Program-made: the position numbers and the translations under genes | Shown: in pieces, positions 1 through 64,000 of the stretch | How the letters are laid out: each line of letters starts with the position of its first letter | How positions within the stretch are numbered: position 1 is the first letter of the stretch | Sequence record: PQ821640 | Direction: 5' to 3' (one strand) | Length of the DNA: 64,000 nucleotides | DNA from: Escherichia phage SD2 | The notes under the pieces: model-generated | The model's input: the letters and a program-made list of their open reading frames with translations, nothing else | The model's database searches: none | Told to the model about the DNA's origin: nothing

Positions 1-212
1 TAAAAGTCATCTAAATCAACAATAATCTTAACACCTTGTGCCTTCAGGCGTTTAACTTCGTCTGATCCACGAGAATACACTCTATTAAAAACTAAAACGT
101 CTTTCTTAGGCTTAAACGTATTTCCCGCAAATGGCATTACAATACGATGGTAATCACAACCACTGCCTAACTTATTATCACACTTAAGTACAGGAGTATT
201 AGGATTTACCAT
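1..212 (-). CDS. hypothetical protein, N-terminal part only (gene runs off window start)
   Basis: Reverse-strand ATG near 210-212 preceded by GGAGG; frame open to position 1; absent from ORF track because there is no in-window stop. Confidence 0.4.
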   Translation of the reverse strand, partial: MVNPNTPVLKCDNKLGSGCDYHRIVMPFAGNTFKPKKDVLVFNRVYSRGSDEVKRLKAQGVKIIVDLDDF

Positions 213-885
213 ATTTTTGAGCCTCCTCATAAGAGATAAAAGTTTTACCATTGCGAAGATCCTCCAGTGATTGTTTATATTGTTCCCAGTTTACACCAAT
301 CCCCTGTTCTTTCTCTTCTTTTGACAGATTTGCAAAAGGTAAAGGATTATCTCCAAACACATCGTCAGGATGGATAAACGCCATAATTCGAATAGGACAT
401 GGTACGCCGTGAATACCTCGGTTCAAACCTGCCAGTGGAACGCGCTGAATCCACTCTGCATCTTCATATCCATAACCGTGGGTGTATGAACGGAAATAGC
501 CAGCTTTCTCAATAACTGCACGGGAATACATACCGAACTGGCACATACCTAGTTCCCAAATAACCACTTCACCTTCAATACCTTTTACTTTATCTTTAAA
601 GTATTCAGGCATACCAAAGAAATCCCAACCATTTTCCTTAGCCTGTTTTACAAAATATGTTTCCCAACCTGGCACAACCGGATAACAATCATCATCAAAA
701 ATAAACCAGTAATCATACCCTTCATCATAAAACTTTTTCATCAGTTCATTACGGGCATATGCAACACCTTTTCGTTCCCGATCATACTGTACAACAAAAG
801 TAGCATTAGGATCAGTCACAAGATAATCTTTAAGAGGACGCTTACCTACAGTAATAACACCAACACCAATTTTTGTATTTTCCAA
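199..885 (-). CDS. putative glycosyltransferase (GT-A-like, DxD motif)
   Basis: ORF track 228 aa; motifs WFIFDDDCYP and YGYEDAEW. Confidence 0.45.
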   Translation of the reverse strand: MENTKIGVGVITVGKRPLKDYLVTDPNATFVVQYDRERKGVAYARNELMKKFYDEGYDYWFIFDDDCYPVVPGWETYFVKQAKENGWDFFGMPEYFKDKVKGIEGEVVIWELGMCQFGMYSRAVIEKAGYFRSYTHGYGYEDAEWIQRVPLAGLNRGIHGVPCPIRIMAFIHPDDVFGDNPLPFANLSKEEKEQGIGVNWEQYKQSLEDLRNGKTFISYEEAQKYGKS

Positions 886-894
886 AATAACTCC

Positions 895-1458
895 TTAAAT
901 AATTTTATTCATGTCTTGACAATGTAAAAGGTGTGAAACAGCTTTCCTAGGATCATCACTACCTAAACGGTATGTGTGAAATAAATATAGCCCACGTAAT
1001 AAACCTAGCCTTTTATTGTTAGCGTGTAATGCTTTAGAGAAAATTATATCAAACTGTATTGATCTTTCCTCAAAAGGGATTTCATTCCACAGACTCTTAC
1101 GAAAGAGAAGAAAGAATCCTGCTAAGATAGCATCTGTAGGTACTTCCTCTATTGAGTTTCCCCATTCTAGATGTGCTCTTTTTGCAATCTCAATGTGGTG
1201 TAATATATTTGGATCTTCACTTCTTTCATTATTAAATAATTGATATGTTGATCCCAATCTATTACAAGATGCACCAAGAACATCAAAATCAGGATTTGAA
1301 CGGACTATTGATTCCAACCAAGCAGGTTGTTCTGGAAGAAGAAACATTGTATCAATGTCTCTTAGGCAAATCCAACTATCTTCTGGTAAGACACTTATTG
1401 TGTCATTGATACCTTTTCCAATATCTCCAGAAAGATAGGGAGTTATGTGAAATATCAT
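895..1458 (-). CDS. hypothetical protein (possibly glycosyltransferase-associated)
   Basis: ORF track 187 aa; compact spacing with flanking genes. Confidence 0.45.
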   Translation of the reverse strand: MIFHITPYLSGDIGKGINDTISVLPEDSWICLRDIDTMFLLPEQPAWLESIVRSNPDFDVLGASCNRLGSTYQLFNNERSEDPNILHHIEIAKRAHLEWGNSIEEVPTDAILAGFFLLFRKSLWNEIPFEERSIQFDIIFSKALHANNKRLGLLRGLYLFHTYRLGSDDPRKAVSHLLHCQDMNKII

Positions 1459-1515
1459 ACTCCCTCCGTATTATTACTTTAGCATTTTTAGACTAAAAAG
1501 TCCAAATGGTTTTAC

Positions 1516-1710
1516 CTATTGATTACGTTTTGCGAGTTCCATCTGGATAGCTAAACTGTGATCTCGTGCTTCCATATACTCTTTATATGTTTCATTAAGA
1601 TGATCACGACAAACATCACGCAGTTTAATCAGTTTATCTGTAGGGATACCACTAAGATCATCCCAAGACTTTACAACTTCACCAGTATCATTGATCCCAA
1701 TGGTTTTCAT
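1516..1710 (-). CDS. hypothetical protein
   Basis: ORF track 64 aa. Confidence 0.4.
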   Translation of the reverse strand: MKTIGINDTGEVVKSWDDLSGIPTDKLIKLRDVCRDHLNETYKEYMEARDHSLAIQMELAKRNQ

Positions 1711-1918
1711 CTACAACCTCCTTAATTGCTACAGCACAGTTTTTGCAGATACACTGCCCTTTACCTTTAGAAATCTGGATGTAAGGTTCATTTTCATTTT
1801 CGCCCTTACGTGAGTCATATATTACAGAATTGAAGCACACAACGCAAATATTTTTTAAGATTGTATACTTATCAACTTTCTTTTTTGTTTTAAAGTTAAC
1901 TTCAATAACATCAGCCAT
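1688..1918 (-). CDS. hypothetical Cys-rich small protein (CxxC...CxxC)
   Basis: ORF track frame; start moved to internal Met that abuts the upstream stop; CVVCFN and CICKNC motifs. Confidence 0.4.
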   Translation of the reverse strand: MADVIEVNFKTKKKVDKYTILKNICVVCFNSVIYDSRKGENENEPYIQISKGKGQCICKNCAVAIKEVVDENHWDQ

Positions 1919-2196
1919 TAGTGTAACACTCCCAGTATGTTGTTTTGTGACATAACCATAGAACATTCAACATTATCGTGACTACGTGAAAAACGTTCCC
2001 AAACATCTTCATCGACTCGTAAAGCTATACAAGGATAGACGTTATCATTGATCATTTCAATTGAATAAACATCCACATTGTCTTCGTCTTCGATGAACAT
2101 CATTGCAAACTGTTCTAAATGTTTCCTAATGTAATGTACATCCTCTTCTGTAAGACCAATAACAAGATAACTTGCAACGATAACGCCATCTTTCAT
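1918..2196 (-). CDS. hypothetical protein
   Basis: ORF track 92 aa. Confidence 0.45.
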   Translation of the reverse strand: MKDGVIVASYLVIGLTEEDVHYIRKHLEQFAMMFIEDEDNVDVYSIEMINDNVYPCIALRVDEDVWERFSRSHDNVECSMVMSQNNILGVLH

Positions 2197-2206
2197 CTAT
2201 ATCTCC

Positions 2207-2716
2207 TTAGCGATAGAATTGATGTTCTTTGTAGCGGTACACTAGAACCATATCTTTTTCCCAGTGTGCTCTTATTGTAGATTTTTTAAAGTATAATGCT
2301 CCTTTTGTAATATCTAATGCAATTCGTAATTCTGGAAAATGGTTATCGAGATAAAGTAGACGTTCTGCTATAGCTTTAGCGTCTTTCCACTTATCGTGTT
2401 CCATAACGTTGAATGTCTTCGTGTAAGAGAATTGTCCTTTCTGAAACAAAACTTCTTTTATAGTATCAGGGAAATATGAATCTCTAGCCCTATTCAATAC
2501 TACATTACCAACAGCAGACATACCGCGCTTTCCTTGATTACGACTTTCTGCATAGATTGCACAAGCTAATAGATTTTCTTTACTATCACGCTTTGTACAC
2601 TTGTGAACTACTTTAGCAGTTTTTACGTTTGCAGCTTCGGCTTGCGCCACAACAGGTGTAAATGTAAAAGCAGTTAAGGATAGTAACGCAATTGCGACAA
2701 AGGTTTTTATTGACAA
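2207..2716 (-). CDS. secreted SleB/CwlJ-like cell wall hydrolase
   Basis: N-terminal signal peptide (AQAEAA cleavage region); motifs CAIYAESRNQG and VGNVVLNR typical of SleB/CwlJ family. Confidence 0.55.
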   Translation of the reverse strand: MSIKTFVAIALLSLTAFTFTPVVAQAEAANVKTAKVVHKCTKRDSKENLLACAIYAESRNQGKRGMSAVGNVVLNRARDSYFPDTIKEVLFQKGQFSYTKTFNVMEHDKWKDAKAIAERLLYLDNHFPELRIALDITKGALYFKKSTIRAHWEKDMVLVYRYKEHQFYR

Positions 2717-2768
2717 ACTTGCCTCCTATTTTGTTAAACGAACTTTTATTGTAACACAGAAGAGGCTA

Positions 2769-2790
2769 TTTTGCAAGTGGAGGGGGATTA
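2769..2790 (-). terminator. GC hairpin downstream of gene 2810-3412 (weak U-tract)
   Basis: GGAGGGGGATTATCCCCCCTC palindrome. Confidence 0.3.
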
Positions 2791-2809
2791 TCCCCCCTCT
2801 TACACTCTG

Positions 2810-3412
2810 TTAGATATTGTAAACCTTTGTATGAGTTACTACACCATCTTCTACAAAATCAATACGTTCTTGATCCGTGACTAGTGCAGACAACACTTTA
2901 AATTTAATTTTTACACGTTCAAAAGCTGGTTGACCATCTTTAAGATAATTATGTTCAGTTGTCACTGTCTTGTTTACAAAATCAACTTTTGCTTTACCGT
3001 TTTCGCGTAAGTGGAATGTTTTTCCTGCTTTATACACAATTTCAACATTACCTTCGAGAGTAATTCCTTCAAAAAGTTCACCATCTTCTTCATTTTCTTC
3101 ACTTTTGAACAGACGACGAAACTCTTCCATATCAAGATAAACAACATCTTCAGAATAACTATCAGTAAGATATGTCTTACCCTCCATTAACCCGAAATAT
3201 TGCCAGATTGCCGAATAAACATCACTAGATGATCCAAGGGTTTCTCTGAGTTTAGTTCCACGGATTACTTCATAAACTTCAAAATTGAAACCAGACTGCA
3301 AAGCATCAAACAGCACATCACTAACTTCTAAAGCATAATCTTCATTGTTGTCAATATCTACAAGAAAATTGCCGCTACGAATAAGTTTTTGACCTTCTAA
3401 AGTAATACCCAT
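2810..3412 (-). CDS. hypothetical protein
   Basis: ORF track 200 aa. Confidence 0.5.
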   Translation of the reverse strand: MGITLEGQKLIRSGNFLVDIDNNEDYALEVSDVLFDALQSGFNFEVYEVIRGTKLRETLGSSSDVYSAIWQYFGLMEGKTYLTDSYSEDVVYLDMEEFRRLFKSEENEEDGELFEGITLEGNVEIVYKAGKTFHLRENGKAKVDFVNKTVTTEHNYLKDGQPAFERVKIKFKVLSALVTDQERIDFVEDGVVTHTKVYNI

Positions 3413-3425
3413 TGTTTTCTCCTCT

Positions 3426-3455
3426 TTTATTTAAAATATGCGCCCCGAAGGGCGC
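3426..3455 (-). terminator. rho-independent terminator (bidirectional-looking)
   Basis: GCGCCCCGAAGGGCGC hairpin flanked by A/T runs. Confidence 0.6.
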
Positions 3456-3476
3456 TATGATTTATTACTTGACGTA

Positions 3477-4073
3477 TTACTCGAACCAATCGTCGCCAGC
3501 GCCAAACGCTTTAACTACATCGTAAATGTCAAGCCCAGCTTTACCGACACCATACGCTTTCAGTTTCCATTCGCTATCTTCTCGCACCAGGGAGGCAACG
3601 TGGCAAATGGTGTTACCTGCAAGTTCTGGAGCCAAGAAGTCAAAGTCCAGCAGTTCAACATTACGTTCATCATCGAAGATTTTAAGGAAACCTTCGGTAG
3701 CGTGACCAAGGCGTTTCTTACCCGTTTCGTCATCAATAGTAATTACGAATGCAATTTCTTGTGCTTCAGCAGAGATATTATCCAGAGTAACATCAATCTG
3801 CTCCATCTGTCCTACACCATCACGAACATCTTCACCTGCAAAAGTAGAACGTTCAGGATCAAATTTCTGCGCGTAGCACACCAGGTGACGAGGAGACAAC
3901 AGTTCCGGCAGACCAGATGCATTGTGTCGGCAAATCAGAGCACTAACATCCAGATCCAGTTTTTCGTTAGATTTCCAAGAGAATTCCAGACGAATGCGTT
4001 TCAGTGCTGGTGCGATCTTTTTCAGAGAAACTTTTTCGCTAGAACCTTTTTTCAGGGAAATTTTCTGAGTCAT
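3477..4073 (-). CDS. terD: TerD-family stress protein
   Basis: 198 aa; N-terminal ISLKKG..KVSLKK, LDLDVSAL, C-terminal EWKLKAYG typical of the TerD domain. Confidence 0.8.
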   Translation of the reverse strand: MTQKISLKKGSSEKVSLKKIAPALKRIRLEFSWKSNEKLDLDVSALICRHNASGLPELLSPRHLVCYAQKFDPERSTFAGEDVRDGVGQMEQIDVTLDNISAEAQEIAFVITIDDETGKKRLGHATEGFLKIFDDERNVELLDFDFLAPELAGNTICHVASLVREDSEWKLKAYGVGKAGLDIYDVVKAFGAGDDWFE

Positions 4074-4145
4074 AATTTATTATCTCCTTTGTTATTAATT
4101 TACGTTGTCTATTTTACTAATCTTTTCTACAAAGTCAAGCGTTTT

Positions 4146-4940
4146 TTACGCTTTTGCTCCGAATTTTTTAACCCACTCACCAAACTCTTCGGATAACAGT
4201 TTATCGTAAAGTTCTTCATCAGACAAGGACAAATCTGCAATACCGATAAAATCAACATTATCGTACTCTTTTGCCAAGTCTTTCAGGAATTTAAAGTTTG
4301 CATTACCTACACCAACCATAAACCAGTAAACAGGCGTATTGCGGTGTTTGTTCAGTAAGCTACGTACTGCTGAAGTATCCATGTTTTCCCCGTCAGTCTG
4401 GAAGAAAATCATTGCAGGAGTACGATCAACTTGTGCATTAGTATCTACAACCTGTTCTACAACAGTACGTGTTACTTCTACAAGTTCTTTTTTACCAGTT
4501 AGTTTAGCAAGGAAACCCTTAGCTGGGACTTCTTCATACTCAACGACTTCGCGTGTAATATTTTTCATAGGTACACTACCGAAGTATGTATCATAGATCT
4601 CCTGCATTACTGGAGCATAAGCAGTACCACCGTTGATGCAAACATTAGACATGCAAGAGCCGACATAATCATCATACACATCAGCCGTTGCAGGGGGCAG
4701 TTCAAAAGAAGAACTATTGAAAGCCCACATGTCAATCTGTGCATTGTCATCAAACTTCATACCAAACGGCAGCAGTTTACCTACAAAATCACTAACAGTG
4801 CCATCACGATACAGCTCACACATACTACCCGAAATATCTAAGGCGCTACCGACACGAAGAACAACATCGTTAATCTTTTTCTTACGCAGAGATACAGTAA
4901 GAGTTTCTTGACGTTTTTTAAGACTGATTTTATTGGACAT
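4146..4940 (-). CDS. vWA-domain protein (TerY/TerF-like, MIDAS motif)
   Basis: 264 aa; DISGSM MIDAS-like motif; N-terminal ISLKK repeat; sits between TerD and TelA-like genes. Confidence 0.6.
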   Translation of the reverse strand: MSNKISLKKRQETLTVSLRKKKINDVVLRVGSALDISGSMCELYRDGTVSDFVGKLLPFGMKFDDNAQIDMWAFNSSSFELPPATADVYDDYVGSCMSNVCINGGTAYAPVMQEIYDTYFGSVPMKNITREVVEYEEVPAKGFLAKLTGKKELVEVTRTVVEQVVDTNAQVDRTPAMIFFQTDGENMDTSAVRSLLNKHRNTPVYWFMVGVGNANFKFLKDLAKEYDNVDFIGIADLSLSDEELYDKLLSEEFGEWVKKFGAKA

Positions 4941-4941
4941 A

Positions 4942-5211
4942 TTATTTCTCCTTTCTGAGTGTAATGTTAGTAACTTCTAAATCCACTTCGACTACTTCTG
5001 TATCATATAAAATACAGTTAAGTTGACCTCTTTGTGAACCGTTCAGACACATTGCTTGGTTTGTATTAACCTTAATAAACACTAAGTTTCTGAACGTATC
5101 TAAACCAGAATCTTGATAGGCAACATAATATACGAATGTATCACCTGCGTCAAGTTCTCCAAAACATTTAGGTTCATCTGATTTGTCGTCTTTGATATTA
5201 AATTTAAGCAC
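4942..5211 (-). CDS. hypothetical protein
   Basis: ORF track 89 aa. Confidence 0.45.
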   Translation of the reverse strand: MLKFNIKDDKSDEPKCFGELDAGDTFVYYVAYQDSGLDTFRNLVFIKVNTNQAMCLNGSQRGQLNCILYDTEVVEVDLEVTNITLRKEK

Positions 5212-5767
5212 TGTCTTCTCCTTTACCTGCCCTCCAGCCTAAATAGAAAGCCTCTCTGGTGATCTTTTGCAACTCGTTTAAAGAGATAGTTACAACTAAA
5301 TCATCTTCAATCTCTAGCTTTGAGTCTTCTTCTGTCTCAATGCAAGTATTATGCACTTTGTGGTAAGGTTTGTCAACACGTTTAAATTTATTATTTTCAA
5401 TACTGAAGAAGCAATCTGGATCTTCTTCTCCATCACCCCAGCCCTGGTTAGGGTCTTCTTCAGATCTTTCTGTTGGGATCTCACCTGTAAAGTGCTCTTC
5501 TAATATCATAGCGATACCATCTCCAAGATCGGAAGAGAACATCAAGTTACAAACTTCTTCCCAAGGCATAGACCACTTAAATCTTTTACGATTGCCATGT
5601 TTATCTTCTTCGTTAGAGAAAACACTACCATAGCTATCATAATTGCCATACATCTCTTCAACAACTTTACCACCTTTCAAAAGAAATAGGTAGCAAGGAG
5701 AGCCATCGAAAGAGGTAGAAAGAGCAGCATTACCAGACTCTTTGCACAAGAAACTAAAACACCCCAT
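5204..5767 (-). CDS. hypothetical acidic protein
   Basis: ORF track 187 aa. Confidence 0.45.
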   Translation of the reverse strand: MGCFSFLCKESGNAALSTSFDGSPCYLFLLKGGKVVEEMYGNYDSYGSVFSNEEDKHGNRKRFKWSMPWEEVCNLMFSSDLGDGIAMILEEHFTGEIPTERSEEDPNQGWGDGEEDPDCFFSIENNKFKRVDKPYHKVHNTCIETEEDSKLEIEDDLVVTISLNELQKITREAFYLGWRAGKGEDSA

Positions 5768-5967
5768 TATACACCAGCCTTAAGATCAATTAAGGCCAAA
5801 GTTGTTTCAGAATGTGTTGGCTCGTCTACAGGTGCAGTCATATGATAATACAAAAAGTTTTCGGCATCATACCAATTTGACTCTTGACATTGTTTCCAAC
5901 CATCAATGAAAGCATCTTCCATAATGGTTTGTAATTCTTCACGAGTTAAGTGAATATCTTTATTCAT
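5767..5967 (-). CDS. hypothetical protein
   Basis: ORF track 66 aa; start/stop overlap with neighbours. Confidence 0.4.
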   Translation of the reverse strand: MNKDIHLTREELQTIMEDAFIDGWKQCQESNWYDAENFLYYHMTAPVDEPTHSETTLALIDLKAGV

Positions 5968-6200
5968 TACACATTCTCCTCTTTTACCAAATCCATCGTT
6001 GAACTATCAAAACCATCTTTAGAAGAATAGGTATAGACAGAACGTAGTTCTCGCAGGACAGTAAATACATTAGGATCATCTAACCAAGCATCCTGGAGGA
6101 GAACATAACGATCTTCATTGTCGTACTGGACAGCGATCATAGAACCAGACAGTTTGTAAATTTTAATATTCATAATATATTTCTCCTTAAAGTAGACCAC
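5967..6200 (-). CDS. hypothetical protein
   Basis: ORF track 77 aa. Confidence 0.4.
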   Translation of the reverse strand: MVYFKEKYIMNIKIYKLSGSMIAVQYDNEDRYVLLQDAWLDDPNVFTVLRELRSVYTYSSKDGFDSSTMDLVKEENV

Positions 6201-7290
6201 GTTTAACAGTTTGAATCATACCATCTTCAAGAGATTGTACTTCTTGAATGTAATCAATACGAGCAGCACGGGCTTCAGTGTTGATCCGATTAGTTTCTTC
6301 CAACATTTTAACTAAGTTTTCTTGATCGCGACGTAATGTCTCAATATCCAATACTTGACGATTAGCAAGTTGTGTAGCTTCAATTTGGTTTTGTGCAGCC
6401 AGATCACTACCCATTGCAATAGCAGCATTAAATTCATTCAGTACATTGTTCTGTGTATCGGCTGCTTTCTTCTGGCGTAGACTTTCAATATACATAGAAA
6501 AGTTTGCAGAGTAAGCAGGAATAACATTATTCACAATATTACGGGCTGATCGCATCAAACTTGCAGATACTTTCTGCATACTTTGTACACGTGGCCCCAT
6601 CTGAACACACAGTAAACGCAAGGCTTTCAGGTCTGCAATACGAATTTCAAGCAGATCCATAGTATCACGAGTACGTTGACGCTCTTCTACTTCATTTTCA
6701 GGTAGTGTATTAAGGCGAACTTCTTCTTTTTCATAAGTAGCTGTTAGAAGCTCTATATCCCTGTTTAAGCTAAGAGCATATTTTGCAATAGCCTCTTCTA
6801 AACGTTGCAGATATCGTAAAGAATCTTCTTCTTTTTTCAAGTCTGTTTGGAGTGTCTTTACCAAACCTTCAATACGATTATTGATGGTGTCAAATTCACC
6901 AAACAAATCTTCTTTCATACCTAATACTTTCTTAACTAGTTTACCTAAGCCTTTAGATTGTTTAATAGAATTAGGATCAAGTTGCTTTGCTTGCTTAATA
7001 AGTGCAGTTAAACGCTCACTCATTTCATCTCCCTGAGATGAACGCTGGTGTTTAAGCACTTCCGCATTAAGGTTACGAAGAGTAAGTCCTGCATCAGCAC
7101 CAACCTGTTCAATCTCTTCACGAGACATTGGAGGCAGCATTTGTACAGGTCGTGCAACAGCAGGGGCATATACAGGGCTTGCATCCATAGCAGTTGGAGC
7201 AAACAAAGACTTACTTTTTTCTGTTGTTGCCGTGAATACACTCATTTCAGACGGTTTGCTTTTTACGGCACTGATAAAAGGACTGGACAT
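6187..7290 (-). CDS. TelA-like (toxic anion resistance) coiled-coil protein
   Basis: 367 aa, long helical/coiled-coil region, size and composition like TelA/KlaA; Ter-gene context. Confidence 0.5.
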   Translation of the reverse strand: MSSPFISAVKSKPSEMSVFTATTEKSKSLFAPTAMDASPVYAPAVARPVQMLPPMSREEIEQVGADAGLTLRNLNAEVLKHQRSSQGDEMSERLTALIKQAKQLDPNSIKQSKGLGKLVKKVLGMKEDLFGEFDTINNRIEGLVKTLQTDLKKEEDSLRYLQRLEEAIAKYALSLNRDIELLTATYEKEEVRLNTLPENEVEERQRTRDTMDLLEIRIADLKALRLLCVQMGPRVQSMQKVSASLMRSARNIVNNVIPAYSANFSMYIESLRQKKAADTQNNVLNEFNAAIAMGSDLAAQNQIEATQLANRQVLDIETLRRDQENLVKMLEETNRINTEARAARIDYIQEVQSLEDGMIQTVKRGLL

Positions 7291-7358
7291 TCAATTTCCT
7301 CCATATTCTTTAGTAGATGGTGATACCTCTGTACCACCATCATAACACAAATTAAGTA

Positions 7359-8210
7359 TTAAACAAACATATCTAAATAATTTGTAGTAATAAATGCTCC
7401 ATCTGCTTCCAGATTAACATAACCAGTAGCATTAGTGGTTAAGAAATCCAGATCGAAGGACTCTTTAACACCCCGTACCTCAACACGAGAGATATCGAAT
7501 ACAGGTAGTGTAACAGCCTCTTCGTGCAATACCGTACCTTTGTAGGTTGCCTTAATGATAAACTTGATATTACCCGTTCCCGCATCATACAAAACACTTT
7601 CAAACCCTTTGAGAGTATATTTATCACCAGAAGTGAAGTGCAAAGTTGCTTTGTTTACAGTACGTTTTTTACGAGGAGTTCCTTTCACACGTTTATGATC
7701 ACTACGTTTTTTGCATTTAGGAATGAATACAAACGATACACTCTCAAGAAAGGTATCAACATCAAGGATTTTAATATCCTCTGTTGCAGCAAATTTTGAA
7801 GTCGTTGCATCAAAATGCTTTCCCCTGCGATCATACATAAAGATATCAAACCGATCTTCTAAATCAAACAAATTGTGTATCTTAATTTCAGAATGCTTGC
7901 ACATTGCAGCAACCTTAAACTCTTCAAAACGTGGGTGTTCTACAAGCTCTTCAAGTTTTACACCAAAGACAGTATATTGTTTCGAAGTTTTTTCTGGCGT
8001 TGGCATTACAGAAGCATAATCACCGATTGCGCTTTTAAAGCAAAATTGTTCTTGACCTGTATTTTTACCAACGAATTTACAGTATTCATCATCGTGCATA
8101 CTTTCCTGGGTAGTACCAACAAACTCAAAACCATCCTTATTCTTCTCAAGAATTTCTTGATTAAAGATCCAACCTTCCAGGCGATACACTTTACCAACTT
8201 CTAGTTTCAT
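7359..8210 (-). CDS. hypothetical protein
   Basis: ORF track 283 aa; N-terminal GKVYR motif also seen in product of 45116-45568. Confidence 0.5.
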   Translation of the reverse strand: MKLEVGKVYRLEGWIFNQEILEKNKDGFEFVGTTQESMHDDEYCKFVGKNTGQEQFCFKSAIGDYASVMPTPEKTSKQYTVFGVKLEELVEHPRFEEFKVAAMCKHSEIKIHNLFDLEDRFDIFMYDRRGKHFDATTSKFAATEDIKILDVDTFLESVSFVFIPKCKKRSDHKRVKGTPRKKRTVNKATLHFTSGDKYTLKGFESVLYDAGTGNIKFIIKATYKGTVLHEEAVTLPVFDISRVEVRGVKESFDLDFLTTNATGYVNLEADGAFITTNYLDMFV

Positions 8211-8245
8211 CTGTTTCTCCTTCTTATTTAATCTGTATTAAATTA

Positions 8246-8836
8246 TTAACGACGACGTGAGCTACTAAAACTACGTTTCGATGAAGAATAACTTTTCGAA
8301 GACTTACTATAAGAGCTAATAGGGCTTGAGTAAGACTTACGAGCAGAGTAATTACTATTCACTTTTGTTGTTGATGGGCGTGAATACGTTTGTACACTTT
8401 GCTGCTTAATTGTGTTTTGTTTAGTGGTTGTATATGTATTCCCTTGTTTATCATAAAAACTATGCTTTTGTGTTGTATATGCTTTACTATTAGTTGTAGG
8501 AGCAGCGTTGTTATTAATAATTGTTGTATTGCTACCGCCATCTCTATAACCACCACCGCCACTATTACCACTCAACATATGACCAAGAAGCATACCTGTA
8601 GCAAATTCACCTACACCAGAAGAACCACTGCCGCCTCCTTGCACAACAACTGTTGAAGGTTGTGCAGGTGCTGCTTGAACAACTTGAGGCGCAGGTTGAT
8701 TTACATATTGTTCATCTACCATCTGATTTGGTGTTTGTTGGTAACGTTGGTTTTGTACACTTTCAGAATCATCACAACCTACCAGCAATGCACTGCCTAA
8801 AACAACTGCAACAATAAAAGATTTAATGTTTTTCAT
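8246..8836 (-). CDS. lipoprotein with Gly-rich and Ser/Tyr/Lys-rich low-complexity tail
   Basis: Start moved to second Met (RBS GAGAGGG); signal peptide with lipobox LLVGC. Confidence 0.55.
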   Translation of the reverse strand: MKNIKSFIVAVVLGSALLVGCDDSESVQNQRYQQTPNQMVDEQYVNQPAPQVVQAAPAQPSTVVVQGGGSGSSGVGEFATGMLLGHMLSGNSGGGGYRDGGSNTTIINNNAAPTTNSKAYTTQKHSFYDKQGNTYTTTKQNTIKQQSVQTYSRPSTTKVNSNYSARKSYSSPISSYSKSSKSYSSSKRSFSSSRRR

Positions 8837-9029
8837 CTGTAACCCTCTCATTTAAAGTCTCGACACAATTTTTAAAATCTCTAGAGAAACAATACATCTG
8901 TTCTCCGTTCCTGTTGATAGTAATTGTATGGTTATCAACATATGTTGTCAAGATAAAAATCAAACAAAATAACCCTAAAGCAAAACAAATATTTTCAAAC
9001 AGAATCCAAAGAACACGTAAAACCACCAT
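8823..9029 (-). CDS. small hydrophobic protein
   Basis: ORF track 68 aa; predicted TM segment; RBS-like GAGGTGA. Confidence 0.35.
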   Translation of the reverse strand: MVVLRVLWILFENICFALGLFCLIFILTTYVDNHTITINRNGEQMYCFSRDFKNCVETLNERVTDEKH

Positions 9030-9040
9030 CAGATCACCTC

Positions 9041-9061
9041 AATAAAGCCCCCGAAGGGGCT
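9041..9061 (-). terminator. rho-independent terminator after TerC gene
   Basis: GCCCCCGAAGGGGC hairpin followed on minus strand by TTTATT. Confidence 0.6.
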
Positions 9062-9068
9062 TAATGAA

Positions 9069-10046
9069 TTAAGCAACAGCCTGGTCTTCTTTTTCAGGGA
9101 AGATTAAACTTGCAATAACACCCAGTCCCAGAGTACCTAACACAATATACATACTGATCGTCGGATCAATGTGTGCTGGCAGGAAACTCACTTTTGCGTG
9201 CAGAGTTTCTGCAAACGGGTGATACATCAGTTTTACACCCACAAATACCAGGACTACGATAACTGCTTTCTCCAGATGAACCAAATATTTCAGTGCAACA
9301 CTAAGGACAAAGAACAGAGCACGTAGACCTAAAATTGCACACAGCATTGAAGAAAATACAAGCAGAGGTTCTTGTGTCACTGCAATTACTGCTGGAACAG
9401 AGTCTACTGCAAAGATTACGTCAACCATTTCCATTACAAACACACAAACCAATGCAGGAGTTGCTACACGAACACCATTTTTGATTGTGAAGAACTTCTC
9501 ACCATCCATCTGATCAGATACAGGGAACAGCTTACGAACAATGCGAGTAGCCCAGTGTTTAGAGTAATCAACTTCTGCGTCATTATCTCCAGCGAATACC
9601 ATTTTAGCGGCGCAGAAAAGGATGACCGCACCGAAGAAGATATTAACATACCAGCCCAAACTCAACAAGTAAGTACCTACTGCTACAAACACACCTCGGA
9701 AGACAATCGCACCTGCAATACCCCAAAGTAGAATCTTGTGCTGCAAGTGTGTGCTTTTAATACCAAAACTTGCGAATACTGCCACAAATACTACTAAGTT
9801 ATCTACAGAAAGAGATTTCTCCAACACATACCCACTCAAGAACAAGCTCGCAAAATCAGCACCGTGTTGGAAGTATACAAAACCATAGTAGGCTAACGAT
9901 ACCCCAATCCAGAAAATTGACCAGCCAATTGCAGATTTAAATGAAATTTCTTTGTTTTCTCTGTGTCCAAAGAAATCAATACAAATCGACAAGACTAAAA
10001 TACCCACTAAAACAACCACATCAATAATTGGGAAACCCAGTTGCAT
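9069..10046 (-). CDS. terC: TerC-family integral membrane protein
   Basis: 325 aa polytopic membrane protein with EKSLSVDN motif characteristic of TerC family. Confidence 0.75.
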   Translation of the reverse strand: MQLGFPIIDVVVLVGILVLSICIDFFGHRENKEISFKSAIGWSIFWIGVSLAYYGFVYFQHGADFASLFLSGYVLEKSLSVDNLVVFVAVFASFGIKSTHLQHKILLWGIAGAIVFRGVFVAVGTYLLSLGWYVNIFFGAVILFCAAKMVFAGDNDAEVDYSKHWATRIVRKLFPVSDQMDGEKFFTIKNGVRVATPALVCVFVMEMVDVIFAVDSVPAVIAVTQEPLLVFSSMLCAILGLRALFFVLSVALKYLVHLEKAVIVVLVFVGVKLMYHPFAETLHAKVSFLPAHIDPTISMYIVLGTLGLGVIASLIFPEKEDQAVA

Positions 10047-10123
10047 TCTTTTCTCCTCTTTAATGCGGAGGACAATCCTCCGCTCTATGTCGTATACTAT
10101 AAACTGTTTTTAAAGAAAGTCAA

Positions 10124-10372
10124 CTAGTTCAGTTCTGTAATTTTAAGTTTATCTTCTTTGTTAATGATAGGGAAAGCTACAGCATCACCTACATCATCAA
10201 TAAAGCAAACAGCAAGACCACCTTCCACTTTGCTAACCTGACCATTAAAGGCGTGATACGGGGCAGGAACAATATCTCCATCTTCAAGGAGAATAGCCTC
10301 ATAAACCTTACCAACAGTACAATCACGAGTGTTTATAAATTTTTCAAGCACTTCAACATTTACTTTACGCAT
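10124..10372 (-). CDS. hypothetical protein
   Basis: ORF track 82 aa. Confidence 0.45.
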   Translation of the reverse strand: MRKVNVEVLEKFINTRDCTVGKVYEAILLEDGDIVPAPYHAFNGQVSKVEGGLAVCFIDDVGDAVAFPIINKEDKLKITELN

Positions 10373-10386
10373 ATAAAAATCCTCTC

Positions 10387-10593
10387 TTATTTGTTAGATT
10401 GAAAGATACCACGAAGTACCGCAAGAATGAACGTCACACAGACTACACTCCAAAACGTTACAGGAACATGATGCCAGTCTAAACCGATAATGTCAATCAT
10501 ATAGTTGTATGCTAAAAGCAGTAGCCAACTAGGGATTAACACAATCAAGAACACAACAATAAAACAACCTAATACTGCTAAAACACCTGCCAT
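10387..10593 (-). CDS. small membrane protein
   Basis: ORF track 68 aa, two hydrophobic segments. Confidence 0.45.
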   Translation of the reverse strand: MAGVLAVLGCFIVVFLIVLIPSWLLLLAYNYMIDIIGLDWHHVPVTFWSVVCVTFILAVLRGIFQSNK

Positions 10594-10602
10594 ACTTTCT
10601 CC

Positions 10603-11319
10603 TTATTTCAGTTTGTAAACAATTACATTTAAACCTTTGTTTACTAGAGTTTCTTCGATCATAAGTTTTACAATATTCCAAGAACCTCCAGCCAAACCAC
10701 AACCAAGCATTGGTAAACCTACAATTTTACCGCCTGAAGATACAACATCGTCTCCCATACTATCTAACGCATTGTAGATAGCTTCATAATTCAGGTCACG
10801 CTTACCTTCCTCACGACGACTATAACCATATTGTCCATATAAATTATAAATTGTCAAATTGTTTTCTGTATACTTAGTAAACGTACCTAATTTTTTATAA
10901 TCACCACGCTTAGTGGCACAGTCTGCTTTAAACGCACCAGGCCACTTGCTTTTAATTTTTGGTGCAATACCACTACCCATAGTGCAAAAACAGTTACAGC
11001 AGTGTGCTATAGCGTCTATATCGCCTCTCTCTGCTGCTGCTAAAAGATCACCGTATACCTCAATGATACCTGCTGGATAACTTGTTACAATTTCATCTTC
11101 CCAGTACATTTTCTCTACACCACCGATCAGTGCAAAGTTTTGTGTGATGCGATCATCAATATAATTAAGACCTGAAACATACACAGCATATTCATCCTGT
11201 GCTGTAATGCCTTGTACACGAATTCTTAAGACACCATCTTTATCTGTTGCTACACGCCCAAAATCTTTTTCTGTAATATTGGTGATAGGATCTCCGAAAG
11301 TCGTCACTTTATTAGACAT
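10603..11319 (-). CDS. Macro-domain-like protein (putative ADP-ribose binding/processing)
   Basis: Start at internal Met with RBS AAAGGGG; DAIAHCCN...MGSGIA resembles macro-domain DAIVNAAN...GGGVA signature. Confidence 0.45.
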   Translation of the reverse strand: MSNKVTTFGDPITNITEKDFGRVATDKDGVLRIRVQGITAQDEYAVYVSGLNYIDDRITQNFALIGGVEKMYWEDEIVTSYPAGIIEVYGDLLAAAERGDIDAIAHCCNCFCTMGSGIAPKIKSKWPGAFKADCATKRGDYKKLGTFTKYTENNLTIYNLYGQYGYSRREEGKRDLNYEAIYNALDSMGDDVVSSGGKIVGLPMLGCGLAGGSWNIVKLMIEETLVNKGLNVIVYKLK

Positions 11320-12169
11320 AATAATCCCCTTTAACATTAGATTTGTTGATAATGTTGCTTTCAAAAAATTGATGCAGGAAATCAAAGTTCTTTTTGTATT
11401 TTTCAATATTATTGTAACCTTCTGCAAGGCAACCAAAGAACAGTTGTTCTACATAATACAAAGGAAGTTGTGAAAGTGCAATTTTAAAATCAACTTCGCT
11501 TTGACTCATTAGATACTTAATAGGACGAACCAAACATTTAGCATCAGTTTCTTGCTTAATCATTTTAATAAAAGCTGCCAGGTTATTGATATAGTTGAAG
11601 TTAAGTGCAGCTTCGGTGTTGGCTTCTGTACCTTCATACTTTGCAAAGTACAGGAAAAACGTATCGTTTTCAACACCTTCTTTGTCTAAAATTTCAATAA
11701 GTTTTTCTTCGTGTGTTCCTGTAATATTAACATCATCAATGAAAATCAGAGTTTTATTACCCCAGAAATCACGATTGATAGAGAAAGTGTCACCATCGAT
11801 CAAAGCCTTACGATCTTCTTTGCTAAGAAATCCATAATCATTGATATAACTCACTTTACGATGAACGATATCCCACTCTACTGCTTTACCTCCTTTGATA
11901 GAGATTAGGTAGTTGAGGTGATCTACAAAATGTTCAGATAACACTGTAGCTGCATTTTTCACATAGTTATATGGAGATGGAATAACAACAAAACTTTCAT
12001 TTACTAGTCGTTCTTCATATTTAGAAAAGAAACTTTCAGCCAGAATGCGTCCCATTCTTTTTGCTGCCTGGTTACTACCAAACTTTAGTTTGGAATAATC
12101 TGCAATGTTAAATTTTGCTTCCTTCAGGTTAGTAAAAGTATTAGCAAAATGTTGAATTTGATTACGCAT
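11312..12169 (-). CDS. phosphoribosyltransferase-like protein
   Basis: 285 aa; PRPP-binding-like motif LIFIDDVNITGTH. Confidence 0.5.
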   Translation of the reverse strand: MRNQIQHFANTFTNLKEAKFNIADYSKLKFGSNQAAKRMGRILAESFFSKYEERLVNESFVVIPSPYNYVKNAATVLSEHFVDHLNYLISIKGGKAVEWDIVHRKVSYINDYGFLSKEDRKALIDGDTFSINRDFWGNKTLIFIDDVNITGTHEEKLIEILDKEGVENDTFFLYFAKYEGTEANTEAALNFNYINNLAAFIKMIKQETDAKCLVRPIKYLMSQSEVDFKIALSQLPLYYVEQLFFGCLAEGYNNIEKYKKNFDFLHQFFESNIINKSNVKGDYYV

Positions 12170-12818
12170 TAATAAGTTCCTCTTTTTTAAGTTTAGCCAA
12201 CAAGTCTTCTGGATTAATAATATGACAGAACTTCATCCCTATGTCAACAGCTTTTCCATCATAAATCAAACTATCTCCAACGTGTAAAATCTCCTCTGGT
12301 GCGAGATCAAACGTTACCATTTCATCAAAAGAGAGTTTAAAAAACCTAGGATCTGGTTTACACAAGCAAAACTCATCAGAAAAATGCATAAAGTCAAATG
12401 GTAATTTTGTTAAGCCAGAATATACAGCTAAGAAACTACCTGGTACAAAATTAGTATTGCTCTTAATACTCAAAGAATAGATTGAACTTAGCTCTTCCAA
12501 CTTCTTGCAAAGCTCAGGGTTCAATATTGGAGGATGTTTTATAAACATTGCTAAACAGTCTCTTTTTAACCCATCTACTTTATCAAGATCAATGTTCAAA
12601 CGAGTAGAAAGTGTTTCCCAAGCATTCCTAGACGTTCCACAAATGCCTTTTTCTGCTTTTAAATCCAGGAGAGTTTTTACCTCTTTATATACAGTAGCTG
12701 CTTCTGCCTCAGAACAAGAGGCATACTCGGCAATAACCTTGTTGCGTTCTTCTGCATACAAAGGATTAGCAGTAATAAGAGTATTCCATACATCAAAAGA
12801 AATATGCTTAACAGTCAT
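12162..12818 (-). CDS. HAD-superfamily hydrolase
   Basis: Start moved to Met with GGAGG RBS; motif I FDVWNTL (DxD-type), C-terminal GDS..D. Confidence 0.55.
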   Translation of the reverse strand: MTVKHISFDVWNTLITANPLYAEERNKVIAEYASCSEAEAATVYKEVKTLLDLKAEKGICGTSRNAWETLSTRLNIDLDKVDGLKRDCLAMFIKHPPILNPELCKKLEELSSIYSLSIKSNTNFVPGSFLAVYSGLTKLPFDFMHFSDEFCLCKPDPRFFKLSFDEMVTFDLAPEEILHVGDSLIYDGKAVDIGMKFCHIINPEDLLAKLKKEELINA

Positions 12819-12821
12819 TTT

Positions 12822-12976
12822 TAATCCTCCGTCCAAAAGAATATCATCTGCTTAATTTTATTGATCTCTTGATGTAGTAACTTTCCAGCATGTGATTGAT
12901 CTTTAATATTGACAGCAAGAATTTCAAGCTCCGTTAGTTTTTCTTGGATAGCTTTATATTCATCATCTGTAAGCAT
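12822..12976 (-). CDS. small hypothetical protein
   Basis: Manually found ~51 aa ORF with RBS AAAGGGGAAG; coordinates approximate. Confidence 0.3.
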
Positions 12977-12987
12977 TTTCTTCCCCT

Positions 12988-13179
12988 TTAGAATGGTAAT
13001 CTTTGTATGTCACTTATCCCCACACCCAGAAGTCTAGCAATATCCTTATCTAAAAGCAACTCTTTTTGTTCTAAAATGTTAATCAAATCTCCTAATACTT
13101 CTTTAATGTCACGATCATTTTTAGCAACGTGACCACCTGCGGTATCAACTTTATCTTTAAAAACAAAATAATGATCCAT
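12988..13179 (-). CDS. hypothetical protein
   Basis: ORF track frame; second Met preferred (GAGGG RBS). Confidence 0.4.
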   Translation of the reverse strand: MDHYFVFKDKVDTAGGHVAKNDRDIKEVLGDLINILEQKELLLDKDIARLLGVGISDIQRLPF

Positions 13180-13189
13180 AATACCCTCC

Positions 13190-13222
13190 ATATAAATAAA
13201 GGAGGCTTTCGCCTCCTTTTAT
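13190..13222 (-). terminator. rho-independent terminator after AAA ATPase gene
   Basis: GGAGGCTTTCGCCTCC hairpin with flanking T/A runs. Confidence 0.6.
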
Positions 13223-13225
13223 CAC

Positions 13226-14386
13226 TTAGTAAGAACGACCACCAAACACATACTCTGTGTAGTTTTTACGTTCTTTGTTTTTAATAACAACTTCAATGTT
13301 GTTACCTTTATCATCGGTGAACATAAAGTGATAGCCGTCACCACCCATTGTACGAATGTGTTTTTCATCATACGTTAGCAAGATACGGTCTACACCCCAG
13401 TAGTAGTCACCTTCTTCATCTTTATCTTCTACGGTAACAATCCCTTCCATTTCAGGAAGATGCTCTTCACCTAGTTTATGGTCTACAGCTACAACATAAC
13501 GATTACCGCTAAACAAACCTTGTGCTGTCATACCGTCAATATCGGTATCTGACGAAACATCTCCTGTACGATCTACACCGTTAACTTTCAGAAGTTTAAC
13601 CTCTTTTGCAGCATAGCTGTGTTCAGTAATACTGATACCCATCAATGCAAGTGCATCAGAGAATTTGTCATTAGGGTAACGGTTAAGTTCTTCTACTAAT
13701 GACTGAACAATATCAAAGTTCAAATCCACGGAGAGATTGTAAAGCGTTTCAAAATCTGGTAAGAAGGCTTTGTTCTCCAGATTTTTAGCCAGATAATCAT
13801 CCATAGTAGCTTTAGGTAGTTTCTTATAGCTAAAACTGTAGAAAATACGGCTAGGACGATTACGCAAAAATTCTGATACATAACCATCATTTTTAGTCAA
13901 TACAAACAGTTTGTCGTAGCCACCAACACCATCCAGCAGGGTAAGCAAACCATCTTGTGCATCTTTTTCAGCATACAATTTATCAAATTCATCGATCATA
14001 ATCATCACAGGTTGTGTGATTTTAGACATAAAATTGATAAAGCCTTCACCATTAAAAGCACTACCGATAGAAATAGTAGGAATACCCATTTCACGAAGAG
14101 CAGAAGACAGCATTTTAGCTTGCAAAGTTTTACCGCTACCTTTCGTACCCTCAAGGAGAACACCTGTGTTTTTACCTTTACGGCTAAGGAACGTCTTGAT
14201 AATACGTTCTGATTTATCATCAGTATCACCGTATGTTACTGAAGGGACTTCCATATCGTTTTTAGGATACAAGAAGAACTCGCCACTTTGAGTAACACCT
14301 ACACCAAAAGTTCCTGCTGGAATTTCTTCAATATCTGTACCAGATTTCTGACGCAGGAAGATTTGATTGCCGAATACTGTAAACAT
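13226..14386 (-). CDS. AAA-type ATPase (paralog A)
   Basis: 386 aa; Walker A GTKGSGKT, Walker B IMIDEFDK; paralog of 30172-31299 product. Confidence 0.7.
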   Translation of the reverse strand: MFTVFGNQIFLRQKSGTDIEEIPAGTFGVGVTQSGEFFLYPKNDMEVPSVTYGDTDDKSERIIKTFLSRKGKNTGVLLEGTKGSGKTLQAKMLSSALREMGIPTISIGSAFNGEGFINFMSKITQPVMIMIDEFDKLYAEKDAQDGLLTLLDGVGGYDKLFVLTKNDGYVSEFLRNRPSRIFYSFSYKKLPKATMDDYLAKNLENKAFLPDFETLYNLSVDLNFDIVQSLVEELNRYPNDKFSDALALMGISITEHSYAAKEVKLLKVNGVDRTGDVSSDTDIDGMTAQGLFSGNRYVVAVDHKLGEEHLPEMEGIVTVEDKDEEGDYYWGVDRILLTYDEKHIRTMGGDGYHFMFTDDKGNNIEVVIKNKERKNYTEYVFGGRSY

Positions 14387-14406
14387 AGTTTTCTCCTCTA
14401 TTTAAT

Positions 14407-14877
14407 TTAGTCAGATTCCCAAATGTTGTCTTTCTTAACCCACATTCGTTGATTATCTGAACCTCTATAACGTTTCGTTGTTGGTTGATTCATATCATAC
14501 TTACCATCTATCACTATGTCAACCAGTTTTTTAATTTTCTCTGGAATTTCTTCAAAAAGATATCCTGTATATAAGACAATATCTTTTTTGTTTCCAAAAC
14601 AATCTCTTACCTTCTCAAGAACATACTCTACAGTGTCAATGTTCTCTTTGTCAAGAGGTTCACCACCTAAAACTGTTAATCCTTTAATGAAAGGTCGAGA
14701 TAAATCTTCCAAGATAAGATCTAATGTTTCAGTAGTGAACTCTTGTCCGTAGTTATACGACCAGGCTTTCTGGTTAAAGCAGCCACGGCAACCGTGGCTA
14801 CAACCGCTCACCCACAAAGAGCATCTTACACCGTCACCGTTGAGCATGTCAACAGGTTCATATCCGGCGTAATTCAA
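14407..14877 (-). CDS. nrdG: anaerobic ribonucleotide reductase activating protein (radical SAM)
   Basis: 156 aa; CSHGCRGC radical-SAM cluster motif; 4-nt overlap with nrdD. Confidence 0.85.
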   Translation of the reverse strand: MNYAGYEPVDMLNGDGVRCSLWVSGCSHGCRGCFNQKAWSYNYGQEFTTETLDLILEDLSRPFIKGLTVLGGEPLDKENIDTVEYVLEKVRDCFGNKKDIVLYTGYLFEEIPEKIKKLVDIVIDGKYDMNQPTTKRYRGSDNQRMWVKKDNIWESD

Positions 14878-15845
14878 AAATGTTTCTCCCTTTCTAGTAC
14901 CTCTTGCATTTTACCTTTATTATAAGGGCGAGAGTTAGGGGCAGAAAGGTATCCTGACACTCTTCTGATCACAGATATGGATTCTTCTTCATGATTACCG
15001 CAACTTGGACACTCGAAGCCTTTAGCCGTTGCTTTAAATTCACCATGAAAACCACATTTGAAACACTGATCTACAGGTTGGTTCACGCCAAAATAAGGAA
15101 TTTTATTGTAGGCATAATCTACAAGAGTTTCCAGTGCTTGCAAGTTATTTTTAAGGTTTGGTGTTTCTACATAACCTATGTTCCCACCATTACTAATTTG
15201 TGCAAAACCTTCCTCATAATCCCACTTTTGGAACGGGGTAGTGTGCATCCATACAGGTTGATGGAAAGAGTTTGTCAAGTAGTCACGATCAATAGAGCCA
15301 GGATAGCGATCATTTAACGCTTTGGCAAATTTATAGCACAAGGATTCTGCTGGTGTTCCATACAAACTAAAAGCTAAACCAGAACGTTCTTTAAATGTGC
15401 AACAGATATCCTTCATATATTGAAGGATGTTTTTACCCATTGCTTTTGGATTGGTGTTGTTTGGGTATAAAATCTCCATAGCTTCTGCTAAACCTACATA
15501 ACCGATACTAATAGAGGCATAACCACCTTCAAATAGTTTACCAATCTCTTCATTAGCTTCTAGTCGAGCTAAAGCCCCTTCCATAAACAATGTAGGGTTT
15601 TGAGATGCTTTGGTATGTCTAATACGGTTAACACGTAGCATATGTGCCTTATACGCCATCTCCATATGTTGTTCCAACAGTTCAGTAAATAAGATGCCCT
15701 TTTCACGGGACTCTGCTGCAATGATAGGTAAGTTTAAAGAAACTACGCCTAAGTTGAAACGACCATCATATTTTTCACCTTGCTCTGTTGCATAGTATGA
15801 CAAGAAACTTCTACACATTATGTTCAAAGTGGCTCGCAAGGCCAC
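14874..15845 (-). CDS. nrdD: anaerobic ribonucleoside-triphosphate reductase, 3' exon (C-terminal half)
   Basis: C-terminal glycyl-radical-like IRRVSGYL, zinc ribbon CFKCGF...CPSCGN; 5' limit is a splice junction not resolved here (track start is GTG). Confidence 0.8.
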   Translation of the reverse strand: MALRATLNIMCRSFLSYYATEQGEKYDGRFNLGVVSLNLPIIAAESREKGILFTELLEQHMEMAYKAHMLRVNRIRHTKASQNPTLFMEGALARLEANEEIGKLFEGGYASISIGYVGLAEAMEILYPNNTNPKAMGKNILQYMKDICCTFKERSGLAFSLYGTPAESLCYKFAKALNDRYPGSIDRDYLTNSFHQPVWMHTTPFQKWDYEEGFAQISNGGNIGYVETPNLKNNLQALETLVDYAYNKIPYFGVNQPVDQCFKCGFHGEFKATAKGFECPSCGNHEEESISVIRRVSGYLSAPNSRPYNKGKMQEVLEREKHF

Positions 15846-16575
15846 TCCCGCACCATTACGTGCTGCTGCATGTCACCATGCAGATCAGACTATATCTTCA
15901 TGCTTAAAGCATGTCTACCATTTGGGGTGTCATAGGCTTACACCCTACGCTGCTACATTCATCACAGCTAGTCGTTAGGCATTTCGTAACAGAACTCATA
16001 ATCATAATTATTTGGTGCTCCGCGCTTTAAGATTGCAGATATTCTTTTTCTGTCCAACCCTAAAGCGTCAGCACAACATCTCAGACTTTTAAAGTAAAAA
16101 ACTTCACCAGTAGCCTTATGAGTAGCTTTTACACTGTGACACCTTGTGTAGAAAGCATAACAGTTATTATCGTAACCCTCTTGCGTGTTGTCTGGACAAG
16201 ATCCCCACTCAAGATTGTATACACTGTTGTCTTTCCTATTGTCACCTTTATGCTTCACATAAGATAAATTGTCTGGATTGGGTAAAAACGCTTCAGCTAC
16301 AAGTCTGTGCACCCGAAAGCAAACAGTTTTCTTGTTTTTACGTATTCTGACAAGTTGGTATCCTGTGTTTATTTCTTCCCACAAGCGAAGGATTCTTTCA
16401 TCCTTATACCTAGTACAATAAACATTTCCAAGCTCGTCAATTTCATACCCTTCAAAATCACGAATTTGTTTTCTCATATCAGTACCCCCTTCTTCTGTGT
16501 TGGGAGTTCTGTTACGTTTAGCACGGGATTGTCTCGTTGAGAGTTCCCCCGTTTAGGCAGATTTTACATGAGCAG
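15846..16575 (-). mobile_element. putative group I intron interrupting nrdD, carrying HNH homing endonuclease ORF
   Basis: nrdD reading frame broken between 16576 and 15845; intervening ~730 nt contains a free-standing HNH ORF and GC-rich structured flanks; boundaries approximate. Confidence 0.6.
15968..16477 (-). CDS. HNH-family homing endonuclease (intron-encoded)
   Basis: 169 aa; YEIDELGNVY, VHRLVAEAF, DNSVYNLEW motifs; RBS AAGGGGG. Confidence 0.75.
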   Translation of the reverse strand: MRKQIRDFEGYEIDELGNVYCTRYKDERILRLWEEINTGYQLVRIRKNKKTVCFRVHRLVAEAFLPNPDNLSYVKHKGDNRKDNSVYNLEWGSCPDNTQEGYDNNCYAFYTRCHSVKATHKATGEVFYFKSLRCCADALGLDRKRISAILKRGAPNNYDYEFCYEMPND

Positions 16576-17442
16576 TTATAGTTTACCCATGCTTGTGACG
16601 CGACCATCTGAAGATCCTGTAACTTCTTTGTTTAAAGGTACAGAGATAAAATCAGGATAAATGCGTTCAGCACAACACTCCATTGCCAGTTGCTTCAAAT
16701 CATAGTTTGGATCACCAGCTTTCATGTTAACACCATCTTCCAAGAAGAAGATAACTTTAGGAAACACAGGAGTTACCCTATCTTTTCCTAATCCTTGTTT
16801 GTGCACCATTAGGTAGTTTTTAGTGATCATTCTACCAAAAGCAGAGGTATCCAAACCTAAACTAATTGTTATAAAAGGTGACTGACCATTTACACTCATT
16901 AGGGTGTTCACCTGGTAGATTAAAGTTTGCATTGCATCATAGACCTGTTTATCTACCATACGCATAGCAATATCATAATCACCAACGTCAGCATAGATTT
17001 TATTAAAACTTGCTTTAACGTATTGACTAAGCCCAGTATCAATATGTGCACAAGTTTGTCCACCATATTGGCTAGAAGCTACTGCTTGAATAATTTGAGT
17101 TAGGACAGTAGTTGCTACACCGATAGATTTTGGTTTTTCAATATGTGCATTACCAATACGGAAACCGTTCTCAAGCATATCTTGGTAATTTACCAGGCAA
17201 CAGTTAGTTAGAGGTGAGAGTAAATAATCTAAATCGTGAATGTGACCATACCCGCTTTTATGCCATTCTGCCAGATCTTCCGGTAAAATATGGGTCATTG
17301 CCATGTGCTTGCTTAGGATACCTGCTAGTAAGTCTCGGTGAGTATTAACAATCATTGCAGGTTTGTTTGCATTTTCACGAGTAAATTCTTCGGATGTTTG
17401 TTCGAGGAATCCGATTACATCCTCATATAGTTTTTGGGTCAT
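16576..17442 (-). CDS. nrdD: anaerobic ribonucleoside-triphosphate reductase, 5' exon (N-terminal half)
   Basis: Start at Met11 of track ORF with GGAGG RBS; class III RNR-like sequence; in-frame stop at 16576 lies in the presumed intron, true exon end slightly upstream. Confidence 0.7.
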   Translation of the reverse strand: MTQKLYEDVIGFLEQTSEEFTRENANKPAMIVNTHRDLLAGILSKHMAMTHILPEDLAEWHKSGYGHIHDLDYLLSPLTNCCLVNYQDMLENGFRIGNAHIEKPKSIGVATTVLTQIIQAVASSQYGGQTCAHIDTGLSQYVKASFNKIYADVGDYDIAMRMVDKQVYDAMQTLIYQVNTLMSVNGQSPFITISLGLDTSAFGRMITKNYLMVHKQGLGKDRVTPVFPKVIFFLEDGVNMKAGDPNYDLKQLAMECCAERIYPDFISVPLNKEVTGSSDGRVTSMGKL

Positions 17443-17460
17443 TAATCCTCCGTGGAAAAT

Positions 17461-17487
17461 AAAAGCCAGCATTAAGCTGGCTTTAGG
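17461..17487 (-). terminator. rho-independent terminator upstream of nrdD
   Basis: AGCCAGCATTAAGCTGGCT hairpin followed on minus strand by TTTTATTTT. Confidence 0.55.
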
Positions 17488-17531
17488 GTGGATCTTTATT
17501 TTAAATCTTTTTCGTAAGATTATCCTTGATC

Positions 17532-18482
17532 TTAGTCAAGGTTTTTGGTAATACGTGTACAACCATCAGAAGTCAAACCGTCAACTTGAGTTTCCCAAGT
17601 ACCATGAATATTTCGGAACAATGTTGTTACACCTTTTGGTTCATTAATAATGATTGCCATAACAAGTTTAGGATCGATAACAGACATAATCTTTTCCTCA
17701 ATACCCTCTGTAATAACATTATTGCGCACAATATTAATTGCATCTTCTTGTACAGTAAGAACACTTACGTTCTTAAGAGTATATACCTGCTGTGTAGTGT
17801 AAATGATACGAACATAACTTACAGAACGAGTAGGCACAGGTTTACGCGGTCGGCGAAAACGTGGTTTTGGTGAAGATTCAGTTTTACTTTCATCTTTTGA
17901 ATAATACTCCTCAAACAGTTTAGTAAATGTTTTTACATCAACTACAAACCGATCTTTCCGATATGGAGAATTCTTATGTGCACCATTAATACCACTGTTT
18001 TCATCGAAGAAAGTAATGTTTTCTTCATTTGAATACATTAGATAATGATCTGCATTTTTCCAATGTGGTTGTGGACAACGAGGATTACAAACGGAAAGCA
18101 GATAACTAATATCTTCTTCCGTGGCATCAGTATCCACGAAACACGTATTATGCACAGTCAGTTGTACTTTTTCAGCCATATCTTTTTCTTTATCCTCTTT
18201 AGCAAGATATTCAGTACGAATAATCTCCAGAAAATTTTCAGGTGTTACTTCCATAAATGTATATTCAGGATGAAGTTCCATATATTCAAATCCACAACCA
18301 TCTAACTGCTGTAGAAAGTTAGGGTAGAAGAACAAATCATTAACACTGTGAATCAGATTATTGATTTCTGCTTCAGTTGTGTAACCAAAACTCTTGTGAA
18401 TTGCTTCGTTAAGAATATGCAGGATACCCATCTCTTCTGCTGCTTTTTTAACTTCCAGTTTATTAGCGTAAAATGCAATCAT
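17532..18482 (-). CDS. hypothetical protein
   Basis: ORF track 316 aa. Confidence 0.5.
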   Translation of the reverse strand: MIAFYANKLEVKKAAEEMGILHILNEAIHKSFGYTTEAEINNLIHSVNDLFFYPNFLQQLDGCGFEYMELHPEYTFMEVTPENFLEIIRTEYLAKEDKEKDMAEKVQLTVHNTCFVDTDATEEDISYLLSVCNPRCPQPHWKNADHYLMYSNEENITFFDENSGINGAHKNSPYRKDRFVVDVKTFTKLFEEYYSKDESKTESSPKPRFRRPRKPVPTRSVSYVRIIYTTQQVYTLKNVSVLTVQEDAINIVRNNVITEGIEEKIMSVIDPKLVMAIIINEPKGVTTLFRNIHGTWETQVDGLTSDGCTRITKNLD

Positions 18483-18499
18483 TATGTTCTCCTTCTAAA

Positions 18500-18934
18500 T
18501 TAGTTTAAAATTTCTTTTGCAATGGTAGAAGCAAGTTTTCCATCATATTGATTCGGATACTCTGCTTTAAGGTGTTTCATCATATCTGGCATTTTCTTGC
18601 CTGTCAAGGCAAATTCTTCAGCAATAGCGCGAAGGTCATCTTCAGATAGCATTTCTGGTAAATATTTTTCCAGAGTGGTGATATCACGCATAGCTCGCTC
18701 ACATTTGCTAAGGGAAGCATTAACTTTCTTAAGTGAGTCTAGTTCCTCTTTAGCGTGTGCAATACCAATCTTAACAATGTTAATCATAATATCGTCTTCT
18801 GATTTGTTTAGATTTGCCTTTTGAGTACGAGCAAGGTCAAACTCACCAATAATATTAGTTAACAAAGCAAAAGCACCCTTATCGGTTGTACGTGCTAAGA
18901 TACGATCTGCTTTCATTTGTGTCACAATAGACAT
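18500..18934 (-). CDS. GatB/YqeY-domain protein
   Basis: 144 aa; C-terminal YLPEMLSEDDL...DGKLAS pattern resembles the YqeY family. Confidence 0.5.
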   Translation of the reverse strand: MSIVTQMKADRILARTTDKGAFALLTNIIGEFDLARTQKANLNKSEDDIMINIVKIGIAHAKEELDSLKKVNASLSKCERAMRDITTLEKYLPEMLSEDDLRAIAEEFALTGKKMPDMMKHLKAEYPNQYDGKLASTIAKEILN

Positions 18935-18946
18935 TCTATTCTCCTC

Positions 18947-19519
18947 TTATTTGCTAATGCTTTGAATGTTATTTACAACACGGTTTATTGCCAGTGAAGC
19001 CCTAGGCTCTGCAATACCTGTTGCATAGATATAAGGATGACCTTTTGGAGACTCCCTCATACCGAATGAACCTAATTCTAAACCATATTCATCCTCTACG
19101 TCAACCCCAATATTAGTGGGTACTAAATATGTTTTAACTCCATAATAAGTAGAGAAGAAACAACGCATAGCGTTAGCATACTCTTCAATTGTAGCATCAG
19201 GGTAGAACTCAATCAACTCCAATTTCAAGAAAATATTAAAATGGGTATCATCTAAATTTTCTTCTGTACGGTAACATGGCGTTAGTGCCATATATGGATT
19301 ACCTGCTGCAAATTCAAAACCATCCTTCTCCATTTGCAGGAAAGATTGTTCTGCACTAGCTACATAGTATTTACCGTTAGGATGCCCTAATGGGCGATCC
19401 TCTTTATTTTCTGGTAGTGTGTACGCCAGTATATCAGCATCCACGAGATATGGAACTTCTAACATTTGTGCAAATCGACCATAGTAATCAATAGCTTGAG
19501 CTATTACTGCAACATTCAT
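18947..19519 (-). CDS. hypothetical protein
   Basis: ORF track 190 aa. Confidence 0.5.
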   Translation of the reverse strand: MNVAVIAQAIDYYGRFAQMLEVPYLVDADILAYTLPENKEDRPLGHPNGKYYVASAEQSFLQMEKDGFEFAAGNPYMALTPCYRTEENLDDTHFNIFLKLELIEFYPDATIEEYANAMRCFFSTYYGVKTYLVPTNIGVDVEDEYGLELGSFGMRESPKGHPYIYATGIAEPRASLAINRVVNNIQSISK

Positions 19520-19767
19520 GATCGACCTCCATTGCGGAATGCACGTTTAGTAATGTTTGACATAGTGATCAAATCTTGAAGCGTCATAGCAGGAAAATGC
19601 TGTTCAAGAACACCTTCAACAGCGCCTACAATATCTGATAACTCAATAAGTTGCATCAGCTTGCAATCTTGATCAATAGCATCTTGAAGTTCATAAAGCT
19701 CTTCTTGAATCTTAGCAACAGAACCATATTCCTCTTTGCTAATCTCCTTCAAATGATACCCTGCCAC
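19516..19767 (-). CDS. hypothetical protein (weak MazG-like pattern)
   Basis: 83 aa; EELYELQDAI resembles MazG EExGEL motif; tentative. Confidence 0.35.
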   Translation of the reverse strand: MAGYHLKEISKEEYGSVAKIQEELYELQDAIDQDCKLMQLIELSDIVGAVEGVLEQHFPAMTLQDLITMSNITKRAFRNGGRS

Positions 19768-19777
19768 TTTAACCCCC

Positions 19778-22552
19778 TTAGTTTACCAGTTTATTTATGT
19801 CTGGTAAAAGATTTATTTCACCTAAGAAATCACCTTCACCTTCCTCTAGCCAACTTTCATATGCTTGTGCATGATTATAGTTACCATCAAAAGAATCTGC
19901 AACAAATTTTTCTACAGTTTTTCGAGATGTGCCAGCGCCAAATACACCAAGTTTAATACCATTGATCGGTAAAGTGGTGCTTGTGGGTACTTTCTCTGTT
20001 GCAACACGGTTGATATCTATAATCTCCTGTACGGTTGTATTCCATTGTAAGCATTTAACACAACGGGTGTGCGCTACATACAGTAGGTTTCGCTCTGCCT
20101 CTTCTAGTCCTACCCATTCACCAGTCTTTTTATCATAGTTGGAAGGAAAATCATTAGCAACAATAACCTGATCCCACTCCAAACCTTTAGACTTATGTGC
20201 TGTAGTCAGTGTGACTTTTGCTGTAGGAGAATTTCTATGCGTTCTAAGTGTATGTGCTATAGTGTTTGCCTTACCAGAAACTACAATGTTTAACAAGCGT
20301 TTAGCATCTGGATCAGCCTCTGCACACTCAACAAATTCATTCCAGTCTGCGTAAGGTAATACAGTTTCATGTTTTACTTTCTCAATATCTCCTCTTCGAA
20401 GAGCATTAACACTATCTACCATAGAGATAAAATCCCTGGTATCTACGTTAATAATAATTTCTTCCCCATCTGCAATACGATCCATTGCCTCCATAAGCAA
20501 GGTTAAATTCTTGCGAAAGATGATAGTGTAAGGTTTTGTATAGTCTACAACATCTGATTTGTAGCTACCTACTACAGTATCAAAGCCTTTACCAACCAAA
20601 GGATGACGCAAAGGTTCTTTATCACTTAAAATCATATTCGCAATGTTTGCCACTTTGGGGCCAAAACGGAAGCAAGCAGTTAATGGAAGCTCTGCCCCAT
20701 ACTTAGCTGTTTCAATCATCATATTAGAGCTACCTCTAAATTGATAAATGCAGTTATGGCTAAGAATTTCATTGCCAAAGAAGTTAGCAGTATCCTCTAC
20801 TTCAATATCATAATAGATACCATCACTATCTACAATGTCCACAATTTCTTCTGCCGTTACAGTATCACCATCTTTTACCAATACAGACATGCCTTTAAAC
20901 AAACCCGCTGCCGGAATTAAATTATATTTGGCGGTGTTCACAGAGGACATGCATTCTTTTAAAGATGCAAACGGAACTATTTCAAGGATCTTTTGTGCAA
21001 AACTCAATGCTTCACGATAAGAGTTGAAATATTTACGTACACGGTAACGACCTTCCAATTTAGCAACACTCACGCTTACACCTGCTTCAATGAGTGAAGC
21101 ATAGATTGGCATTTCACTTTCTGTCCACTCAAAGCTAACTTGTGTTCCTTTACAACTTTGTGCTCGCAAAGTCACTGTTAACATTTTTCTTTCATCTACT
21201 GCACAATTGATGCTGTGCCAGTGTGGATAAGCAAAATGATAATCTTTATCCTCTAAAAGTTTAAAACCATTTTGTCCGAATTGTTCAAAGATGTTGTTGA
21301 TTCTTTCTTGATTAATACCGCGTGAACTTGCTTCAAATACACAAGTAGGAATGCCATATTGTAAACTGTATGCCATTTCTTTTTCCATAGCAGCTTCACG
21401 GTTTTCAACAATATCCAACACCCATAACTTCTGTGCTTTTTCAGAACGTGTACGTTGCCCCAGTTTAGAAAAACCTTCTTTATCATCGAATTTGTTAGTG
21501 ATCCCTACTCGGAAGCCTAAATCTTTTCTCCACATTAGGTATACCACCATCTGATCATCTTTCAGAACATAAGGTGAAGCCCAAATACGATGGTTATGTG
21601 TCATATCTAAAGTCTTACCTTTAGCAGTAATAACATTCCTACCTTTTGTACGTGTAGATAAAGTCTTATTTGTTACTTTTCTAAATGTAACTTTACCGTT
21701 AGAATAAGACTCTACCTTATCACCTATTTGCAGGTCTTTCATTGTAACCTGACCATTTTCGGTATTAAGTACCGTGTTTTCTGACACACATTGGAATTCA
21801 TCACCAACTACCACAATTTGTTTTGCAGATTTAGCATTTCGCAGAATAGACAAGAATGCAGGGTTAACATCCTGGAATTCATCCCCAAAAATAATGTCAT
21901 AACCAAGATCAGCACCAGACAATTCAAACAATTTTACATAGGTGTCGTGCGTCATCAAAGTATCTGTGTTAGGGTCAATGCGCTCTCGCCACAATTGTTT
22001 TGCATACTTAACTACTTCTGTAATTAGTTTGTGTTCGTTAATACCTTTTCTTTTAATATCTGCAAGATGTACACTAGGAAAATGTTTACGGCTGATAAAA
22101 GGATCATCCGAAAATTCAAACTTACCTACGGTTTGCTTGATCATTAAACCAATCATAGCACGAGTTAAAAGTGTTTTCCCTCGTTTATCAATAAGATTAT
22201 TAATCTTAAATTTCTTTGCTATCTCACTACCTGTACCTGCAACGTTAACATACTGTCCTTCTGGTCGGGACAGTTTTGCACGTAAACGATGATCCAGGAA
22301 TTGATAGCAAATGGAATGCAATGTACGGCATTCTACATTTGGTGGCATCTTACGCCGTGCTTCTTCTGCCATGCTTTTATTGAAAGCTAAGTAAAGAATG
22401 CGATCTTCTGTACTGTTAGCCAGCAAATAAAGTGTTGACGTTTTTCCTGATCCAGATTTAGCTTGGATAGTTAAAAACCGATGATCTGGAAAAGCCTCCT
22501 TAATAGCTGTTTGCTCTTCTGTTGGAGTAAAACTCAACTCTTTCTTAGCCAT
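19778..22552 (-). CDS. UvrD-like SF1 DNA helicase interrupted by an intein
   Basis: Start at MAKKELSF (RBS AAGAGAGG); Walker A AKSGSGKTS, motif II IIFGDEFQDV; motif III GDEFQ / CIYQFRG is split by a 346-aa insertion. Confidence 0.8.
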   Translation of the reverse strand: MAKKELSFTPTEEQTAIKEAFPDHRFLTIQAKSGSGKTSTLYLLANSTEDRILYLAFNKSMAEEARRKMPPNVECRTLHSICYQFLDHRLRAKLSRPEGQYVNVAGTGSEIAKKFKINNLIDKRGKTLLTRAMIGLMIKQTVGKFEFSDDPFISRKHFPSVHLADIKRKGINEHKLITEVVKYAKQLWRERIDPNTDTLMTHDTYVKLFELSGADLGYDIIFGDEFQDVNPAFLSILRNAKSAKQIVVVGDEFQCVSENTVLNTENGQVTMKDLQIGDKVESYSNGKVTFRKVTNKTLSTRTKGRNVITAKGKTLDMTHNHRIWASPYVLKDDQMVVYLMWRKDLGFRVGITNKFDDKEGFSKLGQRTRSEKAQKLWVLDIVENREAAMEKEMAYSLQYGIPTCVFEASSRGINQERINNIFEQFGQNGFKLLEDKDYHFAYPHWHSINCAVDERKMLTVTLRAQSCKGTQVSFEWTESEMPIYASLIEAGVSVSVAKLEGRYRVRKYFNSYREALSFAQKILEIVPFASLKECMSSVNTAKYNLIPAAGLFKGMSVLVKDGDTVTAEEIVDIVDSDGIYYDIEVEDTANFFGNEILSHNCIYQFRGSSNMMIETAKYGAELPLTACFRFGPKVANIANMILSDKEPLRHPLVGKGFDTVVGSYKSDVVDYTKPYTIIFRKNLTLLMEAMDRIADGEEIIINVDTRDFISMVDSVNALRRGDIEKVKHETVLPYADWNEFVECAEADPDAKRLLNIVVSGKANTIAHTLRTHRNSPTAKVTLTTAHKSKGLEWDQVIVANDFPSNYDKKTGEWVGLEEAERNLLYVAHTRCVKCLQWNTTVQEIIDINRVATEKVPTSTTLPINGIKLGVFGAGTSRKTVEKFVADSFDGNYNHAQAYESWLEEGEGDFLGEINLLPDINKLVN
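20753..21790 (-). mobile_element. intein (about 346 aa) inside helicase motif III
   Basis: Insertion begins with Cys (CVSENTVL, Hint block A-like) and ends SHN followed by Cys (+1); flanking exteins reconstitute GDEFQCIYQFRG. Confidence 0.75.
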
Positions 22553-22553
22553 T

Positions 22554-23030
22554 TCAACCTCTCTTAATTTGTTTAACAAGCATAGGAACAAAATCTCGTT
22601 TTAAAATTTGTTCAATAATATGATCAGGTAGCTGTTGGAAATTATAATTAAACGCTACTGTCTCACCTTTAGGTGTTTCTACCCGCACATATAGCATGTT
22701 ACGAAGTTTATCCACTTGTGCTGTATATTCTAAACCATGTAATTGATGCATTGCAAACATCAAATCATCAGTTTCAGTTTGGAATCTATCCCTTGTTTGC
22801 ATCAAGGATAAGGTAAAAGGTAGATTTTCCCTAAGAGCCACCTTCTTAGGAATTAGTGAAGGGAAATACTCCCCAATAACTTCCTGTGTAAGCTGAATAC
22901 ACTCTTTTTCAAGTTGGTTTTGTTCCTTAAGTTCACAAACACTTTTTTGTAAAGTGTTAACCTCTTTTTGCAAAGCTGCTAGTTGAGCACTTAACTTTCT
23001 TTTTTGATTACGACCAAAACGTTTAGACAT
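22554..23030 (-). CDS. hypothetical coiled-coil protein
   Basis: ORF track 158 aa. Confidence 0.5.
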   Translation of the reverse strand: MSKRFGRNQKRKLSAQLAALQKEVNTLQKSVCELKEQNQLEKECIQLTQEVIGEYFPSLIPKKVALRENLPFTLSLMQTRDRFQTETDDLMFAMHQLHGLEYTAQVDKLRNMLYVRVETPKGETVAFNYNFQQLPDHIIEQILKRDFVPMLVKQIKRG

Positions 23031-23038
23031 ATTTCCCC

Positions 23039-23554
23039 CTAGTAAAACCCCTTAACAATTTGTATTAACTCGGCACAACGGTTGACCAACTTTTCATCGT
23101 ACAATACACGTTGTGGCATATGTTGTATAATATACTCCATTTGCTCATGCCATGTCCACTTTTCTTTTTTGTCCGGGATAACATCACTAGCACGAGAATT
23201 ATCTTTTAATGTTTGTATAATCCAATTGCTTGGAAAGTGCTCTCCACCTTTTTTAAATGGTTTATAGTGGCCTAGAGTGAATTGAGAATCCCCTGTTAGA
23301 GCACCCAATTTATTTAGATGGATAATCAAACTACGAAACACGTAGTATTCATAGATGTTATCCACCGTATAGCAAGCATAATATTTCAAGATGCCCTTAT
23401 CTCGCGGATACTTACCAACATCCAGATTACACCAGTTGACATTTTCTGGATCATAGTTGTGTTCCTTAAGCCATATTTCTCTTTCATCAAAGTCTGGGTA
23501 TATTACCGCCCTGCTTACAGAGTCAACAAGTGGAGATTGAGCATCAAAAAACAT
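23039..23554 (-). CDS. hypothetical protein
   Basis: ORF track 171 aa. Confidence 0.5.
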   Translation of the reverse strand: MFFDAQSPLVDSVSRAVIYPDFDEREIWLKEHNYDPENVNWCNLDVGKYPRDKGILKYYACYTVDNIYEYYVFRSLIIHLNKLGALTGDSQFTLGHYKPFKKGGEHFPSNWIIQTLKDNSRASDVIPDKKEKWTWHEQMEYIIQHMPQRVLYDEKLVNRCAELIQIVKGFY

Positions 23555-23575
23555 TATATTTTCCTTATTGGTTTA

Positions 23576-23941
23576 TTAAACGTTTTCTAAATCTTTTAAG
23601 GCATTACCCAACGTTAGAACAATAACATCGTTTGCTGCCTCTTCCCCATTGATATTGGTGAAATTTGGTGTGACAAAAGTAACCATATAAAACTCGTCCA
23701 CCTGGAAGACAGCAATAACACCGTCCATCTTAACATCTTGACGAAAGGAAAAACCAATCATCTTCTCTTGCAAAGGCATATCCCCTTCCTTCATTACTGC
23801 CAGGGAGTTTTCAGGAATGTTATATTTATCTGCTCCGATGTAGATGTACGTAATGTTATCTTTATCGTGATGATACAGGGTTGCTTTTTCCATATCTAAA
23901 CCTGACAGATCAAATACGTTAATTTCTTGTGTAGTCTTCAT
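23576..23941 (-). CDS. hypothetical protein
   Basis: Track ORF with start moved to internal Met (GGGAGG RBS). Confidence 0.45.
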   Translation of the reverse strand: MKTTQEINVFDLSGLDMEKATLYHHDKDNITYIYIGADKYNIPENSLAVMKEGDMPLQEKMIGFSFRQDVKMDGVIAVFQVDEFYMVTFVTPNFTNINGEEAANDVIVLTLGNALKDLENV

Positions 23942-24305
23942 AAATATCCTCCCAAATCCAATAATCATCTGTGTAAGTAGGATGCCTTTTATCCCACTCT
24001 GTTCTAGCCCAAGCAACCGCTGCTACCAATACATCACCATGACAAGGTTGAGGTGAGCAGAAGCAAACTAAGTCTTTCCCTTCTAATTCTAACAAATCCT
24101 CAAGAGTGATTTTACCACAACGAATTTGTTCCCACAACCACTCTTTATATCTTTGTATAGTTGATCCTCGTGGTTCATCATCCTTTAACTTAAAAGGATT
24201 TGCAAACTTTGAGGCTTTTAACCCCATATGAGGCATAGCTCTGCCAATGTACACTGCACCTTCAGGTATTACTTTACCTAAATGGTAGAAATTTAATACT
24301 TTCAT
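23919..24305 (-). CDS. hypothetical protein (DUF4326-like C-terminal motif)
   Basis: LVCFCSPQPCHGDVL motif; start coupled to upstream stop. Confidence 0.4.
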   Translation of the reverse strand: MKVLNFYHLGKVIPEGAVYIGRAMPHMGLKASKFANPFKLKDDEPRGSTIQRYKEWLWEQIRCGKITLEDLLELEGKDLVCFCSPQPCHGDVLVAAVAWARTEWDKRHPTYTDDYWIWEDIYEDYTRN

Positions 24306-24306
24306 A

Positions 24307-24657
24307 TTAACCCAAACACATCTGTGCAATCAAGCCCTGTATAAATTTATTAGCTTCTTTACTGTCGTAATCAGTTTCTTCTGGATATCCATCTCCATCG
24401 TACACAACTGTACCTTCAATATACCCTGCCTCAATTAAGGCACGGATCATATCAAATTGCCAGCATGAGTTACCAAATGGACGTTTACCATTAAAACACT
24501 CTTCTTCTCTCCATAACGTAGAGAGTAGTTGTCGGAAATATTCCCGTACAGTGACAGTACCAAGATCTGAATCCTCAAACATAACATCCAGGGCATCAGG
24601 ATTGCTTTTCTCTACATAAGGAATATATTTAACACCATTAATAGTTACATCAAGCAT
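24307..24657 (-). CDS. hypothetical protein
   Basis: ORF track 116 aa. Confidence 0.5.
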   Translation of the reverse strand: MLDVTINGVKYIPYVEKSNPDALDVMFEDSDLGTVTVREYFRQLLSTLWREEECFNGKRPFGNSCWQFDMIRALIEAGYIEGTVVYDGDGYPEETDYDSKEANKFIQGLIAQMCLG

Positions 24658-25020
24658 TTATTTCTCCTTATCATCATATTCTAGGAACATATCTGCACGA
24701 TATGCTTTACGCTCTTCAAACTTAGCAGGATCTACAACAATAAGCAATACAAGGTTAACATCTAAATACTTCTTAACAAATAGAAATAAATCTTTTCCAC
24801 AGTTAAAACCTACACCAGTATAGGCATCCCCATATTGATCTACTGATTTAATCTTCTTACTAACCGTACACTCTATGCTATTCTTTTCTTCTTGGTATAA
24901 GGCTTTCCCACCCCAATATGTAAAGAATTTAGTACCGTCAGCACCAAGTTTAAAACCTTCTGTTGCATGTCCAGCAAATGAAAGTAAACATAACCAAGTG
25001 ATCATCAGGTACTTTAGCAT
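24658..25020 (-). CDS. secreted/periplasmic hypothetical protein
   Basis: Start at MLKYLMITWLCLLSFAGHA signal peptide. Confidence 0.45.
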   Translation of the reverse strand: MLKYLMITWLCLLSFAGHATEGFKLGADGTKFFTYWGGKALYQEEKNSIECTVSKKIKSVDQYGDAYTGVGFNCGKDLFLFVKKYLDVNLVLLIVVDPAKFEERKAYRADMFLEYDDKEK

Positions 25021-25021
25021 T

Positions 25022-25504
25022 TTAACCACCCAATTGCAAATGTTTAGAAAGAACAATATCCCACTGATCACCACAACCGTTATCTATGCGGAACATAATG
25101 TACGTATCATCTTCTTCTACAACATATAACACCTCATAGGAATTACAACAGCCTTCCCAATTTTTAACAGCCTCTGGTGTATCATGTGTAAAAATTTCAT
25201 TACCATCATACGACCAAAACAAAGGGGTGAGGTTTTCGAACGTCAGTAAAGTAGGGTTTACTTCATCTTTAACTGCTTCCTCATATTCTTTATGTGTTTG
25301 TACTGCTTTAGTTAGTGTACTCATGTCTATCTCCTTTTCTCCTTCTTGACTATGAAGGATAGCGAACTCTCTAAACTCCACCTCACGCCATGTTTTCAGG
25401 TAGTGCTTTATAATTTGATCAACATCTGCCTGTTCAACGTTACTTTTCAAGCAATAGTAGTCATGGTCTTCACCCATTCTACCCCATATGCTATACATTG
25501 TCAT
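25022..25504 (-). CDS. hypothetical protein
   Basis: ORF track 160 aa. Confidence 0.5.
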   Translation of the reverse strand: MTMYSIWGRMGEDHDYYCLKSNVEQADVDQIIKHYLKTWREVEFREFAILHSQEGEKEIDMSTLTKAVQTHKEYEEAVKDEVNPTLLTFENLTPLFWSYDGNEIFTHDTPEAVKNWEGCCNSYEVLYVVEEDDTYIMFRIDNGCGDQWDIVLSKHLQLGG

Positions 25505-25772
25505 CTGATTGATCCTTCACATTGTTCTTGGCATACACAGGAATAACATCATGGTGATCTTTATTACTTTCGTCTGTTAAAGCCCAAAACAACTTACCTG
25601 CCGGATGTTTAAAGATGTAAGCAATAGGTTCCTCTTCCTGTGCTTCTTTGCTACGGATGCCATCCCGCCAGGCAAGCCAAGTGTAGATCATCATCTCTTG
25701 ACGTTCTTCTTCATTAGGCCACAGATGGGGTAGAAAGTTTTTATCAAACCATTGCTTAAATTCTTCAGTCAT
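25491..25772 (-). CDS. hypothetical protein
   Basis: ORF track 93 aa. Confidence 0.45.
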   Translation of the reverse strand: MTEEFKQWFDKNFLPHLWPNEEERQEMMIYTWLAWRDGIRSKEAQEEEPIAYIFKHPAGKLFWALTDESNKDHHDVIPVYAKNNVKDQSDDNV

Positions 25773-25782
25773 AGTCTACTCC

Positions 25783-25947
25783 TTAGCGTACAAAGTTAAC
25801 TTCTGCTTCTTTCAACTTTGACACTTCTACATAACCACCATGATCATCTTTAATCCATTCTTTTCCTTTACGGATGATAACAGGGTAGGTAGAGTGAGTA
25901 AGTTTAGGTACAGATCTTTTTGTTTTAGTGATAGAAATGTTTTGCAT
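25783..25947 (-). CDS. small hypothetical protein
   Basis: Manually found ~54 aa ORF with AAGGAG RBS; coordinates approximate. Confidence 0.35.
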   Translation of the reverse strand: MQNISITKTKRSVPKLTHSTYPVIIRKGKEWIKDDHGGYVEVSKLKEAEVNFVR

Positions 25948-26007
25948 AGTAGTCTCCTTAGTAAATTTTACATAGAGTCTAGATTATTTAGTAGGTAGAG
26001 TCAATAA

Positions 26008-26274
26008 CTAATTACTGTTAGATCTGTACTCTGTCTTCCATTCACAATGGTAAACTTCAACAGGTTCTAACTTCCAGTGTTCAGGAACTAGTTCAGGACA
26101 ATATCTACAAAAGAGAAATAGATAGATAACTAAGACAGGTATTAAATAGTAAAATGGTATACGATCATAACCATACTTACGAGATAACATGTAGACATAT
26201 AGATAGGGTATAACAATTAATCCTATAACTATAAGTAAGAAGAGAAGTATAAACCTTAGTGTAGTAACATCCAT
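26008..26274 (-). CDS. small membrane protein
   Basis: ORF track 88 aa, two TM segments. Confidence 0.45.
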   Translation of the reverse strand: MDVTTLRFILLFLLIVIGLIVIPYLYVYMLSRKYGYDRIPFYYLIPVLVIYLFLFCRYCPELVPEHWKLEPVEVYHCEWKTEYRSNSN

Positions 26275-26293
26275 AGTATTCTCCTATACAGTA

Positions 26294-26413
26294 ATATACT
26301 CTGTTCCTGCCCCTCCATGAGTGACAGGAACAATATCTATAGAGAATACTAACTCGCTTCGCTCGTCACCTTTCAGGTTTAGGGTAGCATGTTTTTCTGA
26401 AAAAGTCAATACT
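26294..26413 (+). repeat. conserved noncoding element, copy A (hairpin + CTCGCTNTCGCTCG + TTAGGGTAGCATGTTTTT + GAAAAGT)
   Basis: About 70-120 bp shared with 51664-51760 in the same orientation; intergenic. Confidence 0.5.
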
Positions 26414-26438
26414 CTCCACAAAACTTTACAAAATACTT

Positions 26439-26711
26439 TTACATAGGTACAACAGAGTCTGTTTTGAAGTCGTACATATGATTTACACCTGTGATTTTTG
26501 ACATAGAGATTGCACGTTTAGCACCTGCAATTACCTGGTCTGTCTTCTTAATCTCTTCACGGAACTTACGTACAGTTAGAGAGAAGAAACGATGATCCAT
26601 CCATTGACGATTCACACGATCACGCTTGAAGTGACGGAAATCTTCAATCTGTTTATTGCGCAATCGGCGCAGTACATGCAATAATTTATAGTAAGGGTGT
26701 TTATTTTTCAT
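26439..26711 (-). CDS. hypothetical basic protein
   Basis: ORF track 90 aa. Confidence 0.45.
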   Translation of the reverse strand: MKNKHPYYKLLHVLRRLRNKQIEDFRHFKRDRVNRQWMDHRFFSLTVRKFREEIKKTDQVIAGAKRAISMSKITGVNHMYDFKTDSVVPM

Positions 26712-26714
26712 AAT

Positions 26715-27143
26715 TTATTCTCCAAATCGAAAATCGTCAATATCATCAAACCATACACAATGGCGAGTCCTTTCTTTTTCTGTTGCAGACATTGTTTCAA
26801 CAGCTTTAGGACTAAGCACAACAGGAATGTAACGAACAGGTCGTTCATAATAGTAGCCATACTTTTCTGTATTAGCTGCCTCAAAGACTTTACGGCGTTC
26901 TTCAAGATCTTCTATGGTGAATCCTACCATATAACCATCATGTTTGCTACCCCATCCTTCCTCACTTTCAACAATCGGGATATAAAAGCCGTTACGCGTC
27001 CCTGACGCTGGTTCCTCTTGAGCCTGAAGGCAAGCCTCCCATCCTGCTTTAAAGACGTTATAGAGCGATTTACGCACGTTATGAGTGCCGCTTTCGCTTG
27101 CTGGATAGAGTTCATTAAACTTGTCTTGGATTTGTTGTGTCAT
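26715..27143 (-). CDS. hypothetical protein
   Basis: ORF track 142 aa. Confidence 0.5.
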   Translation of the reverse strand: MTQQIQDKFNELYPASESGTHNVRKSLYNVFKAGWEACLQAQEEPASGTRNGFYIPIVESEEGWGSKHDGYMVGFTIEDLEERRKVFEAANTEKYGYYYERPVRYIPVVLSPKAVETMSATEKERTRHCVWFDDIDDFRFGE

Positions 27144-27286
27144 ACTCGCCCCTTAGTGATTATTTGACCAGCTAAACAAATAGCTTGTAGTACAATAAAG
27201 AAGTAGCCTAATTTTACACTACCCAATACCCAGAATGCAATGTTTGCAAACAAACAAAAAGTAATATTAAGTCTAAAGAATAACAT

Positions 27287-27487
27287 TTAATCCCCTTCAT
27301 ATTTAGGTAAAGGCATATATGCCACAATGGGAGGGTAATCAAAGTGAAAATGATGGTTCACCACAATAATCTTACCAGACATACTTTTATGCACTTCACA
27401 ATACCCTTTTCCACCATCTTCCATTACCACCACATACTCACCTAGTGGGATATCGTATGGATCTTCTACTTTTACCCATTCTGTCAT
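27287..27487 (-). CDS. hypothetical protein
   Basis: Track frame, start at internal Met overlapping upstream stop (ATGA). Confidence 0.4.
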   Translation of the reverse strand: MTEWVKVEDPYDIPLGEYVVVMEDGGKGYCEVHKSMSGKIIVVNHHFHFDYPPIVAYMPLPKYEGD

Positions 27488-27639
27488 TTTGTAGACTCCT
27501 CGTAGTAAGGTAAAGCCCTGATCAGTTGTTCTGAAGTGCCATTTTGCACCCACGTAACACCATTGTCAACAGAAACATACCCTTTTTTGTCAATAAATTT
27601 ACGCAGACAGCCAGTGAACTTATTTTTGTAGATAACCAT
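27484..27639 (-). CDS. small hypothetical protein
   Basis: Manually found ~51 aa ORF with AAGGAG RBS; approximate. Confidence 0.35.
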   Translation of the reverse strand: MVIYKNKFTGCLRKFIDKKGYVSVDNGVTWVQNGTSEQLIRALPYYEESTK

Positions 27640-27651
27640 CTTTACTCCTTG

Positions 27652-28005
27652 TTACATCCACAGGTTATGAAAATACTTAGCAAACAAAATACGACCTTCT
27701 AAACGATCTTGCCGTTGTTTTTCATTAACTTCTTCTGGTGGAGTTGAGTCCTTAAAAGAAGACTCCATTTTTTCAAGAATTTCTAACCAGTGTTCTGCTG
27801 CTCGTTCTTCCATATAAGGTAGATAGTCACCTTTAGCGTGTGGGTACATCCGACGAAGTAACCCACTAGGAATTTTAACATTGTTTGTGGCTATCACTTT
27901 TGCACGATACGCAGAAAGTGCATTGTAGATCAGTTTACTTAGTGTCACATCCAGATCAAGAAGATCACTCTCTTCAAATTGAATTTCATCGTGTACAATT
28001 TTCAT
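27652..28005 (-). CDS. hypothetical protein
   Basis: ORF track 117 aa. Confidence 0.5.
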   Translation of the reverse strand: MKIVHDEIQFEESDLLDLDVTLSKLIYNALSAYRAKVIATNNVKIPSGLLRRMYPHAKGDYLPYMEERAAEHWLEILEKMESSFKDSTPPEEVNEKQRQDRLEGRILFAKYFHNLWM

Positions 28006-28289
28006 CGTGCCTTCTCCCGATCTGCATCTAATTTCAACAAGAAATCTGTATACTCTTCCGAACCTTGGTGTAAAAACATGTGATAAGAGCTTACCAGTTT
28101 CTTCGTTGTCGTATAACGTTCCATTTCCCCAACAACACCTCCACCTAGTGTGTAGAGCACAATACCTTCAACTCCAACATAGGTTACTACTTCAACCAAG
28201 TCTGTGTTATCCCAATAGTAGTTAGGTGACACAATAAGATCGCCCACTGCCAGTTTAATGTTTGCTACTTCGTCTTGTGAATAATACAT
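28002..28289 (-). CDS. hypothetical protein
   Basis: ORF track 95 aa. Confidence 0.45.
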   Translation of the reverse strand: MYYSQDEVANIKLAVGDLIVSPNYYWDNTDLVEVVTYVGVEGIVLYTLGGGVVGEMERYTTTKKLVSSYHMFLHQGSEEYTDFLLKLDADREKAR

Positions 28290-28301
28290 TTGGTTCTCCT
28301 C

Positions 28302-28595
28302 TCACATTAAGACACGTTTTGTGTTGATGGGAGCATCATCAAACATGTTAAGAACATTGTCAAGCAGTTTTACTAATTCATTTGTAATTTGTTCCCTTGA
28401 ACGGGAGGAAGTGAGCACTTTGCTTTCACCAACAATATGCATAACTTTTATAGGAGCATCTAAAATGATGTTGTGCTGACGATCCTCTTCAAAAGAAGCC
28501 AACCATTTCTCATTGTTACCGTGCAAGGCTACAATCACACCAAAACCGTTAATTGTTTCAGAAATATTCTTAGTTGCTAAAGTAATGTTCATCAT
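28302..28595 (-). CDS. hypothetical protein
   Basis: ORF track 97 aa; first gene of the minus-strand block. Confidence 0.5.
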   Translation of the reverse strand: MMNITLATKNISETINGFGVIVALHGNNEKWLASFEEDRQHNIILDAPIKVMHIVGESKVLTSSRSREQITNELVKLLDNVLNMFDDAPINTKRVLM

Positions 28596-28711
28596 CTACC
28601 TCTTTTGTTACGATACACACAGAGTACCAGAAACTAATTTCAGATCAAGTATTGACATACTGTTTTATTGTGCTAATCTTAATGCATACACAAATGAGAG
28701 GAGATAAACGA

Positions 28712-29263
28712 ATGCAAAACACCGATCTGACTTGGGTAGAAGCCAAAGAAGCAATGTTAAAAGGCAAACGTGTTAAACATAAATACTTTTGCGAAGGGGA
28801 ATGGTTTGAAATGCGTAACCAATCCCTTGTAGACGAAAAAGGAAATAACATGGAACAATGGTTCAAAAATGAAATTTGGCAGGGAACAGGTTGGTCTATA
28901 GTTGAAGATCAGCCTAACTCAAGCGCACTGTTTAGCCCTATTATGTATCGCGTCATCGGTGCTTTAGTTGTTGATCACGGGATTGCAGTGGAAAAAGAAT
29001 GCTGGGAAGAGGTATCTTTTTTCAACCTGGCTTCTTATGCAAAAAGCCATATGCACTTGTTTGAAGAAGGGGGTGAATTTGTTCTTCGTATGCGCTATGG
29101 CAAAGAATTCAGATTACCACTTGATAATGATGTAGACACTGTTGTAAAATGGTTAGCAGAGCATTATGCTTACGATGCAATTTGTGGTCGCAGCTTCGGT
29201 AACGAACGCTGGGACATGATTTGTGAAAAATATGATTTTGAGCCGGAATACGGAGTTTTATAA
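28712..29263 (+). CDS. hypothetical protein
   Basis: Start at MQNTDL with RBS GAGAGGAG; track ORF trimmed. Confidence 0.5.
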   Translation: MQNTDLTWVEAKEAMLKGKRVKHKYFCEGEWFEMRNQSLVDEKGNNMEQWFKNEIWQGTGWSIVEDQPNSSALFSPIMYRVIGALVVDHGIAVEKECWEEVSFFNLASYAKSHMHLFEEGGEFVLRMRYGKEFRLPLDNDVDTVVKWLAEHYAYDAICGRSFGNERWDMICEKYDFEPEYGVL

Positions 29264-29514
29264 TGTTAAGTATCAAACCTAAAATGATAACAGCAGATGA
29301 AGCAGACTTTATTTTCAAATGTGGACGTGTATGGAGAGAATTCACAAAAGGGAATGAAGTGGTTGTTGTTGTCGAACACAAGATATCTATCCAGGATCTG
29401 TTTGGACAATATGTTGATGTTATTAAATTAGGTATTGACAAGGGTTTAGTTGAGGTGTTAACATTAGATCAAGTTGAAGCAGAGCACCTCGATAAAGTGG
29501 TGGTTGAATTTTAA
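29263..29514 (+). CDS. hypothetical protein
   Basis: ORF track 83 aa. Confidence 0.45.
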   Translation: MLSIKPKMITADEADFIFKCGRVWREFTKGNEVVVVVEHKISIQDLFGQYVDVIKLGIDKGLVEVLTLDQVEAEHLDKVVVEF

Positions 29515-29534
29515 AATACAGACGGGAGAAAGGT

Positions 29535-29708
29535 ATGAGTTTCTTTGTTACAGTATTTATGGCTATCTGGATTGTAGTCTCACTCGTTCTTTTCCTGGTG
29601 GGTTGTCTGGAAGAGATTAAGAAAGCAGTTATTTGCGGTTTCTTTGGCTTTATTATCTCTCCTGCCTGGATGTGGTTCTTCATTATGATTGGTTTCCTTA
29701 AAAGGTAA
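29535..29708 (+). CDS. small membrane protein
   Basis: Manually found ~57 aa hydrophobic ORF, RBS GGGAGAAAGG; approximate. Confidence 0.35.
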   Translation: MSFFVTVFMAIWIVVSLVLFLVGCLEEIKKAVICGFFGFIISPAWMWFFIMIGFLKR

Positions 29709-29722
29709 GTGAGGAATAAAGA

Positions 29723-30160
29723 ATGAGTAAAACAAACGCAATCGCAGATAAAGCAACGGATGTACTTCTGAACATGGTTAACGTCACTATTCAAACAATG
29801 AGTGATGTTGTGGAGTTTGGAAAACAACAAATTCCAGAAGTAATCCATCAATTACTAGTGTGGAAAGCAGTATCCGCAGGTTTATGGCAACTTTTTAGTA
29901 TTTGCTTTATGTTTATTACTTTTATTGCTGTGCGGAACCTCGTAAAAGCAATTAAAGATAAAGAATGCCTGTGGTCACGAGATCGCTATGGTGAAGTATC
30001 TGCTTTACCTATTGTTGGTCTTGTTGTCTGTGCTTTCTTTTTCTTTTTAGGATTTGTTATTTTCTTTTCGAATTTTGATTGGCTAAAAATCATTATTGCA
30101 CCAAAAGTGTATCTGATTGAATTTGCTGCTGATTTAATTCGTTCATCTCAACAAAAATAA
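29723..30160 (+). CDS. membrane protein
   Basis: ORF track 145 aa, multiple TM segments. Confidence 0.5.
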   Translation: MSKTNAIADKATDVLLNMVNVTIQTMSDVVEFGKQQIPEVIHQLLVWKAVSAGLWQLFSICFMFITFIAVRNLVKAIKDKECLWSRDRYGEVSALPIVGLVVCAFFFFLGFVIFFSNFDWLKIIIAPKVYLIEFAADLIRSSQQK

Positions 30161-30171
30161 AAGGGGTTAAA

Positions 30172-31299
30172 ATGAAATACACGATTTATGGTGATATTGT
30201 AAGTGTAAATAAAGATATGGGTGTGGAATCTAATTATCTTCCACCTGGATTCTATACTGTTAGTCGTGATCCCCTTGGCAATTATTTTTTAAGCCGTGGT
30301 AATCTAACAGGTGTACCGGATGTTCTGTATGGTGAAACAGAAAAACGAGCAAATCACGTTATCCGTACATTCCATCGCCGGAGTGCACAAGGTAAAAATA
30401 CAGGTTTGCTTCTGACAGGAACTAAGGGCAGTGGTAAAACTATGTTAGCCAAGCTCATTAGTCGTGACCTTGTAGAAGAAGGTATTCCAACTATTATGGT
30501 TACTCAAGCCTACAGTGATGCTAATTTCATTGAACTTATTAGCAAGATCACCGACAAAGCAGTGATTATTTTTGACGAGTTTGATAAAGTGTATGAGAAG
30601 AAACAAGATCAAGAAGCACTTCTCACTTTGTTAGATGGTACTGGCAGTGGTAATAAACTGTTTATTCTAACTAAAAACAGTGGCTTTATCTCTGAATTCT
30701 TTCTAAATCGTCCTAGTCGTGTGTTTTATAATTTTAATTATGATAAAATCTCACTAGAAACTATGATTGACTATTTAGATAAAAACCTGGATAACAAAGC
30801 ACACTTTGATAATTTCCAAAGACTTTGGGATGTAAGTTTAGAGTTGTCCTTTGATGTGATCCAAGGTATAGTAGAAGAACTTAATTTCTACCCTGATTTA
30901 TCCTTTAAAGAATGCATCTCTATGATGGGCGTTTCTTTGGGTGGTGGTAATAAATGGGATATCAGCAGCGTTGTTATTAATGGAAAACTTCAGAAAGTTA
31001 GCTGGGTATCTAGTTGGCATAACTTCACACCTGCAATCTTTTTAGGTGGTTCGTGCACACTAGACGTGTACTTGTCATCTCCAAGTGATGCAGACTCTAA
31101 AGAAGCCCTTGCTAATAGCTCTTACGTGGTTTTTGATGATGAAGGCGATGCTCGAATTCCATTGAATGCGACAAAAATGAAAGCAGATCTTATTACAGGC
31201 GGTAAAATCGTTGTGTTTAGTGATGATCCAGAAGATTCTTTCCGTATTGTTCTGGAACCAACTATCACCAATGGTGCAACTTTGGCAAGTGTGTTTTAA
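30172..31299 (+). CDS. AAA-type ATPase (paralog B)
   Basis: 375 aa; Walker A GTKGSGKT, Walker B IIFDEFDK; collinear similarity to 13226-14386 product. Confidence 0.7.
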   Translation: MKYTIYGDIVSVNKDMGVESNYLPPGFYTVSRDPLGNYFLSRGNLTGVPDVLYGETEKRANHVIRTFHRRSAQGKNTGLLLTGTKGSGKTMLAKLISRDLVEEGIPTIMVTQAYSDANFIELISKITDKAVIIFDEFDKVYEKKQDQEALLTLLDGTGSGNKLFILTKNSGFISEFFLNRPSRVFYNFNYDKISLETMIDYLDKNLDNKAHFDNFQRLWDVSLELSFDVIQGIVEELNFYPDLSFKECISMMGVSLGGGNKWDISSVVINGKLQKVSWVSSWHNFTPAIFLGGSCTLDVYLSSPSDADSKEALANSSYVVFDDEGDARIPLNATKMKADLITGGKIVVFSDDPEDSFRIVLEPTITNGATLASVF

Positions 31300-31304
31300 G
31301 TAAG

Positions 31305-31330
31305 CCAGCAAATAAAAACCCGCTTCGGCG
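31305..31330 (+). terminator. rho-independent terminator
   Basis: AAACCCGCTTCGGCGGGTTTTCTTG; same core as terminator at 55300-55324. Confidence 0.7.
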
Positions 31331-31373
31331 GGTTTTCTTGCATTAATGCCAGATTTAATAAGAGGAGTAGTAG

Positions 31374-32363
31374 ATGGCAGCACCAAAATCATGGGAACAA
31401 TATAAAGAAGAGTGTATACCAATAGCAGAGAGTAAGCAAATCCAAATCTTAGGATGGACGGGACAATGGAAAGGGGTCCACACAAAACTTGATTTGTTGT
31501 GCCATTGTGGTTATAAATGGGATACTACAAGTATTAACAGTTTTAAATGTGGTAGCGGTTGTCCACAATGTAGGAGGAAGAATATAAGGAAGTCACAAAC
31601 AATGTCCGACGATCAACATATTGCAGATTTCTTTTCTACAGGGGAATTTAAGGAAGGCACTATCTTCACTAACACAGGAACACGGGGTAAAGGATGTAGG
31701 AATATTATCTGGATGGTTGAATGTCCTGTTTGCTCTCATGATGAATATGTTCAAGCAGGTGTTTGTGATGGTAAATTTTACTCTGAAGGAGATAACCTTA
31801 AACGAGGGTATATTCCGTGTCGTTGTGGGAACTATCGGTATACAGAAGACCAGATCACCTATAGGGTAAAAAAGGAAGTAGAAGGGAAAGGGTATGTCTG
31901 GGTAGATTGGATTACCAAACCCTCTTCTATAGGTAAGTTTAAATATCTTTGTCTTGTGCATGGTGAGCAGATAGGGAGTGCTAATAATTTATTAAGCCTC
32001 GGTCGAGGTTGTCCTATGTGTGCTGGTCATAGTCAGCAGCAGTTATATATTAATATTGTTAAGGATGATAATATTATAGTTGCTCTTAAGTTTGGTATAG
32101 CTAAAGATAGTGATAGGCGATTAAACATTCAAAATAGCCGTAATCTGTTTTTTATGGAACGTATTTGTTTATATGATTTTAGCACAGTGAAACAGTGTAA
32201 GGCTGCTGAAAGAGCTATAAAGAAAAAATTAAAAACTGGTATTTTAACAGCAAGAGAGTTGAAAGACGGTCATACAGAAACAGTAAGTGTTTCTGATTTG
32301 GAAAATCTTCAAAAAATTATTACACAATATGGTGGCAAGTTAGTATACAATAAGGAGGTGTAA
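31374..32363 (+). CDS. zinc-ribbon repeat protein with C-terminal T5orf172/GIY-YIG-like region
   Basis: 329 aa; several CxxC...CxxC pairs; C-terminal VALKFGIAKDSDRRL resembles T5orf172 motif. Confidence 0.5.
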   Translation: MAAPKSWEQYKEECIPIAESKQIQILGWTGQWKGVHTKLDLLCHCGYKWDTTSINSFKCGSGCPQCRRKNIRKSQTMSDDQHIADFFSTGEFKEGTIFTNTGTRGKGCRNIIWMVECPVCSHDEYVQAGVCDGKFYSEGDNLKRGYIPCRCGNYRYTEDQITYRVKKEVEGKGYVWVDWITKPSSIGKFKYLCLVHGEQIGSANNLLSLGRGCPMCAGHSQQQLYINIVKDDNIIVALKFGIAKDSDRRLNIQNSRNLFFMERICLYDFSTVKQCKAAERAIKKKLKTGILTARELKDGHTETVSVSDLENLQKIITQYGGKLVYNKEV

Positions 32364-32915
32364 ATGCGGATTACTGATAAGTATGTGTTCTTCTTTTCAG
32401 CAAAAGATGAATTTAGCAACTGGTATCTATCATCTTTTATTGAACCTTTAGCACCCAAGTATAATAATTCTATTACAAGTTCTGTTGAATTTACTTGTGT
32501 GGAACAATATATGATGTGGAGAAAAGCATGTTTGTTTTATGATTACAGTATTGCATCTTCTATTTTAACCGGAGATCTAAGATATACAGGAGAAAAAGAA
32601 CAAGCATATTATAAGCGACTAGGCAGATTAGTTAAAGATTATGATGAAGATACCTGGACTTCTTTACGGGAGAAGATTGTCAAACGTGGTTTGTATCTTA
32701 AATACACACAAAATGAAGATCTCAAAAATAAACTTATAACCTACGCAGATAAGGAGTTCGTAGAGGCAAGCCCTTATGATTCTATTTATGGTATCAAAAT
32801 GGGGATGTGGGATCGTGACGTGGAAAATAAGGACTGTTGGAAAGGACAAAATCTTTTAGGAAAATGGCATACAGACCTTGCTGTTTATCTAAAAGCACAA
32901 TCTGATATTTCCTGA
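32364..32915 (+). CDS. NADAR (YbiA-like) domain protein
   Basis: 183 aa; EFSNW, EQYMMWRKACLF, LGRLV, KFTQNEDLKNKLITY..EFVEAS..D..YGIKMG pattern of the NADAR/DUF1768 family. Confidence 0.7.
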   Translation: MRITDKYVFFFSAKDEFSNWYLSSFIEPLAPKYNNSITSSVEFTCVEQYMMWRKACLFYDYSIASSILTGDLRYTGEKEQAYYKRLGRLVKDYDEDTWTSLREKIVKRGLYLKYTQNEDLKNKLITYADKEFVEASPYDSIYGIKMGMWDRDVENKDCWKGQNLLGKWHTDLAVYLKAQSDIS

Positions 32916-32940
32916 TATTTTGAAAATTTTTATTTTTATA

Positions 32941-32955
32941 AAAAGGGGTGTGGGT
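32941..32955 (+). promoter_or_regulatory. AAAGGGGTGTG motif, copy 1
   Basis: Recurs at 44180 and 44259 at the borders of the cassette array. Confidence 0.3.
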
Positions 32956-33129
32956 TTCATGTACGGAAATTCACCCTCTGAATAATATATTCAGAGTAAA
33001 TATTATTTTGTACTCTGTTAATAAATTATTTAATTTGTTTGTTGGATTATGATATCTGGTTTTTAAAAGGCATACTATCTCTTAACTACTACTTATAACA
33101 GAACAGTAAAATCATTTTTATAAAAAGGA

Positions 33130-33340
33130 CAAAATTATTTAAAGTTTTTACAGATTTTTGGATACAAATTTTGAAAATGAAAAGTTCAAGTTTGGTCAAA
33201 ATTATTTAAAGTTTTTGTATGTATTTCTATCCAGATTTTGAAAATGAAAACTTCAATTTTTTAAAAATTCCCCAGTTTATTTAAAGTTTTTTTACCTTTT
33301 TCCGTAGAAAAATCAAAAATGAAAAGTTCAATTTCGTGTT
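33130..33340 (+). repeat. three tandem ~68-70 bp repeats (ATTTAAAGTTTTT ... ATTTTGAAAATGAAAAGTTCAA)
   Basis: Direct repeat units at about 33130, 33198 and 33266; each contains the inverted repeat TTGAA..TTCAA. Confidence 0.6.
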
Positions 33341-33349
33341 TTTATGGGT

Positions 33350-33470
33350 ATGCGTATGATAATCATTCTCATTTGTAAATGAGAATCATTATCATTTAAT
33401 TATGTAAATGATAAGCATTCTCACTAAGAGAATGAGAATCATTAGCAAATGAGAATTTTTCTCATTTGCA
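33350..33470. promoter_or_regulatory. cluster of at least 4 Fur-box-like palindromes
   Basis: ATGATAATCATTCTCATT, AATGAGAATCATTATCATT, AATGATAAGCATTCTC, AATGAGAATCATTAGCAAATGAGAA versus Fur consensus GATAATGATAATCATTATC. Confidence 0.45.
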
Positions 33471-33479
33471 GAATAACGC

Positions 33480-34100
33480 GCAGGGGCGGTGTTTGTCTCG
33501 CGCTCCCGTGTCCCCTCGCCATACAATAAGAATAGCATAACCAACAACAAAAGCAAGCGATTATTTTTATCTTTACATTTCTTTACAAATTTATTTTAGA
33601 CGAGCTACCGGCGATCAACCTTCCAACCAGTGCCCCTGGTATGTTAGCCCCGCCTTTACGCCGTGGGGGTGGCGCTTCCTCTTCTGTATGTAAAACAGTA
33701 TAAGCCCGATCCCTGGGCTTGTCAAGATTATTTTTTGTTTTCTTGCCAGGATAGGACACCTAACCAAAAATACATGTCGCCCCGTGCCCCTGGCGGGATC
33801 TTGCTTTCCCCGCCGCCACTGCAAGCCCATAAATAACCATTTACGAACGTATCAAAGTGATCTATCTCTTCCACCTTATGATCGCCCAGGTTGAGAACGG
33901 TTTCAACCTTTAAGCCCGTTGCGCTTGCTACCTGGTGCACCGTGCCGCCTTGCCAGCCCAATGAGTGCATGAGATGTAAAGGAGTATTTGTCATGGTATC
34001 GCCCTTTCTTTGATGTGCGCCCTGGTTGGCGCGGTAGAAAGATAATAGCCGTTTCCTTTATAGATAGCAAGCAAAAAAGAAATGAAAAAAGATTAAAAAA
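33480..34100. other. GC-rich compositional island
   Basis: Visibly higher GC than the flanking AT-rich sequence. Confidence 0.5.
33728..33994 (-). CDS. hypothetical protein encoded in the GC-rich island
   Basis: ORF track 88 aa; overlapping alternative frames present. Confidence 0.3.
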   Translation of the reverse strand: MTNTPLHLMHSLGWQGGTVHQVASATGLKVETVLNLGDHKVEEIDHFDTFVNGYLWACSGGGESKIPPGARGDMYFWLGVLSWQENKK

Positions 34101-34104
34101 ATGG

Positions 34105-34166
34105 TTGACGTTCCTCACCTGGTAGCGTAGTATTCATCTTGTCGAGGGGCGGCAATAGTGCCGCTC
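34105..34166 (+). promoter_or_regulatory. cassette 1: promoter (TTGACG-17-TAGTAT) + 5' hairpin GGGCGGCAATAGTGCCGCTC
   Basis: Sigma70-like boxes; hairpin starts ~8 nt after the -10. Confidence 0.6.
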
Positions 34167-34188
34167 ATAACAGAAGAGAGAAATAATC

Positions 34189-34461
34189 ATGGCATCATAT
34201 AGCGCATCAATGATCGTAGCTGGCATCACTGGTAAACCTATGCGCGGTGGCGGATCTTTCGCTAACATCAATATTGATGGACGTTTATCCCTGGACGCAG
34301 CGATCACAGTGGCACGGGAAACGTTTAAAAAAGAATGTAATTTCAATAAACAAGATTATCTCGGTTTCGCTATTGAAAAAACCGCGCGATTTGTGGATTA
34401 TAAAAGCCCGAAAATGATCGACACTACACTAAAAGCGCAAGATGTAGCGTTTTTGCTTTAA
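34189..34461 (+). CDS. hypothetical protein (cassette 1)
   Basis: ORF track 90 aa. Confidence 0.55.
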   Translation: MASYSASMIVAGITGKPMRGGGSFANINIDGRLSLDAAITVARETFKKECNFNKQDYLGFAIEKTARFVDYKSPKMIDTTLKAQDVAFLL

Positions 34462-34464
34462 GTC

Positions 34465-34524
34465 TTGACACTGAAAAATAATTTGGTAATATATACTCCA
34501 TAAGGCGGGAAATGGTTTCCCGCC
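34465..34524 (+). promoter_or_regulatory. cassette 2: promoter TTGACA + hairpin GGCGGGAAATGGTTTCCCGCC
   Basis: Consensus -35, TG-extended -10; canonical hairpin core. Confidence 0.65.
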
Positions 34525-34546
34525 AAAACAAAGAAAGGGTAACACA

Positions 34547-34909
34547 ATGAGCAAGCAAATCAATACTATCATGTTAAACCTGGTATCTTTCCGCGATGAC
34601 GTGAAAAACCTTTCGCGTGATGCAGTGGATGCACGGATCGAAAGCTATCGCACACAGATCGCAACGTTACCGCTGAAACGTGATCAACATGCCGCTAATA
34701 TGATGCTTGATGCTATGATTAAAAAGATGATTCAATGTGATCTTACCCTGGCTTATGAATATGCTGGCGATCTCTTTGTAACATATAGCAAGCCCGTTCC
34801 AGGTATGAGCACCACGGAAGAATTGCATGCCTTAAATCTGCGACAAGATGCATGGGATAACATGCGCCGTGTTATGGTATGGGTAGAAAGCGGTAAAATT
34901 TACGAATAA
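34547..34909 (+). CDS. hypothetical protein (cassette 2)
   Basis: ORF track 120 aa; RBS AAGAAAGGG. Confidence 0.55.
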   Translation: MSKQINTIMLNLVSFRDDVKNLSRDAVDARIESYRTQIATLPLKRDQHAANMMLDAMIKKMIQCDLTLAYEYAGDLFVTYSKPVPGMSTTEELHALNLRQDAWDNMRRVMVWVESGKIYE

Positions 34910-34915
34910 AAACGG

Positions 34916-34969
34916 TTGACATTGCACTAAAACCTGATAAGCTATCTTAAAGCGGGAATTGTTCCCGCT
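34916..34969 (+). promoter_or_regulatory. cassette 3: promoter TTGACA + hairpin AGCGGGAATTGTTCCCGCT
   Basis: Hairpin variant preserves pairing. Confidence 0.55.
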
Positions 34970-34987
34970 TACATAGGATAAAACTTT

Positions 34988-35134
34988 ATGAAACAATATG
35001 TAATGAGTATTCATACCAAAAACGGCGCTACTGTTACGACTCCGGCACGGTTTGCACTTGTAAACCGTTGCAAGAGACTAAAACGAGAGTTAAAAAATAA
35101 CCGTGCAACGGGCTTTAAACGCTGGGGAGGATAA
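34988..35134 (+). CDS. small basic protein (cassette 3, ~48 aa)
   Basis: Manual ORF; stop is followed by GGAGG and the TTG start of the next gene; approximate. Confidence 0.4.
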   Translation: MKQYVMSIHTKNGATVTTPARFALVNRCKRLKRELKNNRATGFKRWGG

Positions 35135-35136
35135 TC

Positions 35137-35397
35137 TTGTTTTTTCTAAAAGTTTTTGATAATGTGATCGCTTTTGAACATGCTACAACGTTCGACCTGG
35201 CGAGATACGCTATCAGGTTTAAAGATAATGTTTATCCCCGTGCTGGCGGCGGTTACACTATTTTTAATCATCGCAACGCGCAACTGACTGATGTAACTAA
35301 TCCAGATCCTGGAGTGTATCGCATAGGCTGGCTACCGTCAAAAGACGCGGCAAGCATGTTTAAGTTATGTAAACTACTAACAGAAGAGGCGAACTAA
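35137..35397 (+). CDS. hypothetical protein (TTG start)
   Basis: ORF track 86 aa; TTG start 6 nt after GGGGAGGA. Confidence 0.5.
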   Translation: MFFLKVFDNVIAFEHATTFDLARYAIRFKDNVYPRAGGGYTIFNHRNAQLTDVTNPDPGVYRIGWLPSKDAASMFKLCKLLTEEAN

Positions 35398-35398
35398 C

Positions 35399-35953
35399 AT
35401 GGGGCGTGAATATGTGATCCAGTCCTGGGTAAAGCATGACGCAAATGATCCGCGCATAATACCAGATGACATGATCGATCACATGGTGGGGTATAGCGGG
35501 GAGCAGATAGGAAATCGAGCGGCAAAGAGCAACGGCAACACCAGAACGAGATCCGTTCGCCCTGGATGGCTGGCAAATGGTAACGCTGACATTGCAAGCG
35601 CCGCAGATCCAAGCGATGACGCTAAAAATAATCCCTTGTATAACATTGATCCGGCTTTTAAGGTGTTGGAAGAGTATCCCGCTAAATTAGCCGCACTAGA
35701 TAAAGCATACGAAGAAAAACGGGTGGCATGGACTGTATACAACACCGCTAAAATGGTGCTAGATGCAAAATTGATTAAAGCCCAGGAGAAGATCAATAAA
35801 CTTGTTACCATAGCGCAAGAGGAAGACCAGGACGACCAGGAGGAAGAGGAAGAAATCATGCCTATCCTGGAAGAGGAAGAGATCCAGCCATACATGCCGA
35901 CGGAAGAGGAAAAAAGACAAGCCTTAAAAAATTATAAAAATTGTATTGTGTAA
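35399..35953 (+). CDS. hypothetical protein with acidic D/E-rich C-terminal region
   Basis: ORF track 184 aa; RBS GAAGAGG. Confidence 0.55.
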   Translation: MGREYVIQSWVKHDANDPRIIPDDMIDHMVGYSGEQIGNRAAKSNGNTRTRSVRPGWLANGNADIASAADPSDDAKNNPLYNIDPAFKVLEEYPAKLAALDKAYEEKRVAWTVYNTAKMVLDAKLIKAQEKINKLVTIAQEEDQDDQEEEEEIMPILEEEEIQPYMPTEEEKRQALKNYKNCIV

Positions 35954-35956
35954 GGC

Positions 35957-36013
35957 TTGACATATGCAAACAAGCCCCGTAATATGTACCACATAGAGCG
36001 GGGCAACGCCCCA
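35957..36013 (+). promoter_or_regulatory. cassette 4a: promoter TTGACA-17-TAATAT + hairpin GAGCGGGGCAACGCCCC, no ORF directly after
   Basis: Followed ~20 nt later by a second promoter; possible short leader or small RNA. Confidence 0.5.
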
Positions 36014-36034
36014 TAAGGTGAAATAAAAAATCAC

Positions 36035-36062
36035 TTGACACCTGAAATCAGTAAGCTATAAT
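36035..36062 (+). promoter_or_regulatory. cassette 4b: consensus promoter TTGACA-16-TATAAT
   Basis: Exact -35 and -10 hexamers. Confidence 0.65.
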
Positions 36063-36099
36063 GCTTATATAAATTAAAGCGTTACTAAGGAATAAAATC

Positions 36100-36465
36100 A
36101 TGGCTAAAAATATTAATGTTTCTGCTTATGCTACCCTGGCTAATACTGCTAAAATTGAACTATCCAGCATTGAAGCGGTACATATTAGCGCCCGTCGCTG
36201 GTTTCAAAAGTCTTATGGTAATACTTATTTCTCTTTGATGGTTGACGTTGAGATCGGCGGTAAACTGATTGAAGTCGTTAACGTTCCGTTTCATTATGGT
36301 TATGGTGATCATTTTGATACCGTTGCCCTGGAAGAGTTTAGCAAGGTTATCAACCTGGAAGGTAAAGAGTTTTCAAATTATGCTTATCTTTCCCGTTTTT
36401 GCCGTGATAATGGGATCGCTGTATACAGTCATGCAAGCGATGTTAAACGTAAAAAAGATTTATAA
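36100..36465 (+). CDS. hypothetical protein
   Basis: ORF track 121 aa. Confidence 0.55.
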   Translation: MAKNINVSAYATLANTAKIELSSIEAVHISARRWFQKSYGNTYFSLMVDVEIGGKLIEVVNVPFHYGYGDHFDTVALEEFSKVINLEGKEFSNYAYLSRFCRDNGIAVYSHASDVKRKKDL

Positions 36466-36469
36466 AAAG

Positions 36470-36535
36470 CATTGACAGCACGAATAAAAAGAGTAAAATG
36501 TTTCATATCAGGACGGGGGAACGGTTTCCCCTCCT
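36470..36535 (+). promoter_or_regulatory. cassette 5: promoter TTGACA + hairpin GGACGGGGGAACGGTTTCCCCTCC
   Basis: Hairpin variant with altered stem that still pairs. Confidence 0.55.
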
Positions 36536-36554
36536 AACAAAGAGAGAAATAAAA

Positions 36555-36737
36555 ATGGCTAAATGCACTATTTGTAAGAAAGAAATAGTATTAGTTCCAA
36601 GCGCCCGTGAACGTGCCGCTAAGTTCGGTGGCAAACCGTCAGACTATACGAAAATGTTTACTACCCATGCAGCTTGTCAAGTAGCAAAACGTTCACAAGA
36701 AAGCGTAGAATTAATGCGTAAACTTTCCAAAAAATAA
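36555..36737 (+). CDS. small protein MAKCTICKKE... (cassette 5)
   Basis: Start at Met20 of track ORF, after hairpin and RBS AAGAGAGAAA. Confidence 0.5.
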   Translation: MAKCTICKKEIVLVPSARERAAKFGGKPSDYTKMFTTHAACQVAKRSQESVELMRKLSKK

Positions 36738-36741
36738 GTAT

Positions 36742-36803
36742 TGACAAAGTATTTTATTACTATATAATGGTTTACATCGAGAGCGGGAATAGTTCCCGCC
36801 TCA
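36742..36803 (+). promoter_or_regulatory. cassette 6: promoter TTGACA-16-TATAAT + hairpin GAGCGGGAATAGTTCCCGCCTC
   Basis: Consensus boxes. Confidence 0.65.
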
Positions 36804-36823
36804 CTGAAAAAGAGATTAACATC

Positions 36824-37063
36824 ATGGCTAAATCTAAAATGTACAACGGTCACAAAAATAAAACTCATTGGAATGTAAGCCTTTGGATTAATAACGATCC
36901 AGGTTTTTATAATATGGCAAAAGAATTTATAGCCGTGAACAACAATAAAGATAACGCCGCGCGTGAAATGATGTCATTACTTAACGAAATGGGCCAAAAT
37001 ACTACGCCAGATGGCTATAAATTCAGTAAAACCAGTATCCGCGCCGCTATGGTAGGAATGTAA
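36824..37063 (+). CDS. hypothetical protein (cassette 6)
   Basis: Start at MAKSK, Met20 of track ORF. Confidence 0.5.
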   Translation: MAKSKMYNGHKNKTHWNVSLWINNDPGFYNMAKEFIAVNNNKDNAAREMMSLLNEMGQNTTPDGYKFSKTSIRAAMVGM

Positions 37064-37072
37064 TAAAAGCAG

Positions 37073-37132
37073 TTGACAACGTTTTTTAATCTGGTATAGT
37101 TTATCACATAGGGCGGGAAATGGTTTCCCGCC
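37073..37132 (+). promoter_or_regulatory. cassette 7: promoter TTGACA + TGgTATAGT extended -10 + hairpin GGGCGGGAAATGGTTTCCCGCC
   Basis: Canonical hairpin. Confidence 0.65.
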
Positions 37133-37154
37133 AAATGAAAGAAAGGTTATCATT

Positions 37155-37382
37155 ATGGCTATCGTTATTGTTCGCGTATCCGGCACGGTTGGAATCTCCC
37201 AGGTAGTAGCAGTTATCACCGAGAAGAAAGGGGATGATCTTCACTCCTCCTTGAATAGCTGGGCGGTCGCTAATTTCGGGCAATGGTCGAGCGTTGAGTA
37301 TATCGAATCCTACCAGGTGCCAACGATTAGCCTAACCGATCTGAATGTTGATCGCTTATTGTGCCTGGATGGATTAAACTAA
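37155..37382 (+). CDS. hypothetical protein (cassette 7)
   Basis: ORF track 75 aa. Confidence 0.55.
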   Translation: MAIVIVRVSGTVGISQVVAVITEKKGDDLHSSLNSWAVANFGQWSSVEYIESYQVPTISLTDLNVDRLLCLDGLN

Positions 37383-37390
37383 AAATAATC

Positions 37391-37448
37391 TTGACAAGAT
37401 AACTAAAATCAGTAAAATGTAATGCATAGGGCGGCAATAGTGCCGCTC
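37391..37448 (+). promoter_or_regulatory. cassette 8: promoter TTGACA + hairpin GGGCGGCAATAGTGCCGCTC
   Basis: Hairpin identical to cassette 1. Confidence 0.6.
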
Positions 37449-37469
37449 ATAGTAAGAGAGATTATCAAA

Positions 37470-37685
37470 ATGGCTAATATCCGCACACTGTTAAAAAATG
37501 CAAGTCAAGTTTTATTTTCAGATGACGAGTATTTCAACAAAGACATTACAGGCGTGAAAAATTTAAAAGACGTGAAGGATGTTATCGGTATCCGTGGATC
37601 TTTACGTAAAGGTGACATATACGGTAACAAGGTGCAATATAAACTATCAAAAGATTATGATTTTACTTTGACAATTATTTCATAA
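37470..37685 (+). CDS. hypothetical protein (cassette 8)
   Basis: Start at MANIRT, Met17 of track ORF. Confidence 0.5.
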   Translation: MANIRTLLKNASQVLFSDDEYFNKDITGVKNLKDVKDVIGIRGSLRKGDIYGNKVQYKLSKDYDFTLTIIS

Positions 37686-37691
37686 AACTAC

Positions 37692-37752
37692 TTGCAAACC
37701 TGGTAAAATAAAGTAAACTATATTCATTAAGGCGGTGGAATAGCCCACCGCC
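37692..37752 (+). promoter_or_regulatory. cassette 9: promoter-like TTGCAA + hairpin GGCGGTGGAATAGCCCACCGCC
   Basis: Stem differs from canonical copy on both arms (GGTGG / CCACC) and still pairs. Confidence 0.5.
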
Positions 37753-37775
37753 TAACAAAGAGAAGAGGAAACATC

Positions 37776-37946
37776 ATGATCACTTTCGCTACCCGTGAAG
37801 CCGCTCGCAACGTTGCACGTAAAGTTAACGCCGCCAACCTGGGCGCTACGCTTAAAGCCCCGGTGAAAGATGAATCAGGAAAATGGATCTTTCCTGGTCT
37901 GCGTCACGCTGATAAGCTGGGGACATTAACGTTAAAAAATAAATAA
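37776..37946 (+). CDS. small protein ~56 aa (cassette 9)
   Basis: Manual ORF, RBS AAGAGGAAA; approximate. Confidence 0.4.
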   Translation: MITFATREAARNVARKVNAANLGATLKAPVKDESGKWIFPGLRHADKLGTLTLKNK

Positions 37947-37953
37947 TATCCGC

Positions 37954-38020
37954 TTGACAGTAGCATCATTTATAAGTAAAGTAACAACAACGGCGGGAAA
38001 ATTATTGGTTATATATTGCA
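37954..38020 (+). promoter_or_regulatory. cassette 10: promoter TTGACA + degenerate hairpin remnant (GGCGGGAAAATTATTGG)
   Basis: Hairpin 3' arm lost. Confidence 0.4.
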
Positions 38021-38076
38021 AGCATGATCATAACTTTGGCAAAATATCATAACGTAGCGTAATCGAGAGGAAAAAC

Positions 38077-38214
38077 ATGAACGCATCACAGCAGATCGAA
38101 AAATTCAACCGCAGCAAGGCGCGTAAAAATTGGAACGAAGAGATCACCAAGAAAGGCGATAAGCGGAACAAAACAAAAAGAGATCGCAGCACAAAAAGAC
38201 ACTGGAACGAATAA
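38077..38214 (+). CDS. very basic 45-aa protein (K/R-rich)
   Basis: Manual ORF MNASQQIEKFNRSKARKNW...; RBS GAGAGGAAAAA; followed by terminator; approximate. Confidence 0.4.
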   Translation: MNASQQIEKFNRSKARKNWNEEITKKGDKRNKTKRDRSTKRHWNE

Positions 38215-38216
38215 CA

Positions 38217-38245
38217 AAAAGGGCGCAATAAGCGCCCTTTTAGCT
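38217..38245 (+). terminator. rho-independent terminator
   Basis: AAAAGGGCGCAATAAGCGCCCTTTT. Confidence 0.7.
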
Positions 38246-38332
38246 TATATAGAGGCTTGTTACCCATAGGCAATGGTAACGCCAGGGCAAGCCTATAAAT
38301 CAACGTTAGACGGCTTTACAGGAGCTTTAAAA

Positions 38333-38515
38333 ATGAGATTAGAAGAAATAAGCAAGGCACTAGCCCAGGGGCAAAGGTTATGCGCCCGATATCGTGATCA
38401 ATATGGCTTTATAACTAGCGGCGTGATCCTGGGGATTGAAGGCAATAAAATTTTTATTGACACGTTGAAAAACGTTGTATATAGTGACAATATAATCTCA
38501 ATAAAACATATATGA
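38333..38515 (+). CDS. hypothetical protein
   Basis: Start at MRLEEISK after AGGAG RBS, within track ORF 38273-38515. Confidence 0.45.
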   Translation: MRLEEISKALAQGQRLCARYRDQYGFITSGVILGIEGNKIFIDTLKNVVYSDNIISIKHI

Positions 38516-38523
38516 GGCAAGAA

Positions 38524-38925
38524 ATGAAAAAATTATTGATCGCTGGTTTAATCTCTTTTGGCATGGTTGGAACATCTAGCGCGGCGATATCCTCCACAGT
38601 AGCAGAATTAAGCGCCGTTGATGCAATGGAAAACGTCATGATCATTAATAACGCGATCCCCGATGAAATCATGGAGGATTCACACATGATCGCTTATGGT
38701 GCTGTTACACAATTAACGGCAAAAATAGATAAATCTATTGTTAATGGCTTAAATGAAGATGTACCATGTGAAATTATTACCAGTGTGCTAACGACTCAAA
38801 ATTTTACGCCGTGGCTAAAAAGTATTCAAAAGGTACACAGCACCGCCGCAGATCGTAGCAATGAAAAACTAGTGTCAGCACTTGCAACGTATACCCTAGC
38901 AAAATGTACCGAGATAAAAGGTTGA
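38524..38925 (+). CDS. secreted protein with signal peptide
   Basis: MKKLLIAGLISFGMVGTSSAA signal peptide; RBS GAGG. Confidence 0.5.
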   Translation: MKKLLIAGLISFGMVGTSSAAISSTVAELSAVDAMENVMIINNAIPDEIMEDSHMIAYGAVTQLTAKIDKSIVNGLNEDVPCEIITSVLTTQNFTPWLKSIQKVHSTAADRSNEKLVSALATYTLAKCTEIKG

Positions 38926-38949
38926 CAATATAGAAAGCACGTTATAAGA
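38922..38949 (+). promoter_or_regulatory. promoter TTGACA-16-TATAAG (no hairpin)
   Basis: Sigma70-like boxes upstream of 38971 ORF. Confidence 0.5.
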
Positions 38950-38970
38950 TACACAACAAAGGAGAACCAC

Positions 38971-39273
38971 ATGAACGGCATAGCTAAAACGTTTTTTCTT
39001 TTTTCTGGTGTAAATGATCCATCAATAAAAGTCGATAGTGTAAAAGAAAACAATACTATCACCGCTAAATTGTTTCAAGATGAAACAAATAACGTGCTAA
39101 TCATTAATCTTAAAGAAATAACGAAAGGTTATTATACTATTGCTTACCATGCGATCTATCATGCGGGTACTAGTGAGGAAGTGCAAACAAGCAACAACGA
39201 AAGCGCGGCGCTACCTGGTGATCTGGTGCTGGGCGTTATCAGTTTAATTGTCAATGATTTTTTTAAGGAGTAA
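38971..39273 (+). CDS. hypothetical protein
   Basis: ORF track 100 aa; RBS AAGGAGAA. Confidence 0.55.
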   Translation: MNGIAKTFFLFSGVNDPSIKVDSVKENNTITAKLFQDETNNVLIINLKEITKGYYTIAYHAIYHAGTSEEVQTSNNESAALPGDLVLGVISLIVNDFFKE

Positions 39274-39277
39274 AACC

Positions 39278-39373
39278 ATGCCCTATTTACATTTATTTTT
39301 CGGTATCTTATTGACAGGATCTTTTTTCTTCTGTATGCTTGTTTCTATTGTAAACCACGTTTTAAGACATTAA
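39278..39373 (+). CDS. tiny hydrophobic peptide (~31 aa)
   Basis: Manual ORF MPYLHLFFGILLTG...; approximate. Confidence 0.25.
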   Translation: MPYLHLFFGILLTGSFFFCMLVSIVNHVLRH

Positions 39374-39382
39374 GGAAACAGC

Positions 39383-39502
39383 ATGAAAATTATTCCCGTA
39401 CAGTATAGCGTAATAAATCCAGCATATGAGGAAGGAAGGAAAACAAGCATGGCTTTATGTTGTATTACTACTATAGCCATGTTATTATATATTGTGTTTT
39501 AA
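39383..39502 (+). CDS. tiny hydrophobic peptide (~39 aa)
   Basis: Manual ORF MKIIPVQYSV...CCITTIAMLLYIVF; approximate. Confidence 0.25.
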   Translation: MKIIPVQYSVINPAYEEGRKTSMALCCITTIAMLLYIVF

Positions 39503-39531
39503 TAGGTTTTATAGTTGTACGCTTTAAAGGC

Positions 39532-39560
39532 TTGACAATTTTTTGTTATGCTTTAAAATA
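39532..39560 (+). promoter_or_regulatory. promoter TTGACA + TAAAAT
   Basis: Followed by mini-hairpin CGGCAAAGGCCG. Confidence 0.45.
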
Positions 39561-39602
39561 TATCTTGAAAACGGCAAAGGCCGCAAACAAAAGGGTAAAA
39601 TT

Positions 39603-39926
39603 ATGAAATCTGTGATCGGTGTTTATTTGGATAACTCTGATTTTTTCTATCATCGTGCGCGTTTCCTTGATGCGATTGAAATGATAGAATCAGGCTTTAA
39701 AGAGTATCGCCTTGCACATGATGACCTGGAAGCATTACAGGGCAATAGTGTTTTTACATTGCAAGCTAAAGCACTATGTAAAAGCCGGATCGACATTGCG
39801 AGCAAAAAGATAGAACGCGGCATGTCCTGGTTACGCACCGCAGAAATTAACATGGGGCAATGGTACGGCGAAAACTTAGAAAATAAACTCACTTTTGTAA
39901 ATGTAGAAAATCTTAAAGATTATTGA
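39603..39926 (+). CDS. hypothetical protein
   Basis: Start at MKSVIG, Met21 of track ORF. Confidence 0.5.
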   Translation: MKSVIGVYLDNSDFFYHRARFLDAIEMIESGFKEYRLAHDDLEALQGNSVFTLQAKALCKSRIDIASKKIERGMSWLRTAEINMGQWYGENLENKLTFVNVENLKDY

Positions 39927-39989
39927 TTGACAGCACGCCTGATAAGGAGTATATTGTATCTCATAGAGCGGGGAAATGGTTTCCCCGCC
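39927..39989 (+). promoter_or_regulatory. cassette 11: promoter TTGACA + hairpin AGCGGGGAAATGGTTTCCCCGCC
   Basis: Hairpin variant with one extra G-C pair. Confidence 0.6.
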
Positions 39990-40008
39990 TTAACAGAAGA
40001 GATAAGAT

Positions 40009-40293
40009 ATGAAAATCACAAAAGCACTTTTCAACTATGCAGCACGTCGCGGATTATGCTTATCCGTTGAAAATTTAGGAAAAGAAGATTTTTTGTGCTT
40101 TTGGGAGCTTGAGAATGATAATGAGTGGATCTTCTCTTATTCTATCTGCAAAGATCAAAATGGTTGCTTGTTAACCTGGCACGGTAATATCTATTTGCCG
40201 GAAGAAATAAAACAAGAATTACCAGGCACGATCATGACTGAGAAACAGCTTAAGGAAGTGATCAATTTTGTAAGGCAAAACATTAAAAAATAA
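40009..40293 (+). CDS. hypothetical protein (cassette 11)
   Basis: ORF track 94 aa. Confidence 0.55.
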   Translation: MKITKALFNYAARRGLCLSVENLGKEDFLCFWELENDNEWIFSYSICKDQNGCLLTWHGNIYLPEEIKQELPGTIMTEKQLKEVINFVRQNIKK

Positions 40294-40294
40294 T

Positions 40295-40355
40295 TTGACA
40301 GTAGGCAAACAACGTAGTAAAGTTTACCACATAGGGCGGGAAATGGTTTCCCGCC
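40295..40355 (+). promoter_or_regulatory. cassette 12: promoter TTGACA + hairpin GGGCGGGAAATGGTTTCCCGCC
   Basis: Canonical hairpin. Confidence 0.65.
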
Positions 40356-40373
40356 AGAATAGAGAGAACTAAA

Positions 40374-40478
40374 ATGATTATTCTTACCATGATGTGCGCG
40401 GCGGTTATTATTCCTTTGATAACGCTTATTGTTTCTGAGATCGATGATCTTCTCTTTGAAAGAAGTTTAAAAAAGTAA
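40374..40478 (+). CDS. tiny membrane peptide (~34 aa, cassette 12)
   Basis: Manual ORF MIILTMMCAAVIIPLITLIVSE...; approximate. Confidence 0.35.
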   Translation: MIILTMMCAAVIIPLITLIVSEIDDLLFERSLKK

Positions 40479-40540
40479 TTGACAACGGCTAATAAGCTGA
40501 TAATATGTATCACATAGGGCGGGGCAATAAGGCAACGCCC
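40479..40540 (+). promoter_or_regulatory. cassette 13: promoter TTGACA-TAATAT + hairpin GGGCGGGGCAATAAGGCAACGCCC
   Basis: Hairpin variant with enlarged loop. Confidence 0.55.
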
Positions 40541-40558
40541 ACTAATGAGGGTAGCATC

Positions 40559-40663
40559 ATGTTAGAGAAAATTTTCACGGTTGTAATAGTGGGCCTGGCG
40601 TTATCGGTTGGAGTGATTGCAACTATGGCTAACATGATCCTATCTTCCCACGGTATCGGCTAA
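40559..40663 (+). CDS. tiny membrane peptide (~34 aa, cassette 13)
   Basis: Manual ORF MLEKIFTVVIVGLALSVGVIATMANMI...; approximate. Confidence 0.35.
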   Translation: MLEKIFTVVIVGLALSVGVIATMANMILSSHGIG

Positions 40664-40677
40664 AAGAGAAACACAAC

Positions 40678-41064
40678 ATGAAAACAGAAATCATTATTGA
40701 AATCATCAACGGTTATAAAGAAGCCTTTATTTTTGCTGAATCAGCAAGGGATCATGAAGGTAATTTTATTGATAACTTAGACGATTATGATTTTTCAGAT
40801 CAAGCCCATCAACGGATCATTAATGACGTAGCGGCTTATTGTGATGCCAATGATGCTGCTATCTCTGAGGCAATGAGCGACGGCGCAACAGCAAACCAGA
40901 TCGGGAATGATTTACATTTTACCCGTAACGGTCACGGCGTAGGTTTTTGGGATCGCCCTGAAATATACACTACTAACACCGCCAACCGCCTAACAAATGC
41001 AGCTAGATTAATGCCATCGGTGCATGCTTACATTGGTGAAGATAATTTGATTTATATTGAATAA
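40678..41064 (+). CDS. hypothetical acidic protein
   Basis: ORF track 128 aa. Confidence 0.55.
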   Translation: MKTEIIIEIINGYKEAFIFAESARDHEGNFIDNLDDYDFSDQAHQRIINDVAAYCDANDAAISEAMSDGATANQIGNDLHFTRNGHGVGFWDRPEIYTTNTANRLTNAARLMPSVHAYIGEDNLIYIE

Positions 41065-41070
41065 AAAGTG

Positions 41071-41129
41071 TTGACACCGATCCCCAATATGGTATTATTT
41101 ACCACGTAGGCGGGAAATGGTTTCCCGCC
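41071..41129 (+). promoter_or_regulatory. cassette 14: promoter TTGACA + hairpin GGCGGGAAATGGTTTCCCGCC
   Basis: Canonical hairpin. Confidence 0.65.
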
Positions 41130-41153
41130 AGGTAATCAAAAAAGGTAAACATT

Positions 41154-41543
41154 ATGCGCAACCTGATTTCTGTTTCTAACGTTGAAAAATTTCAATCCTT
41201 GCAGGGTATCATTAACAACGTAGCGCCTTTTTTAGTCAATGGCTTGATTGCAAAGATGAAAAATAAACATCATGCGGCATGGTCTGCTTATTGCTTTGAT
41301 AATGATGAAAAAGCGGCTGAAATGATGTTAAATATGCTTTTGGATAGTGTAGAATCATCTTTACCGGAAAACATCGCAGAAGAGATCACCTATCGTTATA
41401 ATATGGCGATCACTTACCAGGAGGTTGCGCAATTCAACATGATGGATGATGACGAACAACAGGATCAAGAAATGTTCTGGGAGTATGCAGATCGTCAATC
41501 GGCTTTTGATGAAAAGTTAGCGATGTATTATAACGAATATTAA
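41154..41543 (+). CDS. hypothetical protein (cassette 14)
   Basis: ORF track 129 aa. Confidence 0.55.
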   Translation: MRNLISVSNVEKFQSLQGIINNVAPFLVNGLIAKMKNKHHAAWSAYCFDNDEKAAEMMLNMLLDSVESSLPENIAEEITYRYNMAITYQEVAQFNMMDDDEQQDQEMFWEYADRQSAFDEKLAMYYNEY

Positions 41544-41557
41544 TACACGGTAAAAGA

Positions 41558-41585
41558 AAGGGGCGCACTAAGCGCCCTTTTTTGT
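41558..41585 (+). terminator. rho-independent terminator
   Basis: AAAGGGGCGCACTAAGCGCCCTTTTTTTG. Confidence 0.7.
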
Positions 41586-41861
41586 ATTCTTTTTTCACGA
41601 TGGAAACAACACGTAAAGAATAGGCGTAAAGGTGGCGTAAAACAGCCTAAAACCGATTATAACCGCTTAAACAAGGTAGGGATGATTAATCACCTTACCA
41701 GGATGAAAAAGCCGTTATAAAGCTATCTAGAGCGTTTAAAGCACATAGGAAATAATTTGCTTTTTATCTTGCCTTTTATTCTGCTTTTGATTATTATTAT
41801 GGAACGGGCGGCACCTGGGAGCAGGGGAAGATAATCACCGGACGATCTTATTATATATTGA

Positions 41862-41880
41862 TAGCTTCCACCTATCAAAC
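41862..41880. promoter_or_regulatory. inverted repeat TGATAGCTTCCACCTATCA
   Basis: 6-bp arms TGATAG/CTATCA; second copy at 42753. Confidence 0.4.
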
Positions 41881-41928
41881 AACAAAACATTAAAGAAATA
41901 AACTATCAAATCTTTACAATCTCACCTA

Positions 41929-41987
41929 TTGACACCGGATCGCCCTTATACTAAGATGTATCACGTAGGCGGGAAGTGGTTTCCCGC
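41929..41987 (+). promoter_or_regulatory. cassette 15: promoter TTGACA-TATACT + hairpin GGCGGGAAGTGGTTTCCCGC
   Basis: Hairpin variant. Confidence 0.6.
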
Positions 41988-42006
41988 TCAATATAGGAAT
42001 CATATC

Positions 42007-42237
42007 ATGATCGAACAAATTAAACGCGCTGAGGCTATTAACGGCAATGTGATCTACTCTGTCAGCAATAACGAAAAAGGCGTACCTTATGCAGCGGTGA
42101 TAGTACAGCCTGACGGTGATTATTGGTTTACTGTATACGGATCTTATTCTTTTGGGCGTCCAGTACATGATAAAATTTTGAAAGTAGCTAATCCCACTGG
42201 GAAGAATATCACAGTAGAAAAATTCTTTGAAAAATAA
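42007..42237 (+). CDS. hypothetical protein (cassette 15)
   Basis: Start at MIEQIK, Met27 of track ORF. Confidence 0.5.
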   Translation: MIEQIKRAEAINGNVIYSVSNNEKGVPYAAVIVQPDGDYWFTVYGSYSFGRPVHDKILKVANPTGKNITVEKFFEK

Positions 42238-42312
42238 CTTGCTTTATAGCCTCTGTTAATTTATAGTTATCGTGTAGGGCAAGCAATTTTAAACGGTAAA
42301 CGAGGAATCTCC

Positions 42313-42696
42313 ATGAGCAATATCATCAACCTGGCGGCTACTGTAAACGGTAAAGATTTTAACGGCGCTGTAGATCGTGATCCTATGTGGTACTTGTCAG
42401 TATTTAAAGGCGATCTGGTTGAAGTTAGAACAACCGAAGGGTATAGCGATGATTATAAATGCGAGATCCATTTACATAACTGGTACACGGGGAAAACTTA
42501 TGCGCTAAACCATGCGTTTATCGGGAAAATTGAATATCGCGAGATGATCGACGAAGAAACGGGGCAAGATTTTAGCGATTATGTTTATATTCGTTCAGAA
42601 ACATTAGCCGAACGTTTGATCGAGAAAATGAAAGCAAAAAATAAAATTAATTTAGCTCATTGGCTTGATATAACAAACGATCCGGCTTATAAGTAA
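42313..42696 (+). CDS. hypothetical protein
   Basis: ORF track 127 aa; RBS ACGAGGAA. Confidence 0.55.
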   Translation: MSNIINLAATVNGKDFNGAVDRDPMWYLSVFKGDLVEVRTTEGYSDDYKCEIHLHNWYTGKTYALNHAFIGKIEYREMIDEETGQDFSDYVYIRSETLAERLIEKMKAKNKINLAHWLDITNDPAYK

Positions 42697-42711
42697 ATAA
42701 CATTTCACACC

Positions 42712-42740
42712 AGGGCGCACAAAGCGCCCTTTCTTTTTTA
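42712..42740 (+). terminator. rho-independent terminator
   Basis: AGGGCGCACAAAGCGCCCTTTCTTTTTT. Confidence 0.7.
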
Positions 42741-42752
42741 CCTAAATAAAGA

Positions 42753-42772
42753 TGATAGCTTTTACCTATCAA
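42753..42772. promoter_or_regulatory. inverted repeat TGATAGCTTTTACCTATCA
   Basis: Second copy of TGATAG-N-CTATCA site, again just downstream of a terminator. Confidence 0.4.
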
Positions 42773-42939
42773 AAACGTTCACCGAAAAAAGTGAATAGAT
42801 CGCGGTATCGAGCTAATCAAGGAGCAGATGAACAACCATACCATGAAGATCATAAGGCGCTTACAACGTGTTTTAGACCGCTTATTTTTAATTTCTTCAT
42901 GTAACTATCTGGCAAAAACAGCCTTTTTCTTGTCTTTCC

Positions 42940-43020
42940 TCTTAAATGATAATCATTCTTATTTATAGCTGATTATTTATGCAATAAACTGAATAATGTA
43001 ATAATGATAATCATTCTTAA
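42940..43020. promoter_or_regulatory. two Fur-box-like sites (AAATGATAATCATTCTTAT; ATAATGATAATCATTCTTAA)
   Basis: 14-16 of 16-18 positions match Fur consensus. Confidence 0.45.
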
Positions 43021-43844
43021 CTTAAGACCATCTAACCTATAAAATAATAAGTTATCTAACTAAATTAAAACTAATTATCTCACCTTTATTTATAACTTAC
43101 TGTTACTATCTCATTGATAACCTTATATTAAACAACAATAACTAATATAAATTATTACTAAGCTAAATATAATCTATCTAACCTTTAAAACTATAATTAT
43201 AATCTATCGAATTGTTGCACAAAGTAACTATTAAATTGTTAGTAACATTACTAAATAATTAATATCCTATCTATTTATGATCTAATCTTTACCTTCCTAT
43301 TTATTACCTAAATAATCATTTCATACCGTAATCATTTCATACAATAATTATAACAAGAAATATAATTAACAAGCGTATCATTAGCAGCCTATGCCGGACA
43401 CATAGGCGGCTAATAATAACGCAACTACACACCCCACATAATAACCATCACCGATAGTTATTATTTGTGCTTATGTAGCTTGCAACAACTGCAAGCGCAA
43501 CAATATACATGGTATATTGTATTCCCTTACATTGTTGCGGTGCGTTATTATTAGCTAATGTTTGGAACATTGGCTATAATATAAGCTATCCAATAATAAA
43601 CATAGTGAATAATAACCCTGATGATCATAATGCGCCACCTTCCAGGGGGCGCTATGTGAACACAAAGAAATCTTTCTTGTCAAGAAAAATATTACCATTA
43701 TTGCGCAAAATTATTTACATCTGAATAGATGGTTTTTCATACTATTGCCCCATATAGCCTATCATTTGTTGAGCCTACTTTCTTAAAAGCGCAATAAATT
43801 AGAATTATCTTGATTTTTAGGGCGTTTTATAGTATAGAAAATAT

Positions 43845-43865
43845 GCAAATGATAATCATTATCAG
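43845..43865. promoter_or_regulatory. Fur-box-like site GCAAATGATAATCATTATCAG
   Basis: 16/17 match to GATAATGATAATCATTATC. Confidence 0.5.
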
Positions 43866-44029
43866 TTATCTTCCACGGGTGGCACTATTTCACGCAGGAT
43901 CATTTCATTTGGCAAGGTGTATATAGATGTTTAGACTTGCCAAGCCATTGATTTGCTTAGAATTTATCTGTTTTGTTGTGAGTAATGCCTTTCTTGCTCA
44001 GAAAATAATCAAAAGTCTTATAAGTCATT

Positions 44030-44062
44030 GAATGATAATGCAAATGATAATAATTCTCATTG
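44030..44062. promoter_or_regulatory. Fur-box-like tandem site GAATGATAATGCAAATGATAATAATTCTCATTG
   Basis: Overlapping GATAAT hexamer repeats. Confidence 0.4.
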
Positions 44063-44179
44063 ATATTTGAGGGGGACGGTCAGCAGAAATCGGGGGGCGC
44101 TGAAAATCGCGTTAAGCACCTCTCGCAAGCGAGCAGTATTTTGCGGCAAGTTATTGATATTATTGACTTTACGCTTATG

Positions 44180-44290
44180 AAAAGGGGGTGTGTCGAAATA
44201 AATCGGGTATACCGGAAAATTTTTGTGGCATAGATATTTATTTGTCTATATTATGTACAAAGGGGTGTGTTAAAAATATTAGGTATATAT
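44180..44290 (+). promoter_or_regulatory. two copies of AAAGGGGTGTG-N-AAATA-N-T(C/T)(G/A)GGTATA motif
   Basis: 44180-44210 and 44259-44290; upstream of the 44468 operon. Confidence 0.35.
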
Positions 44291-44467
44291 AGAATAATTG
44301 ATAGGGAAATCCTATACTAAATCCTTCATTATTGCAGCGGGTGAAAGACAGAATCGAAGATGCAAATAATGCTTGCATTGGATAGAAATGTCTGTATAGT
44401 GGTTTGCATACCGCGCACGACGCGTTTCCATTTTCAATAAAATGTTAGCATTATGGGGAGGTAGAAA

Positions 44468-44935
44468 ATGAGCGAAAAACCAGTGAGAGCTTCCACAATA
44501 TTGGAAGCATACCTGCAATGCGTTGTAGATTACGTCAAGAGAAACTCCAGCCTACTGGACGTCTACCGTGCAGATGATGGCGATGTTGGTATTGTCTATG
44601 TGAAACACACTTTATCCGCGCGTAATGAGGTTTTCCGTGCAAGTATGTTAGGGTGTGATCGTGTTCGTGTGAACTATTTAGACCCGAACTATCGCCATGC
44701 TCTTGAAGATATTGAAGATTATCTTCCTCGCTGCCCGACAGGTAATGCAAAAGTGGCAGAAGAAGCCCCACAAGGTGTTGATTATCGTGTAGCCTTGTGG
44801 AAAAAGGCACGTCAACTACAAGTGCTGAATGAAATGAAAGAAGAGATTGAAAAAGAACTGAAAGAAGATTTTGGTATGCTTCCAAAAGACGCTTTGAAAT
44901 GGTATGATGAACTAGGAGGAGAAAGTTATGAATAA
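44468..44935 (+). CDS. hypothetical protein (first gene of small-gene operon)
   Basis: ORF track 155 aa; RBS GGGGAGG. Confidence 0.6.
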   Translation: MSEKPVRASTILEAYLQCVVDYVKRNSSLLDVYRADDGDVGIVYVKHTLSARNEVFRASMLGCDRVRVNYLDPNYRHALEDIEDYLPRCPTGNAKVAEEAPQGVDYRVALWKKARQLQVLNEMKEEIEKELKEDFGMLPKDALKWYDELGGESYE

Positions 44936-45104
44936 AGGAACTACTGTATATTTAGTGACTAAGAACACCCCAGGTTGGAATCAGTGCACAACAACTCCGT
45001 ATAAGATTTGTGCAACATTGGAACTAGCACGACGTGCAGAAGCAGAAGTTGATGCTATGCGATACAGCTATGGTGAAATCATTCCTTTTACTCTTCAACA
45101 ATAA
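44928..45104 (+). CDS. small hypothetical protein (~58 aa)
   Basis: Manual ORF overlapping upstream stop (ATGAATAA); approximate. Confidence 0.4.
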   Translation: MNKGTTVYLVTKNTPGWNQCTTTPYKICATLELARRAEAEVDAMRYSYGEIIPFTLQQ

Positions 45105-45115
45105 GGATTTGTGTA

Positions 45116-45568
45116 ATGTTTGAAATTGGTAAAGTGTATCGTTTTAAGAACGCATCTTATATCCGTAAGTTTGCTAATATGTCTGAGTGCAATAGCAGGA
45201 TTGCTTCTTTCTTAGGTGATTCCTATTTTCGTGTATTAGATGTGGATGACTGGTATGGTGTCACTGCTTTGCAATCCTTAGCAGGAGAACAAGAAATTAT
45301 CGCTCAAAATGAAGGAGACTTTCTTCAGTGTTACACGTTGCTTGCAAAAAGTGAGTTTGAATACTTTGTAGAAGTATTAGAAGAAGCACCAAAAAGTAAA
45401 CACGAAGAGAAATACCTGCTTGTAGTGGATGGAGTTCCGATCATGGAAACCATCTCCCGTGAGGAAGTTGAAAAAGAGGCAAAACGTTACAAACTGGATC
45501 GTACACAGAGTGTAGTCGAAGTCTATTCTCTTGTTGGTGTTGCAGATATTAATGTGACCATTGTATAA
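45116..45568 (+). CDS. hypothetical protein
   Basis: ORF track 150 aa. Confidence 0.55.
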   Translation: MFEIGKVYRFKNASYIRKFANMSECNSRIASFLGDSYFRVLDVDDWYGVTALQSLAGEQEIIAQNEGDFLQCYTLLAKSEFEYFVEVLEEAPKSKHEEKYLLVVDGVPIMETISREEVEKEAKRYKLDRTQSVVEVYSLVGVADINVTIV

Positions 45569-45616
45569 TATATATGTAATGACAGATACATTCTTCGTGT
45601 ATCTGATAAGTCTCCT

Positions 45617-45784
45617 ATGTTTGACTGGCGGGGCTGGTGGCTACTGGCTCCGATGCAAGGTCTGACTGACGTGGAAAAGGAGGCTTATGTGTATACAAAA
45701 GAAGAGATAGAAGATAGCCTTTATTTGACAGATAATATTAAGAATGGTATCTTTGAGTGTAAATTGAAAGGAGAGGAAGAATGA
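45617..45784 (+). CDS. small hypothetical protein (~55 aa)
   Basis: Manual ORF ending in ATGA overlap with next gene; no clear RBS; approximate. Confidence 0.3.
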   Translation: MFDWRGWWLLAPMQGLTDVEKEAYVYTKEEIEDSLYLTDNIKNGIFECKLKGEEE

Positions 45785-46080
45785 CTGTTACAGAAAAACT
45801 GCGCTGTATTGCAAAGCAAAGTGGGGAAGGCTTATGGTTTCCTATTGATGAAGTTATTCAAGACTGTTATGATCAGGCAAAAACTGGCAAATACTCCAAG
45901 GCATTTAAACCATCTGTTTTCGGTTTGGATGACTACCCGACAAATGAACAAGCAAAGAAACGTCAAGTTGATTTGATTGATCTTGCTATGGAAGCACTAC
46001 GAGAGCGTGGACTTAGTAAGGTGTATGCTTTAAACACCAAAGAAGGTTTTGTAGATTCAGTGATCGTAGACTGGCATTAA
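45781..46080 (+). CDS. hypothetical protein
   Basis: ORF track 99 aa; RBS AAAGGAGAGG. Confidence 0.55.
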   Translation: MTVTEKLRCIAKQSGEGLWFPIDEVIQDCYDQAKTGKYSKAFKPSVFGLDDYPTNEQAKKRQVDLIDLAMEALRERGLSKVYALNTKEGFVDSVIVDWH

Positions 46081-46089
46081 GGAGAAGCC

Positions 46090-46458
46090 ATGCAAGAGAA
46101 TAATAAAGTGTGTAACATGAAAAGCAGCCCCTATTTGCTACAATTTTATGAGTGGTGGTTGGAACAAGAAGATACAAACTTTAGCAAAAAGCATTATGGT
46201 CTTTGCACGTGTCTTGTAGACTTCTTATACAACATTGCTTGGATAAAAGATGTTGAGAATGTAGCAAACCTTCAAGCCTCTGTACGAGAGGAAATGAAGG
46301 AACAGTTTAAGAAAGCAGGTTTGAACCATTTACATCCATTTAATACAGATTTCTCACATTACTTTACAGAAACAGAGTTAGGCATTGCACACCTTAACAA
46401 AGAACGTGTACAATGGGTGATTGATCGTATTCGTGATATGGAGAAATACAATGGTTAA
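46090..46458 (+). CDS. hypothetical protein (paralog of 47082 product N-terminal domain)
   Basis: Shared LLQFY, LHPFN, HLNKERVQWV motifs. Confidence 0.55.
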   Translation: MQENNKVCNMKSSPYLLQFYEWWLEQEDTNFSKKHYGLCTCLVDFLYNIAWIKDVENVANLQASVREEMKEQFKKAGLNHLHPFNTDFSHYFTETELGIAHLNKERVQWVIDRIRDMEKYNG

Positions 46459-46669
46459 GTTTAAAACTTTCTGTGCAATCTCTGTTTGTCTTATTCTTGC
46501 ATACGTGTTATTCTCTGGTATCATTCGTTTAGGTGATCATATGGCAAGAGAAGCTCGTGAAAGTGAAGCTAAAAAAGAACAGTGTATTGTGTTCAAGCAT
46601 CAAAGAAATGCTGAAAAGTTTCTCGCACTTGATTGCAATCGTTATGTATCTTATCAAATGTATGAGTAA
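46451..46669 (+). CDS. small membrane protein (paralog of 51160 product)
   Basis: Start at MVKFKTF; TM segment plus C..KH...AE.FL...C..Y pattern shared with 51160-51384. Confidence 0.45.
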   Translation: MVKFKTFCAISVCLILAYVLFSGIIRLGDHMAREARESEAKKEQCIVFKHQRNAEKFLALDCNRYVSYQMYE

Positions 46670-46678
46670 GGAGGATTT

Positions 46679-46903
46679 ATGGTAAAACGTCTGGAATGGG
46701 ATGCGTGTACTGCTCACGCTTGTCACTGCGATATTGTGGAAGATCCTAATGGAGAAATGGTGTATTATGAGAACTACGAAGCATTGCACAATGCTGTGAT
46801 TGCTTTGCTGGATGATATTAGCTCACGCTACCCAGGACAACAATTCACGTGTCCACATATTCAACTGTTAGCCAAACTTACGGAGTATCCAAGTGTTCCA
46901 TAA
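46679..46903 (+). CDS. hypothetical protein
   Basis: ORF track 74 aa; RBS AAGGAGGA. Confidence 0.55.
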   Translation: MVKRLEWDACTAHACHCDIVEDPNGEMVYYENYEALHNAVIALLDDISSRYPGQQFTCPHIQLLAKLTEYPSVP

Positions 46904-46904
46904 T

Positions 46905-47072
46905 ATGGGTGTCCCTGAACAACTACTCTTTATTGTAGGACTAGTAGGCTTATTGGCGGCTGGAGCTAAAGCCGCTTCTCACACGCGTCACATAATGTTA
47001 AGATTTCTATTCCTGCTCCCTTCTATCCTCGTACTACTAGTCATACTGATCGATAACATTTTTCACAATTAA
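46905..47072 (+). CDS. small membrane protein (~55 aa)
   Basis: Manual ORF MGVPEQLLFIVGLVGLLAAG...; approximate. Confidence 0.35.
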   Translation: MGVPEQLLFIVGLVGLLAAGAKAASHTRHIMLRFLFLLPSILVLLVILIDNIFHN

Positions 47073-47081
47073 GGAGAGGTC

Positions 47082-47666
47082 ATGAGTAAAATTATACCAA
47101 GCAGTTATGAATTATTGCAGTTTTATGTATATTATATAGACTGGGTTACTAGATCGAATGTTAAAGACAATGCGATGTTTAGTAAAAGCATCTGTTTAAC
47201 GGAAAGTATCTTCCGTTATTGGCACACAGGCAGAAAGTGTACACACAGTGAAGCTATGCGCATTGTAGGTGAATACCTGGAGCAATTGCAAAAAGCAGAA
47301 CTTCCTGTCCTTCACCCATTCAACGAATCTAAAGAAGAATTAGAACAAGAGTGTAGGGAAGGTAAGTGCCATTTGAATAAAAAACGTATTGAATGGGTAA
47401 GGCAACGTTTAGCCGATGCAGGAAAGACTCCTAGTGACTCTGACTATACGTGGTACGATGTAGAGGGTTTAGTTCAAGGTTTTGAGGCTTGTGCTATAGA
47501 TAATACCAACTTTGCCAAAATTTTATGCGAGGTTTATGATCTGGCAGATAAAATCCGAAATCAAGGATGGAAACAAGAGCATAAAGAATCATATGAACGT
47601 CTTGACAAGATTTTCAAACAGATCTATTCTAACCACAAAGAGATGTTCCAAATGGAGGATGTGTAA
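47082..47666 (+). CDS. hypothetical protein
   Basis: ORF track 194 aa; RBS AAGGAGAGG. Confidence 0.55.
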   Translation: MSKIIPSSYELLQFYVYYIDWVTRSNVKDNAMFSKSICLTESIFRYWHTGRKCTHSEAMRIVGEYLEQLQKAELPVLHPFNESKEELEQECREGKCHLNKKRIEWVRQRLADAGKTPSDSDYTWYDVEGLVQGFEACAIDNTNFAKILCEVYDLADKIRNQGWKQEHKESYERLDKIFKQIYSNHKEMFQMEDV

Positions 47667-48349
47667 TGAAAGAGATTATGTTTGAAGGTCATCGTTACGA
47701 AGTCCCAGACAATGCAAATTTCATGGCTCGTGATATCACTGGAGATGTGTTCTGGTTTGAAGATGAACCTGTGTTTTCGAACAAACACTGGTTTTCACAA
47801 CAATCTTCTTCTGAAAATATGACTTTTGGCTACGTAGAACCTAAAGTCTGTTGCAGAGCAGCTTCTTCTTTGGTAAAAATTTCCCAGGATGATCAAGAAA
47901 ATACTCCAGATGTTGTTAGTGCACTACTGAAGTACATTGCAGAACTTGAGAAGAAAATTAAAGAAGCAGAAACTAAGGTGAAAGCACGATCAGCAATCAT
48001 TGAAGCTATGTCTGAACGTATTTTAGAACTAGAAGATTTGTGTGGAGAGGCTTATCAAGTGGTTGGTGCACTGGCTTGTGAAGCACAAATGTTTGAAACT
48101 TCAGAGCAAGTTTCACATATGTTAGATAATTTAAGTGAATGTAAAATGATTCATGATGATGTATTGCCATTCTGTTGCAATGTTAACAAAACAGAGCAAA
48201 CAGAAGATTCAGAAACAGTTTATGTTCCGCTAATGTGTGTTCCAGATCATCTAAAAGGTGTATTCTCTTGTAAATGGTCACTGTTGAGCGTTACTAATTG
48301 TGGTGAAAACTATTCTGCTAACATTGAATTGCTAAAACACGTTAAATAA
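47666..48349 (+). CDS. hypothetical protein
   Basis: ORF track 227 aa. Confidence 0.55.
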   Translation: MKEIMFEGHRYEVPDNANFMARDITGDVFWFEDEPVFSNKHWFSQQSSSENMTFGYVEPKVCCRAASSLVKISQDDQENTPDVVSALLKYIAELEKKIKEAETKVKARSAIIEAMSERILELEDLCGEAYQVVGALACEAQMFETSEQVSHMLDNLSECKMIHDDVLPFCCNVNKTEQTEDSETVYVPLMCVPDHLKGVFSCKWSLLSVTNCGENYSANIELLKHVK

Positions 48350-48359
48350 GGAGAGTAAG

Positions 48360-48764
48360 ATGTGGTCTGTTAAAATCAAATATAATGCGCAGTATTATGG
48401 TGGAAAACCTTACGAAGTTGTTATTTGTGATTGTATCTCTAAAGACGTTGCACAGCTTTGTGGCGCTGGTGTTAGTGAAGCTATGAACAAAATGCATAAT
48501 TCTACTGTGCGTTTCCTGGATCGGGATATTCCAGAAGATGTAAATGACTATGGTTACGAAGTTATTTACAGTGAAGGTAAGAAGCTCTCTATTGAAGATG
48601 CACTTAAAGCACTACCTGCTATGTGCAACCCGACACCAGAAGCAGTTAAAGAGATTTTACCAGAATCCAACCCCGATGAATATGCTTCTATGGTTGCTTC
48701 AGATATGTGGAATCTCTGTCGAGAAACTATGATTAAAAATCTTGTGGAGATGGCACATGAGTAA
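48360..48764 (+). CDS. hypothetical protein
   Basis: ORF track 134 aa; RBS AAGGAGAG. Confidence 0.55.
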   Translation: MWSVKIKYNAQYYGGKPYEVVICDCISKDVAQLCGAGVSEAMNKMHNSTVRFLDRDIPEDVNDYGYEVIYSEGKKLSIEDALKALPAMCNPTPEAVKEILPESNPDEYASMVASDMWNLCRETMIKNLVEMAHE

Positions 48765-48975
48765 AACGCACTTTATACATCCGTTTGATCCAAAGAACAA
48801 GGCGGTCATACACCGCCGTTGGACTGAAACGCGCATTACAAAATGTCCTGTGCCAGCAGCACAGGAATATAACAAAACATATAAAGCAGAATTCGTGGAG
48901 TACACCTTTGTGAATAACAAAGGGAAGGAGGTTTATGTTCCAGAATACTGCCTTTGGATAAAATGGGAGGAATAA
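48757..48975 (+). CDS. hypothetical protein
   Basis: Track frame, start at MSKTHF. Confidence 0.45.
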   Translation: MSKTHFIHPFDPKNKAVIHRRWTETRITKCPVPAAQEYNKTYKAEFVEYTFVNNKGKEVYVPEYCLWIKWEE

Positions 48976-49142
48976 TGCAAACATTTTTTATCGACAAGTT
49001 CAACAAAAATATGAACACGTGGATGGCAACATTCACTATGCAATTTGCGTCATTTAAAGAGGCTCAAGAATGGTGCGATCAACACAAGGATTTTGATTTT
49101 TACTATCAAATTAATCCAAATCTCTCTCCAGAGGAGAAATAA
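48975..49142 (+). CDS. small hypothetical protein
   Basis: Track frame, start at MQTFFID after GGAGG. Confidence 0.45.
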   Translation: MQTFFIDKFNKNMNTWMATFTMQFASFKEAQEWCDQHKDFDFYYQINPNLSPEEK

Positions 49143-49143
49143 T

Positions 49144-49488
49144 ATGTTGGCTGATATTGAAATCCTTATGTACCGACAAGGTATGATCAAGATGTGGCTG
49201 GATTCTTTTAGCAACATATACTGCACAGTGCGATCAGCAGAGGAGCGTAAAACGCTTATTTTATCTGCTATTATTGATAAACAACGTTTCTTCAAAGAAG
49301 TTTTGCAAACAGGATTCTCCGATGCAGGAGTAGAGATTGCAACTCTTAGTCTTGGGGTGCTGTCTTACTTGGAGTCCGTTGTTTTATATGTCTTCTCTTT
49401 AGAAGAAGACTTGCAATTGGAAGCATTAAAACTTATTCTAAATGCTGCAATTGACATAGAACAAAATCGAATTGATTCTTTTGAATAA
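49144..49488 (+). CDS. hypothetical protein
   Basis: Track frame, start at MLADIE. Confidence 0.5.
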   Translation: MLADIEILMYRQGMIKMWLDSFSNIYCTVRSAEERKTLILSAIIDKQRFFKEVLQTGFSDAGVEIATLSLGVLSYLESVVLYVFSLEEDLQLEALKLILNAAIDIEQNRIDSFE

Positions 49489-49504
49489 AAATAAGGAGAA
49501 AACT

Positions 49505-49963
49505 ATGCAAGAGGTTAAACATTATCCACATGGTCGTAGTTTTGTAGCTGTATGGCATGTTCCTGCTCGTAATGAACTGTTTTGTGCATCTTTTCATTAT
49601 AAAGATGGACAATATTTCACCTATGACGAAACGATGGATGATTTTATCCCAGAGTGCGATCATGGGTATACACCAATGTTCTTTAAACGTATGAAAGCTC
49701 GTTTCTTCGTTACAGATGTTGATGGTGAACCTACTTGGCACATCGAAGAAGATTGGCAATATTCTGTGGATATTAAAGAAGCCCCAGAATGGGCTACACT
49801 GCTGGTACACGTCAAAACCCCTACCCTTGACGTTATGGCGTGGGTTAATCATGATGATACCCATTTCCAATACATAAATAGTAGCACAGAAATTTCTGGT
49901 GAGATTATTGGTCGTTGGAAACCTACGAATCAGGTTGCTATTGTTGGATATAAGACAGTATAA
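49505..49963 (+). CDS. hypothetical protein
   Basis: Track frame, start at MQEVKH after AAGGAGAA. Confidence 0.55.
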   Translation: MQEVKHYPHGRSFVAVWHVPARNELFCASFHYKDGQYFTYDETMDDFIPECDHGYTPMFFKRMKARFFVTDVDGEPTWHIEEDWQYSVDIKEAPEWATLLVHVKTPTLDVMAWVNHDDTHFQYINSSTEISGEIIGRWKPTNQVAIVGYKTV

Positions 49964-49964
49964 T

Positions 49965-50159
49965 ATGAAAAATAGCGTAGACTGGGATGATTTATCCGAT
50001 TTTGAAAAATGGTTCTTAGGTAGTGGTTGTTATGCAGATGGGGATCTCGAAAGAGATCCTTCTGGAAACTACACTATGCCATTAACCCAAGGTTTTTATG
50101 AGTGCTGGTGCGCAGCACAAGACAACGTACTGAATAAGGAGACAACACAATGCAATTAA
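49965..50159 (+). CDS. hypothetical protein
   Basis: Track frame, start at MKNSVD. Confidence 0.45.
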   Translation: MKNSVDWDDLSDFEKWFLGSGCYADGDLERDPSGNYTMPLTQGFYECWCAAQDNVLNKETTQCN

Positions 50160-50389
50160 ACATCGGACAACCAATTTTTGATGCAGATACTGGTCAATAT
50201 GCAGTAATTGTTGCTCGTATGAGCGGTGATGATTTTATTGTTTCAGAACTACTTGAATCAGATCCGCAACTGCGCGTAGTATGTGACCTATATCTTCGAG
50301 ACGAAAGTGATCGCATTGCACTGAAAGAAGATGGTATGCTCTACTACACCTGGACTAGAGATCCTGGGGTAACGGAGGTAGAGGTATAA
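50150..50389 (+). CDS. hypothetical protein
   Basis: ORF track 79 aa. Confidence 0.5.
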   Translation: MQLNIGQPIFDADTGQYAVIVARMSGDDFIVSELLESDPQLRVVCDLYLRDESDRIALKEDGMLYYTWTRDPGVTEVEV

Positions 50390-50688
50390 TGGTAAGGAAC
50401 AGGGGTTTACATAAAAGAAGACACCTTACTTACTGGCATCGTAAAGTACATGAACCTGTATCAAAGAAAGAATGGCAATACCTGCCTTATGGAAAGGAGC
50501 GAAGAAAGTATTTGTTAGCTCATTTAAGGGTACATGGTTCGCTTCCTGTTAACAGTAAGTGGCAATTGCAAACAGCTTATGACGAAGATATGAAATATTT
50601 GTTAAAGAGAGGCATTATTTGCCTTGTTAAGATAGGGCGATGGAAATCTCGTCAATCCTATATCGTACTTAAACAGGAGAAACCATGA
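50389..50688 (+). CDS. hypothetical basic protein
   Basis: ORF track 99 aa. Confidence 0.5.
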   Translation: MVRNRGLHKRRHLTYWHRKVHEPVSKKEWQYLPYGKERRKYLLAHLRVHGSLPVNSKWQLQTAYDEDMKYLLKRGIICLVKIGRWKSRQSYIVLKQEKP

Positions 50689-50936
50689 ATATCAAAGATG
50701 TTGTAGCATACGTAGCAGATGAAGTTAAAAACCATACAAGTTTACTGAAAGTAATGGTTGTGGTTAAAAATGGCATTGGACAAGTAAACGTACAACATGT
50801 CTTATCTGATACTGTATATAATGTGTTTGAATGTAAAGACACACCTCATGGAGTACGTGTGGTGTATATTGATAACAATTTCAAAGAGTGTGTGAGACAT
50901 ACCTTAAAAAATGAGCTAAGGATCACAACCTTATGA
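50685..50936 (+). CDS. hypothetical protein
   Basis: ORF track 83 aa. Confidence 0.5.
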   Translation: MNIKDVVAYVADEVKNHTSLLKVMVVVKNGIGQVNVQHVLSDTVYNVFECKDTPHGVRVVYIDNNFKECVRHTLKNELRITTL

Positions 50937-51106
50937 GTTATTATGTTGTACCTTATGCCAATAAGTGGAGAGTAAGAGAAACTTGTTTTCTATTCTCCTG
51001 GTGGGCTACATTCGGAGATGGTTGTGGAAATGATACAGGAAAGCCTGTAGAGTATGACACAAAAGAAGAATGTGAACAGTGGATAAAATTAACACAAAGA
51101 TGTTGA
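50933..51106 (+). CDS. small Cys-containing protein (~57 aa)
   Basis: Manual ORF MSYYVVPYANKW...; approximate. Confidence 0.35.
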   Translation: MSYYVVPYANKWRVRETCFLFSWWATFGDGCGNDTGKPVEYDTKEECEQWIKLTQRC

Positions 51107-51159
51107 CACGATCTTAACTTCTTGTTAGTATCAATGTGTACTAACGATAAGGAGGGTTT

Positions 51160-51384
51160 ATGAAGTCTGTAAACAAGTTGCAACAATTTTTGTTATCAAC
51201 AGCAATCTTTTTGCTTTTGTTAATTGGTATTCTGTATGGTGCATCTAACTTATACAATCTACACAACAATGTAGAACATAACATAGAGAAGTGCACCATT
51301 CTAAAACACAATAAACAAGCAGAAGATTTCTTAAAGAATAAATGTTACAACTACATTGATTATGAGGAGACAAATAATGATTAA
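51160..51384 (+). CDS. small membrane protein (paralog of 46451 product)
   Basis: ORF track 74 aa; RBS AAGGAGGG. Confidence 0.5.
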   Translation: MKSVNKLQQFLLSTAIFLLLLIGILYGASNLYNLHNNVEHNIEKCTILKHNKQAEDFLKNKCYNYIDYEETNND

Positions 51385-51619
51385 AGAATTAGGCATGCGA
51401 GTATACAGTGAGTGGACTCCAAGCAATGGCCCAGGAGTTGTTGCAGCTAAGTGTATCAATGGTCGTATTGAGTACCTGGAAGGTTATGAAGATAATGAAG
51501 AGTTAGTAGATTATGCTAAATCTTTTATTGAAGATGATACAGACTTTATTGTATTATATGATACAGGAGAGTTAGAGTATGGATATGATGGAGATGGGGA
51601 TATCTTTGAACTTCAATAA
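51377..51619 (+). CDS. hypothetical acidic protein
   Basis: Start at MIKELG after GAGGAG. Confidence 0.5.
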   Translation: MIKELGMRVYSEWTPSNGPGVVAAKCINGRIEYLEGYEDNEELVDYAKSFIEDDTDFIVLYDTGELEYGYDGDGDIFELQ

Positions 51620-51663
51620 GAGTAGTAAGTAAGATATAAAGAGTGTATAGTTAGTAACATTAC

Positions 51664-51760
51664 ATATACTCTTTCCATGTATAACATGGAATATTCTCTA
51701 CCTCGCTATCGCTCGGTATATAAGATTAGGGTAGCATGTTTTTTACGAAAAGTAAAACTG
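51664..51760 (+). repeat. conserved noncoding element, copy B
   Basis: Shares hairpin + CTCGCTATCGCTCGG + TTAGGGTAGCATGTTTTTT + GAAAAGT with 26294-26413. Confidence 0.5.
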
Positions 51761-51814
51761 TTTGTACCGATTGATAGCAGGTTTTTAATAGATTTTATCT
51801 ATGAGGAGTAGAAA

Positions 51815-52033
51815 TTGTACAAATTATATAAAGCAAAAGATAAGTTTACGGGTAATACATCTGGTTTCTATGTAACACCTCGTGGTGTTGCTGTGTTCGA
51901 TTGGATCTCTGGTACTCCAGATCGTGAAATGATCTCTCTTGTAAAACTGTCGGAACAAGAGTACACTTACGGTGACATTACAACATTCTATTCTCGTGCA
52001 GAAAATCCAAAACTGATCGCGGAGTGGGAATAA
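51815..52033 (+). CDS. hypothetical protein (TTG start)
   Basis: ORF track 72 aa; TTG start after GAGGAG. Confidence 0.45.
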   Translation: MYKLYKAKDKFTGNTSGFYVTPRGVAVFDWISGTPDREMISLVKLSEQEYTYGDITTFYSRAENPKLIAEWE

Positions 52034-52296
52034 TGGTTACACGATATGGCTTAGAGGTGTACAGCCAAGGTGCTGCTGGTCAGTGTGATATTGTACCAGA
52101 TCCAGAAGGGGATTATGTTCTTCTTGCTGATTACAATAAGCTAGAAGAAAGACTTCTGGCTGTGTATGCTAAAGAAAACAAAACAATCTGCCCTTATTGC
52201 AGTGGAATGGGTTGGGTGGTTGCAGATGTTGGACAAATGTACGAATGTGTGCCTTGTAAAACCACAGGATTTATTGAAAAGGATACTGACAAATGA
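52024..52296 (+). CDS. hypothetical protein with C-terminal CxxC...CxxC
   Basis: ORF track 90 aa. Confidence 0.5.
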   Translation: MGIMVTRYGLEVYSQGAAGQCDIVPDPEGDYVLLADYNKLEERLLAVYAKENKTICPYCSGMGWVVADVGQMYECVPCKTTGFIEKDTDK

Positions 52297-52541
52297 CTGT
52301 AGCAGATAAAATGAGAGAACTGGCAGAAAACGCAGAACTTAACAAAGCAAAGGATAGTCTACAAAATATCTACTCGTATATTGAGAGAGCAGCTAAAGAT
52401 GGAGACAGAGAAGTTGCTATATATACGCTTTATCCAACTTTTGTAAAAGTTAACTTGGATGCTGAAGGTTTTTCAACTTTTATTGATACAGAAACATCTC
52501 ATTACGACGAAAACTTTACTCGAATAGTTATTCGATGGTAA
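52293..52541 (+). CDS. hypothetical protein
   Basis: ORF track 82 aa. Confidence 0.5.
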   Translation: MTVADKMRELAENAELNKAKDSLQNIYSYIERAAKDGDREVAIYTLYPTFVKVNLDAEGFSTFIDTETSHYDENFTRIVIRW

Positions 52542-52646
52542 ATTTCTGACATTTATACGCCCTGGCTACCTGGGCGTAATAAATTCAGCTTATATTTGAT
52601 CCGCGCCTTCGGCGCTTAGGCAAAGCCACGCCACACAGGAGGGTTT

Positions 52647-53057
52647 ATGTTCAAATGGTTAAAAGGGTTTCTAACATCTTTGGCAGAACCTAAGCAAGAT
52701 GTTATTAAAAGCTCTATCACAGGAAAACCGCTTGTTATAGTCACAGGCGGCTTTGGTCATGGGTTTTCTCTTAAACAAACAGATATAGGTTTACAGGGGT
52801 GTCTGATTAGCTTTAGAATCACTCAATTAGGAGATAATAGACAAACAATCTTAGATCTTTTCAATGGGGAGTTTGATGATTATTTATCTAAGAGGGATAA
52901 AGAACGTCTGATCGAGCATATAAAACACCGCTATGAGCGTGGTGGTTACTATTTAGAGACAAAACGTAATTCACAAGGTGATCTTGACATAGTTAGCATA
53001 GCGTGGGATAATGAATTTAAAACTAAACTTGGTAAACTTCTGGAGGAGTTATGGTAA
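52647..53057 (+). CDS. hypothetical protein
   Basis: ORF track 136 aa; RBS CAGGAGGG. Confidence 0.55.
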   Translation: MFKWLKGFLTSLAEPKQDVIKSSITGKPLVIVTGGFGHGFSLKQTDIGLQGCLISFRITQLGDNRQTILDLFNGEFDDYLSKRDKERLIEHIKHRYERGGYYLETKRNSQGDLDIVSIAWDNEFKTKLGKLLEELW

Positions 53058-53233
53058 ATATTAAAACAGGTGATATTGTACGTCTTGCCAGCGAAGAAAT
53101 GTTAATGACTGTAATGGTATCTACTTACGATACTTGCGAAGTGGTGTGGTTTGATGTTAATGAGCAACTACAGAAAGCTACATTTGATAAACGTATGCTT
53201 CGTAAAGTTGAAGAAGTGAAGGAGGAAGAATAA
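53051..53233 (+). CDS. hypothetical protein
   Basis: ORF track 60 aa. Confidence 0.45.
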   Translation: MVNIKTGDIVRLASEEMLMTVMVSTYDTCEVVWFDVNEQLQKATFDKRMLRKVEEVKEEE

Positions 53234-53234
53234 T

Positions 53235-53447
53235 ATGGGAATGTTGCTTCGTGTTTTTGTGTTTCTTATGTTCTGGATTATCGTTGGTAACGGTATTGTA
53301 TTTTTGATTTTTCCTGAAGTGATGACAGGTAATGAAAATAAGGCAGTGCCTTACATTATGCTTATCGGTTACGGTATTGGTACACTTGGACTACTGTTTG
53401 CTGATTGGTTAATCAATACTTTGTTCTCTAAGTACAGGAACAACTAA
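53235..53447 (+). CDS. small membrane protein
   Basis: ORF track 70 aa, two TM segments. Confidence 0.5.
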   Translation: MGMLLRVFVFLMFWIIVGNGIVFLIFPEVMTGNENKAVPYIMLIGYGIGTLGLLFADWLINTLFSKYRNN

Positions 53448-53448
53448 T

Positions 53449-53721
53449 ATGTCGGAAAACTTACCTAATGTTTTCTTTTGTTTTGTAGATGGTGTTACAC
53501 AAGAAATTATAGTTGACGAAGAAGGTATGTTTACTTATTTTGCATCTGAAGAAGAGGCAAAACTATCAGCTATGAAATGTATAAGCCAAATGTCAGTACC
53601 TGCTGTCAACAGGTTCGGTATTGCCCAGGTGTATAAAACAGTAACAGAGTTTACACCAGATCGAAAACTAACTTTTCTTAACGTTCACTTTGTTTGTAAG
53701 TTTAGTGAACTACGACATTAA
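53449..53721 (+). CDS. hypothetical protein
   Basis: ORF track 90 aa. Confidence 0.5.
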   Translation: MSENLPNVFFCFVDGVTQEIIVDEEGMFTYFASEEEAKLSAMKCISQMSVPAVNRFGIAQVYKTVTEFTPDRKLTFLNVHFVCKFSELRH

Positions 53722-53735
53722 AAGCAGGAGTAAAA

Positions 53736-54335
53736 ATGAAAGAATATTGGAGTGGTGAGAAGGGCTTGCTAAAGCCAGGGATGCTTTTGCGAGTAAAGAA
53801 CATGTTGATCACACAAGATTACATAATGCCTAATCCTGGAGCATTAGTAGAATTCCTTACTGCGCGAGATCAACCTGGGGTTGGTGAAATGTGGATTGTA
53901 ACGTGGATATCTCTCGATAGTAAATTGCGCGTTGCTCCTATTGACCCAAAACACTTGGAATCTCCTTACGCCAGCATTGATTCTCGGATCATAGATTTGG
54001 CTAGAGTTTATAAAGCTAGGACTGGTGTAGAATTAGATGTAGAAATTTTAAATCAATGTATTGACTTCTTACCTGAAAAAGTGCATAATGCACAACAAGA
54101 AGATAGCAGTTTAGAAGTTATTCTTCTGAATGATGGGATGTTCTCTGGTTTAGCATCTGTAGATTTTCCAATAACATTAAGATTGTTACCTGGAGAATAC
54201 GTACTGGATGAAGATACTATTGCTATATCCTCTAAAATTTTAGAACTCATTCCAGGTGCAAGGTGTGTTGGTGATACATCTTCCTTGCTGTTTACTCTGA
54301 ATGAAGAAGCCGTTATAGTTAAAAAGGAGAAGTAA
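53736..54335 (+). CDS. hypothetical protein
   Basis: ORF track 199 aa; RBS AGCAGGAG. Confidence 0.55.
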   Translation: MKEYWSGEKGLLKPGMLLRVKNMLITQDYIMPNPGALVEFLTARDQPGVGEMWIVTWISLDSKLRVAPIDPKHLESPYASIDSRIIDLARVYKARTGVELDVEILNQCIDFLPEKVHNAQQEDSSLEVILLNDGMFSGLASVDFPITLRLLPGEYVLDEDTIAISSKILELIPGARCVGDTSSLLFTLNEEAVIVKKEK

Positions 54336-54336
54336 A

Positions 54337-54441
54337 TGATGACGTTTATTGTTGGTGTTGTTGTTGGTTATTTTGGTCACAAGTATCAGGATGTTATCAT
54401 CGCTAAAGTTGACGAAGTAATCGAAAAATTTAAACACTAAT
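54337..54441 (+). CDS. tiny membrane peptide (~34 aa)
   Basis: Manual ORF MMTFIVGVVVGYFG...; approximate. Confidence 0.3.
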
Positions 54442-54491
54442 TTTCTAAAAGGCTGTACTATTGTGCAGCCTATCTTTCAAAGGAGAGTAAA

Positions 54492-54665
54492 ATGTTCAAA
54501 GATACCAATTATAAATGTGTACATTGTGGTAAATCTTTTGGTGATCACCAAGCTAAGACGTTCAATTGTCCACGAAAAGGGCGAGGTAGCTTTAAAGGTT
54601 TTAATCCATCCCACGTTTATTCTCCCAACTACGAGAAACCAGAAGAAGAAAAATTTGTAATCTGA
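54492..54665 (+). CDS. small zinc-ribbon-like protein (~57 aa)
   Basis: Manual ORF MFKDTNYKCVHCGK...CPRKG with RBS AAAGGAGAG; differs in frame from track ORF 54463-54660; approximate. Confidence 0.4.
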   Translation: MFKDTNYKCVHCGKSFGDHQAKTFNCPRKGRGSFKGFNPSHVYSPNYEKPEEEKFVI

Positions 54666-54674
54666 GGAGGCAAT

Positions 54675-54962
54675 ATGGAACTAGTACAAGAAGTTTATGA
54701 AAAACTAAAAGAAGAGAGTCTTGATTGGCCTGAACATGCTCTTATTGTCGTCAAAGATACTAATGGTGAAATAAAATTCTCAAGTGTGAGTGAAGACGAT
54801 GTTGTTTTAAGTCCTACAGGATATTATATGAGAGGTGTTACGTGTCTGTTCAACACCAAAGTGTATCCTGAAGTTAAACTTAGTTACGGTGAACCTGATC
54901 ATCCAGAAATCGTTACACGTAATGAATATGAAAATTATTATTTTGCTCGTGAAAGCAAATAA
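54675..54962 (+). CDS. hypothetical protein
   Basis: ORF track 95 aa; RBS GAGGAGG. Confidence 0.55.
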   Translation: MELVQEVYEKLKEESLDWPEHALIVVKDTNGEIKFSSVSEDDVVLSPTGYYMRGVTCLFNTKVYPEVKLSYGEPDHPEIVTRNEYENYYFARESK

Positions 54963-54970
54963 GGAAAACT

Positions 54971-55294
54971 ATGCAAAAAATAAATACTGGTTCTCGTCCT
55001 AAACAGAAGCAAACAAAAGCAAGGGTATCTTATGTTGATAACTCTTGTTATAATTTCAAAAATGTTAAAGAAGTTATCATTGATGAAAAAGAAGGTTTGA
55101 TTCACATTTCATCTGAACGTTTGAAAGGTAGTGTTACTCTTCGTGAGAATGTATCTATACCTATGAAAGTTGTGGTTACACTCTGTGTTGATAAGCCAGA
55201 TGTTGTTAACTACTATGTGTTCCGTGATAGTTGTATTTCATCACATAATAAGATTTTTAAATCTTCGCACGTTAAAACAAAACACATTGTATAA
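54971..55294 (+). CDS. hypothetical protein
   Basis: ORF track 107 aa. Confidence 0.55.
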   Translation: MQKINTGSRPKQKQTKARVSYVDNSCYNFKNVKEVIIDEKEGLIHISSERLKGSVTLRENVSIPMKVVVTLCVDKPDVVNYYVFRDSCISSHNKIFKSSHVKTKHIV

Positions 55295-55299
55295 CACAT

Positions 55300-55324
55300 A
55301 AACCCGCTTCGGCGGGTTTTCTTG
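55300..55324 (+). terminator. rho-independent terminator
   Basis: AAACCCGCTTCGGCGGGTTTTCTTG. Confidence 0.7.
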
Positions 55325-55379
55325 TATATACGCTCTTTATCTGTTATAAACACTTTTACCATAAACAATAGGAGGTATT

Positions 55380-55601
55380 ATGTCTGTAGTTGTAGAAGGT
55401 AGTATTGGTTTCTTAGTAGATAACCCTCACCCTTTCGTGGTTAAGGTTCATATTCAAGAAAAGGTAAGCAACAATACGTGGCTGTGCTTGTTAGATAGTA
55501 AGATACACTCTTATACAGAGGTTTATCTTCACACTTGGCAAATTGGTACAATAACAGCAGAGGATGAATTGATAATTGAACTATATGAACGAGATCTATA
55601 G
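55380..55601 (+). CDS. hypothetical protein
   Basis: ORF track 73 aa; RBS AGGAGG. Confidence 0.55.
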   Translation: MSVVVEGSIGFLVDNPHPFVVKVHIQEKVSNNTWLCLLDSKIHSYTEVYLHTWQIGTITAEDELIIELYERDL

Positions 55602-55668
55602 ATGACTTTATTAGAGAGTATAGTAGTGTTAATCATCTTTATCATTGTTGTCATAGGATATTTTACAG

Positions 55669-55705
55669 AAGACTAAAATAAAGCCCCTAGAATCGCTTCT
55701 AGGGG
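55669..55705 (+). terminator. rho-independent terminator at end of plus-strand block
   Basis: AAAGCCCCTAGAATCGCTTCTAGGGGCTTTTGTTTG. Confidence 0.7.
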
Positions 55706-55776
55706 CTTTTGTTTGTATTAGGTAGGGAAACGTATTACTAAAATAAAAAGTGCGTTAGAATGCGTTACAGGAGGTT

Positions 55777-56034
55777 TTAGGAATGCATAAAATCTTCTTC
55801 AGGGCAGGTTGAGAGATAAGAGATGCACGTTGGGACAACAACAACATTGTCTTTAAGGTTTTCAACCAAGCCTTTTGTAATCCCAGCCACTGCCCCGTTA
55901 ATATCTGCTTGACGGATACCAAAGCCTTGTTGTGCGGATAGATAACAAAATCCCTCACCTTTCTGTTGATTGTTATTGAAGTAATAAACGTAGTGCATCA
56001 TAAAATGGTCTTTAACGATTTGTTCTGTGGTCAT
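55777..56034 (-). CDS. hypothetical protein
   Basis: ORF track 85 aa. Confidence 0.5.
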   Translation of the reverse strand: MTTEQIVKDHFMMHYVYYFNNNQQKGEGFCYLSAQQGFGIRQADINGAVAGITKGLVENLKDNVVVVPTCISYLSTCPEEDFMHS

Positions 56035-56045
56035 AATATTCTCCT

Positions 56046-56072
56046 ATAAGAAAAGGGGCTTTCGCCCCCTTG
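56046..56072 (-). terminator. rho-independent terminator after Sir2-like gene
   Basis: GGGGGCGAAAGCCCC hairpin then TTTTCTTAT on minus strand. Confidence 0.6.
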
Positions 56073-56078
56073 GTTAAG

Positions 56079-56891
56079 TTATTTAGTCAAATGATCTTCT
56101 ATCATTTTTATGAAAGCAGGATTGCTAAAAGCATCTGCGGCCTTTTCTCGATAAACAAAGACTCCTCTATCTTCGTAAAGAAGAGTTTCTTCGTAATTAA
56201 TTCCTGGGTTAACAACAATCATTTTTGTACCCATATTAAGTGCAGGGAATAATTCCCAATTAAAATTGATAACTTGGTTTGAACATCCTACTACTACAAC
56301 CAAATCTTGCATGGTCAAAGTATCAAACAAGTGAGCCATATCTGCATACAAAGGTGCAGCCTCACCAAAAAATACAACATTAGGCTTCACCCAGTTGTAA
56401 TCATCTATGTTTATACTGTTGTAACCAATATCTACCAGTGTTTTGTAATCCCCAGGATGCATACGGTAAACTACTTCAGGAAGATATCCGTGCACGTGGA
56501 TAACAGAATCCCTGTCTACACCTGCTCGCTCTAGTAGATCATCAACGTTTGTTGTCAAGTTTACTACTTGGTTAGGATATTCCTTAAACCACTTTGCTAT
56601 TTGAATATGTGCAGCATTAGGTTGTACATCTTTAAGCTCAACACGTCTTTTGTTATAAAATTCGTGTGTTTTGGCATACAAATCCATACCGTTTTCGTCT
56701 ACACCACCAACCACTGGAAGATCTGGTGATGTTCTCACACGATAACCTGCTTGGAAAGCTCCAATATCGCAGATCTCTTCTAAATCCCATTCTTCCCATA
56801 AGGCACGACCACTATCTGTGTCTGTTCGGAATGTTCGAATCCCACTGTCTGCACTTAAACCAGCTCCACTAACAAAAATTACTCTTCGCAT
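56079..56891 (-). CDS. Sir2-family (sirtuin-like) NAD-dependent protein
   Basis: 270 aa; FVSGAGLSADSGIRTFR (GAGxS..SGIxTFR), TTNVDDLLERAG, HVHG motifs of the Sir2 fold. Confidence 0.75.
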   Translation of the reverse strand: MRRVIFVSGAGLSADSGIRTFRTDTDSGRALWEEWDLEEICDIGAFQAGYRVRTSPDLPVVGGVDENGMDLYAKTHEFYNKRRVELKDVQPNAAHIQIAKWFKEYPNQVVNLTTNVDDLLERAGVDRDSVIHVHGYLPEVVYRMHPGDYKTLVDIGYNSINIDDYNWVKPNVVFFGEAAPLYADMAHLFDTLTMQDLVVVVGCSNQVINFNWELFPALNMGTKMIVVNPGINYEETLLYEDRGVFVYREKAADAFSNPAFIKMIEDHLTK

Positions 56892-57448
56892 TCAATATCC
56901 TCTTCGTAATCATCATACCAAGAAGATGCGTCGTAACGCTCTTCCTCTTCAAAATCCCAATTAATTTCTACTCCAAAATCTAAAAACAATTTAACAATGT
57001 TTTCTGTAGAATAGTATTTATCATAAGCGTTAGCTAGTTCCCAATACTTATCACTCAATTTTTTATAATTAGGATCATTATAATCATGAGCTACTTTATC
57101 ACCATAATCATACATCTCTTGTTCAGCTTTAAGCATAGCTTCTGGTGTAAGAAGATTAGGGAACGGACGATTTCTTTCTTTTAACTTAGAAGCAATCCAG
57201 TTTGCAACATTCGCCACTTCACCATCTCGATTATCACCTAAACAACTTGCATAATCTCCATCTTCGTAAGTGCCTAAATCCCCACTGACTTCATGTACAA
57301 TAGATGAATACGATCCACACGTTTCACAATCTGAAAAAGTGTCTACTGTTGTAATATCAATAGATAAAACTGGTAAAGCCATAGCTTCTTTCACACAAGC
57401 CTCCTCATATAATAACATATCATCAAAACCCATATATCCTCCAGACAA
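56879..57448 (-). CDS. hypothetical acidic protein
   Basis: ORF track 189 aa. Confidence 0.5.
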   Translation of the reverse strand: MSGGYMGFDDMLLYEEACVKEAMALPVLSIDITTVDTFSDCETCGSYSSIVHEVSGDLGTYEDGDYASCLGDNRDGEVANVANWIASKLKERNRPFPNLLTPEAMLKAEQEMYDYGDKVAHDYNDPNYKKLSDKYWELANAYDKYYSTENIVKLFLDFGVEINWDFEEEERYDASSWYDDYEEDIECEE

Positions 57449-57452
57449 ATAA

Positions 57453-57472
57453 AGCCCCTGGTTGGGGGCTTT
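57453..57472 (-). terminator. terminator-like hairpin
   Basis: AGCCCCTGGTTGGGGGCT followed on minus strand by TTTATTTG. Confidence 0.5.
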
Positions 57473-57488
57473 GGTTAAGTTTTACGGA

Positions 57489-58100
57489 TTATACCAGACT
57501 TTTAAGGTAGTTGTCAAGTGCTTCTTGATCACCTTGACAAACATAGCAACGGAAGTCTTGAGCAGAAGGTTCTTTGTCCTCTTCCCAATCCCAATAGACA
57601 GTACCTTTGTAGCGTGAACCTGGGAACTCGAAGTACGCTACATGGGTAATATGGTGTGGGCCACCCCAAAACTCTGTAAAAGTAAATTGAGGATACGCTG
57701 CTTTAACTGTATTTTCAAACCAAGTTTTACGATCTAATGCTTCGTTTATAAAATAAGCATGGCGTTCCATTTCATCCCAATCTTTCCAAACGCATTTTTC
57801 ATCCAAAGAAAAAACAAAATTCTCACTGTTAAAATCGTCTGTATCTGATTCCAAAATATCATAATCATGTGCGCTAGGTATCCACCATCCAGCTTCTAAT
57901 AGTGCTTTCGCAGGTACAAAACCTTTTTCAGCGTATTGATCAAATTCTTTTACTCTACGTACAGTGCAGTATTCATCTTCACCACCAATGTCCAGTATAC
58001 AAGCGCCTTTGCGTCTTGCTGCAAGACCATGTGTATCAAAAACTACAACACTACCTTCACCATCTTCACGATCTACTTGATATGCAACTTTTTGAGTCAT
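57489..58100 (-). CDS. hypothetical protein
   Basis: ORF track 203 aa. Confidence 0.5.
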   Translation of the reverse strand: MTQKVAYQVDREDGEGSVVVFDTHGLAARRKGACILDIGGEDEYCTVRRVKEFDQYAEKGFVPAKALLEAGWWIPSAHDYDILESDTDDFNSENFVFSLDEKCVWKDWDEMERHAYFINEALDRKTWFENTVKAAYPQFTFTEFWGGPHHITHVAYFEFPGSRYKGTVYWDWEEDKEPSAQDFRCYVCQGDQEALDNYLKSLV

Positions 58101-58120
58101 ATTACCCCCAATGTATATGG

Positions 58121-58219
58121 GAAATTAACCAAAAGATAAATTCCCAAAAACACCAACCAAGAAAAGTTAATGGAATTATAAAAGCTATCAAAGCAGTCTT
58201 CCAGCCTTTCCACAATGTT
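58121..58219 (-). CDS. tiny membrane peptide (~32 aa)
   Basis: Manual ORF METLWKGWKTALIAFIIPLTF... with GGAGG RBS; approximate. Confidence 0.3.
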
Positions 58220-58223
58220 TCCA

Positions 58224-59213
58224 TCATTCCTCCATACACTTAAGAATATGTGCAATGACAGGTATAGTCCAACCATTACCTAACATCTTATATGCTTGTG
58301 TGTTACTACTTACTTTAAAGTAATCATCTGGAACACCTTGTAAGCGGCAACACTCTTTAACCGTTAACTTTCTATAATGCACACCTTCACTCAATTTTTC
58401 AAAGGCATCCAGATATCTTCCAGGTGGAATGTAAGCTAATAGTACGTCTTTCGGCACAGTCGTGAGGCAACGAGTTTTTTCACTGTCCTGAACTTCCAAG
58501 CAATGTACCAAACGATCAGTTTTAGATGTACTACGTTTGCCATTTTCATTAATTCTACGCCCATATATTGCCGCTGGATAAAAAACCAGTTGTCTGCGAC
58601 TCTTTTCAAAATACTGTTCTATATTACCACCTTTGGCATAATTTGCATCTATGCAATACGCCTTGTCCCTGTCTACAATACTATCATCTTCAATGATATC
58701 TTGCAACACTTCATTGGTAATATCCCAAGGCTTTATTTCCCAATTGCACCAGTATAAACGTTGTCTATTCTGTGCCGTGAAATCTGCGGAGTTAATGAAC
58801 ACAGGATCAACACCTAAGTAACTTGTGATCACGTTTTCCCACTCCACCTTCATCTTAACGTTTTCAAGCATGAACTTAACATTAGGGTTAAACTTTTTAA
58901 TATGTTCAAGGATTTCAACATATTCAAAGAACAGTTTAGATCGCGGATCTTGAAAGTTCAAACCCTTACCAGAAGAAGAGAAGCCTTGGCACGGACTACC
59001 ACCTAGCAAAAGATCAATTTCTCCCCACGGGATATCCCATTCTCTCCATTTTGTAACATCACCTAATTGAACAATATCTGGAAAATTGGCTTGGCTTTCA
59101 GCTATGGCAAATTTGTCCAACTCTGAAGCATAATACTTATCTACTTCAATACCTGCACTTTTTAGTGCAAGCATTCCTCCTGACATACCATCAAAAAGAC
59201 TTAAAACTTTCAT
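58224..59213 (-). CDS. DNA (cytosine-5)-methyltransferase
   Basis: 329 aa; motif I FDGMSGG, motif IV GGSPCQGFS, motif VI ENV, QNRQR. Confidence 0.85.
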   Translation of the reverse strand: MKVLSLFDGMSGGMLALKSAGIEVDKYYASELDKFAIAESQANFPDIVQLGDVTKWREWDIPWGEIDLLLGGSPCQGFSSSGKGLNFQDPRSKLFFEYVEILEHIKKFNPNVKFMLENVKMKVEWENVITSYLGVDPVFINSADFTAQNRQRLYWCNWEIKPWDITNEVLQDIIEDDSIVDRDKAYCIDANYAKGGNIEQYFEKSRRQLVFYPAAIYGRRINENGKRSTSKTDRLVHCLEVQDSEKTRCLTTVPKDVLLAYIPPGRYLDAFEKLSEGVHYRKLTVKECCRLQGVPDDYFKVSSNTQAYKMLGNGWTIPVIAHILKCMEE

Positions 59214-59626
59214 TATTGCTTCTTCTCCTTAACACTAGCTGGTAATTCTGCCTTAAGGCAGAAGTTTAAACGGTAAGCCTCATTTTCATTTAAAAGTACA
59301 GATTCACACGATAACCAGAACAAGAGATCCTCAATACTAGGACTGTGAAGCCAACAGTGCAGAAGAGAATGTTGTTCTATATCAATGTAATTTAGCAACA
59401 AGCCTTGTAAGGCGTAACTAGTTCCTGTCGTTTTTGCTTTTTCAAGGATGATATTGTGTTTACTAACAACCTTCTTTCTAAGACCAAACCATTTATTAAC
59501 AACAACAGTCTCTTCTTGTAGTTGTTTTCTTATTTTCTCACATTCTTTAACTACAATCTGCATCTTATCCACTGCTGATTGAAGTTGTTCTTTTGTTGGG
59601 TTTACAAAATAGTCACTATAATACAT
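59213..59626 (-). CDS. hypothetical protein
   Basis: ORF track 137 aa. Confidence 0.5.
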   Translation of the reverse strand: MYYSDYFVNPTKEQLQSAVDKMQIVVKECEKIRKQLQEETVVVNKWFGLRKKVVSKHNIILEKAKTTGTSYALQGLLLNYIDIEQHSLLHCWLHSPSIEDLLFWLSCESVLLNENEAYRLNFCLKAELPASVKEKKQ

Positions 59627-59683
59627 ACTAATCTCCTCTTCTGTTTTTGTGTAGTTTATTCGAAAAAACTGGTGTTGTCAACA

Positions 59684-59710
59684 AAAAACCCGCCGAAGCG
59701 GGTTTATATT
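59684..59710 (-). terminator. rho-independent terminator
   Basis: AACCCGCCGAAGCGGGTT with T-run on minus strand. Confidence 0.6.
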
Positions 59711-59966
59711 ATTCTACAGGAATTTCTTCACCAAGAGAAACTTCCAAACGGAATGCTTTACTTTCAATACATTCACTACCTTTTAAGAAATCGAATTGCA
59801 CTATAGACTGACTTAATAGAATAGATAGAATCACATCGCAATCTTCACTAGGAGCCAGATGTTTGTATTCTTCCTTCAAGGTAACATCATAAAAACATAA
59901 ATCCCCTACTCCTAGTTCATCCCATCCTTCCCACGCATCTACAAAGTTAAACTCTAAACCTTTCAT
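59709..59966 (-). CDS. hypothetical protein
   Basis: ORF track 85 aa. Confidence 0.45.
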   Translation of the reverse strand: MKGLEFNFVDAWEGWDELGVGDLCFYDVTLKEEYKHLAPSEDCDVILSILLSQSIVQFDFLKGSECIESKAFRLEVSLGEEIPVE

Positions 59967-60487
59967 ACAACCTCCTCGTAATTGTTATTGTGTTTTACTG
60001 TCTCAACATACAATAAAGATTCCATCTGTAAGACATTACCAGAAATAATAAATCCATAAGCCATTTCAGATGTGTCTATATCATACGCCCCGTCTTCCGG
60101 TTTAGCAAAGTGTAAAACTATTTCATCTGGGTTTTCTTCATCCCATATTTTAGAAATTTTCCGAACCAGAATATTAGCTAAAATAGTTGACATTCGGGAT
60201 AAAGCTGTATCCTCGTATCTTTTAAAACCTAACCAATAGAGGTTAAGAATTTCTACTTCTTCTTGTGTTAAGTTTTTGTCTAAAGTAATCAGATCTGTAG
60301 GATACATCGTTTTTGTTGAATCTACTATTACAAAACCTGGAGTGTTATGAAAAACAATCTTAACTTTATCACGTATGAAGTTTAAACCTTGTGCCTCAAC
60401 TATATATTGTATTGTAGGTACAATATCGTTTGTTACATCAATAAAGCTATCTTTAATGACGCTTATATTATTTCTGGACAAGACCAT
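59963..60487 (-). CDS. hypothetical protein
   Basis: ORF track 174 aa. Confidence 0.5.
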   Translation of the reverse strand: MVLSRNNISVIKDSFIDVTNDIVPTIQYIVEAQGLNFIRDKVKIVFHNTPGFVIVDSTKTMYPTDLITLDKNLTQEEVEILNLYWLGFKRYEDTALSRMSTILANILVRKISKIWDEENPDEIVLHFAKPEDGAYDIDTSEMAYGFIISGNVLQMESLLYVETVKHNNNYEEVV

Positions 60488-61046
60488 TCTCCTCTAAAAT
60501 AGGTTTAATAAATTCGAAGATTTGTTTTTTACTTTTACCTCGAATATTAAAACAAGGAACATTAAACTTTTTAGCCAACATCCAAGCTGTTCTTGTACCA
60601 CCTAAAGGATCTCCATTTTTATCTGTATTTGCACAAGCTAAAAGAAAACAAGATGGTTTTGGATTCTCAAGATCTCTGCCAAGAACTTGGTGGATATTCC
60701 TTTGATGTAATTTTTTAGCACCTTGAGATAATCTGTCCCAAGCAGGATGCAATTCTTTTGCATATTGCAAGGTTAGAGCATAGTTTACACTATCTGGTCT
60801 GTCAAGAACAATAACCTCTCCCTCTATCTCATTACCTTTAAACGAAGGCCAAGGAATGTATATTTCTTTCTTTGTATTGTTTCCACTATCATATACCCCG
60901 CATTCAAATGCGGAATCTGCGCCTTCTGCTTTACCAGATCGTAAAATGAACCATGTAGATAACCATTTGGCAACAGCTACCATAGTGTCCCATTCTTCGT
61001 CTGTAATATCTCTGCTACCAACACCTGTGTAGAATAAATCGCTCAT
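60468..61046 (-). CDS. hypothetical protein (possible DprA/SLOG-like Rossmann domain)
   Basis: Start at MSDLFYTGVGSR with AAGGAG RBS; GVGSR...SGKAEGADSA pattern; tentative. Confidence 0.4.
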   Translation of the reverse strand: MSDLFYTGVGSRDITDEEWDTMVAVAKWLSTWFILRSGKAEGADSAFECGVYDSGNNTKKEIYIPWPSFKGNEIEGEVIVLDRPDSVNYALTLQYAKELHPAWDRLSQGAKKLHQRNIHQVLGRDLENPKPSCFLLACANTDKNGDPLGGTRTAWMLAKKFNVPCFNIRGKSKKQIFEFIKPILEENGLVQK

Positions 61047-61056
61047 GGTTTTCTCC

Positions 61057-61377
61057 TTAACAAGTAATATTGGGAATAATACTGGGAGTAACAATTGGAG
61101 TAATAGGGTACGTAAACCAAGGGCTTCCAATTTCCCAAGGACTATAAGGTGTACGAGGATCAAATGGAGGCGTTACTTGAGGCTTTTTCCAAATCTCCGC
61201 TAGTTGTTTCTTCCATTTATCCCTTGCTGTATCGTTATCTTCATCCAACTGTTCGTCATTATCTTTTATTTCTGATTTTGGAAATAAAAGCTCTTTGACT
61301 AACTCAACGTCTTCCGTTTCAATAGTAGTTTCTTTCGTAATATTCCCTACCGTCTCTTTAATTGTGACTTTATACAT
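61057..61377 (-). CDS. hypothetical protein
   Basis: ORF track 106 aa. Confidence 0.45.
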   Translation of the reverse strand: MYKVTIKETVGNITKETTIETEDVELVKELLFPKSEIKDNDEQLDEDNDTARDKWKKQLAEIWKKPQVTPPFDPRTPYSPWEIGSPWFTYPITPIVTPSIIPNITC

Positions 61378-62123
61378 TAGTCCTCCTCTAAAGTAGAATA
61401 AAATTGTAACGTATTTGAATCATCAAAATATGCAAAGGTTAAATTACCATTGAACACAGATCCAGTATCCATATATACCCTATTACTGCTAATTACAGGT
61501 TTAGGAACATAAGAATGCCCGTGAAATACATAATCTACTCCTGAAACTCTAGGAAGAAGAATCCCTTCAAGGGCGCAATCTATCATATCACGATCCCACA
61601 TTAAAGATTCTGTGAATCGAGATACTTGTTCTTTATTCATATTCGAACAAAATGGCAAAACTTCCGTCACTGGTAGATGTTCCAAAACTGAAGGATATCC
61701 TCCGTGAATAAAGCCTAGTTTCATATTACGATAGTTGACAACAAGTACAACAGGTAAATCTTCTAGCATCAAAGCAAGAGCAGTTGCACCTTCTTCTCCA
61801 CACTCATTTAGAACTGTATGGCCTCCGTTCTGAAACCAACATTCGTAATATCGCCTATCACCTTCTAGCAACCCTTTAATCATCATATCTTCGTGATTTC
61901 CACGAATAGCATAGCGATTTAGCTTTCTGGTGAATTCAACGGTACAACGAAAATTCTGCTTGCCGCGATCTGTAAGATCTCCTAAAGATACAACAACATC
62001 TTGATCTCGAATACCTAAAGTATTAACACCTTTCTGGTATAAATCAAAGCAACCATGTAAATCACCAATAATAAACAGGTCTTGATCATCTTTTACACTA
62101 ATTTCTTGATATACTAGCATCAA
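61377..62123 (-). CDS. Ser/Thr protein phosphatase (calcineurin-like metallophosphoesterase)
   Basis: 248 aa; GDLHG, GDLTDRG, GNHE motifs. Confidence 0.85.
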   Translation of the reverse strand: MMLVYQEISVKDDQDLFIIGDLHGCFDLYQKGVNTLGIRDQDVVVSLGDLTDRGKQNFRCTVEFTRKLNRYAIRGNHEDMMIKGLLEGDRRYYECWFQNGGHTVLNECGEEGATALALMLEDLPVVLVVNYRNMKLGFIHGGYPSVLEHLPVTEVLPFCSNMNKEQVSRFTESLMWDRDMIDCALEGILLPRVSGVDYVFHGHSYVPKPVISSNRVYMDTGSVFNGNLTFAYFDDSNTLQFYSTLEED

Positions 62124-62446
62124 CTCTCCTCAAAATCCATAAGTATAAAGATATTAACTTTACCTTCTATATTATGTTCTACAACAAGATCTGCAAATTC
62201 TTTGTAGGCTTTTTCTTCTATTTGCTCAATGTGAGACGCTACATCTTTGTATATAGCGTCACCATCTACTTTAACAAGGAGGAATAGAGATCTTACCTCA
62301 ATCTCTTTATTTTTACGGGGTAGAAAATCGACGGCTTCTTGTATACGCCAGCCGAGATACCCTGGAGTCCTTTGAATATCCTCCAAATGACTTTCTAAGA
62401 TTTCCCTTCCTTTGTCTATTAAAGCCTGTTCTGTCGTTATTTTCAT
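62120..62446 (-). CDS. hypothetical protein
   Basis: ORF track 108 aa. Confidence 0.5.
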   Translation of the reverse strand: MKITTEQALIDKGREILESHLEDIQRTPGYLGWRIQEAVDFLPRKNKEIEVRSLFLLVKVDGDAIYKDVASHIEQIEEKAYKEFADLVVEHNIEGKVNIFILMDFEES

Positions 62447-62456
62447 CCCCTTCTCC

Positions 62457-63029
62457 TTAATGTGTTAATGAAACTGCGTAACTAAACACAGGTTCAGATA
62501 TTACATCGGCTACAGTAATAAAAACGTCCTCATCTTGCGTTGTTTCTACACGACATACAGTTACACCATTTACCACAAATTCAACGCAATGTGGAATATC
62601 TTCACAAACGAATGTAGTGTAAGTAACACCCAAAGCATCATACAAAGATTTAACAGTATTTGCAAGTGCCGCAGTTTCTTCTTTTTCTGAAACAATGAAT
62701 GCTGTAACAACAAGATTGTTTGCATAGTTTAGACTGTCCTCTATAGCCAATGATTTACAAGGTAGTAATGCAAAATATTTACCTGGTTTAATCAGACCTG
62801 CTTCCCATTGATTCAAAATTGCCTGGGATGGTTTAGTAATATAAAACAGATTTTCACTTGGGTTATCAATATTACTTCTGGCAATACAACGTGAAGGATT
62901 ATTAATATCAAACACATGATCAAAATCTACACAAACTGGTAAACTGAAAGGTGTAAATTTTTTACCTAATAATCCTACTGCTGACAATATGTTTGCTGTG
63001 CTTATCTTCCCGTTAAAAGCTAAACGCAT
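62457..63029 (-). CDS. hypothetical protein
   Basis: ORF track 190 aa. Confidence 0.5.
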   Translation of the reverse strand: MRLAFNGKISTANILSAVGLLGKKFTPFSLPVCVDFDHVFDINNPSRCIARSNIDNPSENLFYITKPSQAILNQWEAGLIKPGKYFALLPCKSLAIEDSLNYANNLVVTAFIVSEKEETAALANTVKSLYDALGVTYTTFVCEDIPHCVEFVVNGVTVCRVETTQDEDVFITVADVISEPVFSYAVSLTH

Positions 63030-63040
63030 ATTTAACTCCT

Positions 63041-63244
63041 TTAACTAGCAACCGTAACTTCCGAACTTTCTTCTTTCGTACTATCTACGATATGCCTGGT
63101 GGCAATATACGAGACTTGCCAGTTACCATCTGGTGTAGTCTCAATAAGTACCCTATCTACTTCGAGAAAATGCAAAAATTCAACCATCGCTCGCTTCGAT
63201 AGGAATTGTTTTTTAACAGTCTCCTCAAAAGATTGAACTGCCAT
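63041..63244 (-). CDS. hypothetical protein
   Basis: ORF track 67 aa. Confidence 0.45.
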   Translation of the reverse strand: MAVQSFEETVKKQFLSKRAMVEFLHFLEVDRVLIETTPDGNWQVSYIATRHIVDSTKEESSEVTVAS

Positions 63245-63253
63245 GTTTCCTCC

Positions 63254-63916
63254 TTATTTAATATCCAATTTTGCACAAAGACGTTGTACCGCTTTGGCAT
63301 CGAACAAACTCCCACGAATAGTTCTCTTTCCTGATTCATTCAGATGCTTTGCAATCGTCATATATGGCGTTTTACAAGCTCTGTATGCAACTAAAGAATC
63401 TTTTAAAGAAAGCGCAAACTCTTTTGAGCGTTTTGCTTCTTCTGTTTTCGTATAATCTGTTCTTTTGTATTTAGGGTTTGCTGCACCAAGAAGCGTTCCC
63501 TTCGCTTTTGCTACCTTAAGGCTCTTCTTAACACGATCAGATATTGCACGAGCCTCTTCTTCTGCCAGAACTGCTAAAATATTTATTATCATATTTTCAG
63601 CGGAGGGCATAGTTGCTATCCGTACATTAATCATCTCTAACAAGGTTGCAACAGAAGCTGTGTTACGTCCCAGACGGTCAACCTTAGCAACAACAAGTGT
63701 AGCACCTGTTTCTTTGCAAAGATTAACAGCTTTTACAAGCTCTCTACGTTGCTTCCAATCGCCTTTACCAGAATAAAACTCTGCAAAGCTACCTACAATA
63801 GTATAATTTTCTTGTGAATCCAGGAAGCGTTGGATATCTGCTTCCTGTGATTCTATACCATACTGGTTGCCTTGTTGTTTCTTCTTAGAAAGTCGATGAT
63901 ACAGTACAAACTTCAT
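63254..63916 (-). CDS. serine recombinase (resolvase/invertase family)
   Basis: 220 aa; N-terminal YHRLSKKKQ (catalytic Ser context), VVAKVDRLGRN, C-terminal HTH-like region. Confidence 0.75.
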   Translation of the reverse strand: MKFVLYHRLSKKKQQGNQYGIESQEADIQRFLDSQENYTIVGSFAEFYSGKGDWKQRRELVKAVNLCKETGATLVVAKVDRLGRNTASVATLLEMINVRIATMPSAENMIINILAVLAEEEARAISDRVKKSLKVAKAKGTLLGAANPKYKRTDYTKTEEAKRSKEFALSLKDSLVAYRACKTPYMTIAKHLNESGKRTIRGSLFDAKAVQRLCAKLDIK

Positions 63917-64000
63917 AACACCCTCCTGTTCTGTTGCAGGAAGTATGCACTACCTTAATGTTAAAGTCAACAGTTAAGTAGTGGTAATATCATCCTCTTG

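Follow-up and report, generated by a model that had tools for sequence, protein, structure and literature searches.

Candidate OxyR operator dyads bordering a variable early-gene slot near the genome end of a phi92-like coliphage

Which factor, if any, reads a perfect inverted repeat that is found twice in the early region of a virulent coliphage? On the common view, early expression in virulent coliphages relies on host RNA polymerase and on factors of the phage itself, and the stress regulators of the host are ignored. The window analysed here, a 64-kb stretch of DNA, is part of a phi92-like E. coli myophage (Justusliebigvirus, Stephanstirmvirinae); positions 41000–44000 share 92–96% identity with many phi92-like phages, and the segment 41840–41900, used as the query for the first repeat, is 100% identical in phage muut, a close relative with a 146-kb genome. 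The interval that starts at about 38 kb and extends past 46 kb contains only small genes of early type on the + strand, accompanied by sigma-70-like promoters and strong intrinsic terminators.

The repeat, TGATAGCTTnnACCTATCA, is present in two copies in the window, at 41859–41877 and 42753–42771. Site 1 (TGATAGCTTCCACCTATCA; TGATAG-CTTCCAC-CTATCA) encloses an OxyR-type dyad, GATAG-N7-CTATC, at 41860–41876 (dyad A), and site 2 (TGATAGCTTTTACCTATCA; TGATAG-CTTTTAC-CTATCA) encloses the corresponding dyad at 42754–42770. An initial annotation of this DNA had described perfect 6-bp TGATAG/CTATCA arms at two loci, and both 19-mers are indeed there with perfect arms; its position for site 2, 42753, is correct, while site 1 starts at 41859, 3 nt from the 41862 first given. 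Of the 7 spacer positions, 2 are not the same in the two sites (CTTCCAC versus CTTTTAC), and the longer unit common to both sites is TGATAGCTTnnACCTATCAAA, about 21 bp in all. Both sites also carry the same asymmetric extras, with CT at one spacer edge versus AC at the other and a trailing AAA.

The search for TGATAG-N7-CTATCA proposed with that annotation bears the repeat out, with two matches in the window against 0.00 expected from 100 dinucleotide shuffles, and two in the whole muut genome, which are the orthologues of sites 1 and 2. When a scoring matrix was built from the orthologous site 1 and site 2 sequences, the two sites in muut scored 32.6 and 31.6 bits and the next best match 14.4. 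The repeat is a two-copy local element. The notion of a genome-wide operator does not hold up against only two strong copies per genome, and a multi-copy regulon motif was rejected on the same counts for muut and the window, the next matrix match being 18 bits lower.

A non-coding, AT-rich region of 1.7 kb (42740–44467) has the second copy at its left edge. Within this region, a probable direct terminal repeat at 43772–44113 would mark the physical ends of the genome. A 342-bp direct terminal repeat was determined by PhageTerm in the BME3 paper, and the 342 nt at either end of the BME3 record correspond to window positions 44113–43772. The PD211/IMG-VR contig, an independent assembly, ends at the window equivalent of 43771. 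Together, the BME3 termini and this contig end place site 2 about 1.0 kb left of the probable terminal repeat and hence inside the right end of the genome by the same distance.

Both repeats had been described as lying immediately after strong terminators. The terminators are real, and both are on the + strand. T1 (41555–41593; stem-loop at 41555–41583 with a 12-bp stem containing 6 GC pairs, then a T run) ends the upstream early operon and is context outside the element, while T2 (42712–42739; stem at 42712–42730, then a T run) is the last terminator before the terminal non-coding region and keeps its stem in relatives as the loop varies. Immediate adjacency applies only to site 2, which starts 23 nt after the T2 stem, whereas in this genome T1 and the start of site 1 are 276 nt apart; the terminator that precedes site 1 in Phapecoctavirus relatives, with its end about 76 nt upstream, is a different one. 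Placement after a terminator is outside the definition of the element. The three CGTAAA copies reported ahead of site 1 are present at 41612, 41625 and 41636, but at spacings of 13 and 11 they are not evenly phased as had been claimed. Some 220 bp separate them from site 1 downstream, and they fall within a segment (about 41590–41770) that Phapecoctavirus lacks while keeping site 1, and therefore they are not part of the element.

Site 1 belongs to a conserved non-coding block on the + strand (block A, 41785–41969, about 185 bp) that comprises a GC-rich segment, site 1, a second and weaker dyad (dyad B) and a sigma-70 promoter. The block retains 83–85% identity even to Phapecoctavirus, where the flanking genes differ, and homology to relatives with other downstream genes breaks at 41969. 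The promoter, TTGACA-17-TAAGAT (41929–41957, + strand), is of the sigma-70 early type with a 10/12 match, is kept in relatives and has a predicted start near 41964; site 1 lies 51 bp before its -35 element. No promoter was found near site 2.

Between the two sites lies a variable cargo slot. In this genome it holds two genes of unknown function on the + strand, cargo gene 1 (42007–42237; 76 aa, phrog_9227) and cargo gene 2 (42313–42696; 127 aa, T4 gp30.8 family, PF06019, E = 1.2e-29). Cargo gene 1 is absent in arall, 92CQ, KKP_3264, ZCKP1 and ukendt, each of which has one gene in the slot, and cargo gene 2 is replaced by other genes in phAPEC8, where the slot holds two different genes, and in phiWec181, where it holds three. 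The metagenomic relative L006 has none: the promoter and both genes are deleted, and both dyads are kept, 72 bp apart. Promoter +5 (41969), position 42264 and T2 are the breakpoints of these exchanges, and none coincides with the repeats themselves. The motif is absent from more distant contigs with gp30.8 homologues.

Sites 1 and 2 were compared across 19–20 Stephanstirmvirinae genomes of both genera (site 1, n = 19; site 2, n = 20) together with metagenomic relatives, and they occupy orthologous positions in all 19–20 genomes. The arms match the dyad at 8–10 of 10 positions for site 1 and 9–10 of 10 for site 2, and the ATAG/CTAT core is preserved at 7–8 of 8 positions in every genome compared. 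T is invariant at spacer position 2 and a purine, A or G, at position 6, in line with the Y and R of the OxyR motif, while spacer positions 3–5 vary freely and the other differences fall at the outermost arm base. At site 1 the arms read T[G/A]ATA[G/A] and CTAT[C/T]A, and the spacer centre takes the forms TCCAC, AATAC, AACGC, AACAC, AACAT, AATAA, AATAT and TCTAC; this centre and the spacer of dyad B are the most variable columns of block A. Site 2 follows TGATAG[C/A]TT[T/C][T/C][A/G]CCTAT[C/G/T][A/G], with single deviations in two relatives. Arm changes are mostly one-sided, as in Paula (TAATAG/CTATCA) and phAPEC8 (TGATAA/CTATCA); in Phapecoctavirus the right arm of site 2 is CTATGA, so that the outer arm base is lost (CTATG), and site 1 has ATAA. 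The sole symmetric double change, G-C to A-T in the outer pair, is found in arall. Fixed half-sites around a free spacer centre, without compensatory change, point to a dimeric DNA-binding protein rather than to an RNA. Pattern scans of public collections added only a few relatives, and 5 of 6 exact IMG/VR matches had unrelated flanks, which is about chance level.

Which dimeric protein might this be? The core GATAG-N7-CTATC of both repeats is the published consensus for an OxyR dimer site in E. coli. The classical OxyR consensus is ATAGnTnnnAnCTAT-N7-ATAGnTnnnAnCTAT, one ATAGnTnnnAnCTAT dyad is described as one OxyR dimer's binding site in the P22 gtr paper, and the genome-wide E. coli motif is GATAGBYHWDRVCTATC. 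Site 2 matches this motif at 17 of 17 positions. Site 1 matches at 15 of 17, the exceptions being the W and D spacer positions; its arms agree at 10 of 10 positions, and T and A are both in place. Sites 1 and 2 are the only sites in the 64-kb window with 10/10 arms, and the best dyads of the K-12 oxyS–oxyR, katG, dsbG–ahpC, dps and grxA promoter regions, scored as a calibration, reach 6–8/10. The T-N11-A signature of LysR-type regulators within a dyad of about 15 bp is present as well, with T3 and A15 11 nt apart in GATAGCTTCCACCTATC and GATAGCTTTTACCTATC, and it is kept in every relative examined.

A third, weaker dyad, GATAGGGAAATCCTATA (44300–44316), is the only site with 9/10 arms in the 64 kb, and its membership in the family is uncertain. 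It lies 1.5 kb from site 2, 186 bp right of the terminal repeat and just 5′ of the first gene beyond it, and it departs from the motif at the T and A spacer positions, so that only the arms are common to it and sites 1 and 2. Its counterpart in muut and phAPEC8 reads GATAG-GAATCCC-CTATG; with the matrix of sites 1 and 2, site 3 scores at most 11 bits.

OxyR binding to paired dyads calls for four ATAG elements on one face of the DNA, with the two dyads offset by 22 bp in the oxidised form or by about 31–32 bp in the extended, reduced form. Site 1 has a partner at +31, dyad B (TAAAGAAATAAACTATC, 41891–41907), a weaker second half-site with 8/10 arms, and none at 22-bp offsets on either side. The chance of at least 8/10 arms at a given position is 4.8e-4, and in the 19 genomes the arms of dyad B are invariant as its spacer varies. 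Dyads A and B are centred at about -96 and -65 relative to the predicted start near 41964, and the two best dyads of E. coli oxyS–oxyR are likewise 31 bp apart. For site 2, no partner dyad with at least 6/10 arms was found at 21–23 or 30–33 bp on either side. Dyad B also overlaps a match to the IHF consensus (TATCAAATCTTTA, 41904–41916), of which an estimated seven or so would be expected per window.

The suggestion that the repeat is a site for a dimeric DNA-binding protein is supported by these data, since the arms are kept, the spacer centre is free, RNA covariation is absent and the consensus for a single OxyR dimer is matched; the sequence evidence as a whole fits a site of this kind, probably for a protein of the helix-turn-helix type. 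Extracts of infected cells had been named as the place to look for the binding factor. The likeliest binder would be OxyR of the host rather than a factor peculiar to infected cells. We put the probability at roughly one half that sites 1 and 2 are operator dyads of the LysR-type regulator OxyR, bound by the host protein during infection. The sequence match, the uniqueness in the genome, the pattern of conservation and the geometry are what lead us to infer such binding and its effect.

How might the protein act here? Host OxyR would bind as a dimer of dimers, with one ATAGnTnnnAnCTAT dyad per dimer. Site 1 would then be the strong dyad of a composite whose partner, dyad B, is placed at the extended spacing of 31 bp that suits the reduced form, and OxyR on dyads A and B may modulate the conserved sigma-70 early promoter that drives the variable gene cassette, the last one before the genome end. 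Its most likely role there would be that of an architectural factor or of an activator acting from upstream, comparable to that at the AB half-sites of P22 gtr. Site 2 would be a solitary high-affinity dyad that could engage the second DNA-binding pair of the tetramer, with looping of the DNA between it and site 1 as the result; alternatively, it might block read-through into the terminal region, or merely hold OxyR.

Several points weigh against OxyR. The match was noticed after the motif had been found, and we estimate a chance of about 1% that a conserved palindrome fits the arms and spacing of some known regulator. Site 2 is without a partner dyad and a promoter, and because L006 keeps the dyads without the promoter, site 1 cannot act solely through that promoter. 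A symmetric OxyR dyad has no need of the asymmetric extras of both sites, consensus bases are lost in Phapecoctavirus (CTATG at site 2, ATAA at site 1), and the cargo genes are without a known link to oxidative stress.

The main rival to OxyR is another dimeric protein, either a small early protein of the phage or a different LysR-type regulator of the host that reads GATAG-N7-CTATC; its role would be to regulate the last early operon and to delimit the terminal region. Such a binder would be expected to leave the same conservation pattern of kept arms and free spacer, and two sites per genome are what a dedicated local regulator would need. The TG...CA flanks, the trailing AAA and the CT/AC spacer edges exceed the OxyR consensus and are conserved in both sites, and the early genes of these phages are mostly uncharacterised. 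However, a search of the eight neighbouring proteins yielded no DNA-binding domain, tblastn with the N-terminal region of OxyR revealed no LysR-type homologue encoded by the phage, and another binder leaves unexplained both the match to the host OxyR consensus and a partner at the 31-bp offset of oxyS–oxyR. We regard this alternative as somewhat unlikely.

It is quite unlikely, in our judgement, that the repeats act as nucleic-acid hairpins, be it as an RNA stem-loop in read-through transcripts (for stability, processing or anti-termination of the nut/put kind) or as a single-stranded DNA hairpin near the genome end that takes part in replication or in the processing of concatemers, the role suggested for a palindrome near the right end of T7. 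Folding predictions give either strand a stem of 6–7 bp that closes a loop of 7 nt (site 1, + strand: z = -6.4), the centre of the loop is hypervariable, and two copies per genome near a probable terminal repeat would suit this role. The stems are weak, however, at -4 to -5 kcal/mol, and the double change of arall, which would preserve the outer pair, is set against several uncompensated single changes that leave A-C, A-C and G-G mismatches (Paula/Eryne, phAPEC8-type phages and Phapecoctavirus site 2, respectively). RNAalifold on the alignment of relatives gives a covariation term of 0, and an Rfam scan of 41000–45000 at E <= 1 returned nothing. The sites follow intrinsic terminators and site 1 precedes a promoter, so that both should be poorly transcribed, and the conserved T (position 2) and purine (position 6) of the 'loop' fit protein contact better.

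Distinctly improbable is a reading in which the repeats have no function of their own and are passengers in duplicated terminator/promoter 'bookend' DNA that drives cassette shuffling by homologous recombination within the early region, in the manner of promoter–stem-loop cassettes of T4-type phages: the terminators adjoining the sites are similar to each other (family D4), the early promoters share about 60 bp of similarity (41071–41128 versus 41927–41987) and 0 to 3 genes separate the sites among relatives with breakpoints at 41969, 42264 and T2, but these breakpoints are not at the repeats, the copies have only the 21 bp or so in common and no longer duplicated module, L006 retains both copies despite its deletion, and the arms stay at 8–10/10 across two genera while the spacers drift, which argues for selection on the arms.

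Other candidates were rejected outright. A core site for a tyrosine recombinase, in which inverted arms would flank a 6–8 bp overlap common to both partners and recombination would leave one site behind, is contradicted by spacers that differ at 2 of 7 positions and by L006, which keeps both sites and has its deletion junction outside them; the same spacer differences and the retention of both copies in L006 speak against the ends of a mobile element. A minus-strand promoter, TTGATA-17-TATAAT, overlaps site 1 only in the type shared by the window, muut and inny, and in other relatives its -10 is TATAGC; being restricted to that type, it is not a common function of site 1. The 7-nt spacer resembles a tRNA anticodon loop (CU-NNN-RC), which we treat as a coincidence, as ARAGORN found no tRNA in the window and several variants have A at the wobble position. 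The consensus sites of FNR, CRP, MarA/SoxS (box), NarL, HipB and P22 Arc were compared by hand and none fits, and a palindrome at 51787 lies on a ribosome-binding site and looks unrelated.

Relative to known systems, the candidate OxyR sites come closest to the E. coli oxyR–oxyS operator, with which they have in common the dyad, the T-N11-A frame, the second dyad at 31 bp (for site 1) and a position upstream of a sigma-70 promoter. They differ from it in that site 2 is a single dyad without a promoter and that the phage is virulent, and the phage dyads, with 10/10 arms versus 6–8/10 in the five classical regions, are nearer to consensus than the host sites. Typical activating OxyR sites abut the -35 element, whereas the phage composite lies further upstream, at -96/-65. 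The arrangement is also like that of a generic LysR-type site, in which a strong T-N11-A dyad of 15–17 bp has a weaker neighbour and stands upstream of a promoter. For LysR-type regulators the usual centre of the strong dyad is near -65 and that of its weak neighbour near -35; in this phage, by contrast, the corresponding positions are -96 and -65.

Precedents for OxyR sites in phage DNA come from temperate phages. One is reportedly present at Mu mom, according to work by Bolker and Kahmann in 1989. Phage lambda has a footprinted OxyR site at pM (pM-OR3). In the P22 gtr paper, half-sites A, B and C each match the single-dimer consensus at 9–10 positions and are about 32 bp apart, a spacing consistent with the binding of reduced OxyR, and the upstream AB pair (about -103/-71) confers OxyR-dependent activation. 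The placement of phage dyads A and B (about -96/-65) is close to that of this AB pair. In P22, lambda and Mu, OxyR controls lysogeny-linked or phase-variable genes, whereas the phage here is virulent, and the sites of gtr, mom and agn43 contain GATC and are switched by Dam methylation, whereas the dyads here are without GATC. The candidate OxyR sites here also lie near the genome end. A literature search brought up no mention of this motif in these phages, and none of OxyR in connection with them.

The cargo slot itself resembles the PeSL (promoter-early stem-loop) cassettes of T4-type phages, reportedly described by Arbiol et al. in 2010, in that conserved non-coding promoter and terminator modules bracket a slot with differing small early genes. 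PeSL elements occur in many copies and have a terminator-like hairpin, whereas here there are two copies, the repeat is apart from the terminators and the breakpoints lie outside it. The repeats are also like the boxB elements of lambda nutL and nutR in occurring twice per genome in early regions as short sequences able to form a stem-loop. However, nut sites act as RNA and are positioned downstream of a promoter and upstream of a terminator, whereas the repeats here come after terminators and show no covariation, and their conserved 'loop' positions fit a DNA–protein contact.

Fur-type boxes give 6 matches versus 0.08 expected, and Fur-box-like sequences of consensus quality are found in the same terminal non-coding region and in a second non-coding region; such neighbours speak for a host regulator like OxyR at the dyads. 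It is conceivable, though on balance unlikely, that the terminal non-coding region is a hub of consensus-strength sites for global regulators of the host, bordered by OxyR dyads and holding Fur boxes in its interior, the terminal repeat included. Through it the phage would sense the redox and iron state of the host at the onset of infection or, once its DNA is being amplified, titrate OxyR and Fur. In that event, titration of Fur would de-repress iron uptake for the iron-dependent ribonucleotide reductases of the phage.

If host OxyR does bind these dyads, a better-than-native OxyR operator would be conserved over two phage genera, beside Fur-type boxes, and early expression or genome-end functions of these phages would be coupled to the oxidative and iron status of the host. 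The interval between the sites would then be an expression slot regulated by the host and filled with different cargo genes in each phage, in a group of phages that is widely used in therapy cocktails.

The AT-rich terminal non-coding region (42740-44467, 1.7 kb) lies beyond the intrinsic terminator T2 (42712-42739) and holds a probable direct terminal repeat of 342 bp (43772-44113), which we placed by means of the ends of the BME3 record together with the end of an independent contig. This repeat probably marks the physical ends of the genome. In the BME3 record itself, the DTR-L feature sits 73 nt off the true terminal duplication of that record, and an extra 788-bp duplicate is present near its right end.

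Four Fur-box-like sequences (AAATGATAATCATT...) occupy the same non-coding region, at 42944-42962, 43000-43018, 43845-43863 and 44042-44060, two of them within the probable terminal repeat. The top one, GCAAATGATAATCATTATC, agrees with the consensus for Fur, GATAATGATAATCATTATC, in 17 of 19 positions, and the first (42944-42962) is kept in the genus Phapecoctavirus as AATGATAACCATTATCAT. A second large non-coding region also carries overlapping Fur-box-like repeats, densely packed over 33350-33470 (tatgataatcattctcatttgtaaatgagaatcattatcattt...gagaatgagaatcattagc); this run is probably, by an approximate placement, the counterpart of the repeat_region features near 75.3 kb in the relative muut. 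Downstream of site 2, the inverted repeat at 42753-42771, an open reading frame of 46 codons with a good ribosome-binding site (aaggagcagATG) spans 42828-42968. Because neither its start codon nor its reading frame is conserved in Phapecoctavirus, it is probably not a gene. A tandem repeat of two TAATCATTTCATAC units at 43313-43344 carries a repeat_region feature in the annotation of phage inny, and further short iteron-like repeats (ATCTAACCT..., TAATCTATC...) are scattered through 43030-43350, an AT-rich part of the region.

Two further motifs lie outside the terminal region. Three copies of CGTAAA fall within 30 bp at 41612-41641, with spacings of 13 and 11, and the segment that contains them (about 41590-41770) is found only in the Justusliebigvirus type. 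The CpxR box is GTAAA-N5-GTAAA, whereas the last two copies read GTAAA-N6-GTAAA, one base longer. At 51771-51803, the palindrome ATAGATTTTATCTAT comes after TTGATAGC and sits directly 5′ of the ribosome-binding site GAGGAG; the palindrome also agrees with ATAGnTnnnAnCTAT, although the outermost bases of its arms depart from the 17-mer motif.

The GenBank records of the "Campylobacter phages" A145, A150, C3 and A110a are about 95% identical to this region of an E. coli phage. All four are UNVERIFIED, unannotated and classified as Justusliebigvirus, and their Campylobacter host label looks doubtful.

A natural deletion variant is seen in a metagenomic relative (L006, IMGVR_UViG_3300045988_074297, 5513-5603), which lacks the promoter along with T2 and the two cargo genes. 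There, 72 bp separate the counterparts of site 2 and of the corresponding inverted repeat, site 1 (41859-41877), and the deletion junction lies within a short TCTTT/TTTAC microhomology. In the window, the early promoters at 41927-41987 and 41071-41128 are 80-84% similar over about 60 bp. In the case of A145, an additional segment of about 320 bp (3094-3414 of its sequence, L025) is located exactly at the promoter, and a promoter-like sequence is repeated at its right edge. Taken together, the similarity of the promoters and the A145 insert with its promoter-like right edge suggest that gene cassettes are shuffled by recombination between promoter modules.

Follow-up and report, generated by a model that had tools for sequence, protein, structure and literature searches.

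What is a long stretch of DNA without genes doing in a compact phage genome? The window analysed here, 64,000 nucleotides of Escherichia phage SD2 (PQ821640), contains such an interval at 42741-44460. An earlier note, made from the letters alone, treated it as an AT-rich internal spacer between two gene blocks and proposed that it holds a replication origin, a packaging or injection-related signal, or a major regulatory switch. As judged by its matches, the window is that of a Justusliebigvirus, a phi92-like myovirus of the Stephanstirmvirinae; its identity to ECGD1 is 96.5%, and it has matches in 124 records of related phages. Instead of being an internal spacer, the interval very probably joins the two physical termini of a phi92-like myovirus chromosome, as found in a concatemer, with a 343-bp terminal repeat in the middle. 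That this region forms the chromosome ends is already known for close relatives, in which it is annotated. The boundary heptamer, the covarying hairpins, and the Fur-like boxes described below are not annotated in the relatives' records, and no prior description of them was found in the searchable literature. Hardly anything has been published on how ends are recognised and processed in therapeutic phages of the phi92, phAPEC8, and rV5 types.

The Gene-Free Interval

The interval and its flanks are marked by the following features.

42712-42740, plus strand: intrinsic terminator with a 7-bp stem (6 GC pairs) and a T run, closing the last operon of the right arm
42747-42830, no strand: conserved non-coding block with the inverted repeats TGATAG..CTATCA (42753-42771) and TTCAC..GTGAA (42778-42795)
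44468-44935, plus strand: first early gene, a homologue of phi92 gp001, outside the non-coding interval

The terminator is preceded by a Gp30.8-like gene (42313-42696) with a match to Pfam Phage_30_8, and its stem is invariant in five genera-spanning sequences. The block behind it shows 98-99% identity among close relatives and can be aligned across genera. A gene-free gap of approximately 1.5-2 kb is present at the same position in other genera of the subfamily. The interval is indeed AT-rich, with 30% GC in 43001-44000 compared with 35-41% across most of the window. The comparison across related phages that the earlier note had recommended revealed conserved blocks, including the chromosome ends, the hairpins, and the Fur-like boxes.

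Between the terminator and the gene at 44468, there is no ORF longer than 71 aa. Sixteen small ORFs were examined for conservation and codon-position pattern in 8 relatives that are about 89-96% identical, and no conserved coding ORF was found in 42741-44460, in agreement with the first reading of the sequence. Stops, frameshifts, or lost starts break 14 of the 16 in at least one of the 8 relatives, and a third-codon-position excess is absent in the small ORFs. Two remain intact in all eight, namely 42828-42968 (46 aa) and 43957-44043 (28 aa, minus strand), the latter with 1, 12, and 7 substitutions at codon positions 1, 2, and 3. It is very unlikely that small protein genes are hidden here, for example at 42828-42968 or at 43927-44031 (34 aa, hydrophobic). 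The 46-aa ORF combines its intact frame in the close relatives with a good Shine-Dalgarno sequence and is annotated in PaulScherrer as bas60_0145. However, its start codon is ACG in Phapecoctavirus and missing in KP13-26, with the surrounding DNA conserved. The 34-aa ORF has AAGGTG 7 nt upstream of its ATG, but it is interrupted by a stop in arall and frameshifted in phiWec190, and its substitutions (10/21/1 at positions 1/2/3) show the opposite of a coding pattern. None of the four ORFs tested, these two included, had a PHROG match. The 43927-44031 ORF was also considered as a toxin-like hydrophobic peptide encoded in the repeat, and this was rejected on the frameshift and the codon pattern. 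The small CDSs that some pipelines call in the gap are spurious; in several records, they number at least ten across the corresponding DNA.

Terminal Repeat and Probable Chromosome Ends

Three features define the ends.

43772-44114, no strand: non-coding direct terminal repeat, one collapsed copy, placed by the phi92 and UAB_1 repeat annotation
43768-43774, plus strand: left boundary heptamer GTTG^AGC; virion left end at 43772 by alignment with phi92
44111-44117, plus strand: right boundary heptamer GTTA^AGC; virion right end at 44114

The evidence comes from the ends of related records. The last base of the phi92 record (NC_023693) corresponds to 44114, and the 343-bp repeats annotated in it, PHI92_DTR-L and DTR-R, map to 43772-44114; UAB_1 is annotated in the same way with a 343-bp repeat. 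The repeat of BME3 is 342 bp by PhageTerm read analysis (PMC12210895). The BME3 record begins at window position 44113. As in phi92 and UAB_1, its virion DNA starts at the base equivalent to 43772, but it ends at 44113 rather than at 44114. The PHB05 record and the PD06-type contig stop or start at 43771/43772. Schickermooser, a Phapecoctavirus, has an exact 329-bp repeat at both record ends, with the same junction sequences. The same sequence is therefore found at both ends of the virion DNA in relatives (343 bp in phi92 and UAB_1; 329 bp in Schickermooser), and the boundaries agree within 1 nt in four separately deposited records from two genera, as is characteristic of fixed, sequence-defined termini. 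Stephanstirmvirinae genomes in general are said to end in direct terminal repeats (PMC12695924).

Phage SD2 is a different isolate from the phages in the phi92-group records, and its repeat lies collapsed within the contig instead of at the record ends. The DNA is orthologous (approximately 93-96% identical to phi92, UAB_1, BME3, and Schickermooser), and it shares with these the 343-bp repeat, the boundaries, the Gp30.8-like gene at the right end, and gp001 at the left. By this orthology, the linear virion chromosome of SD2 would start at 43772 and end at 44114, with the repeat at both ends, and the single copy present in the 64-kb window would be what assembly has left of two. The interval would then consist of an untranslated right end of about 1 kb (42741-43771), the repeat (43772-44114), and a 353-bp left-end leader (44115-44467), whose putative host-type promoters would start the early small-gene operon. 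For annotators, this means that the contig is permuted, that the true chromosome start is at 43772, and that the 343-bp repeat is to be counted twice. No terminase gene was found within the 64-kb window, and the packaging class thus rests on the ends and not on the enzyme.

Both repeat boundaries fall in one heptamer, GTTR^AGC, on the same strand and in the same register, and this also holds in the second genus. The 64-kb window has eight copies of GTTRAGC on both strands, and the only two in the region lie exactly at the boundaries. At the left boundary, TGTTGAGC is invariant in five sequences. It lies 328-411 bp from CGCGTTnAGCA in 11 of 11 lineages checked. Among the options named in the earlier note, the packaging signal was essentially right, for a reason that its reader did not see: the interval would join two chromosome ends around a terminal repeat.

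The T7 junction offers a possible model for the mechanism. It reportedly contains a 160-bp repeat, with packaging sequences on the right-end side and early promoters on the left-end side. It has in common with the present junction a short exact repeat with fixed ends, of which one copy per junction needs duplication, hairpin-forming palindromes and reiterated motifs on the right-end side, and early promoters for host RNA polymerase after the left repeat. In contrast to T7, there is no sequence homology, the phage is a myovirus of approximately 147 kb without a phage RNA polymerase, and the repeat is twice as long and carries operator-like palindromes. The published T7 model includes repeat duplication and a hairpin intermediate (PMC4281155). 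By analogy, replication would produce head-to-tail concatemers in which each junction holds a single repeat, the junction would be recognised by the packaging enzyme and cut or nicked at the two GTTR^AGC heptamers, and DNA synthesis would duplicate the repeat, so that each packaged chromosome has two copies. The left end, with its early promoters, would be expressed first after entry.

The lambda cos site gives a looser parallel. There, the cosN nick sites are flanked by terminase-binding repeats and a site for the host protein IHF, and the cohesive ends are 12 nt long. Sequence-specific cuts, reiterated binding sites, a host protein site, and fixed spacing are similar, as an analogy only; the differences are that the host factor is IHF in lambda and would be Fur here, and that the 12-nt ends are replaced by a 343-bp repeat.

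An injection-related signal of the T5 type, i.e., a stop signal or a signal for first-step transfer, is extremely improbable. The terminal repeat of T5 encodes pre-early genes and contains non-coding DNA with repeats and palindromes that acts as the injection stop signal. The likeness is superficial and limited to non-coding DNA rich in repeats and palindromes near a terminal repeat. The T5 repeat is approximately 10 kb (10,219 bp; PMC8594841), whereas the repeat here is 343 bp and encodes nothing. Because it encodes nothing, a first-transferred segment would offer no pre-early genes for expression. There is no multi-kb repeat that carries such genes and encloses a stop signal, and the homology to T5-like phages is not beyond chance.

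Hairpin Cluster

On the right-end side of the junction, one element stands out by its structure.

43376-43555, minus strand: hairpin cluster with TTAGC repeats and a conserved fold; proposed element for packaging recognition or repeat duplication

Hairpins at 43425-43478, 43441-43461, and 43478-43496 lie inside a structure closed by a 15-bp stem (43409-43423 with 43541-43555), and a further hairpin (43387-43407) precedes this stem. The palindromes that had been noticed near 43384 and 43480-43550 are real, at 43386-43411 and at 43481-43503 with 43530-43544, and belong to this cluster. Structure prediction, which had been suggested as a check, showed that the cluster is much more stable than shuffled sequences, with z of -7.5 for the plus and -6.4 for the minus strand. 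To find relatives, the hairpin DNA pattern served better than the Gp30.8-like protein (5 viral-contig loci); six unrelated chance hits of the pattern were discarded. Across 16 diverse sequences, pairing reaches 98.3% for 43 pairs, of which 13 (49 cells) have compensatory changes, a level reached by 0 of 500 shuffles. TTAGC/GCTAA occurs in 4-12 copies per lineage, compared with approximately 0.7-1.4 expected, in every lineage.

The mismatches have a strand bias. Each of the 12 non-Watson-Crick cells reads A.C on the plus strand and G.T or G.U on the minus strand, so that the mismatches all favour the bottom strand. The active form of the cluster may be either a fold of bottom-strand DNA or an RNA transcribed leftward. 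It could be the gene of a structured non-coding RNA that is transcribed leftward, possibly from a promoter overlapping a Fur box in the right-end copy of the repeat, and that acts as RNA. The strong covariation and the mismatched cells, all G.U on the minus strand, are consistent with this, as is a promoter-like minus-strand sequence, GTGCCA-16-GATAAT, that overlaps box C (described below). Nevertheless, we regard such an RNA as unlikely. G.T is also the mildest mismatch in folded DNA, so the strand bias cannot tell RNA from single-stranded DNA; it represents only about 7 independent mismatch events (p approximately 0.02). The compensatory substitutions that keep the structure would be expected equally of folded single-stranded DNA. 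The promoter-like site is not conserved in Phapecoctavirus, no minus-strand terminator was found, and neither strand has a conserved promoter or terminator for a transcript of the cluster. There is no Rfam match at E <=1 in 41-46 kb or at gathering score in the whole window, and a tRNA/tmRNA scan found none.

As part of a chromosome end, the cluster, which lies 210-400 bp to the left of the repeat, would be the best candidate for a recognition or priming element, and a role in packaging is proposed by analogy. Together with the GTTR^AGC heptamer, it offers specific sites that could be mutated in a packaging assay or used in engineering these broad-host-range phages.

The Question of a Replication Origin

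The stretch upstream of the hairpin cluster is extreme in composition.

43020-43370, plus strand: G-poor AT-rich spacer (351 bp, 20% GC, 4% G); loosely reiterated ATCTAACC/CTATCT and, at 43311-43348, a 16-bp tandem repeat

Its sequence and length vary between genera, and its composition bias is kept. It could be a DNA-unwinding stretch or a Rho-loading (rut-like) one. The reiterated motifs noted earlier were partly upheld: ATCTAACC has 2 copies against 0.04 expected, but the 5 copies of TTATCT against 2.2 expected are not significant.

If this were a replication origin, the AT-rich, G-poor stretch would unwind, and the reiterated motifs or hairpins would act as initiator or priming sites. The low GC content, the reiteration of ATCTAACC and TTAGC, and the resemblance of the strand-biased hairpin cluster to single-strand initiation signals would fit. 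However, DnaA boxes are represented by four scattered hits with 1 mismatch, with no perfect box or cluster, the iteron-like motifs are weak (2-3 loose copies), and conservation between genera is lowest in the AT-rich stretch. The cumulative GC skew follows the direction of transcription, with only a local dip at 43-44 kb; in rV5, the GC skew likewise follows transcription (PMC3606486). A more origin-like region is found at 32916-33727, with 67-bp tandem repeats and five palindromes. The origin proposed in the earlier note has gained no positive support, and we keep it as an improbable reading. A scan for Chi and IHF consensus sites revealed no meaningful cluster.

The conserved segment 33466-33745 was folded as a possible RNA and was no more stable than shuffles.

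Fur-Operator-Like Palindromes

Fur-box-like sites had been noticed in the interval, and four are present.

42942-42960, no strand: Fur-like palindrome A (TTAAATGATAATCATTCTT), matching the Fur consensus at 14/19 positions, its 13-bp core perfect
43000-43018, no strand: Fur-like palindrome B (AATAATGATAATCATTCTT), 16/19, a member of repeat family D1, in all close relatives
43845-43863, no strand: Fur-like palindrome C (GCAAATGATAATCATTATC), 17/19
44028-44064, no strand: Fur-like array D of overlapping GATAAT hexamers; main box 44040-44058, overlapping sites 14-15/19

The consensus GATAATGATAATCATTATC and a Fur titration assay have been described (PMC3788343). Against it, the boxes at 42942, 43000, 43845, and 44040 match at 14, 16, 17, and 15 of 19 positions. 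The 12-nt core ATGATAATCATT occurs in 3 copies compared with 0.00 expected. The boxes stay at corresponding positions in Phapecoctavirus, KP13-26, and metagenomic relatives, despite flanks that have diverged to approximately 70% identity. The core of box A is kept in these phages; there, the distance from a box to the hairpin motif downstream of it is 360-536 bp. In relatives, a box begins 71-89 nt inside the left cut, at the position of box C, and array D is conserved in all genera examined, with its end approximately 50-63 nt short of the right cut. Box C has its best match among about 5,400 E. coli genomes between fepB and entC, 31-54 bp ahead of the entC start; the box matches the entC site at 92% over approximately 25 nt and the site upstream of iroB at 19/19. 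The dyad of 19 bp is shared with these E. coli operators. The difference is that the candidate sites lie in or beside the repeat of a virulent phage and not before an iron-uptake gene.

Genome-wide, Fur-like sites cluster only here and at approximately 33.4 kb, where there are five copies (33352-33470). In the genome of PD211, a close relative (149.5 kb), 7 of 11 sites with at least 15/19 positions lie in two non-coding clusters, compared with 0-6 scattered sites in shuffled genomes. The boxes cannot be purely packaging elements because the five-copy array at approximately 33.4 kb is far from the ends.

From these matches, host Fur is the probable ligand of the boxes, which would either make promoters respond to iron status or serve as an architectural or titrating site. 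A full iron switch or Fur sponge, which is compatible with the chromosome-end reading, goes further. In it, the four palindromes and the five at 33352-33470 would be genuine host Fur operators that repress neighbouring phage promoters under iron-rich conditions, or else replicating phage DNA would titrate Fur from host promoters and derepress iron uptake, in the way that multicopy Fur boxes act in the titration assay. The likeness of box C to the entC and iroB sites, the clustering in PD211, and the conserved positions argue for it. On the other side, the scan and manual inspection found no strong promoter overlapping any box, a phage-encoded dimeric DNA-binding protein could bind the same palindrome, and about half of the copies have GAGAAT arms instead of GATAAT. 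In addition, no paper in the searchable literature links Fur to virulent phages of this group. On balance, this reading is a serious possibility, on which we lean slightly to the negative side. A Pfam search of the first nine early proteins for Fur-like or DNA-binding domains gave no informative match.

A broader proposal is tentative and rather unlikely. A whole subfamily of virulent enterobacterial myoviruses, those of the phi92- and phAPEC8-like types, may have built genuine Fur operators into the repeat and two non-coding control regions, with about nine high-affinity sites per genome at fixed distances to the cut sites and beside a strand-specific fold. If true, the phage would read or titrate the iron status of the host and couple early transcription or end processing to Fur, and the replicating phage pool could derepress the iron-uptake regulon of the host. 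With functional operators, a strictly lytic phage would be wired into the host iron regulon, which would be an unusual case.

Candidate Promoters and the Left-End Leader

To the right of the left boundary, candidate control elements lead to the early operon.

43808-43838, plus strand: candidate weak rightward promoter in the repeat (TTGATT, 17 nt, TATAGA), with TCTTGATTT invariant in five sequences
44115-44467, plus strand: leader at the left end, ahead of the early operon, with GGGGTGTG motifs at 44185 and 44262, the palindrome CGGGTATACCGG, and promoter-like sites
44339-44417, plus strand: conserved promoter-like module (TTGCAT 44373-44378, 16 nt, TATAGT 44395-44400) and 5' leader

Promoter-like sites are more frequent than expected in 42300-44800 (20 compared with 11.3 +/- 2.9), each with 9/12 positions. 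A convincing single sigma-70 promoter was not found in the leader, where the best candidate, TTGCAT-16-TATAGT, matches at 8/12 positions. All promoter assignments are thus putative. The sites adjacent to Fur-like boxes are weak promoter-like ones. Box C lies behind the invariant TTGATT in an entC-like layout, and the order of promoter, GAAAATAT, and operator may mirror the entC promoter region. The Fur-like palindromes and the promoter-like blocks before the early operon support the major regulatory switch of the earlier note, which is plausible rather than proven.

The leader is 98-100% identical among close relatives up to 44296. The GGGGTGTG core occurs 3 times in the region compared with 0.01 expected, at 44185 and 44262 on the plus strand and at 43428 on the minus strand. 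What had been described as two AAAGGGGTGTG motifs is therefore a repeated core; the exact AAAGGGGTGTG is present in one copy only, and the other plus-strand copy is AAAAGGGGGTGTG. A small RNA that starts downstream of box D and ends at the hairpin CTCGCAAGCGAG was also considered and rejected; the virion end at 44114 would cut it, and the hairpin is not conserved in Phapecoctavirus.

The module at 44339-44417 is 87-92% identical in both genera. The early gene that follows it immediately differs among ESCO13, phiWec190, ASO2A, inny, and arall, and the element travels with early-gene modules.

The Interval as a Probable Junction of Chromosome Ends

The window was assigned to the phi92-like coliphages (Justusliebigvirus, Stephanstirmvirinae), and the interval 42741–44460 matches 124 phage records, the best of which is ECGD1 (96.5%). 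Judged from these sequences, the interval is the meeting place of the two chromosome ends, because the records of several relatives end inside it. The phi92 record stops at the base equivalent to window 44114; a 343-bp right terminal repeat is annotated at this end and the same 343 bp at the left end, and alignment of both phi92 ends places the repeat at window 43772–44114. The first phi92 gene, located 699 bp from the left end, aligns to the window gene at 44468. Terminal repeats are annotated in the same way in Salmonella phage UAB_1, and the two ends of the Schickermooser record (Phapecoctavirus) are exact copies of one 329-bp repeat. The BME3 record begins at window 44113, and the PHB05 record and a PD06-type contig end at 43771. 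The BME3 repeat was determined by PhageTerm as 342 bp (PMC12210895), and Stephanstirmvirinae genomes are described as those that “terminate with direct terminal repeats” (PMC12695924, 2025). The repeat is present only once in the window; therefore, the contig is a permuted assembly in which the repeat has collapsed. The ends at 43772 and 44114 are established in relatives, and the interval itself is non-coding and modular, with three parts.

Parts of the interval
42741–43771: right-end untranslated DNA
43772–44114: direct terminal repeat, 343 bp
44115–44467: left-end leader

An earlier note had proposed an origin, a packaging or injection signal, or a regulatory switch. Of these, the packaging signal is close to the mark, but an injection signal of the T5 type fails in its defining feature, since the repeat is 343 bp long and gene-free. 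The element had been annotated before in phi92, UAB_1, and BME3, and the finding is therefore nothing unusual once its place is recognised. A gene-free gap of 1.5–2 kb is found at the equivalent place in ESCO13, phiWec190, ASO2A, and Klebsiella phage KP13-26. The GenBank MG0656xx “Campylobacter phage” records A150, C3, A145, and A110a are ~95% identical to this coliphage group; they probably carry an incorrect host label or else stem from co-isolated contaminants.

Coding Content

The view that no convincing ORF lies in the interval held up, as none of 16 small ORFs tested was coding-like. Between the terminator at 42712–42740 and the ATG at 44468, the longest ORF on either strand has at most 71 aa. 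When eight close relatives were compared (arall, inny, phi92, ECGD1, PaulScherrer, Antha, KKP_3264, and PD211), 14 of the 16 ORFs were broken by stops, frameshifts, or start-codon loss in at least one of them, and none of the 16 displayed an excess of third-position substitutions. A minus-strand 28-aa ORF (43957–44043) is intact in all eight, with 1, 12, and 7 substitutions by codon position. A 46-aa ORF (42828–42968) is likewise intact in 8/8 and is annotated in PaulScherrer, but its ATG is lost in Phapecoctavirus and KP13-26, where the surrounding DNA is still conserved. No PHROG match was obtained for the four interval ORFs searched, including the 46-aa ORF, and neither a tRNA nor an Rfam family was detected in the interval. 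With ORFs broken or non-coding-like in relatives, hidden small genes are unlikely. Some pipelines call at least 10 “hypothetical protein” CDSs over the matching stretch and its insertions (e.g., PP925826 Antha, PP925843, PQ438393); Antha has nine CDSs of 29–43 aa inside the gap, and many such calls in relatives are very short. They are probably spurious, because the equivalent window ORFs are not conserved as coding.

Composition and Conserved Islands

The AT-rich character reported earlier is real (30% GC in 43001–44000, and 20% GC with 4% G in 43020–43370), and so are the palindromes: the segment 43330–43670 folds far better than shuffles (z = −7.5 and −6.4 for the two strands). Among the motifs listed earlier, GGGGTGTG occurs three times (two on the plus strand, one on the minus strand; 0.01 expected) and ATCTAACC twice (0.04 expected), but TTATCT is not enriched in the interval. 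The comparison with relatives, based on a five-sequence cross-genus alignment and local BLAST, revealed conserved islands within DNA of ~70% identity.

Conserved islands in and next to the interval
42712–42740: intrinsic terminator, left limit of the gene-free interval
42747–42830: conserved block
42942 and 43000: two Fur-like palindromes, with TTATTTATGCAATA between them
43373–43560: hairpin cluster
43772 and 44114: both repeat boundaries
43845–43863: Fur-like box C, missing in KP13-26 in the cross-genus alignment
44028–44064: Fur-like array D (main box 44040–44058), found in all aligned sequences
44250–44320: block around GGGGTGT
44339–44417: promoter-like module (TTGCAT, 16 nt, TATAGT), 87–92% identical across genera

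The early gene that directly follows the module at 44339–44417 differs from phage to phage. The AT-rich spacer 43020–43370 keeps its composition among relatives, while its sequence and length vary. An insertion hot spot at ~44334 separates the left-end leader from the promoter module; it holds 0.4–0.8 kb in some relatives (L011, 2245–2655; L013, 2199–2595; L002, 5637–6411), with ~0.4 kb and one small gene in ECGD1 and Antha and ~0.8 kb and two in inny.

The Proposed Cut Sites and the Hairpin Cluster

The left boundary of the repeat reads TTGTTG^AGCCTAC and the right one GCGTTA^AGCACC, so both cuts fall in the same register and on the same strand of a heptamer, GTTR^AGC. This heptamer has eight copies in the window (both strands), and the two in the interval lie precisely at the boundaries. 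The Schickermooser boundaries are AATGTTG^AGCAAG and CGCGTTA^AGCACT, and the spacing from TGTTGAGC to CGCGTTnAGCA is 328–411 bp in 11 lineages, metagenomic ones included. We infer that the packaging nuclease recognises the heptamer in its context. In some lineages (KP13-26, 2464–2607; L027; L038), 2–3 copies of TGTTGAGCCAC, TGTTGAGC(C)AC, lie upstream of the predicted left boundary; they may represent a recognition site in several copies, or else other possible positions of the cut.

To the left of the repeat, relatives of the hairpin cluster were gathered from viral and metagenome contigs by an invariant 23-nt pattern (six unrelated matches were dropped), giving an alignment of 16 distinct sequences and a named structure of 43 pairs, or 688 cells. 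RNAalifold predicted a 15-bp closing stem (43409–43423/43541–43555) around three hairpins, preceded by a fourth. The cells were paired in 98.3% of cases, compared with 90.5% in shuffles and 20–44% with partners slid, and changes on both sides occurred in 13 pairs (49 cells). In 500 shuffles, neither the proportion of paired cells nor the compensatory counts nor the covariation score ever came up to the observed value. The stem ATAACCATC/GATAGTTAT, with its 3-nt loop, has a wholly different sequence in other lineages, e.g., GGATAATC/GATTATCC. All 12 non-Watson–Crick cells are A·C on the plus strand, with no G·T (~7 independent events, two-sided p ~0.02). Since A·C on the plus strand means G·T or G·U on the minus strand, this is suggestive of the bottom strand as the folding strand, either as single-stranded DNA or as leftward RNA. 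The covariation would also fit a structured minus-strand RNA, for which no conserved promoter or terminator and no Rfam family were found. Judged by the T7 precedent, the hairpin cluster is the best candidate for a packaging-recognition element. In each lineage, the stretch from the cluster to the left cut has 3–9 times as many copies of TTAGC/GCTAA as expected, the pattern that reiterated protein-binding sites would give.

T7 packaging requires right-end sequences adjoining the repeat. The T7 junction has a single repeat needing duplication, and an intermediate in hairpin form has been observed (PMC4281155); with these features, T7 is a model for the proposed role of the cluster. With high confidence, the phage would package from concatemers that are cut sequence-specifically at both heptamers, and the 343-bp repeat would, with equally high confidence, be duplicated. 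Confidence is moderate in two further steps: the hairpin and TTAGC cluster would serve for recognition or priming, and early transcription by the host RNA polymerase would start from the leader 44115–44467 together with a weak promoter in the repeat.

Fur-Like Palindromes

Four Fur-box-like sites, as suspected earlier, are present, and they form one repeat family. They match the consensus of Fur, the host iron regulator (GATAATGATAATCATTATC, quoted in PMC3788343), at 14, 16, 17, and 15 of 19 positions. The best match of box C (GCAAATGATAATCATTATC) in ~5,400 of 5,426 E. coli genomes is the fepB-entC intergenic region, 31–54 bp upstream of the entC start, and a 19/19 match lies directly upstream of iroB. 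The entC and iroB promoters are classical Fur-repressed promoters. An invariant TCTTGATTT element precedes box C, an order resembling the element-then-operator layout of the entC promoter region. In the window, a score of at least 15/19 is reached by three sites of the interval, by four of the five boxes arrayed in tandem at 33352–33470, and by two isolated sites at 21232 and 57073. In the close relative PD211 (complete genome, 149.5 kb), 7/11 such sites are in the two non-coding clusters; shuffled genomes contain 0–6, scattered. Boxes occupy fixed relative positions in Phapecoctavirus, KP13-26, and metagenomic relatives: one or two to the left of the hairpin motif at a distance of 360–536 bp, one beginning 71–89 nt inside the left cut, and one ending 50–63 nt before the right cut.

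It is fairly probable that Fur binds the palindromes, and their occupancy by Fur forms the lower-confidence step of the proposed mechanism. The promoter scan of the interval found no convincing promoter at any box. The sites may gate promoters by iron, shape the architecture of the junction, or titrate Fur, for which the Fur titration assay is a precedent (PMC3788343). That this lytic phage is functionally wired to Fur is doubtful. The literature searched contained no paper linking Fur to virulent phages of the phi92-like group, and no description of the conserved operator copies, the cut heptamer common to both boundaries, or the covarying, strand-biased hairpin cluster was found there. All three supply testable hypotheses.

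Other Regions of the Window

A replication origin in the interval is improbable: the interval holds no perfect DnaA box and no real iterons, and a second gene-free region, 32916–33727, looks more origin-like. By its sequence, the latter would be the better origin or operator candidate. The motif of positions 44185 and 44262, AAAAAGGGGTGTGGG, recurs there at 32943, together with a 67-bp tandem repeat at 33130–33260, a further partial copy of it to ~33330, and the five tandem Fur-operator-like palindromes. Conservation of the right-hand segment, 33448–33727, extends well outside the subfamily: the 812-bp query is matched in part by 329 phage records, including rV5-like, Klebsiella, Cronobacter, Pectobacterium, and Erwinia phages, mostly without annotation. 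This segment has no Rfam match and folds no better than shuffles. Elsewhere, a 937-aa UvrD-like helicase (19778–22591, minus strand) is split by an intein with Intein_splicing and Hint domains (residues ~266–612). Accessory genes with Sir2 (56079–56891, minus), NADAR (32364–32915, plus), CapR/T5orf172 (31374–32363, plus), and TelA (6187–7290, minus) domains may have counter-defence or stress functions.

Follow-up and report, generated by a model that had tools for sequence, protein, structure and literature searches.

The minus-strand genes at positions 55777-63916 of the analysed window (the whole stretch of 64,000 nucleotides from Escherichia phage SD2, record PQ821640) very probably belong to the promoter-distal auxiliary-gene arm of a virulent phi92-like myovirus (Justusliebigvirus, Stephanstirmvirinae) and are divided into at least three units, as opposed to forming one system. 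The four named genes, encoding a Sir2-family protein, a C5 cytosine methyltransferase, a lambda-type phosphatase and a serine recombinase, most likely act separately. This view follows from their fates in relatives: phages ESCO13 and FKP3 have another gene in place of the methyltransferase, which Bas62 has lost by deletion; the recombinase is relocated; the high DNA identity to ESCO13 (91%) is confined to the Sir2 ORF; and the FKP3 phosphatase is split. The initial annotation had treated the genes as a coherent block, which does not agree with their distribution over different predicted transcription units or with their independent variation between relatives. Its four domain calls were borne out by Pfam, PHROGs and PDB sequence searches and by intact catalytic motifs, and the gene coordinates agree with the ORF boundaries. 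All of the biochemical roles given below for the block proteins are ones that we infer.

Relatives and layout of the arm

The window is ~98.8% identical to Escherichia phage alia. The block DNA is 97.7-98.8% identical to that of ECGD1, PHB05, phi92 and Bas60 (98.8% for alia), with an identical gene order. These members of the genus Justusliebigvirus (alia, phi92, PaulScherrer/Bas60, ECGD1 and PHB05) differ from the window, over the block, by scattered point differences only and, judged by sequence, the block in the window and in the alia/phi92/Bas60 relatives is one and the same element. Its gene content is already known. More than 50 deposited genomes carry annotations for the four named genes, which are accessory genes of phi92-like E. 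coli phages. The labels used in Justusliebigvirus records are Sir2/sirtuin, cytosine methyltransferase, Ser/Thr (NinI-like) phosphatase, and DNA invertase or site-specific recombinase; the phi92 counterparts of Sir2, the methyltransferase and the recombinase are gp038, gp043 and gp053, respectively. The sister genus Phapecoctavirus (ESCO13, phAPEC8) has a matching arm, with the Sir2, 203-aa, DprA-like, phosphatase, “HisRS-like”, N6-methyltransferase, HslV-like, PhoH and Rml genes of ESCO13 in synteny.

The block comprises 15 tightly packed ORFs, all on the minus strand, and forms the far, promoter-distal 8 kb of a long arm of auxiliary genes on that strand. The last plus-strand gene stops at 55601 and the last minus-strand gene at 55777, and a bidirectional terminator hairpin (55680..55709; 13-bp stem, T-runs on both strands) is located where the two arms converge. 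The block appears to be split into at least three units bounded by promoters and terminators, each with a predicted host-type promoter. The first would run from the recombinase through the phosphatase and the DprA-like gene, following a sigma-70-like promoter immediately before the recombinase gene (63942..63970, minus strand; TTGACT-17-CATACT), the -10 element of which is conserved in Klebsiella phage FKP3. The predicted border with the second unit (59653..59705) consists of a terminator hairpin (59705-59686, minus strand) directly before a promoter-like site (59681-59653, minus strand; TTGACA-17-TAAACT). The sequence of this hairpin recurs at 31316-31343 and 55300-55327. The second unit would contain a 137-aa ORF, the methyltransferase and a 203-aa ORF, and the third an acidic 184-aa ORF and Sir2. 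Upstream of this last pair there is a perfect sigma-70-type promoter (57517-57488, minus strand; 12/12, with TG) and, after it, a GC-rich hairpin (57472-57451, minus strand). Promoters and terminators were called by matching to a consensus, and as the region holds 31 promoter matches versus 28.8 in shuffled sequence, which is no higher, the unit boundaries are plausible but unproven.

Among the other ORFs, the two of 85 aa are located at 55777..56034 (phrog_15991; 47% identical to its ESCO13 counterpart) and 59709-59966 (phrog_4991), with ORFs of 174 aa at 59963-60487 (phrog_8569) and 106 aa at 61057..61377 (phrog_15301). Three further ORFs encode 108 aa (62120-62446), 190 aa (62457-63029; labelled “histidyl-tRNA-synthetase-like” by PHROGs) and 67 aa (63041-63244). 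A weak paralogue of the 190-aa protein resides near 18.2-18.8 kb of the window (23% identity, E 0.004). The DprA-like protein (192 aa; 60468..61046; phrog_768, 2e-60), of which the 231-aa ORF at 60468-61163 is an over-extension, is 66% identical in ESCO13 and gave no Pfam, PDB or NCBIfam match; we infer a SLOG-type Rossmannoid fold.

The sirtuin and the lambda-type phosphatase

The Sir2-family protein (270 aa; 56079..56891, minus strand) matches SIR2 PF02146 (E=2.8e-22) and phrog_2162 (3e-104), and its gene is followed by a terminator-like hairpin (56053-56071, minus strand). The start of the gene overlaps by 13 nt the end of the ORF for the very acidic 184-aa protein (56879..57433, minus strand; 189 aa from a TTG at 57448; phrog_9509; pI 4.05), which is found in 130 phage records, all Stephanstirmvirinae or close relatives. 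The Sir2 motifs are intact (GAGLS9-13, TTNVD113-117, H134-G135, FGE175). The GAGxS, catalytic His, FGE and YxxR elements of E. coli CobB (PDB 1s5p, 6e-18) align with it, but the window protein has no Cys4 zinc module, with two Cys only (C41, C203) and no CxxC, and carries TTNVD instead of TQNID. It scores under every CobB equivalog cutoff, and defence-type Sir2 models gave no match. The RNA-ligase-operon sirtuin of rV5-like phages (Vequintavirus) is 55% identical to it in a MAFFT alignment and 48% by tblastn, and lacks a 22-residue insertion of the window protein (residues 52-73). The homologue of the rV5-like phage EdH4 has the signatures TTNVD, HVHGYLPE and WVKPNVVFFGE in common with it, and likewise no zinc cysteines. 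By these signatures, the window Sir2 is a member of a clade of phage sirtuins that lack the zinc module, and it would function as a NAD-dependent enzyme of this clade. The ESCO13 Sir2 is anomalously similar (95% protein, 91% DNA), whereas its flanks are about 69% identical in DNA. Iyer et al. 2022 (PMC9503650) reported that most phage sirtuins form a distinct clade, typified by rV5, the genes of which stand beside those for a T4-like RNA ligase and a kinase and sometimes that for a calcineurin-like phosphoesterase; the RNA-repair role of the clade is a computational prediction.

The lambda-phosphatase (NinI)-type metallophosphoesterase (247 aa; 61377..62120, minus strand) matches Metallophos PF00149 (E=4.4e-14, at 61377-62123) and phrog_246 (6e-77); its start is probably the ATG at 62120, not the TTG at 62123. 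All five metallophosphatase motifs are present (GDLHG20, GDLTDRG48, GNHE75, H140, GH202). The protein aligns over its full length with the lambda Ser/Thr phosphatase (NinI, PDB 1g5b; 3.3e-30 over residues 4-231), than which it is ~27 residues longer, and by this alignment it is a close relative of that enzyme. It is under the PrpA/PrpB equivalog cutoffs and shows weaker matches to ApaH/PrpE and bacterial Pnkp. In FKP3, the phosphatase is broken into two fragments. Keppetipola and Shuman are said to have described, in 2007, a 2′,3′-cyclic phosphodiesterase activity in lambda phosphatase. The window enzyme is predicted to be a Mn-dependent phosphoesterase of this type, with phosphoprotein or RNA 2′,3′-cyclic/3′-phosphate ends as candidate substrates.

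It is possible, if doubtful, that Sir2, perhaps with the phosphoesterase and the DprA-like protein, represents an RNA-repair or NAD/ADP-ribose counter-defence toolkit and not a means of altering host protein signalling. Once tRNA had been cut by host anticodon nucleases, Sir2 would move ADP-ribose onto the RNA 2′-phosphate (cf. KptA/Tpt1) and the phosphoesterase would heal 2′,3′-cyclic or 3′-phosphate ends; the break would then be sealed by an RNA ligase and a polynucleotide kinase whose genes lie farther along this arm. The clade signatures shared with EdH4 are consistent with such a role, and the EdH4 neighbourhood was confirmed here: RNA ligase, a small ORF and Sir2 occur in one run, with an AAA_33 kinase and a phosphoesterase divergent from it. 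Bas60 encodes a polynucleotide kinase, RNA ligase and phosphoesterase (bas60_0242-0244), as well as PRPP synthetase and NadV. The phosphatase weakly matches, in addition to Pnkp, a PHROG of phosphoesterase fused to RNA ligase, and the cyclic phosphodiesterase activity attributed to lambda phosphatase points in the same direction. However, Sir2 is located ~31 kb from the ligase/kinase cluster of the arm, and the cluster has its own phosphoesterase, so that the support from gene neighbourhood is lost in SD2. In addition, Sir2 keeps a CobB/SIRT5-type YxxR (Y79, R82) aligned with the CobB acyl-lysine pocket, which makes it compatible with a protein deacylase. The enzyme may be a deacylase, or it may take off the RNA 2′-phosphate in tRNA repair, as the published prediction has it. 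For the Sir2 clade, RNA repair is at least as good a fit as the manipulation of host signalling or immunity proposed initially.

The serine recombinase

The compact serine recombinase (220 aa, pI 9.8; 63254..63916, minus strand; Resolvase PF00239 E=8.4e-22) is laid out as a catalytic domain, a long helix E and a four-helix C-terminal DNA-binding domain (AF2 pLDDT 88). The catalytic motif set is present (Y6, R8, S10, DRLGR80-84), and Y6, R8, S10, Q24, D80, R81, R84, E121 and R128 show little or no variation in 31 homologues with identities as low as 30%. Sin, gamma-delta/Tn3, Hin/Gin, Bxb1 and PhiC31 have this catalytic-domain fold and the full set of catalytic residues in common with it. The best Foldseek matches are Bxb1 integrase (6.5e-7), then Sin and gamma-delta resolvase, while the PDB sequence search returned Sin/Tn3/gamma-delta resolvases (1e-5). 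The protein differs from these in having no zinc-ribbon, coiled-coil domain or Pfam-recognisable Hin-type HTH. Its C-terminal helices carry the pattern IA..LN..G..T..G..W....V.R, which is taken here to correspond to the beginning of the recombinase domain in large serine integrases. The enzyme would be catalytically competent and expressed from its own promoter.

A recombinase had been considered unusual in a virulent-looking phage, yet it is retained in practically the entire subfamily: about 130 of 161 matches are Stephanstirmvirinae, approximately the count for a subfamily-specific neighbour gene. The gene is part of neither a transposon nor a prophage, and its phage is strictly lytic. The suggestion that it drives DNA inversion is weakened, as the search for crossover-type inverted repeats and adjacent res/crossover sites found none, and no inversion was seen among about 55 Justusliebigvirus genomes, in which the 24 kb surrounding the gene are collinear. 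The enzyme appears to cause no inversion or rearrangement of neighbouring phage DNA in any sequenced relative. As for the resolution of multimers, to our knowledge phages replicating as linear concatemers have no obvious need of it.

These results bear on the proposal of a coordinated anti-defence or host-takeover module, in which the methyltransferase shields DNA, the phosphatase and Sir2 rewire host signalling and immunity, and the recombinase inverts or resolves DNA. The clustering of the genes in an arm that has host-type promoters does point to early or middle expression. The proposal is nevertheless improbable, given the gene-by-gene variation between relatives, the Sir2 protein unlike defence-type models, the lack of inverted repeats and inversion polymorphism, and the general point on linear concatemers made above.

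It is less probable still that the recombinase, with its own promoter and one ORF, is a selfish mobile cassette moving within and between phage genomes and serving no phage function. The gene occupies different loci on oppositely transcribed arms in Justusliebigvirus and Phapecoctavirus; the ESCO13 copy (56% identity) is on the opposite arm and absent from the syntenic slot. Homology between the loci is confined to the ORF and stops at its ends, and each copy has a promoter-like site, that of ESCO13 being an additional TTGACA-18-TAAAAT just upstream. Against mobility stand its presence in essentially every subfamily record, the collinearity of the Justusliebigvirus genomes and the conservation of catalytic residues; neither terminal repeats nor shared flanking sequence were found at the recombinase loci. 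One old relocation with purifying selection fits better than ongoing mobility.

The methyltransferase cassette

The orphan C5 cytosine DNA methyltransferase (329 aa; 58224..59213, minus strand; DNA_methylase PF00145 E=1.6e-43) has intact motifs (PC74-75(Q), ENV117, QNRQR148, GN312) and reaches 140.8 bits against TIGR00675 (cutoff 100.65). Motifs I, IV, VI, VIII and X are shared with M.HhaI, M.HaeIII and the DNMT3 catalytic domain, which match over the catalytic core in the PDB sequence search (E about 1e-22 to 5e-24). Alignment with these enzymes fails in the target-recognition region, and their specificity is therefore not transferable. Of the earlier description as a Dcm-like cytosine methyltransferase, the C5 assignment stands, but membership of the E. 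coli Dcm (CCWGG) subfamily was ruled out by a score of 30 only, against 710. The description as lacking a cognate restriction enzyme was upheld: Pfam, PHROGs and defence-family searches found no restriction-enzyme family among the block ORFs, and none is annotated in alia or Bas60 in the 8 kb past the window end.

The gene is flanked by the 137-aa ORF (59213..59626, minus strand; phrog_16551), the first of its unit, the stop of which overlaps the methyltransferase start, and by the acidic 203-aa ORF (57489..58100, minus strand). The former has a 24%-identical homologue at the same position in ESCO13. The latter was considered as a restriction enzyme or nuclease and rejected, as its C-terminal half is modelled as an NTF2/cystatin-like fold.

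An anti-restriction function agrees with the orphan status, since orphan phage methyltransferases are a recognised device of this type (cited in the BME3 paper). The window also strongly avoids GGCC, GGWCC and CCSGG, with CCWGG and GCGC not avoided, which indicates that restriction pressure shapes the phage genome. Both observations would suit the takeover proposal. In the BASEL data, however, the methyltransferase carriers Bas60 and Bas61, described as exceptionally sensitive to restriction systems, give no plaques on EcoRI, EcoRV and EcoP1 hosts, and Bas62, which has no methyltransferase, plates almost like them on six restriction systems. Any protection is therefore narrow and putative. Methylation of one short cytosine motif in the phage DNA is the probable activity of the enzyme, and narrow, host-dependent protection its probable effect.

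The methyltransferase slot of ESCO13 and FKP3 holds a short, 25%-identical C5-methyltransferase-like gene (227 aa in ESCO13), and a natural deletion in Bas62 takes the 137-aa ORF, the methyltransferase and the 203-aa ORF together. Although this joint loss would be expected if loss of the methyltransferase alone were lethal, and the three genes share one predicted unit, a complete phage-borne restriction-modification pair is scarcely credible, for no nuclease or defence family was matched by either neighbour, the 203-aa fold is confidently modelled, the 137-aa ORF is by our assessment below the usual size of a restriction enzyme, and both are kept in ESCO13 and FKP3 beside a very different methyltransferase.

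By these comparisons, the cassette is replaceable and dispensable; it would have been exchanged between genera, with its loss harmless on E. coli K-12. For the arm of separately acting genes as a whole, co-location across the subfamily could reflect common timing or function. Published work ties the Sir2, phosphatase and DprA-like families to NAD/ADP-ribose or RNA-repair networks, so that some functional coupling between these genes is possible.

Gene content and layout of the minus-strand block

The block at 55777-63916 consists of 15 close-packed ORFs on the minus strand, and the coordinates of the initial annotation coincide with the ORF ends. All four domain names proposed there were confirmed by Pfam, with PHROGs concordant: SIR2 (2.8e-22; gene at 56079-56891), DNA_methylase (1.6e-43; 58224-59213), Metallophos (4.4e-14; 61377-62120) and Resolvase (8.4e-22; 63254-63916). 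Searches of PDB sequences returned E. coli CobB (6e-18), DNMT3, M.HhaI and M.HaeIII (about 1e-22 to 5e-24), lambda phosphatase 1g5b (3e-30) and the Sin, Tn3 and gamma-delta resolvases (about 1e-5), respectively. Each of the four proteins has its catalytic motifs intact. Only two of the other eleven ORFs carry a label, a DprA-like protein (60468-61046) and a protein loosely labelled by PHROGs as “histidyl-tRNA synthetase” (62457-63029), and a PDB sequence search gave no match for either. The latter has a paralogue at about 18188-18760 (both 190 aa; 23% identity, E 0.004), which bears the same PHROG label and adjoins a gene labelled “tRNA amidotransferase”. Pfam and the PDB sequences contain no match to either paralogue, which makes the label look doubtful.

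Escherichia phage alia matches the region 55700-64000 from end to end at 98.8% identity; for ECGD1, PHB05, phi92, Bas60 (PaulScherrer) and about 50 further records of Justusliebigvirus (subfamily Stephanstirmvirinae) the identity is 97.7-98.8%. These phages are virulent myoviruses, and the BASEL study handles them together with the rV5-like Vequintavirinae. The records of the relatives already carry the annotations sirtuin/Sir2, (Dcm-like) C5 cytosine methyltransferase, NinI-like Ser/Thr phosphatase, and DNA invertase or site-specific recombinase. The gene content of the block is public knowledge and adds nothing to the annotation of phi92-like phages. The genes had been correctly observed from the sequence; the interpretation placed on them was generic and has been borne out only in part. 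Four GenBank records labelled “Campylobacter phage” with the host Campylobacter jejuni (MG065639, MG065645, MG065656 and MG065689) are 98% identical across the whole block, and are probably mislabelled or coliphage contaminants.

The block lies at the distal end of a minus-strand arm of much greater length, and a bidirectional terminator (55680-55709) marks where this arm and the plus-strand arm converge. Past the window end, in alia and Bas60, the arm carries genes for an N6-adenine methyltransferase, an HslV-like peptidase, PhoH, an endolysin, dTDP-rhamnose synthesis and ribonucleotide reductase. At a further distance of some 25-35 kb come a cluster for polynucleotide kinase, RNA ligase and phosphoesterase and, on the other strand, genes of NAD salvage. 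Within the block, consensus scans predict a promoter ahead of the recombinase gene (63970-63942), a terminator followed directly by a promoter (59705-59653), a perfect 12/12 promoter with a hairpin preceding the gene pair of a 184-aa protein and Sir2 (57517-57451), and a terminator after the Sir2 gene (56071-56053). Three transcription units are therefore plausible, the recombinase and phosphatase sharing one, the methyltransferase lying in a second and Sir2 in a third. Terminator-like sites are commoner than in shuffled sequences (11 versus 4.2), whereas promoter-like sites are not (31 versus 28.8), and the unit boundaries are thus plausible rather than proven.

Several repeated elements were recorded in the window. 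The terminator hairpin sequence AAACCCGCTTCGGCGGGTTT is used three times, at 31316-31343, at 55300-55327 and, inverted, at 59685-59710. The plus-strand arm contains a cassette made up of a TTGACA-type promoter, a conserved GC-rich hairpin GGGCGGGAAATGGTTTCCCGCC and a ribosome-binding site, with copies at 34479-34549, 37056-37157, 39952-39985, 40310-40380, 40462-40523, 41054-41128 and 41938-41987. The promoter and hairpin at 57517-57451 resemble this cassette, and the hairpins of both may be 5′-UTR elements of early transcripts. At 33114-33334, an AT-rich repeat of 67-79 nt occurs in three adjacent copies within a gene-poor stretch, which could be a regulatory or replication-origin region.

The serine recombinase and its possible target

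The recombinase (63254-63916) scores 78 bits against PF00239, for which the threshold is 23. Residues Y6, R8, S10, Q24, D80, R81, R84, E121 and R128 are kept in an alignment of 31 homologues reaching down to 30% identity. In the AlphaFold model (pLDDT 88) the catalytic domain is followed by a long helix E (108-138) and by four helices that make up the C-terminal domain; the structures most like it are those of Bxb1 integrase, Sin and gamma-delta resolvase. The C-terminal part has a sequence pattern that we take to resemble the start of the recombinase domain in large serine integrases; a zinc-ribbon domain is lacking. An integrase of that large type would be longer than 400 aa, with recombinase and zinc-ribbon domains, a coiled coil, an attP site and a lysogenic lifestyle, whereas this protein has 220 aa, the four-helix C-terminal domain and a place in a virulent phage group.

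The initial annotation had regarded such a gene as unusual in a virulent-looking phage. Within its own lineage it is not unusual, since essentially every Stephanstirmvirinae record contains a member of the family. Remoter copies occur in marine phages of Vibrio, Shewanella and Cellulophaga, and one Vibrio phage has the gene downstream of rIIA/rIIB. The Klebsiella phage FKP3 has its recombinase at the same position as the window. In ESCO13, of the sister genus Phapecoctavirus, the syntenic slot is without a recombinase, and a 56%-identical copy lies in the other arm, about 7 kb short of the point where the arms converge. The Justusliebigvirus and Phapecoctavirus copies examined each have their own predicted host-type promoter.

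Two roles had been put forward for the recombinase, the resolution of replication multimers and DNA inversion. For the first, the comparison is with the resolvases of transposons and plasmids (Tn3, gamma-delta, Sin), to which the protein is related in sequence and fold; such enzymes would have a res site of several dimer-binding subsites beside the gene, in a replicon prone to cointegrates or dimers. Here a transposon context is lacking and the upstream gap is only 57 bp and bears a promoter, though a remote site may exist. In the alignment with FKP3 no conserved operator-like dyad was seen upstream, the conserved feature being the -10 promoter element only. For the second, the similarity to DNA invertases (Hin/Gin/Cin/Pin) amounts to 33.5 bits against the NCBIfam Mpi invertase model, compared with a cutoff of 272. 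An invertase would be expected to have inverted crossover sites on both sides of an invertible segment beside its gene, and both orientations would occur in natural populations. Inverted and direct repeats were sought across the whole window and in a 6.5-kb stretch containing the recombinase, of which 3.3 kb lie past the window end as represented by alia; only chance-like short pairs of low identity and terminator hairpins appeared. The search for inverted repeats near the gene and beyond the window end, suggested with the inversion proposal, thus gave no crossover-type repeats above chance. A 24.3-kb query around the recombinase matched about 55 genomes, each at a single collinear location and with no rearrangement, which counts against inversion. 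The Justusliebigvirus and Phapecoctavirus recombinase loci share no flanks; homology stops at the ORF, so that element ends are absent. In the absence of crossover repeats, inversion, common flanks and an upstream dyad, the invertase and resolvase readings are both unsupported.

After these readings drop out, the recombinase remains as a predicted active enzyme, to judge from its conserved residues and modelled fold. It might be an active site-specific enzyme of strictly lytic phages whose target is not in their own collinear genome, a proposal that we consider improbable. Candidate targets would be a site in the host chromosome, a prophage or satellite resident in the host, or a competitor infecting the same cell. 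Searches of the literature on serine recombinases in virulent phages found no relevant report.

The methyltransferase and variation among relatives

Comparison with relatives says that the block genes would not behave as one system. The arm is syntenic in ESCO13 with uneven identities (phosphatase 76%, DprA-like protein 66%, 203-aa ORF 68%, 184-aa ORF 37%), and a short C5-MTase-like protein of 227 aa, 25% identical, stands in place of the C5-methyltransferase. FKP3 has a methyltransferase of ~229 aa with no detectable similarity to that of the window. Its phosphatase homologue is annotated as two fragments (PP895363.1, 10461-11197), representing either a frameshift pseudogene or a sequencing error. 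Bas62 (JohannJBalmer, MZ501084.1) has a 2.1-kb deletion corresponding to about 57796-59915 of the window, and with it the C5-methyltransferase and a 137-aa ORF are gone, as is the greater part of the 203-aa and 85-aa ORFs. At the deletion junction, about 25 bp are shared by the two alignment pieces.

The methyltransferase (58224-59213) exceeds the curated thresholds of PF00145 (149.8 bits versus 22) and TIGR00675 (140.8 versus 100.65). It has motifs I (FDGMSGG, 7-13), IV (GSPCQ with C75), VI (ENV117), VIII (QNRQR148) and X (GNGW312), and by every sequence criterion it is a predicted C5 DNA methyltransferase. The designation Dcm-like holds at the superfamily level only; the protein falls outside the E. 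coli Dcm (CCWGG) subfamily, with 30 bits against a cutoff of 710 for NF007772. The phage proteins closest to it share about 50% identity and come from ICP1, jumbo coliphages, and Vibrio and Bacteroides phages. The view that it is an orphan enzyme stands. No block ORF matches a nuclease family in Pfam, PHROGs, PADLOC or NCBIfam, the 137-aa neighbour (59213-59626) being assessed by sequence only, and the annotations of alia and Bas60 show no restriction endonuclease, which would have made the enzyme part of a complete restriction-modification system, in the 8 kb to each side. The 203-aa neighbour (57489-58100) was considered as a restriction enzyme and rejected, as its confident model (pLDDT 84) has an NTF2/cystatin-like C-terminal half.

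The orphan enzyme had been taken to point to protection against restriction. According to the BASEL paper, phages of this group are exceptionally susceptible to restriction-modification systems. In its raw data, no plaques were obtained on EcoRI, EcoRV and EcoP1 hosts for Bas60 and Bas61, which have the methyltransferase, or for Bas62, in which it is deleted. Efficiencies of plating (EOPs) on EcoKI are alike in Bas60/61 and Bas62 (0.1-0.7), and those on EcoCFT_II are at most a few-fold apart (0.11-0.56 versus 0.06-0.11). Because Bas62 plates much like Bas60/61, the methyltransferase would be dispensable on K-12 and any protection narrow.

The alignment with PDB homologues is confined to the catalytic core and gave no target specificity, and literature searches found no methylome for Justusliebigvirus-type phages. 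In the whole window, GGCC (observed/expected 0.25; 16 versus 64.5), GGWCC (0.06; 1 versus 16) and CCSGG (0.2; 2 versus 10) are strongly avoided, as is CCGG (25 observed versus 50 expected), whereas CCWGG (1.17), GCGC (1.11) and GATC are not. The avoidance of GGCC, GGWCC and CCSGG shows restriction pressure on the genome without assigning the target of the methyltransferase. Between Sir2 and the methyltransferase lie two strongly acidic proteins, of 184 aa (56879-57433, pI 4.05) and 203 aa (pI 4.58), and to call them inhibitors or DNA mimics would be speculation.

The phosphatase and the Sir2-like protein

The initial annotation had linked these two proteins to manipulation of host signalling or immunity. 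The predicted phosphatase (61377-62120) is a clear lambda-phosphatase homologue, with a full-length alignment to 1g5b (3.3e-30) and motifs at residues 20 (GDxHG), 48 (GDxxDRG), 75 (GNH(E/D)), 140 (conserved His) and 202 (GH). It scores below the PrpA/PrpB equivalog cutoffs of NCBIfam, and with its weaker matches to ApaH, PrpE and Pnkp, it may act on phospho-Ser/Thr proteins, on nucleotides or on RNA ends.

The Sir2-like protein (56079-56891) scores 80 bits against PF02146 (threshold 24) and has the signatures GAGLS9, N115/D117, H134 and FGE175. It aligns best with CobB and keeps the class III YxxR motif (Y79, R82), which is linked to recognition of acidic acyl-lysine in CobB and SIRT5. Unlike canonical sirtuin deacylases, it has no Cys4 zinc module, with only C41 and C203 and no CxxC, and it reads TTNVD where the canonical form is TQNID. 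Its best NCBIfam score, against CobB equivalogs, is 104.8 bits for a cutoff of 243, and all cutoffs are missed. A defence-type Sir2 NADase (ThsA, DSR) was rejected, as PADLOC gives only a marginal match (E 0.0066) to an unrelated candidate model and the 270-aa protein consists of one domain. The overlapping 184-aa gene was likewise rejected as a conserved Sir2 partner, being confined to Stephanstirmvirinae and missing in Sir2-bearing T5-like and rV5-like phages.

About 970 phage records contain a homologue, T5-like and rV5-like phages among them. Iyer et al. 2022 (PMC9503650) place most phage sirtuins in a distinct clade with a predicted role in RNA repair, the removal of RNA 2′-phosphates. 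The homologue of the rV5-like phage EdH4 (55% identity by MAFFT, 48% by tblastn) has the same signatures and lies within an RNA ligase operon, beside a kinase and a phosphoesterase. In the phage of the window the ligase/kinase cluster is about 31 kb from Sir2, which weakens the argument from neighbourhood. An RNA 2′-phosphotransferase activity of this zinc-less Sir2 is a possibility, more modest than that of a recombinase acting on an outside target. Bas60 (MZ501100.1) carries the polynucleotide kinase/RNA ligase/phosphoesterase cluster and a PRPP synthetase/nicotinamide phosphoribosyltransferase pair for NAD salvage (138358-140248 and 143141-145839), and these bear on the role of an NAD-using Sir2.

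Within 56030-56893, the Sir2 ORF alone is 91% identical to ESCO13 in DNA (95% in protein), compared with about 69% in the adjacent alignable flanks and 64-69% for the Sir2 allele of other Phapecoctavirus-like phages. This suggests that the gene was recently exchanged between genera as a single gene.

Several of these features may merit follow-up. Bas62 is a natural methyltransferase knockout comparable with Bas60 and Bas61, and all three are already in strain collections. Further value lies in the relocation of the recombinase between genera and in the recent exchange of the Sir2 gene, and the phage sirtuin clade carries a specific RNA-repair prediction. Answers here would fill gaps in what is understood of large virulent coliphages facing host defences, leaving the current understanding in place. 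A further pointer is the serine recombinase, which a strictly lytic lineage has conserved with its catalytic residues intact and for which, if true, a role on an outside target would be a function of serine recombinases so far undescribed.
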